Shown piece after piece: positions 1 to 64,000 of a stretch of DNA of 64,000 nt. The stretch comes from Candidatus Eiseniibacteriota bacterium (GTDB lineage: Bacteria > Eisenbacteria > RBG-16-71-46 > SZUA-252). The notes beneath the pieces are model-generated. The model was not told where the DNA came from, made no database searches, and worked only from the letters and a program-made list of their open reading frames with translations. How positions within the stretch are numbered: the stretch's first letter is position 1; each line of letters opens with the position of its first letter. The DNA lies in NCBI GenBank assembly GCA_031370645.1, contig JANMQV010000006.1, positions 11,314 through 75,313 of the forward strand. The letters are read 5' to 3'. The translations under genes and the position numbers were made by a program.

Positions 1-382
1 GCCCTTGCGCCACGTTCGTGAGGAGATCATAGGCGAGCGTCCCGGCGATCCCGACGAGGAGCCAAACGAACGTGGAGGCGCCCCCGCGACGCGCGAGCGG
101 CCCACGCAAGAGACCCCCGATGGCTCCGAGCATCGCTCCTCCGAGAACTTGCGCCGCCAGCACCCAAGGATGCGGCGGACCGTAGGGATTCGCCACGCTG
201 AAGACCAGACGCGCGACCCCGCCGATCCAGGCGCCCCAGATGACGCCGGTCAGCGCCCCTGAAAGAACCGTGGCGGCGGAAAAAAGCTCCACGAAGAATA
301 GAAAGGGGAAGAGAACCATCTTGGCGTAGCCGCAGGCGACGGTAAAGGCGATGAGGGAGGCGCTACGGACGACCGTTCGCAT
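1..382 (-). CDS. ECF transporter S component (CbrT-like), runs off the window edge
   Basis: Not in the ORF track. Manual translation from ATG at 382 gives MRTVVRSASLIAFTVACGYAKMVLFPFLFFVELFSAATVLSGALTGVIWGAWIGGVARLVFSVANPYGPPHPWVLAAQVLGG...TLAYDLLTNVAQG: hydrophobic, with S-component-like VEL, NPYG and YDLLTN segments. Open to position 1. Confidence 0.7.
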   Translation of the reverse strand, partial: MRTVVRSASLIAFTVACGYAKMVLFPFLFFVELFSAATVLSGALTGVIWGAWIGGVARLVFSVANPYGPPHPWVLAAQVLGGAMLGAIGGLLRGPLARRGGASTFVWLLVGIAGTLAYDLLTNVAQG

Positions 383-456
383 GGGAGGGCGAGACGAAGG
401 CGGACGGTATCAGATGAAGGGGTACGGCGCTACGCGAAAAGCGAAGGAGGGCGGAG

Positions 457-1302
457 CTAGGGGCGGCTTCGGAGCGGCCGGCGGGCGCGGAACGCCTCCT
501 CGAGTGGGCCGAGGATCTCGTACGGCACCGGAACCGAGCCGATGGCCACGCCCGGGGTTCGAGCTCCGTGGCAGTCGGAACCGCCGGTCTTCAAGAGCCC
601 GTACCGGTCGGCGATGGCGGTGAACTTCTTCACGGCCGAGGCGTCGTGCTTCGTGTGCCAGACCTCGATGCCATCGAGCCCGCGGCGCGTCCAGCCCTCG
701 ATCAGGTGATCTCGATTGAGCGTGCCGGGATGGGCGAGGACGGTGACCCCGCCCGCCTCGTGCACGATGGCGGCCGCCTCGTCCATCGGCACCGTCATCT
801 TCGGAACGTACGCGGGCGCATGGTGTCCGAGAAATCGTTGAAACGCTTCGTTCAGCGTGTCGACGTGCCCTTCTTGGAGAAGCGCTTCGGCCACGTGCGG
901 TCGGCCGATCGCCCCGCCGTTCGCGATCGCCTCGATCTCTTCGATCGATATCTTGATTCCGATTCCCTTCAACCGCGCGAGGATCTTCCGGGCCCGCTCG
1001 TGCCTTCCCTGGCGCCAGCGCGCGAGTGCCACGGCGAATCCGGGTTCTTCGGGATCGAAGCCGTATGCGAGGACGTGAACGTCGATCCCCTGCTCGTTCA
1101 CCGAGAGCTCGACTCCGGTGATGACGCGAATGCCGGCCGCCTCCGCGCGTTCGCGGAGCCGGGGGATGCCGTCGACGGCGTCATGATCGGTGAGCGCGAT
1201 GACTTCGACGCCCTGGCGGGCGGCGTGGGCGGCTACCTCCTCCGGGGTGTCGGCGCCGTCGGAGGCGGTCGAATGAAGGTGAAGGTCGAGTCGCGCGCCC
1301 AT
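457..1302 (-). CDS. PHP-domain phosphoesterase (YciV/TrpH-like)
   Basis: DLHLHSTASDG, ALTDHD, GVELS, HVLAY, GRPH, LAHP and GGSDCHG motifs. Start reset to ATG 1302, which overlaps the upstream TAA (TAATG). Confidence 0.9.
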   Translation of the reverse strand: MGARLDLHLHSTASDGADTPEEVAAHAARQGVEVIALTDHDAVDGIPRLRERAEAAGIRVITGVELSVNEQGIDVHVLAYGFDPEEPGFAVALARWRQGRHERARKILARLKGIGIKISIEEIEAIANGGAIGRPHVAEALLQEGHVDTLNEAFQRFLGHHAPAYVPKMTVPMDEAAAIVHEAGGVTVLAHPGTLNRDHLIEGWTRRGLDGIEVWHTKHDASAVKKFTAIADRYGLLKTGGSDCHGARTPGVAIGSVPVPYEILGPLEEAFRARRPLRSRP

Positions 1303-3296
1303 TATCCGAGGTCCCGGGAGCCAGACAACTTTTGCTTCAGCTCTCGTACCTTGGTCGCGACTTTCAAGAAGTCGACATTCAGGACGTGGACCTCCTCGAA
1401 ATGCTGGAGGGCGCGGTCGAGGTTTCCAAGGCGTTCGTGAGCCACACCCAGATTGTACCGGATACTGATCGTTTCGTCCGGCCCATGTCCGGGGAGCTCC
1501 AGCGCCCGGGTAAGCTCCTTGATGGCCTCGCCAGGCTCGTTCTTCTCCAGGCAGCAGAGGGCGATCATCTCGAGCGACTTGAGTTCCATGGGCGCCCCCT
1601 TCTGCGCGATCTGGAACTCGGCGATCGCCTCGTCGTAGAGGCCCATTTCCATGTAGGCCATGCCGAGATCGTAGTGGCTCTCGTGGTCCTCGCCGGAGAT
1701 CGAGTTCTGCACACCCTGCTTGAACTCGTCGATGATCTCCTCGAGGTCCACCAGGCTGTCGAGGTTCGACGGCGTTTCGTCGCGCACGCGAACCGAGGCG
1801 GCCGGTTTCGGCACATTGATCGCGTCGAAGTCGATGTCGCTCCCCGCAGGGGTCGGCGTGTGGAGGAGCGCGTCGAGCCGCTGTACGCGCATCCGCGCGC
1901 GGTCGCTCGAGCCGTCGATCTCGAGCACGCGCAGGTACTCGGCGCGAGCGAGCGCCCACTCTTCCATCGCCAGGTAGCGCTCGGCGAGATCGAATCGCGC
2001 TCGCGCCTCCGCGGGACGGTCCTCGGTCTGCGCCGTGATGTCGACTTGGCGCCGGAGCGCCGCCTCGTGCTGCGGCGCGATCTGGAGGAGCGACGCGAGA
2101 AGCATCCGCGCGCGGTCGAGATCTCCGCGGAAGAACGAGAGCTCCGCGGCCTTCCAGAATTCGTCCGCGGCGAGCTCGGGCTTTCCGGTGCTGAGATAGG
2201 TCGTCGCCAGTTCCTCGTGGCTCGGCGGCACGGTCTCCGCGGGCGCGATGAAGACCGGCTCCGCTTCCGCGGGCGCCGGTGCCGCGGGAGCGGTGGGAGC
2301 CGGCGGCGTTGCCGCGACCGGAACCCCAGGCGACGCGCTCGCTGGCGCGGAATCGCCCTCCGTCTGCGTGAACGGCTTCGAGAACGAGATCTTCTCCTCC
2401 GGCGGCGCGACGAGCGGCTCCGAGGAGAGCGAGACGACGCCCGGCTCGAGCGGACCGGTCGCTCCGCCGGCGGACGTCGGCGAAGGATCGCTCGCCGGCC
2501 CGTGGGCGAGCGAGACGACGCCCGGCTCGAGATTCCCCGCGCCGCCCGGCGCGATCGACTGGGCGGAGGATTCGAAGCCGTTTCGGCTCGGCGGCATCGT
2601 GACCGGCGCCGATTCGCTTTGGAGACCGGAGCCCTGTTCGATGGCGAACGTGCCGTCGCCCGAATCCGCGGGGGCCGCGGGAGCGGCCGCCGCCGAACCG
2701 ATCGAAGGCGCAAGTGTGGACGCGCGCTCGCGCAACTCGACCGCGGCGCTTCGCCGACCCGCCTGTTCCGCGCGGTCTGCCCGCCGGATGAGTTCCTTGC
2801 CGCCGCGCTCGGGCTGATCGCCGCGCATGGCGATCTCGACGTACTTCTCCGAGAGTTCTTCGTTGTCGGGGGAGAGCGAGAGGACCTGGTCGAGCGCGTC
2901 GAGCGCCGACTCGTGCTCCTGGCGGCGAATCGACCCTTCGGCGTACTCGAGGTAGTGGATCTGCGCGTCGCCGTAGAGCCCCTCTTTCGCGTAGAGGTCT
3001 CCGAGCGAGCGGTGAATCTGGAGGTCCTCCTTCGAAATCCGGAGGATCTTCTTGCAGACCGCGATGGCGTTCTTGAACAGTTCGCCCCGCGTGTACTCGT
3101 CCACGGCCTGGCGGTAGCGGCGGACCGCCTCCTGCATGGAGCCGCGCTTCGCGAGCAGATCCGCGACCAGAATGAAGTCGTACGGGTCCTTATCGCCGCT
3201 GTCGAAGAGCTTATCGAACTCCGCCAGGGCGGCGTCGATCTGCCCCTTCTGGATCAGCAGCTGGGCTTTCTTCTTGATCGCGAGATTGCGGTCCAC
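1302..3296 (-). CDS. Tetratricopeptide-repeat protein (N- and C-terminal TPR clusters, Pro/Ala-rich linker)
   Basis: TPR-like helices such as LGDLYAKEGLYGDA, HYDLGMAYMEMGLYDEAIAEFQ and RYNLGVAHERLG; 664 aa. Confidence 0.85.
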   Translation of the reverse strand: MDRNLAIKKKAQLLIQKGQIDAALAEFDKLFDSGDKDPYDFILVADLLAKRGSMQEAVRRYRQAVDEYTRGELFKNAIAVCKKILRISKEDLQIHRSLGDLYAKEGLYGDAQIHYLEYAEGSIRRQEHESALDALDQVLSLSPDNEELSEKYVEIAMRGDQPERGGKELIRRADRAEQAGRRSAAVELRERASTLAPSIGSAAAAPAAPADSGDGTFAIEQGSGLQSESAPVTMPPSRNGFESSAQSIAPGGAGNLEPGVVSLAHGPASDPSPTSAGGATGPLEPGVVSLSSEPLVAPPEEKISFSKPFTQTEGDSAPASASPGVPVAATPPAPTAPAAPAPAEAEPVFIAPAETVPPSHEELATTYLSTGKPELAADEFWKAAELSFFRGDLDRARMLLASLLQIAPQHEAALRRQVDITAQTEDRPAEARARFDLAERYLAMEEWALARAEYLRVLEIDGSSDRARMRVQRLDALLHTPTPAGSDIDFDAINVPKPAASVRVRDETPSNLDSLVDLEEIIDEFKQGVQNSISGEDHESHYDLGMAYMEMGLYDEAIAEFQIAQKGAPMELKSLEMIALCCLEKNEPGEAIKELTRALELPGHGPDETISIRYNLGVAHERLGNLDRALQHFEEVHVLNVDFLKVATKVRELKQKLSGSRDLG
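2427..2531. repeat. 24-bp exact direct repeat (2427-2450 and 2508-2531) encoding LEPGVVSL twice in the TPR linker
   Basis: gagcgagacgacgcccggctcgag occurs twice, 81 bp apart and in frame. Confidence 0.9.
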
Positions 3297-3323
3297 GATG
3301 CCTCGTTCGCTCCTTCGAAGTCG

Positions 3324-4865
3324 CTACGCCCCGGCCGCGAGTCCCATCCGCGTCCGCACCCGATCCAGAATCCCCGCGTGAAGCGCCGCCGCTCTCTCGG
3401 TCGCCTGTCGCGCTCGAACCTCGAGGCCTCCGCGCTCCTCCGCCGCGACCGACGGCAGATTGATCGCCACGTTCAGTGCGGCACCCTCCACACCTCCCCG
3501 GGCGAGCCACCCGGCCACTCCCGCGTCACTCACGGCGTTCAGATTCCCCACTTCGGCGACCTCGGCCACGAGTTCCAGAGCCCGCAGACAGGCTTCCGCC
3601 GTTCGAAGCGGCACCGCCGCCGCGTTTCGGGCGGCATCCGACAGCGCCTTCTCGCGCGTTGCCGTCTCTTCCGGCGTTCGCTGCGACATCTTCGACGCGG
3701 CCACGAAGCCCTCGTAGGCTCTCGCGTCCTCCGCGACCAAGTCGAAGAGTTCCCTTCGAAGCGCCTCGCCGTTTCGCTCCACGGAGCGCATCCGCTCCTC
3801 GTGCTCGGCGTAGCGCTTCTTTCCGATCGTCAGCCGCGCCACCATCGTCGCGAGCGCGCCGGCGAGCGAACCCGCGAGCGCCGCCACGCTTCCCCCGCCG
3901 GGCGTCGGCGCCGACGAGGCGACCTCGTCGAGGAACTCCGGCACCGCCTGTTCCGCGGCGCCGAGGTTTCGGGCCAGCCGAGTTTCCAAGATCTGCTCTC
4001 GGGAGAAGCTCTCGAGCCGCAGGGTGTGCTCCGCGACGTCGATGAGCGCGTCCTGGCAAACCAGGCCGACGATCTCGCTCCCCACGATCGGAACGCCGTA
4101 GCGCTCCGCCTCCTCCCGGATCATCGCGAAGACGCGGTGCACCGGAGTGCCCCACGTGTTCACGAGATTCATCGACACCTGGACGATTCCTCGCTCGTGA
4201 AGCTCGAAGCCGAGCGCCTTCACGTACCGAAGCCCGCCCGTCTGGAAGCGGATCGCCTTCGCGATTCGCTTCGCCACTTCGACGTCGCGGGTTCCGAGAT
4301 TCACGTTGAACGCGAGCAGCGGGAGCCTCGCCCCGATGGCGATCGCACCTGCCGACGCGTGAATCAACTTCGGACCGAAGTCGGGATCACGCTCGGGATT
4401 CGTTCCGAGCTCCTTCCCGATTCCCTCAAACTCGCCGCGCCGGACGTCCGCCAAATTCTGGCGGGCTGGCCGGGTCGCCGCTGCCTCATAGAGATAGACT
4501 GGGATCCCCAACTCCGTTCCAATCCGCTCCCCGGCACGGCGCGCCAACTCGACGCAACGATCGAGCTTCGAGGATCCGACCGGAACGAACGGGAGCACGT
4601 CGGTGGCGCCCATCCGAGGGTGCTCCCCCTGGTGCTTCCTCAAATCGATCAGCTCGGCCGCCTTACGCACGGCCCGGACGGCAGCCTCCAACACGGCTTC
4701 CGGTTCCCCCACGAAGGTGACCACCGAACGGTTGTGATCGGCGTTCATCTCATGTCCGAGCAACTGGATCGAGCGATCATGCGAAATTTCGGCAACAATG
4801 GCCGTAACTACAGACTTATTTCGGCCTTCGCTGAAGTTGGGAACGCACTCGATCAGCTCTGCCAT
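3324..4865 (-). CDS. ftcD: Bifunctional glutamate formiminotransferase / formiminotetrahydrofolate cyclodeaminase
   Basis: MAELIECVPNFSEG, DHNRSV and HPRMGATDV; C-terminal cyclodeaminase domain with PTPGGGSVAA and GNLNAVSDAG. GGAGG precedes ATG 4865. Confidence 0.95.
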   Translation of the reverse strand: MAELIECVPNFSEGRNKSVVTAIVAEISHDRSIQLLGHEMNADHNRSVVTFVGEPEAVLEAAVRAVRKAAELIDLRKHQGEHPRMGATDVLPFVPVGSSKLDRCVELARRAGERIGTELGIPVYLYEAAATRPARQNLADVRRGEFEGIGKELGTNPERDPDFGPKLIHASAGAIAIGARLPLLAFNVNLGTRDVEVAKRIAKAIRFQTGGLRYVKALGFELHERGIVQVSMNLVNTWGTPVHRVFAMIREEAERYGVPIVGSEIVGLVCQDALIDVAEHTLRLESFSREQILETRLARNLGAAEQAVPEFLDEVASSAPTPGGGSVAALAGSLAGALATMVARLTIGKKRYAEHEERMRSVERNGEALRRELFDLVAEDARAYEGFVAASKMSQRTPEETATREKALSDAARNAAAVPLRTAEACLRALELVAEVAEVGNLNAVSDAGVAGWLARGGVEGAALNVAINLPSVAAEERGGLEVRARQATERAAALHAGILDRVRTRMGLAAGA

Positions 4866-4954
4866 GGGGTTCCTCCCGGGTCGGTTTGGTCGCACGGCGG
4901 GGGCGCGGTTCGGGCCGCGATCGCCATTCAAGACAGAGAATTAGAGCATTGAGT

Positions 4955-6280
4955 TCAGGTGCAACGAGAGCCCGGGCCGGCGTCGTACACGACCTCGCCC
5001 CGGACCACGACCATGCGGGTGTGGTCGTGCCCGTAGTGGTAGGGGATGTGGCGATGGTCGCCCCCCTCGAAGAGGGCGAGATCGGCCTCGAACCCTGGCT
5101 GAATCCGGCCAATCCGGTCGCTTCTTCCGATCGCGGCGGCGGCGTTCGCGGTGACGGCCATCCAGGCTTCGGCCGGGGTCATCTTCATCTGCGTGACCGC
5201 CATCGTCATCGCGAGCGGAAGCGAAGCGGACATGGTGCTCCCCGGATTCCAGTCTGTCGCGACCGCGACGGGAACTCCGAGTTCGATCATCCGTCGCGCG
5301 GGCGCGTACGGAAGCCCGAGCGTGAAGGCGGTGCCGGGGAGGAGGACGGCGATGACGCCCGCCTCGGCCATGGCGCGGAGTCCCCGTTCGGACGAGAAGA
5401 GGAGATGATCGGCGGAAACGGCCCCCACCTCGGCCGCCAGCGCGGCGGCGCCCACGTCCCCGAGTTCATCGGCGTGGAGCTTCGGCACGAGTCCGTGCCG
5501 CTTCCCCGCCTCGAGCACCCGGCGCGATTCCTCGACCGTGTAGATCCCCCGATCGCACCAAACGTCGCAGAAGGCGGCGAGTCGCTCCGCTTGAACCGCG
5601 GGGATCATCTCGTCGATCAAGAGCGAGATGTAGTCGTCGCGGCGCGAGCGGTATTCCGCGGGAATCGCGTGCGCGCCGAGGAACGTCGCCGCGATCTTCA
5701 CCGGAGACGCCGCCGCGGCGCTGGCGAGGGCGCGAAGCTGCTTTCGCTCCTCGTCCCAAGAGAGTCCGTAGCCGCTCTTCGCCTCGACCGTGGTGACGCC
5801 CTGCTCGAGTAGGAGGCGAAGTCGGCCGGCGACTCGCTCGGCCAATTCGTCTTCGCTCGTCGCGCGAAGCGAGCGGCGGCTCGACTCGATGCCGCCCCCC
5901 TTCGCCGCGATCGATTCGTACGTCTCGCCTCGGGCGCGCGCGTCGAACTCCATCTCCCGCGTCCCGGCGAAGGGGAGGTGCGTGTGGGCGTCGATCAGTC
6001 CGGGCGTCACGAGAAGCCCGCCGGCGTCGATGACGCGCGCGGCGAGTCGTTCGGGGTAGGCCGCGGCCACCTCGGCGGTCGGACCAACGGCGACGACGAC
6101 TCCGCCGACGCAGGCGACCGCCGCGTCGGCGAGGAGGAGCGGCTCGTCGAGCGCGCGCCCCCGAAGCGGCGCGCCACCGGGCGTGGCGGGCGCGGTCAGA
6201 AGCTCCGCCGCCCCCAGAATGAGGAGATCGGCGCGGCCCGCGGCTCCCCCGTTCGGCGTCGGCGTCGGGGCCGTGGTCAC
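4955..6280 (-). CDS. hutI: Imidazolonepropionase
   Basis: [33 protein letters not shown] and ATDWNPG; sits in the hut cluster. Confidence 0.95.
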
Positions 6281-7971
6281 GTCGATCGCGGGATGGTGAG
6301 CCCGTGCCGCTTCGCGTTCGCCAGCGCGTCAGGATAGCCCGCGTCGGCGTGACGGAAGAGGCCCATGGCGGGATCGTTTGTGAGGACGCGCCGAATGCGT
6401 GCGAGTCCGGCCGGAGTTCCATCGGCCACCATAACGACGCCCGCGTGAATCGAGTTCCCGATCCCGACGCCGCCGCCGTGATGGACGGACACCCACGAAG
6501 CGCCCGAAACCGCGTTCACGAGCGCGTTCAGGATCGGCCAGTCGGCGATCGCGTCGCTCCCGTCCCGCATCGCCTCGGTCTCCCGGTGAGGCGAGGCGAC
6601 CGAGCCGCAGTCGAGATGATCGCGGCCGATCACGATCGGCGCCTCCACCTCTCCCCGCTCGACCAGGCGGTTCAACACTTCGCCGAAGCGCGCCCGCTCG
6701 CCCATCCCGAGCCAGCAGATGCGCGCAGGCAGCCCCTGGAAGGCAACCCGCTCCGAGGCGAGACGAATCCAGCGGTGGAGCGGCTCGTTGTCGGGAAAGA
6801 GTTCGAGGACCGCGCGGTCGGTGACGGCGATGTCCTTGGGATTCCCCGAGAGCGCCGCCCAGCGGAATGGCCCCTTCCCCTCGCAGAAGAGGGGTCGGAT
6901 GAACTCGGGGACGAATCCGGGGATCGTGAAGGCATCGGTCACGCCCGCCTTCTCCGCCTGCGCGCGAATATTGTTGCCGTAGTCGAACGTCACCGCGCCG
7001 GCGTTCTGAAAGTCGCGCATGGCGCGCACGTGACGCCCCATCGATTCGACCGAGAGGGCGATGTACCGCGTCGGGTCCTCCACGCGAAGCCGAAGCGCGT
7101 CCTCGTACGACATGCCGCCCGGCACGTAACCGTTCAGTTCGTCGTGCGCGGAGGTCTGATCGGTGACGAAATCGGGCCGCACGCCGCGGCGCACCATCTC
7201 CGGAAGGAGATCGGCTGCGTTCCCGACGAGACCGATGGAAAGCGCGCGGCGCGCCTTCGTCGCCTCCTCCACCCAGCGAAGCGCCTCGTCGAGGGAGCTG
7301 GTGCTTTTGTCGACGTAGCGGGTCTCCAGACGGCGCTCCACGCGGTGCGGATCGACGTCCAGGGCGAGACAGACGCCTTCGTTCATCGTGACGGCGAGCG
7401 GCTGCGCACCCCCCATGCCACCGAGTCCCGCCGTGAGAACCCACTTCCCTTGGAGCGTGCCGCCGCCGTGCTGACGCGCCGCCTCGGCGAACGTCTCGTA
7501 CGTCCCCTGAAGAATTCCCTGCGTGCCGATGTAGATCCAGGAGCCGGCCGTCATCTGGCCATACATCGTGAGGCCCTTCGCCTCGAGCGCGCGGAATTCG
7601 TCCCACGTCGCCCACTTCGGCACGAGAAGCGAATTGGCGATGAGGACGCGCGGGGCGTCGGGGTGCGTGTTCACCACTCCGACCGGCTTTCCCGACTGCA
7701 CGAGGAGCGTCTGATCGTTCTCGAGCGCGCGGAGCGACGAGACGATGGCGTGATAGTCGGGCCAGGAGCGCGCCGCGCGGCCCGTGCCGCCGTAGACGAC
7801 GAGGTCTTGAGGCTTCTCCGCCACCTCCGGGTCGAGGTTGTTCATGAGCATCCGGAGCGCACCTTCCTGATGCCATCCCTTGCACGAACGCTGCGCGCCG
7901 CGCGGGGCGCGGATCGGTTCGGCGGGCGGCGTCCCCCTCAGCGAGGTGGGCGCGGTTTCGGCGCGAGTCAT
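6277..7971 (-). CDS. hutU: Urocanate hydratase
   Basis: [44 protein letters not shown] and [13 protein letters not shown]. Confidence 0.97.
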
Positions 7972-9539
7972 CGAACGGCTCCTTTCGTCTCAAACGGCGC
8001 GACGTCCGCCGCGTCGGCGGCGGCGGCGCTCGCGATCCATGAGTCGAGGCGTTCCAAGTCTTGATCGAGGCGCCGGTCCCCCGTCAGCGGAGGCACGAGC
8101 GCGCGGACGCCGGCGTGGAGCGCTTCGAGCGGCGCGCTTGAACGATGCGGCCGAAGCGACTCGATCCCCTGCGCGGCGCAGAGGAGTTCCGCCGCCACGA
8201 TGCGGCGAACATTCCGAACGAGCGCGAGCGCCTTGATCGCGGCGTGCATGGCGAAGCTCACGTGATCCTCCTGCCCCGCCGACGAAGGGATCGAATCGAC
8301 CGAGGCGGGGTGCGCCAGCGCCTTGTTCTCCGATACGAGCGCCGCCTGGAGATATTGAACGATCATGAGGCCCGACTCGAGCCCCGGATTCGTCGCGAGG
8401 AAGGGAGGAAGCCCGCTCTTCGACGACTCCAAGAGCAGGTAGCTCCGCCGCTCGGCGATCGATCCGACTTCGGCGAGGCCGATCGCCAGGAAGTCGAGCG
8501 CCTGCGCGATGGGCTGGCCGTGAAAATTCCCGGCCGACACGACCTCGGGGCTCGCGGCGCCCGGCGTGGCGTCGGCGAGGCAGAGCGGATTGTCGGTGAC
8601 GCTGTTCATTTCGATCACGAGCCGGTCGCGCGCGAACCACGCCGCTTCGATGGAAGCGCCGAGCACTTGCGGCGCGCAGCGGAAGGAGTAGGGATCTTGC
8701 ACGCGGTCGCAGTCGGCGTGGGACGCTACGATCTCGCTGCCGTCGAGGAGCCGGCGAACGGCCGCGGCGGAGGCGATCTGCCCCGCGTGCGGACGGAGGG
8801 CGTGGACGCGCGCGTCGAACGGTTTCGGACTCCCGCGCATCGCTTCTACCGACAGCGCGCAAGCCGCGTGCGCCGCGCGGAGCACTTCGAATCCTTCGTG
8901 GAGCGCCAGAATGCCGACCGCCGTGGCCGCCTGCGTCCCGTTGATGAGCGCGAGCCCCTCTTTCGCCGCAAGCGCGAGTGGCGCGATCCCCGCGTCGCGC
9001 AGGTGCTCGGCGGCCGGCGCCGCTCGTCCGGCGCGCCGCGCTTCCCCTTCCCCGATGACCACCAGCGCGAGATGGGCGAGCGGGATCAGATCGCCGCTCG
9101 CGCCGAGCGAACCCTTGCTCGGGACGATGGGGAGGATGTCGCGTTCGCGTAGTTCGAGAAGTCGCGCGACGAGTTCGGGGCGAACTCCGCTCGCGCCGAG
9201 CGAAAGGGAGTGGGCGCGAAGCGCGAGCATCAGGCGAACCACGGAGGGCTCGAGTTCCGGCCCCGCGCCCGCCGCGTGGCTTCGGAGGAGATTGACCTGC
9301 AGCGCCGCCAGGTCGCCGTCGGCGATGCGGACCGACTTGAGCGCTCCAAACCCGGTGTTGACGCCGTAGACGGCGGCCCCTCGGCGAAGCGAGTCGTCGA
9401 CGAGCGCGCGCGAAGGGGCCATCCGTCCGGCCGCGCCGGCGTCAAGCCGCGCGGGAGCACCCGATGCGAGCGCGCGAGCGTCGTTGAAGGTGAGCGCGCG
9501 TCCCCCGATGGGGACCGGGGCCGGGGTCACGCTGGACAC
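7968..9539 (-). CDS. hutH: Histidine ammonia-lyase
   Basis: [11 protein letters not shown]-forming [29 protein letters not shown] and GNFHG. Start reset to GTG 9539 behind GGAGG (alternative GTG 9530). Confidence 0.95.
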
Positions 9540-11635
9540 GGGAGAGCCTCCATTTCGATGAAGTCGCGAACCAGCGCGGCCGCCTCGGCGGGCGTCCGCG
9601 CGACGGCCGGACGCGACGGAAGCACCGCGACGAACCGCGCGCCGTATCCCGCGCGAAGAAGGCGAGGATCCGCGACCAGCACGGCGCCGCGATCGCTCGC
9701 GCTTCGAATGAGACGTCCTACTCCCTGGCGGAAACGAAGAATCGCCTCCGGGAGCATCAGCTCCTTGAAAGGGTCGCCTCCCTCGGCGACGATTCGCTCC
9801 GACCGGGCTTCGACGACCGGATCGGTCGGCACCGGGAACGGCAGCCGCGCGATGATGAGGATCTCGAGCGACGCGCCCGGGAAATCGACGCCTTCCCAAA
9901 ACGACGCCGTTCCGAGCAGCACGCTCCCCGGCCGATCGCGGAAGGCGTCGGCCAGTGGTGCTGCCGGAGCGCCCGGCGTCTGCGCCAGAAGCGGAACGCC
10001 GAGCGACGCGAGCGGTACCCGGAGGCGTGTCGCCAAACTCTCCAGCATCGAGAACGACGTGAGGAGAACGAGCGTGCTCCGGCGAAGCGCCGAAAGCGAT
10101 AGCACCGCGGACGCGAGCCCGTCCACGTACGCGGCGTCGTTCGGCGCGCTCCCCTCGAGCACGACCGTTCGAACCATTCGCTCGAGCGGGAAGGGTGATT
10201 CCAGGCACTCGCACTCCGCCTCGGTCGGCTCGAGCCCGAGGGCGCGGAGTGTCGGTGCGAAGTCGCGTTCCGGCGCCATTGTGGCCGACGTCAAGAGCAC
10301 GCGCTCGGCGTGGGCGAAGATGCTGTCGCGGAGCACGCCTCCGACCCGAAGCGGCCGGCGATTGAGGCGCGGCGTTCCCCGCTCGTCGCGGTCGAGGAAG
10401 AACGCGTGATCGCGCTCCTCCACGCGAACCACGGCGCGAAGCGCCTGTTCGGTCTCGATCCACGCGGCCACGCGCGCGCGCCCTTCGGCGAGCGCGTCGT
10501 CCGAGCCGGGGCGGAGCACTCCCGTCTCCGTCTCCGCCTCGTGAAGCGCCCGCTCCAGCGCGCGAATGAGCGTTCCGAGCGCGCCGAGGAGGAGATCGAG
10601 CGCTGCGGGGCTCACGGTCGCGAGGTCGACGTCGGCGCCGAGCCGCGCCGCGGCGACGCCGTCGGGGAGAAGTGCCGCGAGATCGCGCGTGAGCGCCGCC
10701 GTGTGATCGAGCACGGGACGGAGCGCTTGGTCTGCTTCCACGATCCGTTCGGCGACTCCGGAGGAGCGGCCGCGCCGAAGGGAACGGGAGAGGAGCCGGA
10801 GCGCGCCGTTTCGCGCGTCGGTCCGCGCCGCCAATCGCGCCACGTCCTGCATCCCCACGGTCACGCCAAAGGTTTCGCGCGCGACGCGTTCGAATTGATG
10901 CGCTTCATCCAGAATCAAGGCCCCCGCTTCGGCGACGACCGACTGGCGGAGTCCCGCGTCGGAGAGAAGAAGCGCGTGATTCAGAATGATCACGTCCGCC
11001 TTCCGCGCTTCGCGCCGAGCCGCCTTGGCGAAGCAGCCCGAGGCGGGATCGCAATCGGGGCCCGAGCAGAAGATTGGATCGGAAGCGATCTCGGCCGCGA
11101 GCGACGAACCGGGTCCGAGCCCCACGCCGAGCCCGAGTGTCGCCAGTTCCTCTAACTCCCCCTTCCTCGTGTGTTCGATCCACGACTCCAGCCGCTCCAG
11201 GGCTTCCCCGTCGAGCGGCGCTCCCCCTCCCGCGAAGAGCCGTCGCTGCCGGAGCCGCGCCTGCGCGCGCCGGCGGCAGAGATAGGAGGCGCGACCCTTC
11301 AGCGTGGCGGCGCGCACGGGGCGGCCGAGCGCGCGCGACGCGAGGGGAACGTCTCGCGTGATCAACTGCTCTTGGAGCGCCTTCGTGTGGGTGGAGACGA
11401 CGATCGGACCCGACCCGCCGGCACGGAGCAGAAGCGCGGGGAGGAGATAGGCGAGCGATTTCCCGACGCCGGTCGGCGCCTCGATCGCGAGGACGCCGCG
11501 ATGAAGCAGAAGTTCCGCCCATCGCCGGGCCATGCGGGCCTGGGCTGGGCGGTGCTCGAATTCCGGCGCGTCGCGTTCGAGGCGCTCGAACGCCTCCTCG
11601 ACCGTCGCTACGAGATCGAAATCGCGCGAGTTCAT
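9527..11635 (-). CDS. dinG: DinG/YoaA-family Fe-S DNA helicase (no N-terminal exonuclease)
   Basis: Q motif RPAQ, motif I EAPTGVGKS, DEAH, SATM, FWEGVD and QGVGRLIR; four cysteines in the Fe-S region. Confidence 0.9.
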   Translation of the reverse strand: MNSRDFDLVATVEEAFERLERDAPEFEHRPAQARMARRWAELLLHRGVLAIEAPTGVGKSLAYLLPALLLRAGGSGPIVVSTHTKALQEQLITRDVPLASRALGRPVRAATLKGRASYLCRRRAQARLRQRRLFAGGGAPLDGEALERLESWIEHTRKGELEELATLGLGVGLGPGSSLAAEIASDPIFCSGPDCDPASGCFAKAARREARKADVIILNHALLLSDAGLRQSVVAEAGALILDEAHQFERVARETFGVTVGMQDVARLAARTDARNGALRLLSRSLRRGRSSGVAERIVEADQALRPVLDHTAALTRDLAALLPDGVAAARLGADVDLATVSPAALDLLLGALGTLIRALERALHEAETETGVLRPGSDDALAEGRARVAAWIETEQALRAVVRVEERDHAFFLDRDERGTPRLNRRPLRVGGVLRDSIFAHAERVLLTSATMAPERDFAPTLRALGLEPTEAECECLESPFPLERMVRTVVLEGSAPNDAAYVDGLASAVLSLSALRRSTLVLLTSFSMLESLATRLRVPLASLGVPLLAQTPGAPAAPLADAFRDRPGSVLLGTASFWEGVDFPGASLEILIIARLPFPVPTDPVVEARSERIVAEGGDPFKELMLPEAILRFRQGVGRLIRSASDRGAVLVADPRLLRAGYGARFVAVLPSRPAVARTPAEAAALVRDFIEMEALPCPA

Positions 11636-11669
11636 GAGCCTAGATCGTTCGGGGATAGGAAGATCGGAC

Positions 11670-11711
11670 GGTTGACCGCTTCAACCTACGGGAGGAGGGC
11701 GGGGTTGTCAA
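11670..11711 (-). promoter_or_regulatory. sigma70-type promoter upstream of dinG-hut with an overlapping inverted repeat
   Basis: Minus strand TTGACA (11711-11706), 17 nt, TAGGTT (11688-11683). Palindrome GGTTGA-N5-TCAACC at 11670-11686. Confidence 0.65.
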
Positions 11712-13203
11712 CGCGGGCCATTTCCGGCCGCGCGGAGGGCTTTGTCGAGCGCCTCGCCGCGGCGGCCCACGACCTCCGGAGCGGCCGCCACGTCGGCCTC
11801 GGACGTGTTGAAGTTGACGATGCAGGCGCGAAGCACGTAGCGGCCATCGAGGACCGCGTTCGAGACGAAGATCTCTCCTCCCCGCTGAAGATCGTCGAGG
11901 AGAGCCTGGTTCAGGCGGCTCAGGTATTCCTCGGAAGCCGCTTCGCCGCGGCGCGAGCGGAGGTCGGCGGGAACGTAGCGGAAGGTGACGATGCTGAGTT
12001 CGGTGGTGAGCACTTCGAGCAGGTCGTGCTTCTCGATGGCGCGCGCCATCGATCGCGCGAGGAGAATGTCGTCGGAGATCATGCGCCGATGCCCTGAAGC
12101 TCCGGCGTGGCGGAAGGAGAGCCACACCTTGAGTGCCCGAAAGCCGCGCGAATTCTGCATGCCGTAGTCGACGAAGTTCACCGACTTCTCTTCGAAGTGG
12201 TAGTAGGGAGGATGGTAGGAGAAGGCGGCGCGGTGAAGCACCGGATCGCGAACGAGCGCGCATCCCGCTTCGAGCGGCGCGTAGAGCCACTTGTGGGGAT
12301 CGACCGCGACGGAATCGGCCTCGGAGAGTCCGCGAAGATCGCCGGGCGCCTCCGGCACGGCGGCGGCGATGCCGCCGTAGGCGCCGTCGACGTGGAACCA
12401 GAGCCCCTCCCGCCGGCAGAACGCCGCGAGCGCGGGGAGCGGGTCGACGGCGCCCGTGCTGACCGAGCCACCGGTGCCGACGACCAGGAACGGGATGTCT
12501 CCGGCGGCGCGATCGGCCGCCACCTGGCGCTCGAGTTCATCAAGTCGCAGACGCTGCGATCCATCCGTCTCGATCCATCGAATCGAATCGGTGCCGAGAC
12601 CCGAGAGATCGGCGGCCTTCTGAATCCACGTGTGCGTCTCCTTCGAGGCGTACGAGCGAAGCCGGCCGCATCCCGCCGGCATGGCGCCGTCGCGCTGCAC
12701 CGCCCACGGCGCCTTCGCCGCGCGCGCCGCGAAGAAGCAGACGAGATTCGCCATGTTCCCACCGCTCACGAGAACGCCGCCGCACGTCTCGGGATATCCG
12801 ATGAACTGGGTGATCCAGCGGACGGTCTGCACCTCGATCTCCGTTGCAGCGGGCGAGAGCGACCAGCCGCCGGCATTCGGATTCACCGCCGCGCCGATGA
12901 GATCGGCAAACATGCCGATCGGCGCGGGCGAGGAGGTGATGTAGCCCCAGAACCGGGGATGTCCGTTGAAGAGGGAGTGATCGAAGAGGAGCCGCGTCGA
13001 TTCTTCGAGCAGCGCGGCCGGATCGCTCCCCTCCTCCGGAAGCGGCGCGTCGGTGCCGAGCGCGGCGCGCACCTGCGAGGGGCGCTCGCCGGGCGTCACC
13101 GGTCCTCGCGGGATCGCCTCCAGCCGGTCGGCGAGTTGGTCCACGAGGCGGTGGCCCAGCGCGCGGAATTCGGCGGAGGGAATGGCGAGCGGGCGCTGAC
13201 GGC

Positions 13204-13207
<4 letters not shown>
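11708..13207 (-). CDS. Group II PLP-dependent amino-acid decarboxylase (aromatic-L-amino-acid/Ddc-like)
   Basis: HPRFWGYI, SGGNMAN, WFHVDGAYGG and DPHKWL (PLP lysine). Confidence 0.9.
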
Positions 13208-17883
<4,676 letters not shown>

Positions 17884-17884
<1 letters not shown>

Positions 17885-20800
17885 CAGAACGAACTCCGGA
17901 GTTCGAGCCGCGCGGTGTAGCTGCCGGTGCCGCTCGGAACGGCCGCGCCGTTCACTCCAAGCGTCAGCTGAAGCCGGTCGCGCATCGTCCACTCGGAGAG
18001 AAGATCGTAATCGAGCCGCCCCCCGAGCACGGGTGCGAGAAAGGCTCCCGACGGCGCGTAGGATCCGTTCCGTTCGGTCTTCCCCCAGAGCGCTCGCGCG
18101 TCGACGCGAAGACGTCCCCCGGAAGCGCAACGGATCGCGGGGCCGGCCGACCAGGTCGTCTGCGTCCCGCCTCGAAGCGCGTCGCGATCCAGCCGATGCC
18201 TCCCGATGAGCGAGAGATTCCACTGCGGTCCCGCGGCCCGAGAGAGTTCGACCTCAGCACCTCGTCCCGTGAGGCGGCTCCGGGCCCGGTCGGGCGAGTC
18301 GGAGCGAGTCGATGCGTAGCGGCTCTGATCGATGGTGATGCGCTCGGAGAGCCGGAGACGCGCCGGCAACGGATGGCGCGCTCGAAGCGTCGCGTCGCGC
18401 GAATCGCGGCCGACGCGCAGGTTCTCGAGATCGCCCAGGAGTTCTCGGCGCGCTCCCGCCTCGGCACGAAGTTCGTAGCGGGCGCCGGCGGGGACGAATT
18501 CGAGCGTCTGGCGCCCGCTCCATTCCCCGCGAATCGTGGCGTCGCCGTCGAGGTAGTCGCTGAATCGGAACGCGCGCTCCAGCCGCCCGAGCGGGAGGCG
18601 CGACTGGCTGTCGAGGCGAAGAAGCGTGCTCGCGCCGAGCGCGCGCCACCAGGCTCGCCGCGCGGCCGGCGTCCGCGCCGCCCGTGCGGGGTAGGCGTCG
18701 AGCCGCCACTGCCACGAGGCCTTTGTTCTCGTCGCCTCCGGGCCCGTCACGCTCACGAACTCGTAGCCCCCTCCCGGGGAGAGCGTGCCGGTCGCGTCGT
18801 AGGAGCCGAGCCCCGGGCCGAGGGCGACGAGCGAGCGCTGCCGTTCTGGCTCCCGCACCTGTGAAACATCCCACCGGACTTCGCTCGTGAGGGCGCCTCC
18901 CGCTCGGCCTCCGGTGAGGACAACCTGAGCGAGATCGGTGTCGGTGCCGCCGCTCGCTCCGCGCGACCGCCGGCGCGAGAGCGAGGCGTCGACCGTGACG
19001 AGGTCCGCGCGAACCGTGGCGCCGCCATCGAACGCGACCGAGCGGCGGGTCCGATCCCCCTGCGAAAGGTTCACCTCGAGCGGGGCTTCGAGATCCCGCC
19101 GCCAGGTGACCCCGCCGCGGAATCGCATCGCGGTGGCCGGCGAGAGGACGACGCTGCTCGAGGCGAAGCGCGTGTCGCGGCGCGCGACCGAGTCGCCGTC
19201 CGCGCCCGACACCCGCTCTGATCCGGCGCGAAGGTGCGGCTGTACCACGCCTCGGTCGCGGCCGAGATCGAGACCCCAACGTGCACGCCTCCCCGCACCG
19301 CTCGCGCCGTCATTTCTCGCCTCCTCCCATCGCGCCGTCCCCCCTACGAAGCCGCGCCACTCCGCCTCGGCGGCTCGCCTCGTGGAGCGGGCGCCGTCGG
19401 CGAGACGCCGGTGGCCCCATTCGCCCCGAAGGCTCGCGGCGTTCGAGGCGTCGTATTGCGCCGTCGCTTCGTAGCGTCGCTCTCCCACGTCGCCCGAGCG
19501 CTGATTCCAGCGATCCCCTTCGAACGCCGCGTCAACCCGATCGAACGAGGTGAACGATTCGTCGCGCGAACGAAGGGAGACCCCGGCGCGGAGCGCTCCC
19601 GCCTTCCGGCCGAAAAGCCGAAGCGGGCGCGGGTCGAGGCGAAGGGCCGCGCGCGCGGCGATACCGCCGTTGTCGCCGTCGTCGCGCGCGCTCAGGAGGT
19701 TTCGATCGAGCGAGGAGCGGGCGAACTCCGCGTCGAGCGAGACCGCACCGCCGAATCGCGTCGTGCCGCCCACATCGAAGAGCGCGGCCGCCGCCGGCAC
19801 CGCGAGCGAACGGCCGGGGGTGAAGTCGCCGAGCGAAGACCCGATGTAGTGATAGTAGCGAGTACCGTCGACTCCGACCGTGTCGGCGTACGAGCCGCGC
19901 CCGGCGCCGACTTCGGAGAACTCGACATCGTGATCGCCTCCGCCCACGCCCAGGTAAACCCAGCGGGGAGCGGCGGCATCGCTTTCGTCCCACGCGTAGG
20001 AGCCGGCCCCCGGACCGACGTAGCGCACGCCGCTCGGGAGCGGCGCGTCGGCGGAGTCTCCCGCCCCGGAGAGCGCGTCACGGTCTTCGCGCGTCAATTC
20101 CGCGCCGAAGGGACGCTTCCAATCGTCCCCCTCGCGGAGGTAGGCCGCATACCAGTTCCGGCGGAGATCCCCTCCGCGCGTCGCCGCTGAATAGAGCTGC
20201 CGTTTGTAACGCGATGCCGCCTCCTCGTAGTCGACCGCGATTCGATTCGCGGCCGCGATCGGCCGACGCACCGTGAAGCTGATCGTGCCCGCGGAGTAGT
20301 CCATCACGTAATCGGCGTCGGCGCCGCGGCGAAGCTTGCCGCCGTCGAGCCAGACCGTCTCGCTCCCGGCCACGATGCCGCCGTCGCCCCCGCTCGAGAC
20401 GGTGCGCGTGGTGAGAACGTACGGTCCCTGCTTCCCCTCTTCCCCGCGGAATTCGGCCGCGCGCCGCTCCCCTTTCGCACCGGCGGCGGTAACGTCCCAA
20501 TGAGTCCCGCGCACGTTCGCCGCGCCGCGCACGCCTTGCAACTCTCGGCTTAGGCGCGCGAACTCTCCCGGGAACGCGTCGAGGCGGAAGTCGCCGAGCG
20601 TCGCCTCTCCGCCCGGCGCCCGAACGGCGAGCGAGAGACGGTCGAGATCGTCGAGTTCGCGCGTGGCGCCGTCGGGTTCGAACGGGAGCGCGCGATCGCT
20701 CAGAGTCGCGCTCACGTCGACGTCGCCCGCGATCCGGCCGCGGAGCGAAAGATCGAGCCCCTGAGAGAGCGTGGCGTCGCGGCGGCGGCCGAGTTCGACG

Positions 20801-21162
20801 GCGAACGATTTCGAGCCGCTCACCGTGATGCGATCCCCACTCGCGGCGGCGTCGCCCACCGTACCGGCGAAGGCGTCGCGCCGCAGCAGTGTCGCCGCGC
20901 CCTCCGCAGGAGCCGCGCCCCAGGCTTCGCGCGCCCCGGGTGGAAGTGACGCGGCGGCGGCAAGCGGCGCGCTCGCCCGGAGCAGGAGGAGGGAGGGCGA
21001 ATTCCGCACCGGGAGGATGAGAACCGTCGAATCCGGTTCGGCGGGGGCATCACCGGCGGTGCGCGGCTCGGAGTCGTCCGAGGTGGGACGCGCGAACGCG
21101 CCACCCGGGACGAGAACGAGCCACAGGGCCAGAAGCGCGCCGGTCTTCGCGCGGGCGCTCAT
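17884..21162 (-). CDS. Large (~1090 aa) exported beta-barrel protein with a SprA/Sov-like N-terminal region
   Basis: Signal peptide; segment IVAGSETVWLDG..LRRG...DYVMDYSAGTISF recalls SprA; many amphipathic strands; C-terminal ARLELRSSF. Start ATG 21162 (ATGA overlap). Confidence 0.65.
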
Positions 21163-22190
21163 GGCGCGGCGCCCCGATCGATGGTGAAGATCCAAATCTC
21201 ACCGCGCGTCTCATCGGCGACGGCGATTCGATCGTCCGGGCTCCAGGCGATCGCCCCGGGCCTCCACGCGTGCCGCTCCCCGCCGAGCCACCGGGTATGA
21301 AGTCGCGCGCCGTCCGACCCGAACACGAGAAGGCGCGCCCCCGCCGCATCGGCCACGTAGAGGGCGCCCGAGTCGTCGGCGGCCAGATCGATCGGCTCGG
21401 CGGCGAGGGAATCTCCCGCCGGGATACCCGGCCCCACGCGCCCCGTCGCGTCGAACCGGCGGAGCGTTCCCGCTTCGCGATCGGCGATCCACCCTCCTCC
21501 TTCGGGGAGAAAGACGGCGGCCGACGGCGAGCCGACCGACTCCTCGGGCGTGAGGAAGCGACCGGCGCGCCGGCGAAGAAGGCGCGAGTCGAGCGGGATC
21601 AAGTCGCGCGCGCGCGGCGCGAGGAGCCAGAGGTCGCCGTACGGATCGCGCAGGAGGCGTGCCTCGGGCGCGCGCGCCTCGTCGGCCAATTGAAGGTCGA
21701 TGTCGCGCGTTCCGAGGTAGGCGGTGCGGCGGTCGTAGGCCAAGAGCGACGCGTGCGAGCGATCGAGCACGAGGAGCGATCCCCGCGCGTCGACGACGAG
21801 GTCGTGGGGTAGCGCCGAAGCCGGAGCGTCGTCGCCGAAAATGGTACCGAGGCCCGCCTCCGCCGCCGGCACGGTGGCCGCCCCGCGCGAGGGATCGCCG
21901 GCGCGAGGAGGGAGCGAAAGCCGTACGACGCGCCTCGCGCGCGCGTCGAGCACGTAGAGCGCGCCCTCTCCGTCGAACGCGAGCCGCGACGGGCGTTCGA
22001 TGCCGGCCGCGCGGAGGCGATCGTGGTCGAGAAGGAGTTCCGCCCGCAGCGATCGCGGCGGCGCATCGGTGCGCCCGCGCCGTTCGATGTCGGGGGTCGG
22101 GAGCGCATGAGCGGGGCGCGGGACGGCCGGAGCGGCGAGGAGGCAGGCGAAGCAGACGGCCGCGAGGGCCAACCCCGTAGTTCGGCTCAC
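21159..22190 (-). CDS. Exported NHL-repeat beta-propeller protein
   Basis: Signal peptide; repeats PSRLAFDGEGALYVLD, PHDLVVDARGSLLVLD, PIDLAADDSGALYVAD and PGAIAWSPDDRIAVAD. Confidence 0.85.
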   Translation of the reverse strand: MSRTTGLALAAVCFACLLAAPAVPRPAHALPTPDIERRGRTDAPPRSLRAELLLDHDRLRAAGIERPSRLAFDGEGALYVLDARARRVVRLSLPPRAGDPSRGAATVPAAEAGLGTIFGDDAPASALPHDLVVDARGSLLVLDRSHASLLAYDRRTAYLGTRDIDLQLADEARAPEARLLRDPYGDLWLLAPRARDLIPLDSRLLRRRAGRFLTPEESVGSPSAAVFLPEGGGWIADREAGTLRRFDATGRVGPGIPAGDSLAAEPIDLAADDSGALYVADAAGARLLVFGSDGARLHTRWLGGERHAWRPGAIAWSPDDRIAVADETRGEIWIFTIDRGAAP

Positions 22191-22263
22191 GATGTCGGGA
22201 CCCTCCGGATGTCTCCAGGGCCCGGCGGCGGATTCGCCGTTCGCCGGGGTGAGGGCCGGGGCG

Positions 22264-23157
22264 CTAAAAGCGGCGGAGGAGGATGACGCGCGCGCCGCCG
22301 TCCGGCGTGGCGTCGGCCAGGAGGCGCGTTCCCTCGTCGAGCCGCGCCTGCCCGTCCTTCATGAGGCGACGATGCAGGACCTGCGTGTCGATCGCGCTCA
22401 CGAGACGATTGAGGATCGCCGCGGCGAACGAGTACTTCGCGCGGTCGTAGGCTCGATTGGACGAAGCGCGCGTGGTCCGATACGACTTCTGAAGTTCCGC
22501 GCTGCTCCAGTTCCAGGCGCGGTCGCCCGACGGCAGATTCTTCGCCACGTAGTCGTCCTGCGCCGCGGGGTCGTCGGGAAATTGGTCGCGCGCATCGCGG
22601 CGCACGGTCTCTTCGTAGCTTCCCGGGCCGGAGCCGCTCGAGCGCTCGTACTGTCCCACCAACTTCCAGTAGCTATCGCTCTCGCTGCCGGTCCCCACGC
22701 CCGCGTTCAATTGAGCCTGTTCGATGTAATCGTCGCGGCGAAGTCTCCCCGCCACTTCGAACCAGACGTAGTGCGTCCAGATGAGCCCTTCCGCGGCGAA
22801 GAATCCGGCAGCGCGTCCGCGCGCGCCGAGCGAGAGTTCGCCGGCGCCGGGAAGGAGAAGCGAATAGAGCAGAGCCTTCCGCTTCCCGGGACGCTTGGCC
22901 GGCGCCGAATCCGTCGTCGGAGCCGGCGGAGCATCCTGTCGCGTGAACGACGCCTCAGCCATCGCCGACGCCGAACGGTCGGCACCGGCGTCGCGCGCGG
23001 CGAGTTCGAGCGGTGTGGAGACGGGCAGGTGGAGCGAAGACGACGTGGCGGCAGGCTCGGCGAGCGCACGCGCGGCCGCCGGCAAGGCGACCAGGAGTGA
23101 GAACGCCGCGGCGAGCGCGCTAGTAAAGGCGGCGCGTGACCGTGATCTTGAGCGCAT
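22264..23157 (-). CDS. Exported/membrane hypothetical protein (DUF5683-like), paralog 2
   Basis: Signal peptide; KALLYSLLLPGAGELSLG, NRLVSAID; ends in RRF. Similar to the upstream ORF. Confidence 0.7.
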   Translation of the reverse strand: MRSRSRSRAAFTSALAAAFSLLVALPAAARALAEPAATSSSLHLPVSTPLELAARDAGADRSASAMAEASFTRQDAPPAPTTDSAPAKRPGKRKALLYSLLLPGAGELSLGARGRAAGFFAAEGLIWTHYVWFEVAGRLRRDDYIEQAQLNAGVGTGSESDSYWKLVGQYERSSGSGPGSYEETVRRDARDQFPDDPAAQDDYVAKNLPSGDRAWNWSSAELQKSYRTTRASSNRAYDRAKYSFAAAILNRLVSAIDTQVLHRRLMKDGQARLDEGTRLLADATPDGGARVILLRRF

Positions 23158-23986
23158 TTTCGTTGGAGAACGGCCTCGTGCGCATGTTGAACTTGATCTG
23201 CGTGCTGTTTCCGAGGTTGGCGCGGCCGCGGTTTTTGAGAAGGCGGAGCACGTCGACCGCGCTCACGATACGGTTCACGAACCCGCCCACGATCGCGTAG
23301 CGGGCGTTCTTCAGGAAATTATTGCTGTCGTTTCGAATCCCATAATAGAAGCGCCGCGTCGGCGCGTCGGCCGGAGGAACGGCGTACCCCTCCCACCCGG
23401 TCCAGTAGATCGGGAGCTTGCCGATGTCCTCGTAGTACTGCTGCTTGTTGGTCTGCAGGAAGTTCTTGATGAGGTTGTCGGCATCGGAGCCTGGATTCGC
23501 AGGGTCGTACGCGATCCACCGCGCGTAGTCCCACTTGTCGTCGGCGTACGCCTCGTATTGATTTTCCTTCGTCTTGCCGCGGTCGTGATAGTAGAGATAC
23601 GTGACCCACGTCGCGCCTTCGAGCCCGAGGTGGATCCAGCCTCGCTTGTTCCCCGCGTAGAGATGCCCCGCGCCCGGCACGATCATGTTGAGGAGGAACG
23701 CGCGCCCCGGCGACTTCGCGACAGGAACGAGGTCTTCATCGTGAGCGGGTGTCGAGGCGACGGAACCCGGAGGCGCCACCGGTGGCGGGGAAACCGAGTC
23801 GGCGATGGCTCGCTGCGCGAGCAAAATCTCCCCGACGGAATTGATGCGGTAGTCGATGTCGGATGCGTGGGAAACTCCGGTGGCGATGACTACCGAAAAG
23901 AGGCCCGCGAGGACCGCGATATAAACCTGGCGCAGGGTCAGAATCTGGTTTCCTAAAACCGGCCGGATGTGGGTTTCACCAAACAA
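23120..23986 (-). CDS. Exported/membrane hypothetical protein (DUF5683-like), paralog 1
   Basis: KSPGRAFLLNMIVPGAGHLYAG, YYEDIGK and NRIVSAVD; ends in RRLY. Start codon uncertain. Confidence 0.7.
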   Translation of the reverse strand: MFGETHIRPVLGNQILTLRQVYIAVLAGLFSVVIATGVSHASDIDYRINSVGEILLAQRAIADSVSPPPVAPPGSVASTPAHDEDLVPVAKSPGRAFLLNMIVPGAGHLYAGNKRGWIHLGLEGATWVTYLYYHDRGKTKENQYEAYADDKWDYARWIAYDPANPGSDADNLIKNFLQTNKQQYYEDIGKLPIYWTGWEGYAVPPADAPTRRFYYGIRNDSNNFLKNARYAIVGGFVNRIVSAVDVLRLLKNRGRANLGNSTQIKFNMRTRPFSNENALKITVTRRLY

Positions 23987-24009
23987 GTTAATGATACCTC
24001 GGCAAGAGC

Positions 24010-27000
24010 CTATCTAACAACGGCGAACTTCTGGAACGAGACCTCGCTGGCGCTACCGCGGCGGGCTTCGATCCTAACCAGATATACCCCGCTCGAGAGG
24101 TTTTGTAGCGGCAATTTCGTCACATTTTGCGCGGGCGCGGTCTCGCCCTGCATGGTTCGCACCACCTCCCCGGTCGGATCCAGGACGCGAATCTCGACCG
24201 AAGAGACTCCCGAATCGAGCGTGTAGGCGATCCCGATCTCATTGCCCCGAGACGGGTTGGGGAAGCAGTAGAAGGAACCCTTCGCGACGAGAGCCCCCCG
24301 CGCGGCGGGTGCCGCCAGCTGGAACTCGTCGAGAACGGCGCTCCGCCGGCGGTCGCCATGGAGTCCGATCCAGGGAGTGCGAGCGCTCGTCCCGTCGGTG
24401 CTGAAGAGCGCGCTATCGGCCCGGACATCCGTCTGGTGGACGTCCCACTGGCCGAAATCCCCCACCGCCACCACGTGGAGCCACGCCGGCCCCGCCGGGT
24501 CGATCGGGACATCGGGTCCGTTGAGCGAGACCAACAGGGGCGTCGATTGGGTCGAGCGCTCCATTCCGAGGGGCCACCCGCTGACCGTCCGGCCCGTGGC
24601 GTCGAGCGCCACGAGAAGACCGTTGGTCAGTGCCACGAGCACATCCTGCGTTCCATTTCCGTCGAGATCCCCCACCACCGGCGAGCCCGAACCTCCACCG
24701 GCTCCGGCCCCGTAGCGAGACGCCAGTCGAACGGGCCAGCCGAGTGCTTCCACGCCGTTCCGGTTCCAGCGGTGAACCGAGCCCTGATCGTCCACCGCCA
24801 TGATCTCGGGGAAGCCGTCGCCGTCGAGATCTCCCGCGGCCGCGGCGCCGAGCGTCCCCGCCACGGTGACGGGCCAGCCGCGCAGTTCCGCGCCGCTCAG
24901 GTCGAAGGCGTGAACGGTCCCCCGTGGAGAATCGACCACGATCACTTCAAGTTCACGATTCGGGTCGCGGTCGAGATCAACGCCGAGGAGTGTTGGATTG
25001 AAATCGTTGACCCCGGTGATCGCGCGCCAGACGACATCGATGGCGCCGCCTCCCTTCCCGGGCTGATCGACGACGCGGAGGTAACCGTCCCGCGTGGCGT
25101 AGGCCATGGAGTACCCGCCAACGCCGTGGAAGCGCCCCACGGCGAGATTCCCCGACACCTCCGTCGTGACGGGCGTCGTGCCGTCGAGAAGCGTGTCGCA
25201 CGCCGCGGATACGAGAGGAGCGATGGAAACACTGTCGGAAGGAGTCACGACGAAGACGCGACCGTCGCTCGTGCCGACGAGGATATTTCCGTCGGGCGAG
25301 AGGACCGGCCCCGTCGTGGCGTTGATGGAAGGATCACCGAGCGTCGGAGGCCAGCCGAAGAGTGAAATCGCCTGCCCCGCCGATTGGGAGTCGGGGCGGA
25401 CGGCGTAGAGACGGCCGTCGTCGCAGGCAGCCACGATCCCCGCGCCGTGTCGTGCCGCCGGATTCCGCCGGAAGAGCGAGTCGACGAAGAGAACCGGCCC
25501 GCGAATCTTCGCGGGGAGCGGCATGAATTCACCGCTCTCGCGCCCGTTCACGTAGGGACGCCCGTCCCCCATCCAGGCGAGAATCAGGCTATCCGCCGCG
25601 GTGACGAGCGATCGTCGTCCGTCGTGAAGGAGGCTCCCGAACGTCGGCGCGCCGAGTCCTCGACCCACCGCGCTCAAAAGCGGCCAGCCCGGAAGTCGAA
25701 TGGTCGACTCGACCGACACGATCATATCGACGGCGGGAGCAGAGAGGACGCGGAGCGTGACGTGGCTGAGGGCGCCGTCGTTCGTGGTCGTGCTCGGATT
25801 CGTATTCGGACCGAGGACGGTGTGGTTGCCGACGAAGTAGGGATCGAAGGGGCTCCCGTAGAAGTAGTACGACGCGGGATCCCCGAGGTCCTTGATCCCG
25901 TCCGCTTCCATGAGGCCGACGCCGAGCCGCTCGGGATTCGAATTGATGCCGAAGTCGGGATTCGCATTCGGCCCGCAGACGAAGCCCGCCCCCGTGCCCG
26001 ACACCTCGCCGGTGACGGTGCAGAAGACGGAGGGATCGATGTGCCAGACGAGAATGCCCTGCCCCGGGAGGAGGAAGTCGTACTCCTTGTCGCCGGTCGT
26101 ATCGAGCGGGTCGGCGCTCGAGAGTCCCGGCCCGAGAATGACGTTGGTCGTGGAATCGCGATCGAGATAGAGCGATTGATCGCCGTTCAAGTCGGTCTGA
26201 CGATTCTCCACGAGGAGGTATTCGTCCCCGTCGAGCGGGATGTAGAGCAATCGAGGGTCGAGTTGCGTCGACTTCAAGGGAGTCGTGACTTGCCGCTCGG
26301 GATCGGTGAACTCGAGCCCCGCAGGCCAGAGGAGCGACTTGCACCAGGGGTCGAGGCTCGTCGGCATGATGCCGCTGGCGACGACGATGGCGCCCGTCTT
26401 CGAGTCCTGGAGCGCCGTGCCGAGGAGATACCCCGAGTCCATGTTGCTCCAGATGCCGACCGCCGGGAAGAACGTGTTGATGTCGTAGAGATCGGGAAGC
26501 CCCTGCGTGTGTCCGAACTCATGCGCGAGCGTGCCGTTGATGGCCCCGAAGTAGCCGTCCTGATTCTCCGTCTCCGGCATGACGAGTCCGCCGAAGATGC
26601 CGCGCGCGCCCCCGTTTACCGCGGCCGATTCCTCGAGAGAGATTTGGAAGGTCGGAAGGTCGCGCTGCGAGTCGCCGAGGATGTCCGACTGGTAGTCGGC
26701 GCCGGCGTGGAAGATCGAGACGACGTCGAAGTCGCCGAAGGGAATCGAATCGGTGGCGTCGGCCGCCAGGACCGCGTCGCGGAAGAAGCGCTGCGCTTCG
26801 GCGAACGACTGACTCCCGAGCGTCCAGGGGCCGTAACGACCCGTGTCGCCGAGGCGGTACGCGCTGTTCTCCGCCTTCGGATAGACGTCGTACTCGACGA
26901 CGAGCTGTCCGTACGACTGCTGCTTGAAATAGCGCGAGAGCGCTTCCAGGTGCGAGAGGAAGAAGCTTCGGTTGTGCGGCGGTGGATCGATGACGATGCC

Positions 27001-27462
27001 GAGCGCCGATCCATCGCGGAGATCGAACTTGCCGTCGGAGGTGCTGGTGGCGCTCCCGAGACTGTCGGTGTCGAACTCGACGCGAAGGGCGAGCACTCGC
27101 ACGGTGTCGGCCACGCCCGTGGTGGAGAGCGCGCGCTCGAGCCGACCGGCGCCGTTCGGCGCGAGGAGCGGAGGTTTCCGGCCGCTGATCCAGGGAGATC
27201 GGCGTCCCCCGCCGAGATGCTCGGGGAAGGCGCGCCTTAGCGCGAGCCGGCGATCGGTGAGCATCTTCACCGCCTGGCGATCGGCGGCCGAAAGCGCTTC
27301 GGGCCGCGCCTTCGCCACGCGCCACGGCTCTCCCCGGCGGACGGGTGCGGTGGGGACCGGTGCCCCGGCAGCCTCCGCGCGGGAAACAAAAGGAGCCAGG
27401 CTTCCGAACGAAGCCTGGCTCCCGAGGAGTAGCGTGACGATCCAGCGCTTCAGGCGCCCCAC
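24010..27462 (-). CDS. Secreted M6 (immune inhibitor A-like) metalloprotease with FG-GAP repeats and a T9SS-type C-terminal sorting domain
   Basis: FHAGAD, HEFGHTQGLPDLY (HExxHxxGxxD), DPWCK, EYLLVENR and GILVWH; repeats GDLDGDGFPEI and GWP; sorting domain CFPNPS...SSGVYLVRI...KFAVVR. Confidence 0.88.
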   Translation of the reverse strand: MGRLKRWIVTLLLGSQASFGSLAPFVSRAEAAGAPVPTAPVRRGEPWRVAKARPEALSAADRQAVKMLTDRRLALRRAFPEHLGGGRRSPWISGRKPPLLAPNGAGRLERALSTTGVADTVRVLALRVEFDTDSLGSATSTSDGKFDLRDGSALGIVIDPPPHNRSFFLSHLEALSRYFKQQSYGQLVVEYDVYPKAENSAYRLGDTGRYGPWTLGSQSFAEAQRFFRDAVLAADATDSIPFGDFDVVSIFHAGADYQSDILGDSQRDLPTFQISLEESAAVNGGARGIFGGLVMPETENQDGYFGAINGTLAHEFGHTQGLPDLYDINTFFPAVGIWSNMDSGYLLGTALQDSKTGAIVVASGIMPTSLDPWCKSLLWPAGLEFTDPERQVTTPLKSTQLDPRLLYIPLDGDEYLLVENRQTDLNGDQSLYLDRDSTTNVILGPGLSSADPLDTTGDKEYDFLLPGQGILVWHIDPSVFCTVTGEVSGTGAGFVCGPNANPDFGINSNPERLGVGLMEADGIKDLGDPASYYFYGSPFDPYFVGNHTVLGPNTNPSTTTNDGALSHVTLRVLSAPAVDMIVSVESTIRLPGWPLLSAVGRGLGAPTFGSLLHDGRRSLVTAADSLILAWMGDGRPYVNGRESGEFMPLPAKIRGPVLFVDSLFRRNPAARHGAGIVAACDDGRLYAVRPDSQSAGQAISLFGWPPTLGDPSINATTGPVLSPDGNILVGTSDGRVFVVTPSDSVSIAPLVSAACDTLLDGTTPVTTEVSGNLAVGRFHGVGGYSMAYATRDGYLRVVDQPGKGGGAIDVVWRAITGVNDFNPTLLGVDLDRDPNRELEVIVVDSPRGTVHAFDLSGAELRGWPVTVAGTLGAAAAGDLDGDGFPEIMAVDDQGSVHRWNRNGVEALGWPVRLASRYGAGAGGGSGSPVVGDLDGNGTQDVLVALTNGLLVALDATGRTVSGWPLGMERSTQSTPLLVSLNGPDVPIDPAGPAWLHVVAVGDFGQWDVHQTDVRADSALFSTDGTSARTPWIGLHGDRRRSAVLDEFQLAAPAARGALVAKGSFYCFPNPSRGNEIGIAYTLDSGVSSVEIRVLDPTGEVVRTMQGETAPAQNVTKLPLQNLSSGVYLVRIEARRGSASEVSFQKFAVVR

Positions 27463-27475
27463 GTCGATGGCGATC

Positions 27476-28447
27476 TTAGAAGTGGTAGCTGGCCGAGAAG
27501 CGGCTTGTACGATTCAGGAACTCCGACTGCGGGAACGACGCGTAGTCGAAGCGGAACCCCTTGTACGTCAGGCCGAGCCCGTAGGTCGCGTCCGTAATCG
27601 TGCCGATCGGGTCGCTGATGTAGCCAACCCGAAGCGCGATGAGCCGGTTGAACTCGTATTCGATGCCGGCATTCCAGACGCTCACGCCGAGTACCTCGTC
27701 CGGAAGGAGGAAGCGATTCGCGTCGGCGGCGATCAGGACCCGGTGAACCTCGTTTTCAAACGGGGTATAGGCGAACCCGATCTTCAGATTGCGACCGAGC
27801 GGATCGGACTGATCCTCATCGATGTACGCGATGCTCGGGCCGAGGTTTTGGATTACCGCCGCGAAGGACGCCTTCCATTTCGGCACTTTGTAGAGGGTCC
27901 CGATGTCGGCGGCGAACGACGTGCCCCGTCCGGCGCGGCCGTCGAGGGTCACCGTGGCCGGCGCGAGATCGACCCGCAGCAGCTTCAGCGCCACGCCGAA
28001 TCCGAGGTTGTCGCCGATTTCGGTTCCGTAGGCGATCGTCGGGGCGATTTCATAGGAACTGAATTCGCCGGTCACATTGCCGTCCGGATCGGTTCCCTCG
28101 GTCTTGCCGTAGGAGAGATAACCGATCGCAGCACCGAGACCGCCCCATCCCTCAACATGCTGCACATACGCGAGGTAGGAGAAGTTGACGTCGTCGGCCA
28201 GATCCGGCACGAGCTGCGTGTACATGAACGACGCGTCGTGGCCGCGGGCGAAGGCCATGGCGCCCGGATTCCACCAAATCATGTTGGCGTCGTCCGCCAC
28301 GGCGACGAAGGCGCGCCCCATGCCGTCCGAGCGAGCCCCGGGGGCAATGAGGGAAGACGCCGCGCCGGCTTGCGACTGCGCGTGGGCTGTTCCGACCGTG
28401 CCCACCAATAGCAGGGCCGCCAGGCAGAGCGTGGTGAAACGAATCAT
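27476..28447 (-). CDS. porV: PorV/PorQ-family T9SS outer membrane protein
   Basis: LIAPGARSDGMG, ADDANMIWWNPG, LVPDLADD, IQNLGP and LRVGY; C-terminal SYHF; strong GGAGG RBS. Confidence 0.85.
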   Translation of the reverse strand: MIRFTTLCLAALLLVGTVGTAHAQSQAGAASSLIAPGARSDGMGRAFVAVADDANMIWWNPGAMAFARGHDASFMYTQLVPDLADDVNFSYLAYVQHVEGWGGLGAAIGYLSYGKTEGTDPDGNVTGEFSSYEIAPTIAYGTEIGDNLGFGVALKLLRVDLAPATVTLDGRAGRGTSFAADIGTLYKVPKWKASFAAVIQNLGPSIAYIDEDQSDPLGRNLKIGFAYTPFENEVHRVLIAADANRFLLPDEVLGVSVWNAGIEYEFNRLIALRVGYISDPIGTITDATYGLGLTYKGFRFDYASFPQSEFLNRTSRFSASYHF

Positions 28448-28475
28448 TTCGTAACCTCCTTCGAGACACTACAGA

Positions 28476-28539
28476 GGGATGCCGAAGCACCCCGCAGCCG
28501 AGACCTCTCAATGGTACCGGAAATTGGGGCCACCTTCAA
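28476..28539 (-). promoter_or_regulatory. Internal sigma70-type promoter and C(UUCG)G leader hairpin upstream of porV
   Basis: Minus strand TTGAAG (28539-28534), 17 nt, TACCAT (28516-28511). Hairpin GGGGTGC-TTCG-GCATCCC at 28476-28493. Confidence 0.55.
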
Positions 28540-28552
28540 GCGCGACACCCGG

Positions 28553-31500
28553 TTATCGAGTCCGAAGCGCGCGCCCGACCGCGTCCACCCTGCCTGATCC
28601 CGCCGCTTCCGCCGTAACGTGAATGAGGTACACGCCGATGGCCACATTTTCTCCCCCTGAATCGCGCCCGTCCCACGGAAGGTAATTCTCCCCCGCCTTC
28701 CCGTCCGCCGACCACTCGCGCACCCTCCGACCCGCCACGGTAAGGATCTGCACCTTCAACCGGGCCGGCTGACTCAGGCGAACGTGGACGTAGGTCTCCT
28801 TTTCGAACGGGTTGGGGTAGTTGAAGACCTGGCTCAACTGAAGCGGCCCGCCACCGCCGGCCGAGGCCGCCACCTCGATCACGAACGAGGCGACGCCGAT
28901 ATTCCGGTAGGTATCGGAAGCGTGCACTTCCATCCGGTGGGGGCCGGTCGCGAGGGGGGGCAGGGTGAGGATCACGCTCCCTCGCGTGCCGCTCCCGACC
29001 TGGTAGACGAACGCGGAGGTGAGGTTGATCGGGGTTCCCGCATCGTCGAAGAGGACGAAGACGGCGTGGGCGTTGTCGAAGCCGGTCAGATCGATGCCGC
29101 TCGAGTCCTCGATCGCGATCGTCACCTGGTCGCCCGGGGAATAGGTCGTGTCGGGGGGTGCGACGAGGGTGATGGTGGGAGGCGTGACGTCGATGCGCGG
29201 GGAGAGCCCCTGTCCGATCCGAAGCGAATCGACCGCGAGCCCCACGCCCTCTCCGCCTGCCTGTTCGAGGAGCGCCTCGAGCCGCGCGCCGGGGCCGCTC
29301 ACGCGCGCGTCGACCGGCACTGTGAACTGAATCGCGAAGGTGCCTGCCGCGAGCGAAACCTCGCCCTGGTAAAGCAACGGGCCGGGGAGATCGTACGGAG
29401 CGATTCCCGGATTCCCGCCGTTCGACCCCGTTTGAATTCGCCTCGACGGGGGCCCGAGAATCCGAAGACGGGCGCGACCCGCGGCGAGTGTGTCGGCGGA
29501 ACCGTCCTCGTTGATGGCATGGCCGCGAAGGGTGACCTGCTCTCCGCGAAGGACCGAATCGAGCGCGCCCTTTTCCCACACCCCCCTACCACGCGGGAGC
29601 GGCGGGAGAGTCCCGGGCTCGCCCAAGAGGGCGTACTTCCGGGCGCTGATATTGACGCTCTGATTCTTGGCGCGCGCCCACGCGAGGCCGACGGTGGTCA
29701 GACTGTCGACGCGGGGAGCGAGGGGAAAGAGCTGGTCGACGAAGCGGTCGTTCAACTCGCTGCTTTCGGTGCCGAAGACTTCCCCGGTCGCGGCGACGGC
29801 CGCCACGGCGCCGACGGTCGGTGCACGCACGAGGATCTCCGCCAGCCCGTCCGCCCCGCTCCGGTATTCGTCGAAACGTCCCACCGTGCAGCTCATGAAG
29901 CACCAGATCGCGGGAAAGGAAGTGTTCGTCAGCCGGGTGGCATCGGTCGAGCGGAAGACCTGCTCGTCGGCAAGGAAATTGTCGGTGCCATGCCCGATAT
30001 AGTCGACGAGCCAGTTCTGGCGGTTCACCGCGGCGATGAATGCTTCCCGCGCCCCCGGCTTCGACGTCTTGAACGAGTCGGAGAATGCGTAGTCGTTCAG
30101 ATAGACCTTTTCACGTGTGATCGGGAACGGGAGGTGGAATCGATCCTTCCGCTCCATTTGTCGCACGTGGTCCAGGCCGACTGGATCGAGTTGCTGCGGT
30201 TTCGACCACTTCCAGGCATCGTCGGCGCAGAGCAACGCGCGATTCCTCGCAAGATCGAAGGAAGTGTTCGATTCATAGATCCTTCGCTTGCCGCGAACCA
30301 TCTCGAGCGCTTCCTCCGGCGTTCGCGCCGGAAGGCGGCCGATCGCGAGGTCGAGGAGCTGGTCGCCCGGTCCGTCGAGCCGGACGATCCAGTCCTCGAT
30401 CGAGTACTGCTCCTGGAGCTCGGTGTGGTGCCCCCGACTGTAGGTCGGTACCTGATCGATGACGCGAAGACCCGAGTAGTTGAGCGGATCGAGCGATGCG
30501 TCGCCGAGGAGGCAGACATAGAGCGGAGGGCGCGCCCAGTGCCGCGTCGCATACGCGAGGAAATTTCGAAGCGCCGCGACGTCGGGAGTGCCGCCGGCGA
30601 ATTGGCTGAAAATCCGATCCGTCGTCGCGACCCGCGCGATGGGGTTCGCCTCCCCGCTCAGGAAGCGGGACCGATCGGTGGCCAGCGATTCCGCGGCGGC
30701 GAGGAAAGCCGGGGGCGCGACGACGATGTAGTCCGCCTGGTTCGCCGTATCGAGCAGGTCGCTGACGGTTCGCGCTCCCATCGGAGGCGCGTAGAGAGCG
30801 ATGGCGGAGGGACGTAGCGCTCGCGTCGTGGAGAGGAGCGCATAGCGGGGACGATATCCGGGCCCCGCGCTGTCTTCGAGCGTGAGCGTGAAGGCGCCCG
30901 GCGCCCCACTCCAGGCGCCGCCGAACAATCGGACCGGACGGTCGGGGTCGGTGCGGTCGTAGCAGCGGACGGCGGCGCTGTCCGACACGGCGCTGACCGC
31001 GTAGCGGAATCGGCCCGCGGCCACCGAGTCGGGCGCGGCGAAGAAAAGCGTGTCGGCCGTCGCCTGGAGCCGCCGTGAATAATCGACGTCGAACCAGGCG
31101 ATGTACTGCGCGTCGCTCCGATTTGGATCGCTCGGATCGTTGATGAGCGGTACGCCGACTTCGAGCGTATCGCGGATCGACTGCCCTACCGCGAATCCTC
31201 CACCCGTCAGATCTTGCGGAAGCGAGAAATTCCAGCCCGCGCTATCAACAAGGGCGCGATTCCACGTAACGCGGGCGATGTGGTCCGGGATCGACGTCCC
31301 AATCGAGCTGTTGAATCCCCAGAGCCGAAGGCGGAGCGACGCGGCGCTTCCCGGAACGGCGCCCGGGAGCGAGAGCGGGTAGGCAATGCGATTTCCTTCG
31401 ACGATGATTCGATCGAACCATCGCTCCCAGGTGTAACCCGGCAGGAAGAGATTGATCTGGTAGAGCCGATTCGCCCCAATGTGAAGCCGGTGCACGTCCG

Positions 31501-32707
31501 TGGTCAAGAGCGGGGCGCTGCCGGACACCAACGCGGCGTCTCGCCCCGGGACGCGAAGGGGTGCCGTGACCGGCGGTCCTGATCCCCACGTGAGCCAGTA
31601 GGGCGCTTCGAACGTACGGAGCGCCTCTTTAAATTCCTCGCCGCCACCGCGCTTCAGGTCGAATCCGAAACCGAACGCGCCGGTGCCGTAGAAATAGAGG
31701 GTATCGGCGGGGTCGAACGAGCCGTCACCCTCCCCTTTCACCTCGATCGCGCACTCGCGAAGCGAATCGGGGACGAGATCGACGTCGACGCTCTCCGGAA
31801 GGTCTCCGGGAGAGGCGCGGAAGATTCGGAGCGTCGCGGGATCGATCGAACCGACCGCCACGCCCGCGGTGGCGAGGTCGGCGGCCGTCACGCGATAGAG
31901 CCCGGTGCGCGTCGTTGCGAGGCGAACCCAAGGACGCGACGGATCGACGCGAAGCGGCCCGCCCGCGGCGGTGGCGCGAGGGGCGGGGGAACTCGAACGC
32001 ATGGCGTAGCGCGGTCCCGCGGCGGCGTCCGGCTCGAGCGCCACGGCCCGAGCGCTCGCCCGCGGTGTGCTCCCCGCTCCCGGCGCCAGCGCCTCGACAG
32101 GACGCTCCCACGAGACGTCAAGCACCACGTCTTCGAACTGCCACGCGCTTCCGGTCGCCGGCTCCCACTGCACGGGCGCGAGTTCCACGGCGAGGATTCG
32201 CGTCCCTCCCACCGCCATCGGCGTGACCCGCCGAATCAGGTCGGCCGGCGGAGCCGCGGCATAGGCCGGCGAGGCGAGTGCCTCCCGCCAATCGCGAGTC
32301 CGCTGTCCTGCCCGCTCGCTCGGTTCCGTGACGAGCTTCGGTACCGGCGTCGGCCGGATCGCGCCAAGAGGGCGCGTCGTACCGGGCGTCGCGCGGACGT
32401 GCGGTTCCACACCCCATGGCACGCGGAGCCATACCGTGCGCGTCGGAATCTGCGGCGCTCCGTCGGGCGCGGTGTCGGCCCCGCCGGGAAGGAGCACCTC
32501 ATCGAGGGGGACTCCCTCGACGTCGCCGTGCACCACGACGGCTTCCCCGATCGGAACACGGACGCGGTAGCCGAACGGGGTGGCGGCGGAGGTAACGAGC
32601 GCGGGAGGAAGCGACGCGGCGGCCGACGCGGAGGCCGCGGCTCCGCCGAGAATCGGGGCGGCGGCAATCGCGACCCATGCGAGGACGCCGGAGAAAAAGC
32701 GGCGCAT
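28553..32707 (-). CDS. porU: T9SS sortase PorU (peptidase C25) with a C-terminal FlgD-Ig/sorting domain
   Basis: C25 propeptide, GLYRVT, YFYG, YVCLLGDAS, IGRLP, catalytic YIGHG and SCTVGRFD, YALLGEP, DVTPP; sorting domain NYPNPF...WDGRD..G..VAIGVY. Start ATG 32707. Confidence 0.88.
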   Translation of the reverse strand: MRRFFSGVLAWVAIAAAPILGGAAASASAAASLPPALVTSAATPFGYRVRVPIGEAVVVHGDVEGVPLDEVLLPGGADTAPDGAPQIPTRTVWLRVPWGVEPHVRATPGTTRPLGAIRPTPVPKLVTEPSERAGQRTRDWREALASPAYAAAPPADLIRRVTPMAVGGTRILAVELAPVQWEPATGSAWQFEDVVLDVSWERPVEALAPGAGSTPRASARAVALEPDAAAGPRYAMRSSSPAPRATAAGGPLRVDPSRPWVRLATTRTGLYRVTAADLATAGVAVGSIDPATLRIFRASPGDLPESVDVDLVPDSLRECAIEVKGEGDGSFDPADTLYFYGTGAFGFGFDLKRGGGEEFKEALRTFEAPYWLTWGSGPPVTAPLRVPGRDAALVSGSAPLLTTDVHRLHIGANRLYQINLFLPGYTWERWFDRIIVEGNRIAYPLSLPGAVPGSAASLRLRLWGFNSSIGTSIPDHIARVTWNRALVDSAGWNFSLPQDLTGGGFAVGQSIRDTLEVGVPLINDPSDPNRSDAQYIAWFDVDYSRRLQATADTLFFAAPDSVAAGRFRYAVSAVSDSAAVRCYDRTDPDRPVRLFGGAWSGAPGAFTLTLEDSAGPGYRPRYALLSTTRALRPSAIALYAPPMGARTVSDLLDTANQADYIVVAPPAFLAAAESLATDRSRFLSGEANPIARVATTDRIFSQFAGGTPDVAALRNFLAYATRHWARPPLYVCLLGDASLDPLNYSGLRVIDQVPTYSRGHHTELQEQYSIEDWIVRLDGPGDQLLDLAIGRLPARTPEEALEMVRGKRRIYESNTSFDLARNRALLCADDAWKWSKPQQLDPVGLDHVRQMERKDRFHLPFPITREKVYLNDYAFSDSFKTSKPGAREAFIAAVNRQNWLVDYIGHGTDNFLADEQVFRSTDATRLTNTSFPAIWCFMSCTVGRFDEYRSGADGLAEILVRAPTVGAVAAVAATGEVFGTESSELNDRFVDQLFPLAPRVDSLTTVGLAWARAKNQSVNISARKYALLGEPGTLPPLPRGRGVWEKGALDSVLRGEQVTLRGHAINEDGSADTLAAGRARLRILGPPSRRIQTGSNGGNPGIAPYDLPGPLLYQGEVSLAAGTFAIQFTVPVDARVSGPGARLEALLEQAGGEGVGLAVDSLRIGQGLSPRIDVTPPTITLVAPPDTTYSPGDQVTIAIEDSSGIDLTGFDNAHAVFVLFDDAGTPINLTSAFVYQVGSGTRGSVILTLPPLATGPHRMEVHASDTYRNIGVASFVIEVAASAGGGGPLQLSQVFNYPNPFEKETYVHVRLSQPARLKVQILTVAGRRVREWSADGKAGENYLPWDGRDSGGENVAIGVYLIHVTAEAAGSGRVDAVGRALRTR

Positions 32708-32883
32708 CAGGTCCGTTCGATCTTCTCCGCTTCCTCGGGAAGCATGACGGGAACGCCGTCCACGACCGGATAGCGGAGTGCGCACGCTTCGCAGATCAGC
32801 TTGTCGGCCTCGCGATCGTACCGGAGATCGCCCCGGCAATTCGGGCAGACCAAAAGGGCGAGGAGCTCGTCGCTCAGCGGCAT
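32707..32883 (-). CDS. Trm112/YcaR-family small zinc-finger protein (58 aa)
   Basis: Not in the ORF track. MPLSDELLALLVCPNCRGDLRYDREADKLICEACALRYPVVDGVPVMLPEEAEKIERT*; AAGGA RBS; TGATG overlap with porU. Confidence 0.9.
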   Translation of the reverse strand: MPLSDELLALLVCPNCRGDLRYDREADKLICEACALRYPVVDGVPVMLPEEAEKIERT

Positions 32884-32908
32884 CGGATCGGTCCTTCGTC
32901 GAAGAGGG

Positions 32909-33949
32909 TCAGAGCGCGGGCGGCATCGCGGCGCCGGCCGCCGGGGCGGAATCGAGAGAGGTGCCCTCCGGAGGGCTCGCCACGGCGACCGCCTCCTCGA
33001 GATACACCCCCATCTTCAAGTATTTCTCCAGCCGCCGGTCGAGAAGTTCCTGCTTCGGCAGCCCGAGGAGGGAACGGATGTGGCGGAGAACCGCGTCCTT
33101 GAGTCGAATCGCCGTCTCGTCGGGATCGCGGTGTGCGCCTCCCAGCGGTTCCGGGATGATCTCGTCGATCACGTGCAGTTCGAGGAGATCCTTCGCCGTC
33201 AACTTCAGGGCCTCGGCCGCCTGTTCCGCCTTCGAGGCGTCCTTCCAGAGGATCGCGGCACACCCCTCCGGCGTGATGACCGAGTAGATCGAATTCTCCA
33301 TCATCATGACGACGTCGCCGACGGCGAGGGCCAACGCACCGCCGGAGCCGCCCTCGCCGATTACCACCGTGACGATCGGCACGGGGAGATGCGCCATCTC
33401 GAGAATGTTTCGCGCCAGGGCCTCCGACTGGCCGCGCTCTTCCGCGCCGAGCCCGGGGTACGCCCCCGGCGTATCGACCAGTGTCACGATCGGAAGGCCG
33501 AAGGAGGCGGCCGTCTTCATGATGCGAAGCGCCTTCCGGTACCCCTCCGGGTGCGCCATGCCGAAATTCCGGTAGATGTTCTCCTTCGTGTCGCGCCCCT
33601 TCTGGTGCCCCATGAGCACGAGCGGGAGATCGTCCACAACGGCGAAACCCGCGACGATGGCGGGATCCTCCCCGAAGCGCCTGTCTCCATGGAGCTCCAT
33701 GAATCCGGGCGCGATCTGTTTGATGTAGTCGAGGGTGTAGGGGCGGCGCGGATGGCGCGCCAGTTTCACGCGCTGCCAGCGCGTCAGTTTCGCGTAGATG
33801 TCGTGGCGAAGCCGATCGGCCTGGCGTTCGAGCTTTTGCAGCTCGTCCATGGCCTTCGGATTTTCGGGCGTGGCGAGCCCGCGGAGGTCTTCGATCTTTC
33901 GCTCGATCTCGACGATCGGCTTTTCGAAATCGAGCCACGTCCCGTTCAT
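32909..33949 (-). CDS. accA: Acetyl-CoA carboxylase carboxyltransferase alpha subunit
   Basis: LDFEKPI, ARHPRRP, ELHGDR, NFGMAHPEGYRKA and GEGGSGGALA. Confidence 0.97.
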   Translation of the reverse strand: MNGTWLDFEKPIVEIERKIEDLRGLATPENPKAMDELQKLERQADRLRHDIYAKLTRWQRVKLARHPRRPYTLDYIKQIAPGFMELHGDRRFGEDPAIVAGFAVVDDLPLVLMGHQKGRDTKENIYRNFGMAHPEGYRKALRIMKTAASFGLPIVTLVDTPGAYPGLGAEERGQSEALARNILEMAHLPVPIVTVVIGEGGSGGALALAVGDVVMMMENSIYSVITPEGCAAILWKDASKAEQAAEALKLTAKDLLELHVIDEIIPEPLGGAHRDPDETAIRLKDAVLRHIRSLLGLPKQELLDRRLEKYLKMGVYLEEAVAVASPPEGTSLDSAPAAGAAMPPAL

Positions 33950-33968
33950 GTCGCCCTCCCGGCCTCGG

Positions 33969-36900
33969 CTAGACCGCGACTGCTTCCGCTTCGGGATCGG
34001 GATCCGCGAGGCGGACCGCGTCGGCGCCGAGCCTTGCCCGAAGCGCCTGGATCAGCTCCTCGCACGGATTCGCGAGCAGCGTCTTCGCGCGGATCACCGC
34101 CCGCGACCCGTCCGCGCCCCGCACCGTGAAGTATACCGGGCTCTCGCCGGGATGGCGCAGCAGGAGTGCGCGCACCGCGTCGAGCGGCTGTCCCGAACTC
34201 GACTCGTCGATCTCGAGATAGAGCGCACGCGCCTTCGCGGGATCGGGAACCGCCACGACCCGAGCCGCAAGAAGCACCATCTTCGGATCGGCCTCGTCGC
34301 GGAGATTGACGCGTCCCTTCACTTCCAGCACCGCACCCGGCACGATGACCGAGCGCGACTTCTCCCAGAGGTCGTTGAAGCAGGTCGCTTCCACCGTACC
34401 TTCTAGATCTTCGATCGTGATGAATGCCATGGCCCGCTTGTTCCGGTCCATGTGCGTCTTCACTGAGGCGACGATTCCGAGGAGCGGCACCTCGTCGCCC
34501 TCCTTCCGTTCGCGAAGGCCGAGCGTCGTCGAGCCGCCGCGAGCCTCGAGCATGGCGAGAAGCGGGCGATAGGCGGCGAGCGGGTGATCGGAGAAATAGA
34601 AGCCGAGCACTTCTTTCTCCCGGCGAAGCCGCTCCTCGAGCCCCCAGGGCGCCGTGTTCGGGAGGGGCGGGTCCTGCATGACCGCCACTTCGCCCGCGCC
34701 GAAGAGACTCTCCTGGGCCAGGTCGACGCCGCGCGCCTGCCCCTGCGCGCGCGAGAGGAGTTCCCCCACCGCTTCCAGAAGCTGCGACCGGTCGCCACCG
34801 AGGCGGTCGGACGCCCCCGCCTGTATGAGCGATTCGAGAACGCGGCGATTGATGGCGCTCAGGTCGACGCGCCGGATGAGGTCGCCGAGCGACTGGAAGG
34901 GGCCGCCCTCCTCTCGGGCCCGGACGATCGCTTCGACCGATCCCTGCCCCACGTTCTTCACGGCCGCGAGGCCGAAACGGATGCCGTCCCCTTCGAGCGC
35001 GAACTCCGTGCGGCTCGCGTTCACATCGGGCGGATGAACCGTGATGCCGAGGCGCCTCGCTTCGTCCACGAGCGTCACGATCCGGTCGGTGTTCCCGATT
35101 TCGCTCGTGAGCGACGCGGCCAGGTAGGCGGCCGGATGGTGCGTCTTCAGCCACGCCGCCTGATACGAGAGCGCGGCGTACGCGGTCGAGTGCGCCCGCA
35201 CGAAGCCGTAGCCGGCGAACTTCTCCATGAGGTCGAAAATCTCGCCCGCCTTCTTCGCCGGACAGTTGTTCTTCTCCGCGCCCTCGACGAAGGACGACTT
35301 CATGCGGGTCATCTCCTCCGGCATCTTCTTTCCCATGGCCCGCCGAAGGAGATCTGCTTGCGCGAGGGAGAAGCCGGCGAGCCGGTTGGCCACCTGCATG
35401 ACCTGGTCCTGGTAGACGATGACGCCGTACGTCGGCTTGAGGATCGCCTCGAGCGTCGGATGGGGATAGACGACCTTCGCCCGTCCGTGCTTCCGCTTCA
35501 CGAAGTCGTCGATCATTCCCGACTGGATCGGCCCCGGGCGGAAGAGCGCGTTGATGGCGATGATGTCTTCGAACGTGTCGGGGGCGACCTTCCGGAGCAG
35601 ATCCCGCATGCCGGACGATTCCAATTGGAAGATGCCGATCGTCTGCGCGCTCTGGAAGAGTTTGTAGGTCGGTTCGTCGTCGAGCGGCAAGGCGGCCAGC
35701 TCGACTCGCGTTCCGGTCGACTCCTCGACCATGCGCGTGGCGTCCTCGAGCACCGTCAGCGTGCGAAGCCCGAGGAAGTCCATCTTGAGGAGCCCCACCT
35801 TCTCCACCGATTTCATGTCGAACTGGGTCGTCACATCCCCCTTCGACGATTTGAAGATCGGGACGAAATCGGAGAGAGCCCCCGGCGCGATGACGACCCC
35901 CGCCGCGTGCGTGGAAGCGTGCCGCGCCAAGCCTTCGAGCGCGAGCGACGCACGGATCAACTTGGCGTAGCGCTCATCCTGCTTCTGGAGCGCCTTCAGC
36001 TCGGGAACGATCTCGAGCGCCTTCGGGAGCGTCATCCCCAGATCGCCCGGGACCATCTTCGCCACCTTGTCGACCTCGGCGTAGGAGAGCCCGATGGCGC
36101 GACCGACGTCTCGGACCACGGCGCGCGCGGCCATCGTTCCGAACGTGATGATCTGGCTCACCGAATCGCGGCCGTACCGCTGGATGACGTAGTTGATCAC
36201 CTTCTCGCGATGTTCGTACGCGAAGTCGATATCGATATCGGGCATCGTCACGCGCTCGGGATTCAAGAAGCGCTCGAAGAGGAGGTTGAAGCGGAGCGGA
36301 TCGACGTCGGTGATTCCGAGCGAGTAGGAGACGAGGCTTCCGGCGGCCGAACCGCGGCCGGGCCCGACGCCGATGCCGTTTCGCCGCGCGTAGTCCGTGA
36401 AATCGCGGACGATGAGGAAGTAGCGCGCGTAGCCGACCTGGCAGATCGTCTTCAGTTCGTATTCGAGCCGCTCCTCGATCTCGGGCGTGACGGCGGGGAA
36501 GCGCCGCTTCACGCCCTCCCACGCGAGGTGGCGGAGGTAGAGGTCCTCGTGCTCGAACTCGGGCGGAAGCGGGAACGCCGGCAGATCGACGCGCTCGCCC
36601 TCCAGCTTGAAGTCGCAGCGCTCGGCGGCGACGACGGTGTTCCTCAGGACGTCGGGGACACCATCGAAGAGCGCCGCCATCTCCTCTGGCGATTTCACGT
36701 AGACCTGGTCGGTCGCGAATTTGAACCGGTCGGCGTCGAGGAGTGTTTTCCCGGTCTGGATGCAGAGAAGGATCTCGTGCGCCTCGGAGTCCTCGCGCGC
36801 CAGGTAGTGGCAGTCGTTCGTCGCGAGGACCGGAATGCCCATTTCGCGGCCGAGCTCCAAGAGCCCCTTCGCCACGACCTGTTCCTCGGGAATCCCGTGG

Positions 36901-37439
36901 TCCTGCACTTCCAGGAAGTAGTTCTCCGCGCCGTAGAGGTCGCGGTACCAGGCGGCCGACTTCTTCGCCGCCGCCAACTCTCCCTCCACAATGCGCTGCG
37001 GGACCTCGCCGCGGAGGCAGGCGCTCAGACAGAGGAGACCGCCCGCGTGCGCCGCGAGCGTTTCCTTGTCGACGCGGGGCTTGTAGTGGAAACCCTCCAG
37101 GTATCCGATGGAGGATATCTTCATCAGATTGCGGTACCCCTCCCGGTTTCGCGCCAGGAGGACGAGATGGTCGTACGCGCCCTTGCCGTCGGCCGTGCGC
37201 GTCTTCTCCCCGCGCGCGCCGTGCGAGACATAGACCTCGCAGCCGATGATCGGCTTGATGCCGGCGGCCTTCGAGGCTTGGTAGAACTCGACCGCGCCGA
37301 ACATGTTGCCGTGATCGGTGATGGCGAGCGCGGGCATGCCGAAGCCCTTCGCGCGCGCGACGAGGCGATCGATTCGGCAAGCGCCGTCGAGCAGCGAATA
37401 GTCGCTATGGTTGTGCAGGTGAATGAAGTCGACGCTCAT
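33969..37439 (-). CDS. dnaE: DNA polymerase III alpha subunit
   Basis: HLHNHSDYSLLDG, GPGRGSAAGS, PDIDIDF, KMDFLGL, clamp motif QESLF and an OB fold. Confidence 0.97.
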   Translation of the reverse strand: MSVDFIHLHNHSDYSLLDGACRIDRLVARAKGFGMPALAITDHGNMFGAVEFYQASKAAGIKPIIGCEVYVSHGARGEKTRTADGKGAYDHLVLLARNREGYRNLMKISSIGYLEGFHYKPRVDKETLAAHAGGLLCLSACLRGEVPQRIVEGELAAAKKSAAWYRDLYGAENYFLEVQDHGIPEEQVVAKGLLELGREMGIPVLATNDCHYLAREDSEAHEILLCIQTGKTLLDADRFKFATDQVYVKSPEEMAALFDGVPDVLRNTVVAAERCDFKLEGERVDLPAFPLPPEFEHEDLYLRHLAWEGVKRRFPAVTPEIEERLEYELKTICQVGYARYFLIVRDFTDYARRNGIGVGPGRGSAAGSLVSYSLGITDVDPLRFNLLFERFLNPERVTMPDIDIDFAYEHREKVINYVIQRYGRDSVSQIITFGTMAARAVVRDVGRAIGLSYAEVDKVAKMVPGDLGMTLPKALEIVPELKALQKQDERYAKLIRASLALEGLARHASTHAAGVVIAPGALSDFVPIFKSSKGDVTTQFDMKSVEKVGLLKMDFLGLRTLTVLEDATRMVEESTGTRVELAALPLDDEPTYKLFQSAQTIGIFQLESSGMRDLLRKVAPDTFEDIIAINALFRPGPIQSGMIDDFVKRKHGRAKVVYPHPTLEAILKPTYGVIVYQDQVMQVANRLAGFSLAQADLLRRAMGKKMPEEMTRMKSSFVEGAEKNNCPAKKAGEIFDLMEKFAGYGFVRAHSTAYAALSYQAAWLKTHHPAAYLAASLTSEIGNTDRIVTLVDEARRLGITVHPPDVNASRTEFALEGDGIRFGLAAVKNVGQGSVEAIVRAREEGGPFQSLGDLIRRVDLSAINRRVLESLIQAGASDRLGGDRSQLLEAVGELLSRAQGQARGVDLAQESLFGAGEVAVMQDPPLPNTAPWGLEERLRREKEVLGFYFSDHPLAAYRPLLAMLEARGGSTTLGLRERKEGDEVPLLGIVASVKTHMDRNKRAMAFITIEDLEGTVEATCFNDLWEKSRSVIVPGAVLEVKGRVNLRDEADPKMVLLAARVVAVPDPAKARALYLEIDESSSGQPLDAVRALLLRHPGESPVYFTVRGADGSRAVIRAKTLLANPCEELIQALRARLGADAVRLADPDPEAEAVAV

Positions 37440-37558
37440 GGTCGTGGAGCGCCCGGCCCGGTCGGGGCGGGCACCGGTCTGCAGTCTACTCGATCGGCGG
37501 TCGGACGCGGCCGCATTTTCCCGCCCCTCCGATTCGAGTGATGTGGTAGAAACGCGAG

Positions 37559-38158
37559 ATGAACACGACCGTATCGTTGATCGGCGCCGCCGCGCTCGGC
37601 GCTCCCACCGCGGATGACCGGAAGCGCCTTTTCGACATCCTCTTGGAGCGCTCGCTCCGATTCGGCGACTTCACGCTCTCGTCGGGCGCGAAGAGCAAAT
37701 ACTACATCGACGTCCGCCAGACGAGCCTCCACCCGGAGGGCTCCCTTCTCATCGCCAAGTTCCTCTATCCGCTGATGAAAGAAGCGGGAGTCGAGGGAGT
37801 CGGCGGCCTGACGCTCGGCGCGGACCCGATCGCGGGCGCCGTCGCGCTCTGGAGCCAGTTGCAGGGAACGCCGATGTCGGGATTCATCGTCCGGAAGGAA
37901 GCGAAGTCGCACGGCGCCGCGCGTCAAGTGGAGGGGCCGTTTCACTCGGGCATGAAAGTCGCCGTCGTGGACGACGTCATCACGAAGGGCGGCTCGGCGC
38001 TCCTCGCCTTCGAGGCGGTGCGGGCCGCGGGAGCCGACGTGAGGTTGGTGGCGTGCGTGGTCGACCGCGGCGAAGGAGGTCCGGAGGAATTCGGGTCGCG
38101 CGGCGTGCCGTTCCACTCCGTCTTCCATATTCAGGAATTTCTCGAAGGGCGCGTCTAG
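37559..38158 (+). CDS. pyrE: Orotate phosphoribosyltransferase
   Basis: FGDFTLSSGAKSKYYID, VRKEAKSHG and the PRPP motif VVDDVITKGGS. Confidence 0.93.
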   Translation: MNTTVSLIGAAALGAPTADDRKRLFDILLERSLRFGDFTLSSGAKSKYYIDVRQTSLHPEGSLLIAKFLYPLMKEAGVEGVGGLTLGADPIAGAVALWSQLQGTPMSGFIVRKEAKSHGAARQVEGPFHSGMKVAVVDDVITKGGSALLAFEAVRAAGADVRLVACVVDRGEGGPEEFGSRGVPFHSVFHIQEFLEGRV

Positions 38159-38198
38159 CACCCGCCACGTTCGAAGCTCCACGCTTCGATCAGCGCTT

Positions 38199-40694
38199 CT
38201 AGAGGTTCGTGCCTTCTTCTCCCGGCGCGGGCTCTTGCGGCGTCTCATCCTGCGGCGGCTCCGGCCCCTCCCCGACCGGTGGCGCTCCTTCCTGAGCATC
38301 CTCGCCCCACATCCCGGCGCCCGTGCTGTCCATCCAGGCCGGCGGGTGGAAGACGCCACAGACTTGGCGCGGCTCCGTCTTCGGCACGAAGGCGGCGCGC
38401 ATGACGCGCGGACATTCGGCGCCCGCGCGATACCCCGTTTCCGCGTCGATCCAGACCTCCACCACGCCGGGCGGCGCTTCGAAGTCGGCCACCGGCTTCC
38501 CTCGATGCGCCACCTCCATGAAGCGCGCCCAAATCGGAACGGCGGCCTGCGTCCCGGTGAGCCCGAGCCGTCTCCCCTTGTCGCATCCGACCCAAACGCC
38601 GCAGGCGAGCTGCGGCGTGTAGCCGATGAACCAGGCGTCGTTCTCGTCGCTCGTGGTCCCCGTCTTCCCCGCCGCCGGGCGGACGAACCCGAACTGGCTC
38701 CGAATGCCCGCCGCCGTGCCGTAGATGACGGGTCCTTGCAGGAGCACCGTTCCCATGTAGGCCGTCTCGGGGCGGATCACGCGCTTCTGCTCGCGCTTCG
38801 GCGACCATCGCACGTTTCCGCCGCGATCGAGGACCGCCCGAACGGAGATCGGCTTCGCCATCGTCCCCCCGTTCGCGAGCGCGGCGTACGCACGCGTCAT
38901 TTCCAAAACTGAAACTTCGCATGCCCCGAGCGCAAGCGAGGGAACGTTTCGGAGCCTGCTCTCCACCCCGAGCGTCTTCGCCATCTGGATCACCTTCGGA
39001 ATGCCGACCTCGAGTTCCAGGTGAACGGTGGCCACGTTGAGCGAGCGCGCCAGGGCGCGGGCCGCCGTCACGCGCCCCTCGTAGACGTCCTCGAAATTTC
39101 GCGGCGCCCACGGACCGATGTCGGTCACGAACGTGTCGGGGAGATCCTCGAGCAGCGTGGCCGCGGTCAGGGGAGGACGCCTGCCTTGGAACGGCGTGTC
39201 GAGCGCGGCGAGATAGACGAACGGCTTGAACGCGGAACCGGGCTGGCGGCGGGAATCGACCGCACGATTGTAGGAGCTCTCGGCATAGTTTCGTCCGCCG
39301 ACCATCGCCCGCACGTACCCGGTGGACGGTTCCATGGCGAAGAGCGACGCCTGAGCCGGATTTCGCTCCGACCCTCCTAGCGGCGAGCGCCAATCCGCCT
39401 CGCGCGCCCCGTCTCGAACGAGGCGCTCCGCGGCGGCCTGCATGCGCGAGTCGAGCGTCGTGAAAATGGCGAAGCCACGCGCGTTCAGGTCGGCCTCCGC
39501 AATGTCCCGCGAGAGCGCTTCCCGGACGTAGTCGATGAAGTAGGGGGCCTTCGTCGTGGGAGGCGGGTTCGGAGCGAAGCGCATCGGCTGGCGCCGGAAC
39601 TTGTTCGCCTCGTCCTTTCCGAGCCAGCCGCACTCGACCATGTTCGTCAGGACTTCGTTCCGGCGCTCGATCGCCGCCTCGGGATCGCGATAGGGCGAGA
39701 GGCGATTCGGCGCGGGGATGATGCCGGCCAGGAGCGCCCCTTCCGGCACGGTCAGTTCGCGCGCGTGCTTGTTGAAGTAGAAGAGCGCCGCTTCCTCCAC
39801 ACCGCAGAGACTCCAGGAGCCCCGCTGCCCGAGATAGATCTGGTTCAAATAGAACTCGAGGATCTCCTCCTTGGAATAGCGAAGCTCCAGCATCACGGCA
39901 AGGAGCGCTTCGTGGAACTTGCGGAAGATGTTCCGCTCCCGGGAGAGAAAGAGATTCTTCGCGAGCTGCTGAGAGAGCGTGCTCCCGCCTTCCACGACGC
40001 CGCCGGCGCGAACGTTTCGAACCGTCGCGCGGCCGAGGCCGAGGAGATCGATCCCCCAATGCCGGAAGAAGCGCCGGTCTTCGCTCGCCACGACGGCTTG
40101 CACGACGTGGCGCGGAATCTCGTTCAACGGGACGAAGGAGCGTCGTTCCCGCTCCGTGTCCGAGAATTCGGCTAGGAGTTCCGGCTCGACGCGCAAGATG
40201 CCGCGCGGGTGCGGCTCGTCGAAACCCTCCGTCAGCGTCGTCAGCGCGCCGTTCACGAGCGTGGCGGAGACTTCCCCGCCCCGCTCGACCGTCTCGGGAA
40301 AGGTGAATGCCCGAAGTCGGATCTCGTAAGTCTCGCCTCGCACGCGGTAGTCCCCCGGCGCGGCGGGCTTCTTCCAGACTCGTCGGTAGCGCGCGCGGTC
40401 CAACGCGTCGCGGAGATCGTCCTCCGCGAGCCGGTCCCCGATCTTCCATTCGCGCCAATCGGCATAGACGCGGGTCGGGAATTTCCAACCCTTCCCAGCG
40501 TAGCGATCGGAGCCGATGGCGGAGAGACGAAACCAGTCGTAGCCAAGAAATCCAACGACCAGGAGGAGAAGGAAGAGAAACCACCGGGCGCGTCCCGCGG
40601 GAAGCCACGACGGTCTCCAGGTCCAACGCGGAGGAGACGGAGTGCGGTCGCGTCGCGACGTACCGCCGGAAGGGGGCGAGGTCGAGGGGGTCAC
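38199..40694 (-). CDS. mrcB: Class A penicillin-binding protein (PBP1B-like, UB2H-like region)
   Basis: Transmembrane anchor; transglycosylase motifs EDRRF..H.G.D, GGSTLSQQLAKN and RKFHE; transpeptidase motifs SAFK, SLN and KTG. Confidence 0.9.
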   Translation of the reverse strand: MTPSTSPPSGGTSRRDRTPSPPRWTWRPSWLPAGRARWFLFLLLLVVGFLGYDWFRLSAIGSDRYAGKGWKFPTRVYADWREWKIGDRLAEDDLRDALDRARYRRVWKKPAAPGDYRVRGETYEIRLRAFTFPETVERGGEVSATLVNGALTTLTEGFDEPHPRGILRVEPELLAEFSDTERERRSFVPLNEIPRHVVQAVVASEDRRFFRHWGIDLLGLGRATVRNVRAGGVVEGGSTLSQQLAKNLFLSRERNIFRKFHEALLAVMLELRYSKEEILEFYLNQIYLGQRGSWSLCGVEEAALFYFNKHARELTVPEGALLAGIIPAPNRLSPYRDPEAAIERRNEVLTNMVECGWLGKDEANKFRRQPMRFAPNPPPTTKAPYFIDYVREALSRDIAEADLNARGFAIFTTLDSRMQAAAERLVRDGAREADWRSPLGGSERNPAQASLFAMEPSTGYVRAMVGGRNYAESSYNRAVDSRRQPGSAFKPFVYLAALDTPFQGRRPPLTAATLLEDLPDTFVTDIGPWAPRNFEDVYEGRVTAARALARSLNVATVHLELEVGIPKVIQMAKTLGVESRLRNVPSLALGACEVSVLEMTRAYAALANGGTMAKPISVRAVLDRGGNVRWSPKREQKRVIRPETAYMGTVLLQGPVIYGTAAGIRSQFGFVRPAAGKTGTTSDENDAWFIGYTPQLACGVWVGCDKGRRLGLTGTQAAVPIWARFMEVAHRGKPVADFEAPPGVVEVWIDAETGYRAGAECPRVMRAAFVPKTEPRQVCGVFHPPAWMDSTGAGMWGEDAQEGAPPVGEGPEPPQDETPQEPAPGEEGTNL

Positions 40695-40729
40695 AAGAGG
40701 AGCCTACGGAGGCGGCGTCGGCGCGTCAA
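40695..40729 (-). promoter_or_regulatory. sigma70-type promoter placed for a leaderless PBP1B mRNA
   Basis: TTGACG (40729-40724), 17 nt, TAGGCT (40706-40701), 6 nt, GTG start; no Shine-Dalgarno. Confidence 0.7.
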
Positions 40730-40760
40730 CGCCGCGCGTCGCGAATCCCGAAGAGATGGG

Positions 40761-42362
40761 TCAGCGGCGCTCGGCGAGCGCGTCTTCGAGTTCGCGAAGT
40801 CGCGCGGCGCTCCGCGCGTCGGCTCCGCCGGCGGGAGCGTTCAGCAGAAAGTCTCGATAAGCGGCGAGCGTCTCGCGCTGTTCGGCGTCGCGGCCGCTCA
40901 GCCCCTGAATCTCCCAGAGGCAGTCGGCTAGCTCGCGTTTGGCGCGGGACCGGTCGGGGCCGACAACGGTGCGGAGCAGATTCTTCCAAGCGACCTTGAG
41001 CTGGCGCAATGTGACCAGATCGTGATCCTTCGCCGCCTGCACCGTCGCGGCGTGAATTCGATCGATCGGACGAAGCTCCGCGGGCGGCGCATCGGGCGAG
41101 GGTGGGTTCACGCGCTCCGGCGTGCTCGCCGCGGGAGGAGTGGAGACGGAAGATTCCGGAGTCGAAGTGTTGGGGGTCCGCTTTGCCGGAACGGCCGCTT
41201 TCGGCGCGACCGGCGTCGCGCGGATCGGATCATCGGTCGGCCACATATCGTCGTCGTCCCGCTTCACGCGCGGAGCCGGCGTCACGGGTGCCGTGGCGGT
41301 CGACTTCTCCGCGACGAAGGGATCCTTCGTCGTCACGGTACCGGCAACCGACTTGACGTCGGTGCCTCCGGTCGACTTCGCGCCACTCTTCGTCGTCGCC
41401 GTCGCGGGCGAGGGAGTCGGCTTCGTGACGGACGGCTTCACCGCGATCCTCGTCGTCGGGACGGAAGGCGATGCCCGCGGAGGCGTGAGGCTCGACTTGA
41501 CCGGGTTTGTCACCGACGTCGGGGGCGTCGACGACGACGCGACCGAGGGACGATCCGTATTCGACCCTGTCGCTTCACCGGCCGGACCGGGCACCGATTC
41601 GGGGGCGGCACCGTTCCCCGGCCCGCTCGAACCGTCGGCGCCGGGCGCCGAATGAGTCACCGTGAGGGAGCCGGCTTCGAACGGACGCACGCGCGTGGAA
41701 ATCTCGCGAGGGGGCGCGGCGTGCGGCGCCAACACCATCCAGACGGCGACGCCAAGCAATCCGACGCCGACGACGGCGCCACCACCCCAAAGCATCGCGC
41801 GAAACGCGGCGCTCTTCTTGTTCGGATCGTCGAGCCGCCGGTTCAGAACTTGCTCCGCGAAGAGGAGACTTTCTTCCGGAGGCGTCGCCTCCCGCGCCGC
41901 ATCGGCCGGTTCGAAATCCCAGCCTTCCGGGACCGCGGTCGGCTTCGTCATGGTAGGAGCGGCGCCGACCGGCTCGGCCGGGACGGCGAACGCAGGCTCG
42001 GGCTCGGCGGCAGGCCCGGAAAGTTCGTCGTTCGAGAAGAGCGGCGGCGGCGCCGAATTCGACGCGCTCCTCGCCGACTCCTCGGCCGCCACACTCTTAA
42101 CGATTCCTCCGCGGTCATCGCCGAAAATCTTCTCCACCGTCCAGTCGGAGGTCGGAGGCGCGAGCGGCGCGACTTGGAGAACCGGCTCGGGCATCGGTTC
42201 GGCGAGTGGTGGCGGGGGCGCACCGGGCCCCTGCAAGAGTTCCAGTTCGAGCGTGCACTCCTCGCACGACTCGAGATGACGACGAAGCTCCGCCTCGTCC
42301 TCGGTGGCAAGACGCCCCGAGGCCAGCGCGGGCAGTTGTTGTTTCGCTTCGCTGCAGTCCAT
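40761..42362 (-). CDS. zf-HC2 (anti-sigma-type zinc finger) single-pass membrane protein with a Pro/Thr-rich region
   Basis: MDC...HLESCEEC; transmembrane segment WGGGAVVGVGLLGVAVWMVL; low-complexity region; helical C-terminus. Confidence 0.75.
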   Translation of the reverse strand: MDCSEAKQQLPALASGRLATEDEAELRRHLESCEECTLELELLQGPGAPPPPLAEPMPEPVLQVAPLAPPTSDWTVEKIFGDDRGGIVKSVAAEESARSASNSAPPPLFSNDELSGPAAEPEPAFAVPAEPVGAAPTMTKPTAVPEGWDFEPADAAREATPPEESLLFAEQVLNRRLDDPNKKSAAFRAMLWGGGAVVGVGLLGVAVWMVLAPHAAPPREISTRVRPFEAGSLTVTHSAPGADGSSGPGNGAAPESVPGPAGEATGSNTDRPSVASSSTPPTSVTNPVKSSLTPPRASPSVPTTRIAVKPSVTKPTPSPATATTKSGAKSTGGTDVKSVAGTVTTKDPFVAEKSTATAPVTPAPRVKRDDDDMWPTDDPIRATPVAPKAAVPAKRTPNTSTPESSVSTPPAASTPERVNPPSPDAPPAELRPIDRIHAATVQAAKDHDLVTLRQLKVAWKNLLRTVVGPDRSRAKRELADCLWEIQGLSGRDAEQRETLAAYRDFLLNAPAGGADARSAARLRELEDALAERR

Positions 42363-42435
42363 GGAACTCGGTCTCCGGCGCTGATGCCGGGCGGCACGGG
42401 TGGGCCCGTGTTCGCGATCCGCCGGCTGGTACTCC

Positions 42436-43359
42436 TTATCGGCCGGGGGCGGCAGGTTCTTGAGAGGCGGCAGTCCGGGGCCGGGCGGCCCTAATCCAGA
42501 GGTATTCCGGCACCTCCGGACCCGGGAGCGGCACCCGGCGCGGGGTGACGCGGAGTCGGAGGGTAACGAGGCGATCGATCACGATCGGATCGCCGAATTG
42601 GTAGGCGAATTCGTCCGGTGGCATCGGGTCTGGGCGCTCTTCGGTCGTCCGAACGAGCGCCAAGTCGTATGTCAAGCCGGAGAGATCGATGACCTCACAA
42701 TATTCCTGAAGCACATCTCGCAAGCGATTGGCGGTGTAGGGGTTGACGTGGTGTTGATTGAGCCGATTTTCGTAGCGATTGAAGTCGTCATTCGGAGTCT
42801 TGAGGAGGAAGAGTCCGCCCGGCTTGAGGGCTCGAAAGGCGGCGCGGATGAAGGCGTCGCCATCGGAGAGGTGCTCGATGACCTCGCTCGAAAAGACGAC
42901 GTCCGCCGTCCCGTCGGGGATCGGGAAGGGTTGCGAGGCGTCGTGGACGTGAAACTCCAGATTCGGCCGGGCGTGCCGAGCGCGGGCCGCCGCGATTCCT
43001 TCCGGCGAGAGATCGAACGCCACGACTCGCGACGCATGCCGCGCGAAGAGCGCCGCTCCGGCTCCTTCGTTCGTTCCCGCGTCGACCACGACCTTCCCCG
43101 CGACGTCGGGAAGCGCCAGGTGATAGGCGGCCAAGTTCACCCGGACGAATCCCGACGGCTGCTCCCCCAGGACGAAGCGCTCGCACGCGACTCCGGAGGG
43201 GACGCCGCCGAAATCCTCGTAGGGTTTGATCCGAATATAGGTCGATCCGAGCGAACCGAGGACGAGGCCGAGGTTTTCGCGCGATCGCCGCCAGAGACGG
43301 CGGGCGTACGCCAGATCCCGGTAGCGGACGAGCGCGATCAGAAATCGTAGCAGTCTCAG
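42436..43359 (-). CDS. Class I SAM-dependent methyltransferase (start probably non-canonical, upstream of GTG 43140)
   Basis: VVVDAGTNEGAG, AFDLS, DVVFSSEVIEHL, LKPGG, TPN and NQHHV. The frame stays open upstream through ERFVLGE; CTG at 43359 follows GGAG. Product is secure, start is not. Confidence 0.75.
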   Translation of the reverse strand: MRLLRFLIALVRYRDLAYARRLWRRSRENLGLVLGSLGSTYIRIKPYEDFGGVPSGVACERFVLGEQPSGFVRVNLAAYHLALPDVAGKVVVDAGTNEGAGAALFARHASRVVAFDLSPEGIAAARARHARPNLEFHVHDASQPFPIPDGTADVVFSSEVIEHLSDGDAFIRAAFRALKPGGLFLLKTPNDDFNRYENRLNQHHVNPYTANRLRDVLQEYCEVIDLSGLTYDLALVRTTEERPDPMPPDEFAYQFGDPIVIDRLVTLRLRVTPRRVPLPGPEVPEYLWIRAARPRTAASQEPAAPGR

Positions 43360-43399
43360 GGCCTGGCTCCGGGGAGAGGCGACGAACGCGGGGCGCGGC

Positions 43400-43597
43400 C
43401 TAGTCGGGCAGGATGGCCCCTTCGATCGGACAGGCCTCGAGGCACGCGTTGCAGGATACGCAATCCTCCGCGACGATGAAAAACCACGTCATCCCTTTCC
43501 CGTTTTGGCCGTCGGCCTTCTTGATGCAATCCACGGGACAAACATCGACGCAGGACGACTCTCCTTCGCAGATGTCTTTGACGATCTCGTACGCCAT
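43400..43597 (-). CDS. Dicluster ferredoxin (65 aa)
   Basis: CEGESSCVDVCP and CVSCNACLEACP; GGAGG RBS. Confidence 0.9.
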   Translation of the reverse strand: MAYEIVKDICEGESSCVDVCPVDCIKKADGQNGKGMTWFFIVAEDCVSCNACLEACPIEGAILPD

Positions 43598-43625
43598 TCG
43601 TTCCTCCGCGACCGCTTCCGGTCCG

Positions 43626-44711
43626 TCAGTGGACCTGGAGCATGCGGTCGAGCGCTACCCGCGCCCACTTCTTCGTCGTCTCGGGGACGCGGATCGGGTT
43701 GACCACCTCGCCTCGCACCAGGCTCTCCAGCGCCCAGAGGAGGTTCTGCGGCGAAATTCGGTACATGGTAGCGCAGAGACAGAACTCTTTCGAGAGGATC
43801 ACGATGTTTTTCTCGGGCATCTGCTTCGCGAGCCGATTCACGAGATGGTACTCGGTCCCCACGGCCCACTTGGACCCGGCGGGCGCCTCCCGCAGCGTTC
43901 GGATGATGAATTCCGTCGAACCGACCGAGTCGGCCATGGCCACGACTTCGTGGGGCACCTCGGGATGGACGAGGATCTTGACCTCCGGGTCCTCGGCCCG
44001 CCGATCGAGCACGTGCTTCACGTGGAACTTCGTGTGAACCGAGCAACACCCCTTCCAGACGATGACGCGAACAGCCCGGAGCGTCTCCTCGGAGAGTCCT
44101 CCCTGCGGCCTGGCCGGATCCCAGACGGCGATCTCCGCTTCCGGAATTCCCATGGCGATCGCTGTGTTCCGCCCCAAGTGCTCGTCCGGGAAGAAGAAGA
44201 TCTTCTCGCGCTGCCTGAACGCCCATTCGAAGATGGCGCGGCAGTTCGAGGAGGTGCAGACGGCGCCGCCGCGCTCCCCGCAGAACGCCTTCAGCTCGGC
44301 CGTCGAATTCATATAGGTGACCGGCGTAACCGAGTGGAGGCCAAGCCGCTCGAGCGTCGCGCCCGCCTCGTAAACGTCCTCGGATTGGGCCATGTCGGCC
44401 ATGGAGCAGCCGGCGTTCAGGTCGGGGAGAATGACCGTCTGGTGCGGCGCGCGGAGGATATCGGCGCTCTCCGCCATGAAGTGGACGCCGCAGAAGACCA
44501 GGTAATCCGCGTCGGTTCGTTCCGAGCCAAGGTGCGCCAGCTTGTAGGAATCGCCCGTGATGTCGGCGTGCTGGATGATGTCGTCGCGCTGGTAGTGATG
44601 CCCCAGGACGATCAACCGCTTCCCCAGAGCGCGCTTCGCCTCGGCGATCCGCGAGGCGAGCGCGGCGTCATCCAGCGAAAGGTAGACTTCGGGCAAAAGC
44701 GTTCGAGTCAT
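43626..44711 (-). CDS. nadA: Quinolinate synthase
   Basis: LGHHYQ, FCGVHFMAES, AGCSMAD, YMNS, CTSSN, GCCSVH, VHPE and CATM. Confidence 0.95.
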   Translation of the reverse strand: MTRTLLPEVYLSLDDAALASRIAEAKRALGKRLIVLGHHYQRDDIIQHADITGDSYKLAHLGSERTDADYLVFCGVHFMAESADILRAPHQTVILPDLNAGCSMADMAQSEDVYEAGATLERLGLHSVTPVTYMNSTAELKAFCGERGGAVCTSSNCRAIFEWAFRQREKIFFFPDEHLGRNTAIAMGIPEAEIAVWDPARPQGGLSEETLRAVRVIVWKGCCSVHTKFHVKHVLDRRAEDPEVKILVHPEVPHEVVAMADSVGSTEFIIRTLREAPAGSKWAVGTEYHLVNRLAKQMPEKNIVILSKEFCLCATMYRISPQNLLWALESLVRGEVVNPIRVPETTKKWARVALDRMLQVH

Positions 44712-44746
44712 CGTTTCATTCTTCGATGCGGCGCGGCGGGCGTCAA
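44712..44746 (-). promoter_or_regulatory. sigma70-type promoter placed for a leaderless nadA mRNA
   Basis: TTGACG (44746-44741), 17 nt, AAGAAT (44723-44718), 6 nt, ATG. Confidence 0.6.
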
Positions 44747-44951
44747 GGGCTTCCCCCCGGAGGGGGCTCGAACCGTGCGCTTCCTTGCCGCGTCTAAGTT
44801 CACAGAACGCGCCTCGTTAGCGGTCCGTGGGCGGGCGCGCCGGGGTTCCCCTGGACCGGGCCGCCGAGGGTGCCCTAGAATCGGCGGCCAGCCCTCCAAG
44901 GCCAAACTTCCTGATACTTCCGACGCGGCCATTCACGAAAGGGTTTCCGCT

Positions 44952-46763
44952 TTGAACGCGCCGACTCCGATTCGGGTCAACGAGTTCAACCTGCACGTGG
45001 CGACGGTCAACGGCTCGGGGAGCCAGACCGCCAACACGACGCTGCTCCGTTCCATCTTCCAGATGGGGATTCCGGTCGGCGGGAAGAACCTCTTCCCCTC
45101 GAACATCGCCGGCCTTCCCACCTGGTTCACAATCCGAGTGAGCGAAAAGGGGTATCTCGCACGTCAGAAGGCGAACGATTTCCTCGTCGCCCTCAATCCC
45201 GAGACCGCCGCCGCCGACATCGCGGCCATGGGACCCGGCTCCGTCATCGTGGTCAACGAGGGCGTTCCGCTTCCTCCGGTGCCCACCGACCGAACCGTCC
45301 ATGTCGTTCCACTCACGAAACTGGTCGAGCCGATCGTTCCGGACGCGCGGCTTCGGAAACTGGTCGTGAACATGGTCTACGTCGGCGTGGTCTGCCACCT
45401 CCTCGGCATCGATCCCGAAGAAGTCGACCGGGCGCTCGCGGCACAATTGGGACGGAAGCAAAAGGCGCTCGCGATGAATCGCGAAGCGATCCGCGCGGGG
45501 TTGGAGTTCGGACGCGCGAACCTCGCTCCGGCGCCCTTCCGTGTCGAGCGGAGAAACCTCGTCGGAACGAAGATCCTCATCGAGGGGAATACGGCCGGCG
45601 CGCTCGGAGCCATGTTCGGCGGCGTCACGTTCGCCGCGTGGTACCCGATCACTCCCTCTTCGAGCCTCGCCGAAGCGCTCCAGAACTATCTCGATCGCTA
45701 CCGCCGCGACCCGAAGAGCGGCGCCGCCACGTTCGCGATCCTCCAGGCGGAGGATGAAATCGCGGCGATCGGAATGGTGCTCGGCGCCTCGTGGGCCGGA
45801 GCGCGCGCCATGACGGCGACATCGGGGCCCGGCCTTTCGCTCATGACCGAATTCATCGGCTACGCCTATTACGCCGAGATCCCCGCCGTGATCTGGGACA
45901 TCCAGCGGATCGGCCCGAGCACGGGGCTCCCCACCCGGACGTCGCAGGGCGATCTCCTCTCCGTGGCCTTCATGTCGCACGGCGACACGAAGCACGTGAT
46001 GCTCTTCCCTTCCACGGTGGACGACTGCTTCCGCTACGGCATGACCGCCTTCGATCTCGCCGATCGGCTTCAGACGCCCGTCTTCGTGATGAGCGATCTC
46101 GACCTCGGGATGAACATCTGGATGTCGGAGCCGTTCACCTACCCCGAGAAACCCTGGGACCGTGGAAAGGTCTTGAGCGACGAAGAAATCGCGCGACTCG
46201 GCAAGTTCGAGCGCTACCGCGACTCCGACGGCGACGGCATTCCCTACCGAACCGTCCCGGGACAGAAGCATCCGCTCGCCGCATACTTCACGCGCGGCTC
46301 GGGGCACGACGAGCAGGCGCGCTACACGGAATCGAGCGAGACCTACCCGCGCGTCATGGACCGGCTCTCGAAGAAGTACGACACGGCTCGGAGGCTCGCG
46401 CCGGCGCCGGTCGTCGATCGGACGCCGCGCGCCACCGTGGGGCTCCTCTCCTATGGCTCCACGGCCTGGGCCATGGAAGAGGCGCGCGATCTTCTCCGTT
46501 CCGAGGGGATCGAGACCTCCCACTTGCTCCTGAAGGCCTTTCCCTTCCACCCCGATGTTCGCGCCTACATCGAGTCGTACGAGCGAGTCTACGTCGTGGA
46601 GCAGAATCGCGATGGGCAGATGGCGTCGCTCCTCCGGATGGACATGCCCGATCTGGCGCCGCGGTTCCGCTCCATCCTTCACTATGACGGCCTCCCCATC
46701 GACGCTGTGACGATTCTCGACGGCGTGCGAAGCGGTGAGCGCGAGGAGGTGACGGTCCGATGA
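44952..46763 (+). CDS. korA: 2-oxoacid:ferredoxin oxidoreductase, fused gamma/alpha subunit (KorA-type)
   Basis: ATVNGSGSQTAN, FPSNIAGLPTW, WYPITPSSS, QAEDEIAA, ATSGPG and GPSTGLPT. Start reset to TTG 44952. Confidence 0.9.
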   Translation: MNAPTPIRVNEFNLHVATVNGSGSQTANTTLLRSIFQMGIPVGGKNLFPSNIAGLPTWFTIRVSEKGYLARQKANDFLVALNPETAAADIAAMGPGSVIVVNEGVPLPPVPTDRTVHVVPLTKLVEPIVPDARLRKLVVNMVYVGVVCHLLGIDPEEVDRALAAQLGRKQKALAMNREAIRAGLEFGRANLAPAPFRVERRNLVGTKILIEGNTAGALGAMFGGVTFAAWYPITPSSSLAEALQNYLDRYRRDPKSGAATFAILQAEDEIAAIGMVLGASWAGARAMTATSGPGLSLMTEFIGYAYYAEIPAVIWDIQRIGPSTGLPTRTSQGDLLSVAFMSHGDTKHVMLFPSTVDDCFRYGMTAFDLADRLQTPVFVMSDLDLGMNIWMSEPFTYPEKPWDRGKVLSDEEIARLGKFERYRDSDGDGIPYRTVPGQKHPLAAYFTRGSGHDEQARYTESSETYPRVMDRLSKKYDTARRLAPAPVVDRTPRATVGLLSYGSTAWAMEEARDLLRSEGIETSHLLLKAFPFHPDVRAYIESYERVYVVEQNRDGQMASLLRMDMPDLAPRFRSILHYDGLPIDAVTILDGVRSGEREEVTVR

Positions 46764-47857
46764 GCACCGCCGCGAAGACCCCCGCTCCCGGCCCGGTCCC
46801 CGGCCCCGCGAAGAACCGCATCGGTTTGACGCAGGCCGACTACAAGGGGTCGAAATCGACGCTCTGCCCCGGCTGCGGGCACGACGCCATCACGAACAGC
46901 ATCGTCACGGCCGCGTTCGAGATGGGGCTCGAGCCGCATCGCCTGGCGAAGCTCTCCGGCATCGGCTGCTCCAGCAAGACGCCGGCCTACTTCATGAGCC
47001 GGTCGTTCGCGTTCAACGCGGTCCACGGGCGGATGCCTTCCATCGCGACGGGCGTTCATGTGGCGAACCGCGAACTCCAACTGCTCGGCATTTCGGGCGA
47101 TGGCGATACCGCGTCGATCGGGATCGGGCAATTCATTCATTTGATCCGGCGGAACATCCCGGTCGCCTACTTGATCGAGAACAACGGGGTCTACGGACTC
47201 ACGAAGGGGCAATTCTCCGCCACCGCGGACCTCGGCACCCGCGCGAAGACGGGGCGCGTGAACGAGATGATGCCGATCGATCTCTGCGCGCTCGCGATCG
47301 AACTCGGCTGCGGCTTCGTGGCGCGCTCCTTCAGCGGCGACCCGAAACAGCTTCGCCCGATTCTGAAAGCCGCGCTCTCCCACCGCGGCACCGCGGTGAT
47401 CGACATTCTTTCCCCCTGCGTCACGTTCAACAATCACGAGGGCTCGACCAAGTCGTACGACAACGTGAAGGAGCACGACGCGCCGCTGCACGACATCACC
47501 TTCGTTCCGGCGCACGAGCCGATCATGGTCGACTACGCGCCCGGCGAATCGCGCGAAGTGAGGCTTTTCGACGGATCGCGCGTGACGCTGAAGAAACTGG
47601 GCGACGACTACGATCCGAGCGACGGCATGCGCGCCATGGTCACGCTCCGCCAGGCGCGGGAGGAGGGAAAGTTCGTGACGGGCGTGCTCTACGCGAATCC
47701 GGAAAAGACCGCCTTCGATCGCGAGATGGGAATGGTGGAGCAGCCGCTTTCGTCGTTAACGCTGGAGCAGGTGCGGCCCGGACGCGAGGCGCTCGAGGAG
47801 ATCATGGCGAGCCTTCGGACCGGTGCCGGGGCGCCCGTCGCGGCGGGCGGAGGCTGA
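46760..47857 (+). CDS. korB: 2-oxoacid:ferredoxin oxidoreductase beta subunit (TPP-binding)
   Basis: LCPGCGH, SGIGCSS, HGR, SGDGD, NNGVYGLTKGQ and SPCVTFN; ATGA overlap with the alpha gene. Confidence 0.92.
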   Translation: MSTAAKTPAPGPVPGPAKNRIGLTQADYKGSKSTLCPGCGHDAITNSIVTAAFEMGLEPHRLAKLSGIGCSSKTPAYFMSRSFAFNAVHGRMPSIATGVHVANRELQLLGISGDGDTASIGIGQFIHLIRRNIPVAYLIENNGVYGLTKGQFSATADLGTRAKTGRVNEMMPIDLCALAIELGCGFVARSFSGDPKQLRPILKAALSHRGTAVIDILSPCVTFNNHEGSTKSYDNVKEHDAPLHDITFVPAHEPIMVDYAPGESREVRLFDGSRVTLKKLGDDYDPSDGMRAMVTLRQAREEGKFVTGVLYANPEKTAFDREMGMVEQPLSSLTLEQVRPGREALEEIMASLRTGAGAPVAAGGG

Positions 47858-47864
47858 TCGGCGC

Positions 47865-48185
47865 CTAACGGCGAGAACGCCGGAAGCGCTCGGCCACAGC
47901 CGCGAGGAGGCGGCGGGCCCAGGGTGCGACGATCATCGAATGAATCGCGCGGGCCATCGCCGGCTGATCCGGCGGTGGCCCGTCGCTTCTTACGACGAAG
48001 ACGTCGGGGTCGGGCGTGAAGGTGACGTCGGTGACGTTCGGCAGGGAGCGGAGTGCGGCGTCGGTGCGGCGGACGCAGATGGAATCGCAGGCTAGTCCCG
48101 TGACCCTCACTTCGAGCGCGCCGTCCTCACGGCGCCGGACCGACGCCACCTCGGGTCGCTCGAAGATGTTCCGGAGGCCGGGCAC
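47865..48185 (-). CDS. Small HMA-like domain protein
   Basis: VRVTGLACDSICVRRTDAALRSLPNVTDV resembles the HMA fold with CxxxC spacing; abuts the rhomboid stop. Confidence 0.55.
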   Translation of the reverse strand: MPGLRNIFERPEVASVRRREDGALEVRVTGLACDSICVRRTDAALRSLPNVTDVTFTPDPDVFVVRSDGPPPDQPAMARAIHSMIVAPWARRLLAAVAERFRRSRR

Positions 48186-48929
48186 CTACTCCTCGTCGCG
48201 GTTCGGGTCCTCGCCGCGCGTATCGCGATAGTAGAGTTTGAACTTCTTCCGAAGCGCGGCCTGCCGCCTCGACTCCTGCCACTCCTTCCACGACGGAATC
48301 CTTAGCCCCGATCCCGCGCGCCATCCGCGGAGGTAGAGATAGCCGAAGAGCATTCCGCCGAGGTGCGCCACGTGCGCCACGCCGCTCCCCGAGGCCGAGA
48401 GGCTCGACCAGAAGGTGATGAGTCCGAGGATGAGGACAAACCATTTCGCCTTGATCGGCACGATGAAGTAGAGGAGGAGCGTGCGATCGGGAAAGAGGAT
48501 TCCGTAAGCGGCGAGAAGTCCATAGATGGCGCCCGAGGCGCCGATGATCGGAATGTACGAATTCCACGACGCCAGGACCGAGCAGAGCCCGGCGCCGACG
48601 CCCGTCACGAAGTAGAAGAGCGTGAACCGCTCGCTCCCCCACGTCTCCTCCAATTCGCCCCCGAACATCCAGAGCGCGATCATGTTCAGCGCAAGGTGGA
48701 GAATGCCGCCGTGCAGGAAGAGGTAGGTGCCGAGTTGCCAAAGGAAGAAGTGATGCGTGACGTCGTACGGCACGAGTCCGAAGATCTGATCGAGCCGCGT
48801 GTGGGCGAGCGCTTCGGCCAGCACCTGAAACGTGTAGATGACCACGTTCGCGATGAGAAGCGTCTTCACGACCGGTGGGACCGATCCCCCGAAGCCGGTC
48901 CGGCGCTGATCCGACCAGGTCGGTCTCAT
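48186..48929 (-). CDS. Rhomboid-family intramembrane serine protease
   Basis: WQLGTYLFLHGGILHLALNM, catalytic GASG and AHLGG. Start reset to ATG 48929 (ATGA overlap). Confidence 0.92.
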   Translation of the reverse strand: MRPTWSDQRRTGFGGSVPPVVKTLLIANVVIYTFQVLAEALAHTRLDQIFGLVPYDVTHHFFLWQLGTYLFLHGGILHLALNMIALWMFGGELEETWGSERFTLFYFVTGVGAGLCSVLASWNSYIPIIGASGAIYGLLAAYGILFPDRTLLLYFIVPIKAKWFVLILGLITFWSSLSASGSGVAHVAHLGGMLFGYLYLRGWRAGSGLRIPSWKEWQESRRQAALRKKFKLYYRDTRGEDPNRDEE

Positions 48930-50236
48930 CGACGGCCCGGTGTGGGCGCGCCGGCCCGGCTCGCGCCCGCCGCCAGGTAGTGCCCCCGCTCCGCGCTCGT
49001 GTCGTCGAACGCCTGGCGGATGAGGGAGTCCTGCTCCACGCGAAATTCGATCTTCCGCCGCTCCATGGCGCGGGCGGCCGTTTCGATCATGTCGGTGATC
49101 CGGTGCTCCACGAGCGCTTCCGGCGTTCCCCAGACGAACGAGGGAACGTAGGTCGGCTGAAGCGCGGTGCCGTAGAGATTGCAGCCGATTCCCACGACGG
49201 CGCCGGTCGGGAACGTCGCCCCGATCCCTGTCTTCGTGTAATCCCCGATCGTGAGCCCCAGGAGCCGCTGGCCGCTGTCGGTCGCCGCGCCCTCGAGCCA
49301 GGCGTCGGCCGAGGTAAAATAGCGGACGTTCGAGTAGTTGTTCTTCAGGTCGCTCGTGATCGTCCCGGCGCCCAGGTTGACCCACTCGCCGACGAAGGAG
49401 TGCCCGACGAAACCGTCGTGCTGCTTGTTGGCGTAACCTTGGAAGACCGTTGCCTCCACCTCGCCGCCGATCTTACAGACGGGGCCGATCACGGTTCCCT
49501 CGCGGATCTGGGCGCCCGCCTTCACCCGCGAGCCCTCCCCGACCACCGCGGGACCTTCGATGTAGGCGAGCGGCTCCACGACCGCGTTCTCAAGAATGAG
49601 GATCGGCCCGCCCTCGGCGTTCAAAACCGCTCCCGGCATGACGCGCGCCCCGCGGGCCACGTGCACCGCGTCGGCCTGTAACAGGTGAGCCCCGGGATCG
49701 ATCCGACCGCGAACCGTGCCGGCCTGAAAGGCGTAGCGGAAGTCCTGCACGATTTGGCGCGGGCTCCAACGAATGAGATCCGCGGCCGAGCGTGCGAGAA
49801 ACGCGTTCACCTCCGCCGGGTAGCGGAGTTCTTCGAACGCCTTCTCCGGCTCCCCCTCGCGAAGCCAGCGCGCGACGTGCGCGACGCGGCTCCCCGAGAC
49901 CTTCGCGGCAAAAAGCGTCCCGTCCGCCATGAAGGAGGCTTCAAGCGGCGAAGCGGCGAGAAAATGGAGCACCTCGTCGTCCGTCATGCAGAGCCGTCCG
50001 TTGATGAAAAGCGTCTCCTCCTCCGGCGGTTCGCCGACCACCGCAGTCGGGTAGAGGAGCCGCGTCCACTCCTCGAGCTCGGAACGGACCATGAGCGCGA
50101 GCGTCGCATCAGGAAACGCACGGACGAGCTTCTCGACGAGCGTGAAAGCCCCGCAACGGAGGCCGAAAACGGGCCGGAGGAGCGTGTGCGGTCCGAAGGA
50201 ACGAACCGCGGGATCCTCGTAGAGGCAGAGGTTCAT
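48926..50236 (-). CDS. GlmU-like putative sugar nucleotidyltransferase / hexapeptide acyltransferase (FCB type)
   Basis: LRPVFGLRCGAFTLVEK, hexapeptide repeats, KIGGEVE, NKQHDGFVGHS and WVNLGAGT..SDLKNNY. Confidence 0.85.
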   Translation of the reverse strand: MNLCLYEDPAVRSFGPHTLLRPVFGLRCGAFTLVEKLVRAFPDATLALMVRSELEEWTRLLYPTAVVGEPPEEETLFINGRLCMTDDEVLHFLAASPLEASFMADGTLFAAKVSGSRVAHVARWLREGEPEKAFEELRYPAEVNAFLARSAADLIRWSPRQIVQDFRYAFQAGTVRGRIDPGAHLLQADAVHVARGARVMPGAVLNAEGGPILILENAVVEPLAYIEGPAVVGEGSRVKAGAQIREGTVIGPVCKIGGEVEATVFQGYANKQHDGFVGHSFVGEWVNLGAGTITSDLKNNYSNVRYFTSADAWLEGAATDSGQRLLGLTIGDYTKTGIGATFPTGAVVGIGCNLYGTALQPTYVPSFVWGTPEALVEHRITDMIETAARAMERRKIEFRVEQDSLIRQAFDDTSAERGHYLAAGASRAGAPTPGRR

Positions 50237-50290
50237 GACTGCAGCGTAGAGGCGCGCCCGAAACGCGTCAAGTAAGGTACAATGCGCGCC
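50237..50290. promoter_or_regulatory. Overlapping divergent promoters, both placed for leaderless mRNAs
   Basis: Minus: TTGACG (50271-50266), 17 nt, TACGCT (50248-50243), 6 nt, ATG 50236. Plus: TACAAT (50278-50283), 7 nt, ATG 50291. Confidence 0.7.
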
Positions 50291-51841
50291 ATGAACGATT
50301 CGAAACGGGACGACCCGGCCGCGCCCCCGAGTACAACGAAGAACGGGTCGACGGCTGCCGGCGCTCCCGTAGCGCCGCGCGAACCGTCGGCCCGCGCGCT
50401 TCGCTCACGCGAACATCGAATTCCCCGCCGGCATCGCGTCTTCGTGAATCGGAATCTCCGCATGACGCGCATCCGCGCGATCGGCTTCGATCTCGATCAT
50501 ACCCTCGCGCACTACGACCCGATCCCGGTCGAAGATCTCGCGTTCGACCTGACGAAGAAGAAACTCGTGGAGTTCCGCGGCTACTCTCCCGAGATCTTGA
50601 AGTTCGCCTATGACCCCCACTTCGTGGTTCGGGGGCTCGTGGTCGACAAGAAGCGCGGAAATCTCCTCAAGATGGACTACTTCAATTTCGTCTCCCGCGC
50701 GACACACGGGCTCACGTCGCTCCGTTCCGAAGAACGGAGGCGGGCGTACCGCACGTCGCGCGTCCGAGTCGGTCACGAGAACTACGTCTCGGTGGACACG
50801 CTCTTCCACCTCCCCGAAGTCTATCTCTACGCGGTTCTCGTCGATTTCCTGGAGAGGCAGAAGCCCGCCGGGGGAGTCGACTACGAAAAGGTCTACGGCG
50901 ATGTCCGCGCCATGATCGACGAGGCGCATCGGGACGGGAGCCTCAAGTCGATCATCACGAGCGACCTCGATCGTTACATTCGATTCGATCCCGAACTCCG
51001 TGTCGTCCTCGAGGAGTTCCGGCGCGCCGGGAAGAAACTCTTCCTCCTGACGAACAGTGAGTGGTCGTACACGGACAAGCTGCTTCGCCACCTCATGGAG
51101 CGGGGGCGCGGCGCGCCGGAGCACTGGTCGGAACTCTTCAACGTCGTCCTGGTCGATGCGCAAAAGCCGGGGTTCTTCGCGGAGACGGAAGCGCCGTCGC
51201 CGATTCCGGAACTGAAGGGGCAGAAACTGGCCGCGATCACCGGGAGCGGAGGAGGCGGAGCGTATCTCGAGCGAGCGCTCGGCGCCGCCGGCGAGCATGT
51301 GCTCTATTTCGGGGATCACACCTACGGCGACATCTTGCAATCGAAGCGGGCCCTCGGCTGGCGCACTGCCATGCTCGTCCCCGAGCTCGACCGGGAGATT
51401 CAGGTAACGCAGGACTACGCCAAGGAGTTCGACCGGCTGTCGAAACTCTCTTCGGAACGTCATCACATCGAGATCGACAAGGCGGCCGTGGGTCGCGAGC
51501 ATCGCCGGCTCGCCCAAGTTCTCGCGGACGGTGATACGAACGACGCCGCGAAGCGGGAGGAAATGACGAAGCGGATCGAGGAAATTCCGGAACAGATCGC
51601 CGAGATGGAGCGGCGGAGCCTCGAGCTCTCCGGAGAAATCGAGAGCGTTCAGGTGAAGATCGACCGCGCCTACAATTCGCGTTGGGGGTCGCTCTTCCGG
51701 GAAGGCAACGAGTCGAGCCGCTTCGGACATCAGTTGAAGGACTTCGCCTGCCTCTACACGAGCCGGGTTTCGAACTTCCTTCACTACCCCTGGAACTACT
51801 ACTACCAATCTCCTGTCGGCTACATGCCGCACGATATCTAG
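50291..51841 (+). CDS. HAD-IG (cN-II type) 5'-nucleotidase
   Basis: VFVNRNL, GFDLDHTL, RGLVVD..RGNLLK, FLLTNS, KPGFF, YFGDHTYGDI and YTSRVSNF. Start set to ATG 50291 because ATG 50282 lies inside the -10 box. Confidence 0.9.
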   Translation: MNDSKRDDPAAPPSTTKNGSTAAGAPVAPREPSARALRSREHRIPRRHRVFVNRNLRMTRIRAIGFDLDHTLAHYDPIPVEDLAFDLTKKKLVEFRGYSPEILKFAYDPHFVVRGLVVDKKRGNLLKMDYFNFVSRATHGLTSLRSEERRRAYRTSRVRVGHENYVSVDTLFHLPEVYLYAVLVDFLERQKPAGGVDYEKVYGDVRAMIDEAHRDGSLKSIITSDLDRYIRFDPELRVVLEEFRRAGKKLFLLTNSEWSYTDKLLRHLMERGRGAPEHWSELFNVVLVDAQKPGFFAETEAPSPIPELKGQKLAAITGSGGGGAYLERALGAAGEHVLYFGDHTYGDILQSKRALGWRTAMLVPELDREIQVTQDYAKEFDRLSKLSSERHHIEIDKAAVGREHRRLAQVLADGDTNDAAKREEMTKRIEEIPEQIAEMERRSLELSGEIESVQVKIDRAYNSRWGSLFREGNESSRFGHQLKDFACLYTSRVSNFLHYPWNYYYQSPVGYMPHDI

Positions 51842-53217
51842 ACCCGGAGCGCCTCCACCAAGAGTTCCACGGCGCGCGCCACGTGCTCGGGCGCCATGCG
51901 GCGCGAGGGGTAGAGCGAGAGCACGTTCCCACCGCGCCCTCCCGGAAGGACGAGAAGCCCGCGCCGCATCAGGTCGCGACAGATCATGGCCGCGCGAGCG
52001 GGGTCGGGCGCCTTGGTAGCGGCATCGGACACGAGATCGATCGCGAGCATGAGTCCCGCCTGGCGAACGTCGCCGACACCGCGGCACGATTTCACCTCCC
52101 TCAAGCCCGATTCGAATCCACGCGCAACCCCCGCCGCTTCCTCCTCCGTCGACTCCAGGAGTGAAAGGGCGGAGAGCGCGCCGGCGCACGCGATCGGATG
52201 TGCGTAGAACGTGCTCGCGTAGGGCGCCTCGCCCGATGCGGGAAGATGCTTCGCCCAGACTTCCATGACGCGCGGCGTCCCAAGCAGCGCCGCGATGGCC
52301 ACGCCTCCTCCGATCCCCTTCCCCGTCACGAGCAAGTCGGGCTCGGCCGCGGCGCCACCGTTCGACCGACTCCACGCCCAGAACGGCCCGGTCCGCGCAG
52401 CCCCGGTCAGGATCTCGTCGTAGATCACGAGCATTCCTCTCGAGCGGGCGCGCGCGACGAGTCGCGGCAAGAACTCGGGTGGCGGCACGATAACGCCGGC
52501 GCGTCCCTGGATCGGTTCCACGAGAACCGCGCCGGGGGGGTCGGGGCCGTCGCACGCCCTTTCGACTTCCTCCCACCCTTCCTCGAAGCAGGCGAGGTCG
52601 CACCCGCCGCCTTCGCGCTCCAGGGGACAGCGATAGGGATCGGGGAAGGGAATGTGGATCGCGCGACGGGAACCGGGCGGCCGAAGCAGTCCGGGCGACG
52701 CGGGAAAGTGCGTGACCTCGAGCGCGGCTCCACTCTGCCCGTGGTAGCCGCCCTCGAACGCGACGACGCGGCGGCGTCCCGTGGCGAGCGCCGCGGTCTG
52801 AAGCGCGAGATCGACCGCGTCGGATCCCGTCGAGGCGAAGAGCACTTTGGAGAGCCGGCCTCCGAGCTTCGACAAACGGCGCGCCAATTTTTCCCTGGTG
52901 GCGTGGGGCTGCAAATCGCCCAGCCCCTGCGCCATCGTTCGGGCCTGGGCCGCGACGGCGCGCGCGATTTCGGGAGCCGCGTGGCCGAGGGAGGCGACGC
53001 CGAATCCCGACGTGAGATCGAGATACCGATTCCCGTCGAGATCCTCGACAACGGAGCCCTTCGCTCGTGCCCAGACGATCGGTTGCGAATCCGCTCCCCA
53101 GATCGCCGCCCCCTCCGCGCGTCGCAGCCGTTTCGAAGCGGCCAGCGACTTCGGGCCGGGCGGAGGAGTAACGATCTCCGGCAGTTCGTCCCCGCGCAGC
53201 GGCGGACGGCGCGTCAC
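51838..53217 (-). CDS. Class III PLP-dependent aminotransferase (GABA-AT-like)
   Basis: DLDGNRYLD, TGSDAV, GYHG, VEPIQG, DEILTG..RTG and TGKGIGGG. Start reset to GTG 53217 (GTGA overlap). Confidence 0.9.
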   Translation of the reverse strand: MTRRPPLRGDELPEIVTPPPGPKSLAASKRLRRAEGAAIWGADSQPIVWARAKGSVVEDLDGNRYLDLTSGFGVASLGHAAPEIARAVAAQARTMAQGLGDLQPHATREKLARRLSKLGGRLSKVLFASTGSDAVDLALQTAALATGRRRVVAFEGGYHGQSGAALEVTHFPASPGLLRPPGSRRAIHIPFPDPYRCPLEREGGGCDLACFEEGWEEVERACDGPDPPGAVLVEPIQGRAGVIVPPPEFLPRLVARARSRGMLVIYDEILTGAARTGPFWAWSRSNGGAAAEPDLLVTGKGIGGGVAIAALLGTPRVMEVWAKHLPASGEAPYASTFYAHPIACAGALSALSLLESTEEEAAGVARGFESGLREVKSCRGVGDVRQAGLMLAIDLVSDAATKAPDPARAAMICRDLMRRGLLVLPGGRGGNVLSLYPSRRMAPEHVARAVELLVEALRV

Positions 53218-54149
53218 GCCTTCCCCCGCCGCGTCTCCACCCACGTCACCCCCGCAAGGATGAGCAGGGCGCCGAGGAAGAAACCGCCCGTGAAGCGCTC
53301 CCGGAAGACGAGCCAGGAGAGAATCGACGTGAGGATCGGCTGCGTGTTCTGGGCGACGGCGACCTTGGCCGTTTCCAAATGGCGGAGCGCGTACATATAG
53401 AGAGGGTACGCGATCGCCGAGGTGCCTATCGCCAGGTAAAGAATGGCGCCCCAGGTCGGTAGCGTGATGCTCGAAAGCTTCGGAATCGCGCCGGGAATGA
53501 AGAGAGCGGGAAGCGTCAGAAGGGTCCCGCTCACGATGGCGCCCGTCGTGACCGCCATGCCGTCGTACTTGGCCAGGAGCGGCTTCGATAGGACCGTGTA
53601 GAGCGCCCAGGCGAAGACGGCGACGAGAATGAGGAGATCGCCGCGGAGCAGGGCCATCTCCCGCTTCAAGCCGCGCTCGGTGAGGATGACGATGACGCCG
53701 CCGAACGCGACCGCGATGCCGACGAGCGAAGACCACGGGGTTCGTTCTCGAATCATCGCCTTCGCGAGAAGAAAGACGACGAGCGGCGTCAGCGCGTAGA
53801 GGAGCGCCGCGTGGCTTGGTGTGGAGTGGACCATCCCGAAGAGAAAGAATCCCTGATTCATCGGAACGACGAGAAAGCCGAGAAGCGCCACGCGGGGCCA
53901 GTCCCGGCGCTCGATTCCCGACACGCCTCGCGCCCGCTGCCAGCCCCAGAGCGAGACCGAGGCGATCACGAAACGAAGCAGGGCCACCGGGAGCGCGCCG
54001 ATCGCGGCGACGGCGCCTTTCGCGAAGAGGTGGGTGGCGCTGGCCAAAATTTGATTCGCGCCGAGCGCCAGGGCGACCCGGGGACCTTGATCGTGGGGAC
54101 GGATGAGGGCAGTTCCTTTCGCGTGGGGCGTGAGCCGAGGGCCGGGCAC
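53214..54149 (-). CDS. DMT/EamA-family transporter
   Basis: About ten hydrophobic helices in two EamA repeats (LLRFVIA, HAALLYALTPL, GDLLIL, QPILT). Start uncertain; GTG 54149 used. Confidence 0.85.
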   Translation of the reverse strand: MPGPRLTPHAKGTALIRPHDQGPRVALALGANQILASATHLFAKGAVAAIGALPVALLRFVIASVSLWGWQRARGVSGIERRDWPRVALLGFLVVPMNQGFFLFGMVHSTPSHAALLYALTPLVVFLLAKAMIRERTPWSSLVGIAVAFGGVIVILTERGLKREMALLRGDLLILVAVFAWALYTVLSKPLLAKYDGMAVTTGAIVSGTLLTLPALFIPGAIPKLSSITLPTWGAILYLAIGTSAIAYPLYMYALRHLETAKVAVAQNTQPILTSILSWLVFRERFTGGFFLGALLILAGVTWVETRRGKA

Positions 54150-54272
54150 CGAGACGGCATCTCCCGGGCTCCGTTCGGGCGGCAGTTTAGCCAATGGAAT
54201 CCCTCCGCCGCAACCCGCTGGCGCCGCAAGCCGACTTAGGGTATGCTGCTCGGCTCCGGAGGATACGATCAC

Positions 54273-56957
54273 ATGATGGATACCGATTTTCGGAATTACC
54301 TCCGCGCCGCTCAAGGGCCGGAGCCAGATATCGCCCTGAGCAACCCGCGGTGGCACGAAACCGAAGTCGTCGCGAAAAAACTAATCGAGACCAGCGCCGC
54401 GGAACCGGGGCTCAAGTCGCTTCTGAACGAGCCGCTGCGAAAGAAGCGCTGGGATCTCCTGCTCCTTTCCGGGCTCCTGCATCAGGCGCTCGGACAGCGA
54501 ATGCCGGCGGTCGAGTGCTTCGAGGTCGTCGGCGACAAATGCATCGCGGCGAACGACCGAGACGCCGTCATTCATCTCCTTCCCCGCTTCCTGGTTCCCG
54601 ATCCCGCTCCCCAAGCCGTCCGATTTCTCCATTACATCGCGAAGGGCGCTCCCTCGGAAGAAGAACGAATCGAGGCGCTCCGCCACGCGATTGCCATTCG
54701 CCCCTCCGATCCCGACCTCCATCTCGATCTCGCCGGCGCGCTCGAGCAGGCCCAGGACCTCGAGGCCGCGCGCGAGCACCGGCTCCGCTATCTCGAGCTG
54801 TCGCTCGAGGAGACGCGACCGAAGGGGCTCTCGGAGGCGGTCGCGCGCGCGGTCGAGGAAGACCTGGCCGCCGAGCCGAAGCGAGTCGGCACCATCGTCG
54901 TCCGATACGCGGGCAAGGTCGCCTGGAAGGATGCCGAGGCGGTCCTCGAGCTGGCCATGCCCGAGTTGGAGAAGTTCGCGGGAGGGCTCCTGCCTTGGGA
55001 CGATCTCGCGGTCCTTCTTCCCAAGATTCTCGCCACGCCTGCGGGGCGTGAAACGGCCGCGGAGCTCGTGAAGATCGCGGTCGCGCGCGAGCCGCAGCCG
55101 GCGGCGATCGTCGAGGGCTCGGGGATTCTCGATTCCTCCGTCGATGCGAACGTCGTCGTCGATCGCGTCCCCAAGATTCTTGCCCTACCCCCCGGCGCCT
55201 ACGTGACGCACAGCGCGTGGGGCCTCGGCCGCGTCACGGCGACCGACGGCGAATCGGTGAAGCTCGACTTTCCGAACCGCGTCGGGCATCAGATGTCGTT
55301 CGCCATGGCTTCGAAGTCGCTCCTTCGGCTCCACGCCGACGGACTCCGCGTCCTTTCGATCGAGGAGCCCGAACGGCTCCACGCGCTGGCGAAGGCCGGC
55401 GACCCCGATCTCCTGGCGCGCGCCCTGCGCGAAGTGGGTGGCAAGGCCTCGACCGCGAATTTGAAGCCGCGGTTCGAGATTGCCTACCCTGACGGCGATT
55501 GGTCGGCCTACATCAAGAAGGCGAAAGAAAAGATTAAGGAGGATCCTCGCTTCGACCTGAGCGAGGCCTACAAGAACGTCTACTCGCTCGCCCCCGAAGG
55601 ACAGGCGGGACGAGGTGCGGTGCTGCCTCGACTCTCTTCTCGTGCCGCGGTGAAGGGTCTCGCCGTCGTGAAGAAGTTCATGCGGGAGCATCCGGAAGAG
55701 GAGACGCGGCTCCGCGAGCATGCGGGACCGCTCGTTGCCCGCTGGATCGGCGATCCCGCGCTCGACCTCACGGGCCGCGCCCAAGCACTTTGCTACGCGG
55801 TCGGTTGGAACAGCATGAGCCGCGAGGAAGCGATCGAGGCGCTCGGCGACCTCATCCACGAAGGGCTCTCTCCGGACGATCTCAACATCAGTCAATATCA
55901 GGAACTCCTCATGGATCTCGCCGAGGGTTCGCCCGACGAGGAGGCGTTCCTTTGGCGCGCTTTCGAGAGCCGCCTTCCGCGGCTTCGCGATCGCGGACGC
56001 CTGCGGCTCCAGGACTTGCTCGGCGACGCCTACACGCGAGCTATCGAACAGCGCGTGCAGCGAAGCGCCGATACCCCGGGCCTCACGTCGCGGCTCATCG
56101 AACATTTCGCCGTGCAGCCGGAGGACGCCGGGGCCCCGCCCCAGGCCCTTCTGCTCGTCGCGGCCATCCGGCTCCTGGAGAAGGAACTGGCCGAGGGGGT
56201 TCCCGAGCGGCTCCTCGCGCTTCTCGACGAAGGGGGCGCCTATCGCGTGCGGTTCCGGGTGACCCAGCCCGACGCGGAGGCGATGGAAGCGATCGAACGC
56301 ACCGTGCTCGCGTGGAGCGGGAGCGAGCGAAGACTCGTCCCGATACTCGACTTTCTCCGAGTGATCGGACATCCGGGAATCGCCGACGCCTACGAGGAGC
56401 GCCGCAAGGCGCGCGCGAAGAGCCTCCTCGAGGGAAAATCGACCGAGGACGTCGACACGCGCTTCACGCTCATGACCAAGACGACCTACCAGCGGCTGGA
56501 GTCGGAACTCAAGCGGCTCGCGCTGGAACTGAAAACGACGATCCCGGCCGCCATCGAACGCGCCCGGCAGTTGGGCGACCTGAAGGAGAACGCCGAGTAC
56601 GACGCCGCGAAGGCCAAGCAGGCGAACACGGCCCATCGCGTGCAGGAGTTGATCACGCTCCTCGAAGCGACGCAGATTCTCGAGTCGCTCGAGATCGACC
56701 CGAAGCGGGTCGGCGCAGGTACGGAGGTGTTCCTCACTCCGCTCGCCGCGGGCGAAGCGCCGGTCCGGTTCTGGATCCTGGGCGAGGGGGATCACCTCCT
56801 CGGGGAGGGCATTCTCTCCTACCGGGCGCCACTCGCGCGGCCGCTCCTCGGACTGAACGCCGGCGCCGAGGTAGCGATCGAATTCGAATCCGGCACGCGG
56901 CGATTCCGTATCGAGTCGATCCGCAAGCGGCTTCCGGGCGATCCCGTTCCGGTCTAA
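54273..56957 (+). CDS. greA: GreA-family transcript cleavage factor with a ~730-aa N-terminal extension
   Basis: C-terminal Gre domain with ARQLGDLKENAEYDAAK and ILSYRAPLARPLLG. Start ATG 54273 follows GGAGGA; TATGCT at 54242-54247 is a -10-like box. Confidence 0.85.
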   Translation: MMDTDFRNYLRAAQGPEPDIALSNPRWHETEVVAKKLIETSAAEPGLKSLLNEPLRKKRWDLLLLSGLLHQALGQRMPAVECFEVVGDKCIAANDRDAVIHLLPRFLVPDPAPQAVRFLHYIAKGAPSEEERIEALRHAIAIRPSDPDLHLDLAGALEQAQDLEAAREHRLRYLELSLEETRPKGLSEAVARAVEEDLAAEPKRVGTIVVRYAGKVAWKDAEAVLELAMPELEKFAGGLLPWDDLAVLLPKILATPAGRETAAELVKIAVAREPQPAAIVEGSGILDSSVDANVVVDRVPKILALPPGAYVTHSAWGLGRVTATDGESVKLDFPNRVGHQMSFAMASKSLLRLHADGLRVLSIEEPERLHALAKAGDPDLLARALREVGGKASTANLKPRFEIAYPDGDWSAYIKKAKEKIKEDPRFDLSEAYKNVYSLAPEGQAGRGAVLPRLSSRAAVKGLAVVKKFMREHPEEETRLREHAGPLVARWIGDPALDLTGRAQALCYAVGWNSMSREEAIEALGDLIHEGLSPDDLNISQYQELLMDLAEGSPDEEAFLWRAFESRLPRLRDRGRLRLQDLLGDAYTRAIEQRVQRSADTPGLTSRLIEHFAVQPEDAGAPPQALLLVAAIRLLEKELAEGVPERLLALLDEGGAYRVRFRVTQPDAEAMEAIERTVLAWSGSERRLVPILDFLRVIGHPGIADAYEERRKARAKSLLEGKSTEDVDTRFTLMTKTTYQRLESELKRLALELKTTIPAAIERARQLGDLKENAEYDAAKAKQANTAHRVQELITLLEATQILESLEIDPKRVGAGTEVFLTPLAAGEAPVRFWILGEGDHLLGEGILSYRAPLARPLLGLNAGAEVAIEFESGTRRFRIESIRKRLPGDPVPV

Positions 56958-57022
56958 GCCGCATCCAAAGAAGCTAAGTCCCCGACGTCCGGGGAGAAAA
57001 CCAACGGAAAGGAGAATCGTCC

Positions 57023-57634
57023 ATGTCCAAGCACGTGGTGAAGCCCCTTCCCTACGCGAACGATGCGCTGAAGGGAATCGGCTCGAAGACGATCGAAATC
57101 CATCACGACAAGCTCTACGCGGGCTACGTGAACAAGCGGAATGAAATCGAAGAGGCCCTGGCGAAGGTGGACCGGAGCAAGGCGAATCAGATCTACTCCG
57201 ACATGCGCGGCATGAAGCACGAGGAGACGTTCGCCGCGAACGGCCAGATTCTCCACGAAATCTATTTCGCCGTGATGGGCGGCGACGGCCAGCCGAAGGG
57301 CGAAGTGGTCGACAAGATCAAGGAGGACTTCGGAACGTTCGCCGCGTGGGAGGAGGACTTCAAGGCCTCCGGCATGTGCGCTCGCGGATGGGTCGTCCTC
57401 GCCTTCGATCCGACCGACGGCCGCCTCCACAACTTCATCGGCGACTCGCAGAACCAGGGCGGCGTGTGGGGCACCTTCCCGGTTCTGAACGTCGACACCT
57501 ACGAGCACTCCTACTTCATCGATTACGGCTCGGATCGAAAAGCCTACCTCGAGGCCTTCATGCGGAACATCAATTGGGACGAGGTCAACCGGCGCTACCT
57601 GGCCGCCTCCTCCATGGCGATGGCCCGGAAGTAA
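57023..57634 (+). CDS. sod: Fe/Mn superoxide dismutase (divergent type)
   Basis: PLPY, IHHDKLY.GYV, NG.ILHEIYF, GWVVL and DTYEHSY; AAGGAG RBS. Confidence 0.9.
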   Translation: MSKHVVKPLPYANDALKGIGSKTIEIHHDKLYAGYVNKRNEIEEALAKVDRSKANQIYSDMRGMKHEETFAANGQILHEIYFAVMGGDGQPKGEVVDKIKEDFGTFAAWEEDFKASGMCARGWVVLAFDPTDGRLHNFIGDSQNQGGVWGTFPVLNVDTYEHSYFIDYGSDRKAYLEAFMRNINWDEVNRRYLAASSMAMARK

Positions 57635-57679
57635 CGACTCCGCGGCGGCCGGAAACGGCCCTCCGCTCGATTGCAGTAC

Positions 57680-57722
57680 GGCGGGTGTCCTTGCAAAATG
57701 CACGGACCCCGCCTTTCGTTTT
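57680..57722 (+). terminator. Intrinsic terminator after sod (long palindrome, possibly also an activator site)
   Basis: GGCGGG-T-GTCC-T-TGCA-AAA-TGCA-C-GGAC-CCCGCC followed by TTTCGTTTT. Confidence 0.65.
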
Positions 57723-57759
57723 GCCCCCTCCTTCGTCCCGCGTTCCCCAACTGACTTGT

Positions 57760-57772
57760 TATCAATAGGTTG
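57760..57772 (+). promoter_or_regulatory. IHF-binding consensus
   Basis: TATCAATAGGTTG matches WATCAANNNNTTR, in a locally AT-rich patch. Confidence 0.6.
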
Positions 57773-57798
57773 GTAAAACCGCCGCGGAAGCCCTTCGG

Positions 57799-57814
57799 CG
57801 GCATGGCCTTTGCT
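57799..57814 (+). promoter_or_regulatory. sigma54 (-24/-12) promoter
   Basis: CGGCATGGCCTTTGCT: GG-N10-GC, close to the TGGCAC-N5-TTGC consensus, 75 nt before ATG 57890. Confidence 0.65.
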
Positions 57815-57889
57815 CTACACCCCAGGGGTTTTTCCAATTGTGATCGTATTTCGTTCGCGATGGGGATCGCGACAAACAAGGAGACCGAC

Positions 57890-58426
57890 ATGAAGACGGT
57901 GAAGGTGTTCGTCATCGCCCTCGCGGCGCTTGGAGCGCTGGCGGCGTTGAACGGCTGCACGGACGTGTCGTCGCGAAACATTCTGCAGGTTGTGAGCGTG
58001 AACGCCGGCGACGTCTATTACAGCGACTTGGTGACCGACTCGGGCACGGTGGTGGCCGACGCGGTTCAGCTGAAGGTGACGAACATCCCGAACGACGGCG
58101 GCGCGACGCTTGCGCCCGGCACGCCCTTTTCACAGATCATTCTCACCGGCTACACGGTCACGTTCGACAACGGCGTCTATCCGCCGGTTTCGGGCGGCAT
58201 CTCGGGCGTCGTGAATTCCGGAGAGCAGGCCGATGTCTCGATCGCGCTGACCGACATTGGCGTGAAGGCTTCGCTCTCGCCGTTTCTCGCCACGAGCACC
58301 ACGGCTCGAATTACGCTGACCGGGTTCAACCATATCAACGGCGGGAACAACGGCGAAACGGTTACCGCGCGCGCCAACCTTCCCGTGCAGGTCGCGAACT
58401 TCAAGGACTCCGACATCGCCAACTGA
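57890..58426 (+). CDS. Hypothetical beta-rich lipoprotein (178 aa)
   Basis: AAGGAG RBS; lipoprotein signal MKTVKVFVIALAALGALAALNG-C. Confidence 0.8.
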   Translation: MKTVKVFVIALAALGALAALNGCTDVSSRNILQVVSVNAGDVYYSDLVTDSGTVVADAVQLKVTNIPNDGGATLAPGTPFSQIILTGYTVTFDNGVYPPVSGGISGVVNSGEQADVSIALTDIGVKASLSPFLATSTTARITLTGFNHINGGNNGETVTARANLPVQVANFKDSDIAN

Positions 58427-58449
58427 CCGTCTCGTCGGTCGCGATCCCC

Positions 58450-58487
58450 TCGGCCCGTCACGTACTCGTGGCGGGCCGATTCTATTT
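58450..58487 (+). terminator. Hairpin terminator between the convergent lipoprotein and ATL genes
   Basis: TCGGCCCGTCACG-TACT-CGTGGCGGGCCGA followed by TTCTATTT. Confidence 0.7.
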
Positions 58488-58856
58488 CCGACGGCCTGCT
58501 CGAAGATTCCAGCGGTAGGTTTCGAGAGAAATGCGCCCGTTCGGATCGAACGCGACGCCCTCGCACTCCAGGCGGAACCGCTGCGGAAGCTCTCCGCCCG
58601 CGATTCCCCTCCCGAGGCTAATCCGGCCCTGGGCGTTCACCACCCGATGCCAGGGGATTCGAATTCCCTCCGGCGTGGCGTGGAGCGCGTATCCCACCAA
58701 GCGTGCCTGTCCCGGCATCCGTGCCACACGCGCGATATCGCCGTAGGTCGCGACACGGCCGCGAGGGATTTTCCGGACGGCCGCGTAGATGAGTCGATAG
58801 GTCGTCGAGGGCGCCGGCGCCCGTGGAGCGCGCCGCTTCACCGCCGGCCGCTTCAC
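58482..58856 (-). CDS. Alkyltransferase-like protein (ATL/YbaZ, MGMT family)
   Basis: IPRGRVATYGDIA, ARLVGYAL and PWHRVVN (Trp replaces the catalytic Cys). Confidence 0.9.
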   Translation of the reverse strand: MKRPAVKRRAPRAPAPSTTYRLIYAAVRKIPRGRVATYGDIARVARMPGQARLVGYALHATPEGIRIPWHRVVNAQGRISLGRGIAGGELPQRFRLECEGVAFDPNGRISLETYRWNLRAGRRK

Positions 58857-59695
58857 CGGTACGCGAAGAGCATCGCGTAGATGATTCCGAGCACGACGAG
58901 GAAACCGATCGTGACGGCGGTGAAACCGAAGGCCCGTACGGCGCGAATGACGATGGGCGGATAGGGCTCCACCAGATGCGCTTCCAGCGTCCCACGCCGG
59001 ACCAGTTCATCGTACTCCGCTGGCTTGTCCTGCTTGAACTCCTCGAGGGGCATGCTGCCGGTGAAAATGACCAGGTCCATCGGGAATTTCTCCGGCCTTA
59101 GGTGCGTGTTGAAGAAGTGAACGGTGAAGATGAAGCCGACCGCGAGCAGCGCCTCGTCGCTGTGGATGATCGTCGCCACGTTGAGGAACCACCCCGGCAC
59201 CACCCGCGTGAAGAGTTCCGGGAACCAGAGCATGAGCCCCGTCGATCCAATCACCATCATCCCCCAGAAGACGGCGAAATAGTCGAACTTTTCCCAATAG
59301 GTCCAGCGCCCGTAGCGTGGCCGCGACCCCTTCCCCAGGAACCACCGAATACTCCCGAAGAATTCCTTCAGGTCCTTGCCGGTGAAGAGCATCGTGTCGG
59401 GTCCGAACAGGAGCGCGCGCCAGGAGCCGTACTCGCGGTTCTTCCGCCGGACGAGATCGGTGACGTGCGTGGCGAACACGACGATGAGAAGGACGGCCGC
59501 GAGCCGATGGATGTAGCCGGCTGATTCGAAGCCGCCGAAGAGCCGGGAGAGGATCCGCGCCCATCCGGTGTAGGAGAACTTGAGCGTCATGCCGGTGAGC
59601 GCGAGGCTCAAGAAGCTTACGATCATCGCGATGTGGAGCAACCGGTTCAAGCGCGTGAAGCGCTGGACGTGAAGCCCCTTCGGCTCAATCGTCAT
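58853..59695 (-). CDS. Membrane cytochrome b (FdnI/HupC-like), partner of the multiheme cytochrome
   Basis: [35 protein letters not shown] and [15 protein letters not shown]. Start reset to ATG 59695. Confidence 0.88.
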
Positions 59696-61703
59696 CGGAA
59701 TCCCCCTCGGCCAGCGGGGCCGGACTCGTCGCCGGCGCTTCCGGCGCTTCCGCCGCTTCCGCCTCCCGTTCCGCGCGGTCCCGCTCGCGCCGCAACTGAA
59801 GAGCTCGCGGGAACCAGAGAATGGTGTGGAGCCCGCCCACGAGGAACGTCCCAATCAGGAGCGAGGTCATGCCCCAGAACGTGTAGAAGAGGAACGGGTA
59901 CTTCTTCGAGTCGTGGTGCGTCGCGTGCGTGAGATAGCCGGCGAAGCGACGCGTGGCGCCCTGGTGGCACTTCTGGCAAGTCTTCAGGACGTTCGCGCGG
60001 CTGAGATGCGACTTCGGGTCGTCGGCCGCGAGGATGTCGTGCGAGCCGTGGCAGTCGTAGCACTTCGCCGTCTTCGTGTAGCCGAGCTGCGATACCTTCC
60101 CGTGATACGTGTCGAAGTAGCTCTCCGAGATCTTCTCGTGGCAGCGCCCGCACTTCGCCATGATGTCGAGCTTGAACCCGGTCTCGTCGGTCCGCCGAAT
60201 GGTGTGCGCGGAGTGGCAGTCGTTACAGACGGGAAGCTCCTTCTTCGTCTTTCCGACCTGGGTCGCGTGGATGCTCTTCTGGAACTGCTCTTCGATCCCG
60301 TAGTGACACTTGCCGCACGTGTTCGGAATATTGGCCGGGTTCACGCTCGACCGCGGATCCTTCTTGGGAAGCACGCTGTGCGCCGTGTGGCAACTCGTGC
60401 ACATGGCGGTCACGGTGAGTCCGCTCTTGATCAGCCCCTTGCCGTGAATGCTCTCCGTGTAGTGCTCGATGATGTCGTGCTGCGTCCCCTTGTAGCGCTT
60501 CGCCGCCTTCTCCCCCTCGCGGTGGCAGCTCGCGCAGAGCCGCGGCACGTTCGTCGGGAACGTCGACGACTCCCGGTCGTCCTTCCCCCGGATCGTGTGC
60601 GTCCCGTGACACTCCTTGCAGGTGGGTCCGTTCGCGTCCTTCTTCGCCGTCAGCTGCCCGTGCATGCTCGCCTGATACTCCCGGCCCACTTCGGCGTGGC
60701 AGGAGGAACAGTCGACCTTCTGGACGATCGTCTCGCACGACCGAACCCGGGAAGGACTCACGCCGGTGTGGCACTGGCTGCAGGACACTTTCAGGTGCTT
60801 GGAGTGCGCGAGGTCGTCGGGATGGACCACCAGCGGCCGCCCATCCGAACTCGCCTTGATGCCGGCGACGCCGTGGCAGCGCATGCAGTCTTTGTCCGCC
60901 ATCCCCTGGTCGTAGAAGACCTTTCTCACCTTGTGCGGCTGGTGACAGTCGACGCACGCGGGGAGGCGGTTCGCTTCTTTTTCCCAAAGCTCTCCCTTGA
61001 TCACCTTCCGGTGGACCGCCTCGATGGCCGCATGGCACCGCGTGCAGGTCTTGGCGATGTTGGCGCGCGCGATGGAAGAGGCAGGGTCGGTGTGCGGAAG
61101 GATCGAGTGCGCGGTGTGGCACGACGCGCAGTTCGGCGCTACGGTCAGCCCCTTCTTGAGGAGTCCCTCGCCGTGGATGCTCTCCGAATAGTTCTCGAGG
61201 ATGTGGTCCTGGTGAATCGTCCGCTGCCGCTGGACGGGCGCTCCCTCCTGGTGGCACTTGCCGCAGAGGAAGGGCACGCGAAGCGGCGCCACCGGGGAGC
61301 GCGGATCCTTTGCTCGGACGACGTCGTGGGAGCCATGGCAATCCTGGCAACGCGGCGCGAGCGGGTCCCCCCGGGCGATGGCCTGGCCGTGGAGCGACTT
61401 CGCATGGAGCGCCTGAATGTCCTCGTGGCAGGAGCCGCAAGCGGCCGGTTTCAGCTCGTCTTCGTGCGGGAGTTCCTTCCCCGCGAGGTCGGCGTGGCAG
61501 TCGACGCAGTCGACGGAGGCGTGAATGGAATTCTTGAGTTTGGCCGCGTCGACGTAGACGGAGATCTTCTTCCCGTGGCGCGTGCCGGTCAGACCGTGAT
61601 CCTCGTGGCAGTCGAGGCACTCGCTGTTCTCTTGCCCCCGAGCGCTTCCCCCAGCGAGGAGGACCGCCGCGATGAACGCCGCGATGATGAGGTTTGGTCT
61701 CAT
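59685..61703 (-). CDS. Periplasmic multiheme cytochrome c (19 CxxCH) with a C-terminal membrane helix
   Basis: Signal peptide from ATG 61703; 19 CxxCH motifs counted; C-terminal helix FLFYTFWGMTSLLIGTFLVGGLHTILW. Confidence 0.93.
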   Translation of the reverse strand: MRPNLIIAAFIAAVLLAGGSARGQENSECLDCHEDHGLTGTRHGKKISVYVDAAKLKNSIHASVDCVDCHADLAGKELPHEDELKPAACGSCHEDIQALHAKSLHGQAIARGDPLAPRCQDCHGSHDVVRAKDPRSPVAPLRVPFLCGKCHQEGAPVQRQRTIHQDHILENYSESIHGEGLLKKGLTVAPNCASCHTAHSILPHTDPASSIARANIAKTCTRCHAAIEAVHRKVIKGELWEKEANRLPACVDCHQPHKVRKVFYDQGMADKDCMRCHGVAGIKASSDGRPLVVHPDDLAHSKHLKVSCSQCHTGVSPSRVRSCETIVQKVDCSSCHAEVGREYQASMHGQLTAKKDANGPTCKECHGTHTIRGKDDRESSTFPTNVPRLCASCHREGEKAAKRYKGTQHDIIEHYTESIHGKGLIKSGLTVTAMCTSCHTAHSVLPKKDPRSSVNPANIPNTCGKCHYGIEEQFQKSIHATQVGKTKKELPVCNDCHSAHTIRRTDETGFKLDIMAKCGRCHEKISESYFDTYHGKVSQLGYTKTAKCYDCHGSHDILAADDPKSHLSRANVLKTCQKCHQGATRRFAGYLTHATHHDSKKYPFLFYTFWGMTSLLIGTFLVGGLHTILWFPRALQLRRERDRAEREAEAAEAPEAPATSPAPLAEGDSDDD

Positions 61704-61781
61704 GGCTCCACACCGATTATCGGGAGAATGGAGCCGGGGCGCCCATGGTCCGGACGGGGTAGCCCCCATGAGGCCTTGGCG

Positions 61782-63635
61782 TTACGTGGGGCTAACCGTC
61801 CCGCGTTCGAGGGGTTGGGCGGCCAGGGCGATGTCGATGACGCCGCGGCGGCGCTCCGCGAGGATGCGGGCCCAGCGGCGCACGGAATCGATGAGCACGA
61901 CGGCGACGAGGAGTAGAAGGACGATGGAGAGGATGCCGTCCACGTAGCCGATCAAGGGCCCTTTGTCCGTAATGTAAGCGGGCGAGAGATAGCGGAACGT
62001 GTTGAGCACGCCGGCGGTCATGGTCGTGACCGTCAAGAAGGCGCACGGCAGAAGCGTCGTGAGGGCGTAGGGCGCCGGTCGCGTGCGAAGGATGAACGTG
62101 GTCCCCACCGCGAGCGCGATGACACCGAGCAACTGATTCGCGACGCCAAAGAGCGGCCAGATGCTGTCGACCGTTCCCGTCATGAGAAGGAATCCCCACG
62201 CGAAGCAGACGACCACGCCAACGAATCCGACGCTCCACATGTTCGTCGTTGAACCAAGCGGCGCCCAGACGCGGCCCAAGACGTCCTGGAAGAGATAGCG
62301 CGCCACGCGCGTCCCCGTGTCGAGCGCCGTCAGAATGAAGACCGCCTCGAACATGATGGCGAAGTGGTACCAGTAGGCCATCATGCCGCTCATCCCCGGA
62401 ATCTGCCGAAGGATGTTCGCCATGCCGACGGCGAGCGAGACGGCCCCGCCCGTCCGTCCTTGAAGGGATTCCTCCCCCACCAGGCGCGTCAGTTCCCCTA
62501 GCTGAGCCGGTTGAATCCCCATCGCCGCGACGACCTTCGGCACGCCGTTGATCAGGTAGTAATCCGCCGGCATCAGCGTCGTCGCCGCGACCAAGGCCAT
62601 AATCGCGACCACGCCCTCGGTCAGCATGGCGCCGTAGCCGATGAAGCGGATGCTCCCTTCGTCCGGGATCATTCGCGGCGTTGTGCCGGAACCGATGAGA
62701 GCATGGAAGCCGCTAATCGCCCCGCAGGCGATGACAATGAAACAGAACGGAAAGACCTTCATCCCCGGAAGCACCGGTCCCGATCCGTCGATGAAGCTCG
62801 TGACGGCCGGCATTCGAATCGTCGGGTGGACGATGGCGACGCCGACGACCAAGAGTGCGATCGTGCCGATCTTCATGTAGGTCGAGAGGTAGTCGCGCGG
62901 GCAGAGGAGGAGCCAGACGGGGAGCGTTGCGGCGATCAGCCCATAGATGGGGAGGATCCACTGGAGCGCCAAGGGCGAAAGGCGGAACCAGGCCGCGTAG
63001 GGCGATGCCATGAGCCAGGGCCCGAGCAGCACGGCGGCGAGGATCAGCGCCACGCCGATCAGGCTCCCTTCGACGACTCGCCCCGGGCGAATGCGGTACA
63101 TGTAGAGCCCGAAGAGGAGTGCCGCGGGAATGGTCATCGCCACCGTGAAGGTTCCCCACGGCGACTGGGCGAGCGCGTTCACGACGATGATCCCGAGACC
63201 CGCGAGGAGCAGAATGATGATGAAGAGAATGGCGGCGGTCGAAGCCGCGTGCGCCACCGGCCCGATTTCGCGGCGCGCCATCTCGGAGAGCGACGCGGCA
63301 CCATGGCGAACCGACGCGAAGAGGATGATGAAGTCGTGCACCGCGCCGCCGAGTGCCGCCCCGATCAAGATCCAGAGCGCGCCCGGCAGATAGCCGAACT
63401 GCGCCGCCAGAACCGGCCCGATGAGAGGCCCCGCCGCAGAGATCGCGGCGAAGTGATGCCCGAAGAGAACGAAGCGGTTGGTTTTGACGTAATCGCGCCC
63501 GTCGGCGCGCGTGACCGAGGGGGGAAGCCGTCCGGAGTCGACCCGCGCTACCTTGGAGGCGAGAAACGCGCCGTAGTAGCGATAGGCGAACGAGAAAAAG
63601 ACGATGGCGGCGAGCGGCAGGACGAGGGAGTTCAC
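61782..63635 (-). CDS. cstA: Carbon starvation protein A family peptide/pyruvate transporter
   Basis: DGRDYV, FGHHFAAISAAGPLIGPVLA, LLCPRDYLS, IACGAISGFH and IWPLFGVANQLL. Confidence 0.95.
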   Translation of the reverse strand: MNSLVLPLAAIVFFSFAYRYYGAFLASKVARVDSGRLPPSVTRADGRDYVKTNRFVLFGHHFAAISAAGPLIGPVLAAQFGYLPGALWILIGAALGGAVHDFIILFASVRHGAASLSEMARREIGPVAHAASTAAILFIIILLLAGLGIIVVNALAQSPWGTFTVAMTIPAALLFGLYMYRIRPGRVVEGSLIGVALILAAVLLGPWLMASPYAAWFRLSPLALQWILPIYGLIAATLPVWLLLCPRDYLSTYMKIGTIALLVVGVAIVHPTIRMPAVTSFIDGSGPVLPGMKVFPFCFIVIACGAISGFHALIGSGTTPRMIPDEGSIRFIGYGAMLTEGVVAIMALVAATTLMPADYYLINGVPKVVAAMGIQPAQLGELTRLVGEESLQGRTGGAVSLAVGMANILRQIPGMSGMMAYWYHFAIMFEAVFILTALDTGTRVARYLFQDVLGRVWAPLGSTTNMWSVGFVGVVVCFAWGFLLMTGTVDSIWPLFGVANQLLGVIALAVGTTFILRTRPAPYALTTLLPCAFLTVTTMTAGVLNTFRYLSPAYITDKGPLIGYVDGILSIVLLLLVAVVLIDSVRRWARILAERRRGVIDIALAAQPLERGTVSPT

Positions 63636-63660
63636 GCTCGACTCGTTCCCCGAGGTGAGG

Positions 63661-64000
63661 TTACTTGCCGCCCGGCCTGGCGGCCGTCGGCCGTGCCGCG
63701 GCGGTCGGCTTCTCCTTGTGGGGCGAGACCTTAATGATCACGATGCCCCACGCTTGGCTCCGATGATAGACGGTTCCGAGGACGTCAACCTTTTGGTGGA
63801 TGTAGGCCATGAGAGGGTCGTTCGGATTTCGCCCCGGCAGCTCGCCCGCGACGAAGTAGATTCGGTCGATGGCTCGATCGTAGATGGCGAGCGTCTGCCC
63901 CGATTTCGCGCAGTCAATGGCGCACTGAAAGTGCCCCTTCCCGACCGACTTCGACCCCGCCTCGAGGAAGCAGGCCGGGTCCATCACCTCGCCGACGATC
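63661..64000 (-). CDS. Conserved hypothetical protein, 5' end outside the window
   Basis: GEVMDPACF...H..CAIDCAKSG motif; frame open to the window edge. Confidence 0.6.
   Translation of the reverse strand, partial: IVGEVMDPACFLEAGSKSVGKGHFQCAIDCAKSGQTLAIYDRAIDRIYFVAGELPGRNPNDPLMAYIHQKVDVLGTVYHRSQAWGIVIIKVSPHKEKPTAAARPTAARPGGK

Follow-up and report, generated by a model that had tools for sequence, protein, structure and literature searches.

The window, a stretch of 64,000 nucleotides from a Candidatus Eiseniibacteriota bacterium (contig JANMQV010000006.1), carries on its reverse strand a series of genes surrounding one for a protein of 1092 amino acids, which the initial annotation had proposed to be a wide β-barrel related to SprA (Table 1). 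This gene is joined to both of its neighbors: the stop codon of the upstream gene, encoding a secreted NHL-repeat β-propeller, overlaps the barrel ATG (ATGA), so that the two are translationally coupled, and the barrel TGA has one base in common with the ATG of the downstream Omp85/POTRA gene (CTGATGC), bearing out the coupling to a POTRA/Omp85 protein that had been read from the sequence. The downstream gene scores slightly below the Pfam cut-offs for both Omp85 (22.8 bits) and POTRA (18.3 bits), with 26.5 bits for PF01103 summed in frame, and matches TIGR03303 with an E value of 1.2e-9; its orthologues are recognized as Omp85 proteins with E values of 1e-12 to 1e-20 and have up to three POTRA stretches. 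Further upstream lie two unannotated paralogous genes, u297 and u288 (BLASTP E 1e-12), the latter of which is kept in the cluster in 32 of the 35 Eisenbacteria loci with room for it, followed by genes for a putative T9SS cargo protease, PorV, and a PorU-like peptidase.

Table 1. Predicted genes at the barrel locus and parts of the barrel protein (positions in the window; residues in the numbering of the 1092-aa form)
Feature	Position	Strand	Basis or remarks
Omp85/POTRA gene, 615 aa	16037..17884	-	ATG at 17884; coupled downstream of barrel
Predicted SprA-related giant barrel gene, 1092 aa	17884..21162	-	stop codon 17884-17886; ORF and translation
Predicted C-terminal barrel strands 12-40, residues 458-1092	17887..19791	-	DSSP; conserved β-signal-like R.E.R..F tail
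Second inserted region, residues 352-457	19792..20109	-	one helix, short strands, repeated G.G.Y; DSSP
Block 2, probable SprA homology, residues 262-346	20125..20379	-	small inserted β module and following barrel hairpin
Block 1, probable SprA homology, residues 107-275	20338..20844	-	barrel strands 1-8; SGSKS and LDLS motifs
Pro/Ala-rich linker, probably disordered, residues 26-108	20839..21087	-	pLDDT <50 for 17-73 and 82-108
Signal-peptide-like N-terminus, residues 1-25	21088..21162	-	by-eye reading; helix 5-17 in model
Secreted NHL-repeat β-propeller gene, 343 aa	21159..22190	-	Pfam NHL E 6.9e-15, 3 stretches
Unannotated gene u297, 297 aa	22264..23157	-	GC3 0.81; no Pfam family
Unannotated gene u288, 288 aa	23120..23986	-	GC3 0.81; weak DUF5683, E 0.056
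M6-type metalloprotease with T9SS sorting domain (cargo)	24010..27462	-	Por_Secre_tail E 4.1e-8; Peptidase_M6 E 2.7e-6
PorV	27476..28447	-	Pfam PorV E 1.7e-20, 74.1 bits against a cut-off of 27
PorU-like C25 peptidase, 1428 aa	28553..32839	-	Peptidase_C25 E 5.3e-63; FlgD_ig E 3.2e-8

The open reading frame of the barrel gene extends from a TTG start (17884..21195, reverse strand), and translation from the ATG at 21162 yields the 1092-aa form, which is identical to database record P0004 at exactly the same length; GC3 in this frame is 0.82. By eye, the N-terminus, MSARAKTGALLALWLVLVPGGAFA/RP, resembles a Sec signal, in line with the signal peptide originally noted, and both sequence segments quoted at that time are present in the translation, as ITVSGSKSFAVELGRRRDATLSQGLDLSLRG at residues 112-142 and IVAGSETVWLDGGKLRRGADADYVMDYSAGTISF at residues 263-296. 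The protein ends in ...LELRSSF. Its terminal phenylalanine, to which attention had also been drawn, is invariant in all 45 members aligned in the barrel family profile (A1) and in all 73 members of an independent profile of the KSB1 subfamily (A7), and is thus not a chance feature; in the A1 alignment, E1087 is invariant as well as F1092. A C-terminal phenylalanine is the kind of signal that Omp85 machines recognize. Judging from the signal-like N-terminus, the antiparallel strand meander of the model, and this C-terminal aromatic β-signal, the predicted protein is of the BAM/Omp85-dependent type.

SprA/Sov, the outer-membrane translocon of the T9SS (F. johnsoniae; PDB 6H3I, 6H3J, 8GL6, and 8GL8), is represented by the models TIGR04189 and PF14349. 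The barrel protein matches TIGR04189 in a single stretch (profile positions 595-655; 21.3 bits, E 3.2e-5), far from the equivalog cut-off of 200 bits, and the same profile region is matched in five of five distant members of the barrel family, whereas neither PF14349 (SprA_N) nor any other Pfam family has a match in the barrel at E<=1. Profile-profile comparison by hhalign of A1 with a SprA profile built from 14 sequences (A3) recovered two segments in the N-terminal part, where a resemblance to SprA had initially been proposed: block 1 (residues 107-275; 80.1%, E 1.4e-5, 156 columns) and block 2 (residues 262-346; 96.75%, E 3.2e-10), which correspond to residues 197-384 and 682-765, respectively, of the SprA encoded in the same genome and are collinear with it. 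The independent A7 profile reproduced both, with block 1 at 95.5% (E 1.4e-8) and block 2 at 97.0% (E 1.2e-10), and gave further weak collinear matches reaching the C-terminus (E 0.0093 and 0.012); the best E values of reversed-profile controls were 0.2-0.35. In the A1 comparison, the C-terminal part showed weak collinear similarity (P 0.2-0.24), and residues 347-1092, two thirds of the barrel, had no significant similarity to SprA. A database-wide search with A1 produced one match among proteins longer than 2054 aa, and this was a SprA-type protein of 2062 aa (E 1.1e-9). Against PDB sequences, phmmer and the family profile retrieved nothing relevant, the sole match being 1ksr_A (E 2.2), and the SprA chains were absent from the profile search even at E<=10. 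At the level of profiles, the link to SprA is thus real but partial, and homology between the two proteins is very probable.

The inserted module of block 2 has the pattern GSE.V..DG...RG.DY..DY..G.I.F, and the second inserted region contains several invariant G/Y/F columns at 387-445 in the A1 alignment. In other subfamilies (A2/KSB1 members), the region of the linker holds an additional small β domain, which matches positions 640-704 of the SprA profile in profile-profile comparison; the model of the KSB1 protein accordingly has folded strands at residues 20-88.

AlphaFold models of the target (pLDDT 80.5, pTM 0.70) and of a KSB1 subfamily member (pLDDT 85.2, pTM 0.68) share, by DSSP, a succession of 40 long strands and lack a cap, so that the wide barrel envisaged in the initial annotation appears in two independent predictions. 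The target model is all-β from residue 112 to 1091, which agrees with the long region of amphipathic strands noted there, and apart from the strand series it has only two inserts, of ~65-80 and ~105 residues. Based on these models, the chain probably forms a single closed barrel of at least 38 strands. Strands 3, 4, 8, and 9 are short in both models (7-9 residues), which provides only a hint of a possible lateral opening.

The best 50 structural matches of the models are all membrane β-barrels, either outer-membrane or mitochondrial. The superposition on SprA (6h3i_A) is the longest of all for each model, covering 701 residues (next, 478) and 714 residues (next, 466); it runs from model residue 108 or 124 to the C-terminus against residues 132-2401 of the SprA chain, and no other solved chain spans most of the barrel model. 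Moreover, this superposition starts no more than one residue away from the register derived from sequence. The scores of Foldseek and VIA-align do not single out SprA among solved barrels: its superpositions have Z values of 13.5-15.9 and rmsd values of 7-8.6 Å, compared with Z values of 14-18 for ushers and small porins. For these predicted models, therefore, the structural case for SprA is one of superposition length and register only, not of score. TonB-dependent barrels have 22 strands, ushers 24, and LptD 26; with ~40 predicted strands, the fold is not that of a standard TonB-dependent or LptD barrel.

The same genome also encodes a full-length SprA of 2057 aa (TIGR04189, 517 bits summed), the gene for which adjoins lptF/lptG, away from the barrel locus, and SprA was detected in 60 of 61 high-quality Eisenbacteria genomes. 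Because the two proteins coexist, the barrel is not a stand-in for a missing SprA, and the term "alternative translocon" used in the initial annotation does not hold in the sense of a replacement. No match to GldM (TIGR03517, PF12081) was found in the genome, and control genomes likewise had none above either cut-off.

The barrel family, for which neither Pfam nor NCBIfam has a model, comprises 4071 representative clusters and is found in 194 of 201 Eisenbacteria genomes, including 120 of the 121 high-quality ones, as well as in KSB1. With one copy in the genome studied here, the barrel gene belongs to the single-copy core of Eisenbacteria and coexists with full-length SprA. Within this phylum, an Omp85 gene lies downstream of the barrel in 48/48 loci with room, and PorV together with a CTD-protease lies upstream in 35/35. 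Among metagenome loci of other phyla with room for the respective gene, Pfam-checked Omp85 genes follow the barrel in 17 of 44 and NHL genes precede it in 23 of 63. Of 80 metagenome loci, only 3 have PorV close to the barrel gene, in two cases on the opposite strand. The trio of NHL propeller, barrel, and Omp85 is thus recurrent across phyla, and the PorU-PorV linkage is confined to Eisenbacteria. In about half of the metagenome loci, the barrel gene is solo amid housekeeping genes (NUDIX, PfkB, RecO, tRNA synthetases, TIM, and GatB), with no Omp85, NHL, or PorV nearby.

As the best explanation of these observations, we propose, with somewhat less than even confidence, that the ~40-stranded, cap-less SprA homologue is a gated protein conduit working with the Omp85 protein, the propeller, and PorU-PorV; translocon function is put forward here as a hypothesis. 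The barrel would provide a wide gated passage for folded protein through the outer membrane, a protein-conducting role that we assign to it tentatively. The private Omp85 might assemble or stabilize the oversized barrel, and the chances that it is a dedicated assembly factor appear evenly balanced. The NHL propeller could be positioned on the periplasmic side, although a role as plug or adaptor is rather doubtful. In Eisenbacteria, the module would operate together with the sorting proteins PorU and PorV, whose genes share its operon.

The main competing explanation, which we regard as possible but on the unlikely side, is that the barrel is a housekeeping envelope protein with a part in outer-membrane structure or biogenesis, acting, for example, as a scaffold, a tether, or a diffusion channel of very large size. 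It would have been retained to meet a need of the FCB-type outer membrane, and its likeness to SprA would reflect common descent only. The near-universal, single-copy presence of the gene in the phylum would fit such a role, as would the complete SprA already present in the genome and the lack of a cap or of any recognizable cargo-binding domain in the models. Given the many lineages in which the gene stands solo among housekeeping genes, its flanks free of Omp85 and NHL, a general envelope role fits at least as well as secretion. However, conservation in the family peaks at residues 101-500 and so falls exactly on the SprA-like portion, and the operon with PorU, PorV, and the CTD cargo is kept across Eisenbacteria. 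Furthermore, a barrel with 40 strands and an open lumen requires a gate, an argument for a regulated conduit.

It is less probable that the barrel is an accessory platform of the T9SS, holding PorV-cargo complexes after SprA for processing and attachment by PorU, a role that in Bacteroidota belongs to PorQ/PorZ within the attachment complex. In Eisenbacteria, the gene is clustered on the same strand with porU, porV, and the gene for a CTD-bearing protease, apart from the SprA gene, which is consistent with this possibility, and the SprA-like strands may have kept a PorV-binding surface; but outside Eisenbacteria, the trio or the solo barrel mostly does not adjoin PorV. Finally, a diverged member of a known family, be it LptD, a TonB-dependent transporter, an usher, or a TamB/AsmA-like partner of a TamA-type Omp85, is highly improbable: although FimD ushers yield the top Z values (18.0 and 15.1-15.4) and the partner Omp85 is TamA-sized, the usher superposition is limited to 361-383 residues of model residues 100-752, the hairpin meander with its invariant terminal phenylalanine and membrane-barrel matches has no TamB-type open groove, and the genome has a proper LptD on another contig (LptD_2, E 4.1e-60, and LptD_N in one 1213-aa frame; PF04453 was not found in the genome). 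The complete lack of Pfam matches in the barrel at E<=1 means that it has no Plug, TonB_dep_Rec, Usher, LptD_N, LptD, LptD_2, TamB, or AsmA domain, and its identification as LptD, as a TonB-dependent transporter or usher, or as a TamB/AsmA-like protein was accordingly rejected.

Returning to the gated conduit, it is conceivable, but unlikely in our estimation, that the family represents a second, minimal translocon class, a cap-less paralogue or ancestral form of SprA that is NHL-gated and built by its own Omp85; in the ancestral variant, SprA would have grown from such a barrel via insertion of cap domains. If this were the case, no larger single-chain barrel would be known, and the mechanism of type IX transport could be approached through a simpler system. 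A widespread, unannotated relative of SprA with conserved N-terminal strands, no cap, and its own Omp85 and propeller could reveal which parts of SprA form the core of the transport mechanism, and would indicate that several uncultured FCB phyla have an envelope machine yet to be described. A literature search, for which most subscription journals were outside reach, found no description of such a protein. The barrel would also be a test case for Omp85 machines folding barrels far above their usual client size.

Comparison with known systems places the predicted barrel closest to SprA. Like SprA, which comes from the same superphylum, it is predicted to be a giant outer-membrane barrel made of one chain; the first ~8-10 strands of the two, including the DY..DY module and the following hairpin, are collinear and very probably homologous, and in Eisenbacteria the barrel gene is linked to porV and porU. 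The barrel, which the initial annotation had put at under half the length of SprA, is about half as long (1092 aa, compared with 2057 aa in the same genome and 2057-2403 aa overall), lacks nearly all of the extracellular cap, has ~40 predicted strands instead of 36, and is accompanied by a private Omp85 and NHL propeller that SprA does not have. SprA so far stands alone as a translocon of this type and is the largest outer-membrane barrel with a solved structure, with 36 strands and a lumen of ~7 nm according to a review (PMC7463736); another publication gives its extracellular cap as >150 kDa (PMC12611786).

The module also resembles TamA/BamA-type systems, in that the downstream partner combines POTRA repeats with a barrel of the Omp85 type, a β-propeller gene adjoins, and the barrel itself carries the invariant C-terminal phenylalanine. 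BamA with the propeller BamB is an example of an Omp85 protein plus an accessory factor; BamB is of the PQQ type, whereas the propeller beside the barrel is of the NHL type. Two other Omp85 genes of the genome score higher (186.9 and 142.3 bits) and are likely its BamA and TamA; unlike these, the TamA-sized partner of the barrel is at or below the Pfam cut-off.

Among other large barrels, SlpA of D. radiodurans (PDB 7ZGX/8AE1), a 30-stranded protein with SLH and coiled-coil parts that forms trimers, is likewise a single-chain barrel of at least 30 strands and superposes on 422-478 residues of the models (Z 13.2-15.8). It differs from the barrel in its SLH and coiled-coil parts and trimeric state, and no sequence relationship between the two was detected. 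Barrels of 38 strands predicted by AlphaFold in Deinococcus are mentioned in one report (PMC9388160).

Translation of the barrel gene confirmed the features on which the initial annotation had based its SprA-related beta-barrel: the 1092-residue product opens with MSARAKTGALLALWLVLVPGGAFA/RP, signal-like by eye, contains the segments ITVSGSKSFAVELG...LSQGLDLSLRG (residues 112-142) and IVAGSETVWLDGGKLRRGADADYVMDYSAGTISF (residues 263-296), and ends in the terminal Phe of ...LELRSSF. The coupling proposed for the downstream Omp85/POTRA gene is also present, with one base common to the barrel stop codon and the ATG of that gene, while on the other side the stop of the NHL-repeat gene overlaps the ATG of the barrel gene. 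All three genes have alike GC3 (0.81-0.83), within a 64-kb window of 63-74% GC. The protein matched no Pfam family at E ≤ 1 and had no sequence relative among PDB chains. Its gene lies in a minus-strand series encoding, in order, a PorU-like protein, PorV, an M6 protease, two ~290-aa proteins, the NHL propeller, the barrel, Omp85, and LigA.

Features of the barrel gene and its neighborhood
Feature	Position	Strand	Remark
PorU-like C25 peptidase	28553-32839	-	
PorV	27476-28447	-	
M6 protease	24010-27462	-	with T9SS sorting domain
u288	23120-23986	-	unannotated
u297	22264-23157	-	unannotated
NHL propeller	21159..22190	-	
Barrel ORF	17884..21195	-	frame from a TTG start
Barrel gene	17884..21162	-	1092 aa; ATG at 21162; database record P0004 identical over exactly 1092 aa
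Acidic loop of barrel	19672-19686	-	region of residues 493-497; D494 D495 D497 N498 G500
Omp85	16037-17884	-	
ligA, longest ORF	14025-16169	-	Pfam ligase domains start at residue 49

The NCBIfam SprA profile, TIGR04189, matched residues 253-316 of the 1092-aa form at profile positions 595-655 with 21.3 bits (E = 3.2e-5), far under its cut-off of 200 bits, and the same region was matched by five of five distant family members (E = 5e-6 to 5.7e-4). Searched against proteins longer than 2054 aa only, a 45-sequence profile of the barrel family found one match (E = 1.1e-9 database-wide), a divergent SprA type with a TIGR04189 score of 125 bits. This match, the 2057-aa SprA of the same genome, and twelve SprA from other genomes of the phylum were combined into a 14-sequence profile. 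Profile-profile comparison of the two aligned residues 262-346 of the barrel with residues 682-765 of the genome's own SprA (96.75%, E = 3.2e-10, 84 columns) and, among alternative alignments, collinearly, residues 107-275 with residues 197-384 (80.1%, E = 1.4e-5, 156 columns). Both matches recurred with an independent 73-sequence profile centered on P0100, a distant family member belonging to candidate division KSB1 (97.0%, E = 1.2e-10, and 95.5%, E = 1.4e-8); this profile gave two more matches, weak but collinear, that extend as far as the final strands (E = 0.0093 and 0.012). The best E value against the reversed SprA profile was 0.2. These reproducible matches support the proposed relationship, and we read the protein as a genuine, if distant, SprA homolog, with homology securely shown over about the first 240 structured residues. 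With the 45-sequence profile, residues 347-1092 had no significant similarity to the SprA profile, and PDB sequences yielded no SprA chain with this profile when the threshold was relaxed to E ≤ 10. Unlike the barrel, SprA has ~300 additional residues separating the two shared blocks, and its surplus is far larger beyond them.

Members of two further family alignments, from part of Eisenbacteria and from KSB1, have at the N-terminus an additional copy of a small DY..DY module (residues 20-88 in P0100), which matches positions 640-704 of the SprA profile (95%, E = 3.5e-8); at that place the present protein has a disordered Pro/Ala linker instead.

An AlphaFold2 model built on the 45-sequence alignment (pLDDT 80.5, pTM 0.70) shows residues 17-108 as disordered and residues 112-1091 as a meander of 40 long strands of 8-24 residues, in which the sole interruptions are a few helical loops and two inserts, at about 240-306 and 352-457. 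The model of the KSB1 protein (pLDDT 85.2, pTM 0.68) reproduces this 40-strand series, with an additional small beta domain at the N-terminus. The wall of the predicted barrel, if the sheet closes, would have 38-40 strands. The fold clearly differs from the TonB-dependent (22 strands) and LptD (26 strands) barrels. Fold scores alone did not identify SprA. Foldseek placed SprA chains at ranks 2-4 and 16 amid generic barrels (E about 5e-7, TM 0.23-0.25), and every top VIA-align match was a membrane beta-barrel on a plateau of Z 13-18, led by FimD (Z 18.0, 361 residues aligned), with SprA 6h3i_A at Z 15.9 (501 residues, rmsd 7.0). In an unbiased VIA-align search of 48,161 chains, SprA came at rank 12 (Z 13.6) and rank 21 (Z 13.5) for the two models. 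The longest superposition by far was nonetheless that with SprA, at 701 residues (next 478) and 714 residues (next 466), running from model residue 108 or 124 through the C-terminus against chain residues 132-2401. The first structurally aligned pair lies within one residue of the sequence register, in which G116 of the barrel corresponds to G133 of the KSB1 protein and G141 of Flavobacterium johnsoniae SprA. The suggested check against SprA structures returned scores no higher than those of other barrels, with a coverage and register that fit the sequence result.

The nearest known protein is SprA/Sov, and the barrel may at most be a pared-down SprA in its working. It stands outside the curated SprA family because it falls short in score, domain, length, and cap alike. 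A literature search, which reached a minority of subscription journals, found no published description of such a protein. The wording "largest barrel" needs care because 38-stranded barrels predicted by AlphaFold in Deinococcus are mentioned in a PNAS paper (PMC9388160).

Of 8000 candidates scored in a word-seeded search, 101 were relatives at E ≤ 1e-3; nearly all of these were ~1000-1170 aa long, every one bore the name "hypothetical," and none had Pfam domains. The 45-sequence profile was built from 45 of them. Named records in which close relatives occur have, with few exceptions, the title "Candidatus Eisenbacteria bacterium," and the protein atlas assigns the relatives to Eiseniibacteriota. 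P0100 had 1019 relatives at E ≤ 1e-5 among 8000 candidates, all unnamed. Across 1.84 billion proteins, the 45-sequence profile matched 4071 representative clusters at E ≤ 1e-3, of which 2278 also passed E ≤ 1e-30. Within the phylum, it matched 194 of 201 sampled genomes and, counting high-quality genomes alone, 120 of 121. The tally includes the unpublished genome G015, which is not the sole basis of any claim. One copy is present in the genome studied here.

Among 13 loci chosen from long contigs of the 194 matching genomes and searched with tblastn, the order PorV, barrel, Omp85 was kept in all, the protease was present in 10, u288 in 12, and the fast-diverging NHL gene was detected in 2. 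In 65 named Eisenbacteria loci, Omp85 followed the barrel in 48/48 where the contig left 2 kb or more, and where at least 8 kb was available upstream, PorV and the protease preceded the barrel in 35/35, u288 in 32/35, and NHL, at tblastn sensitivity, in 8/35. Outside the phylum, 80 metagenome loci were collected with the KSB1-type alignment, and the flanks of 12 were scanned with Pfam: in a first set, Omp85 with POTRA lay directly 3' of the barrel in 6/7 and NHL directly 5' in 4/7; in a second, neither was found (0/5) and the barrel sat amid housekeeping genes. By HMM search of all 80, Omp85 lay within 800 nt downstream or overlapped the barrel in 17 of the 44 loci that offered 2 kb or more (a stricter rule gave 13), NHL lay just 5' in 23 of 63 with room, and PorV was near the barrel in only 3 of 80. 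Given these flank counts inside and outside the phylum, propeller-barrel-Omp85 is the recurrent unit; its joining to the PorU-PorV operon characterizes Eisenbacteria, and a sizable share of family members are "solo." Two loci of the solo class (L149 and L150) have a PorV-like gene, on the strand opposite to the barrel and 113 nt upstream of it (phmmer E = 7e-8 and 6e-9).

The initial annotation had asked whether the barrel is an alternative translocon and whether full-length SprA is also encoded. The genome, 95% complete, does encode full SprA on a different contig, adjoining lptF/lptG, and of 61 high-quality genomes in the phylum (G015 counted in) 60 have SprA, so the short barrel is no replacement for SprA. 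Nor is it LptD, which is encoded separately on a third contig (LptD_2 E = 4.1e-60 and LptD_N E = 1.8e-6 in one 1213-aa frame).

For the functional role of the predicted barrel, as opposed to its supported relationship to SprA, we offer a proposal. With nearly all of its ~1000 residues in 40 strands, the chain would surround a lumen no narrower than that of SprA, ~7 nm according to a review (PMC7463736). Lacking a cap, such a barrel would need something else to gate or fill it, and this width without a cap, together with the conservation of residues 101-500, leads us to favor, tentatively, a gated conduit for folded protein. In this reading, the private Omp85 has an even chance of being the assembly factor for this unusually large client; the propeller might, more doubtfully, be a periplasmic plug or adaptor, and in Eisenbacteria the module would cooperate with PorV and PorU. 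The main rival, a general envelope role, is suggested by the barrel being core and single-copy and by the solo loci amid housekeeping genes; we consider it somewhat less likely than the conduit. A T9SS attachment platform, the third option, appears improbable.

Five Omp85 loci occur elsewhere in the genome, two of which far outscore the barrel's partner (186.9 and 142.3 bits) and are likely BamA and TamA. One Omp85-domain match (45.6 bits; C222:2956-3609, locus L022) lies within a 1574-aa frame, unusually long for this family. PorV-family matches outside the window on contigs C189, C195, and C169 (37, 29.5, and 21.5 bits) indicate several PorV/FadL-like barrels. The T9SS motor component GldM was not detected with TIGR03517 or PF12081 in this genome, where SprA, PorU, PorV, and CTD cargo are all present, but control genomes likewise gave no match above either family's cut-off, so GldM may still be encoded.

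The ligA start is probably further downstream, because the longest ORF and the Omp85 gene share about 130 nt at the end of the latter. The products of u297 and u288, whose genes are flanked by those for the T9SS cargo and the propeller, are paralogous (BLASTP E = 1e-12) and have a common PGAG-type motif and an aromatic last residue (...LLRRF and ...TRRLY); DUF5683 matched u288 weakly (E = 0.056). The most conserved stretch of the barrel family, residues 101-500, comprises the SprA-like strands, both inserts, and a near-invariant acidic loop (...ARDDGDNGG..., residues 494-498) between strands 13 and 14, which by eye has the appearance of a calcium-binding turn.
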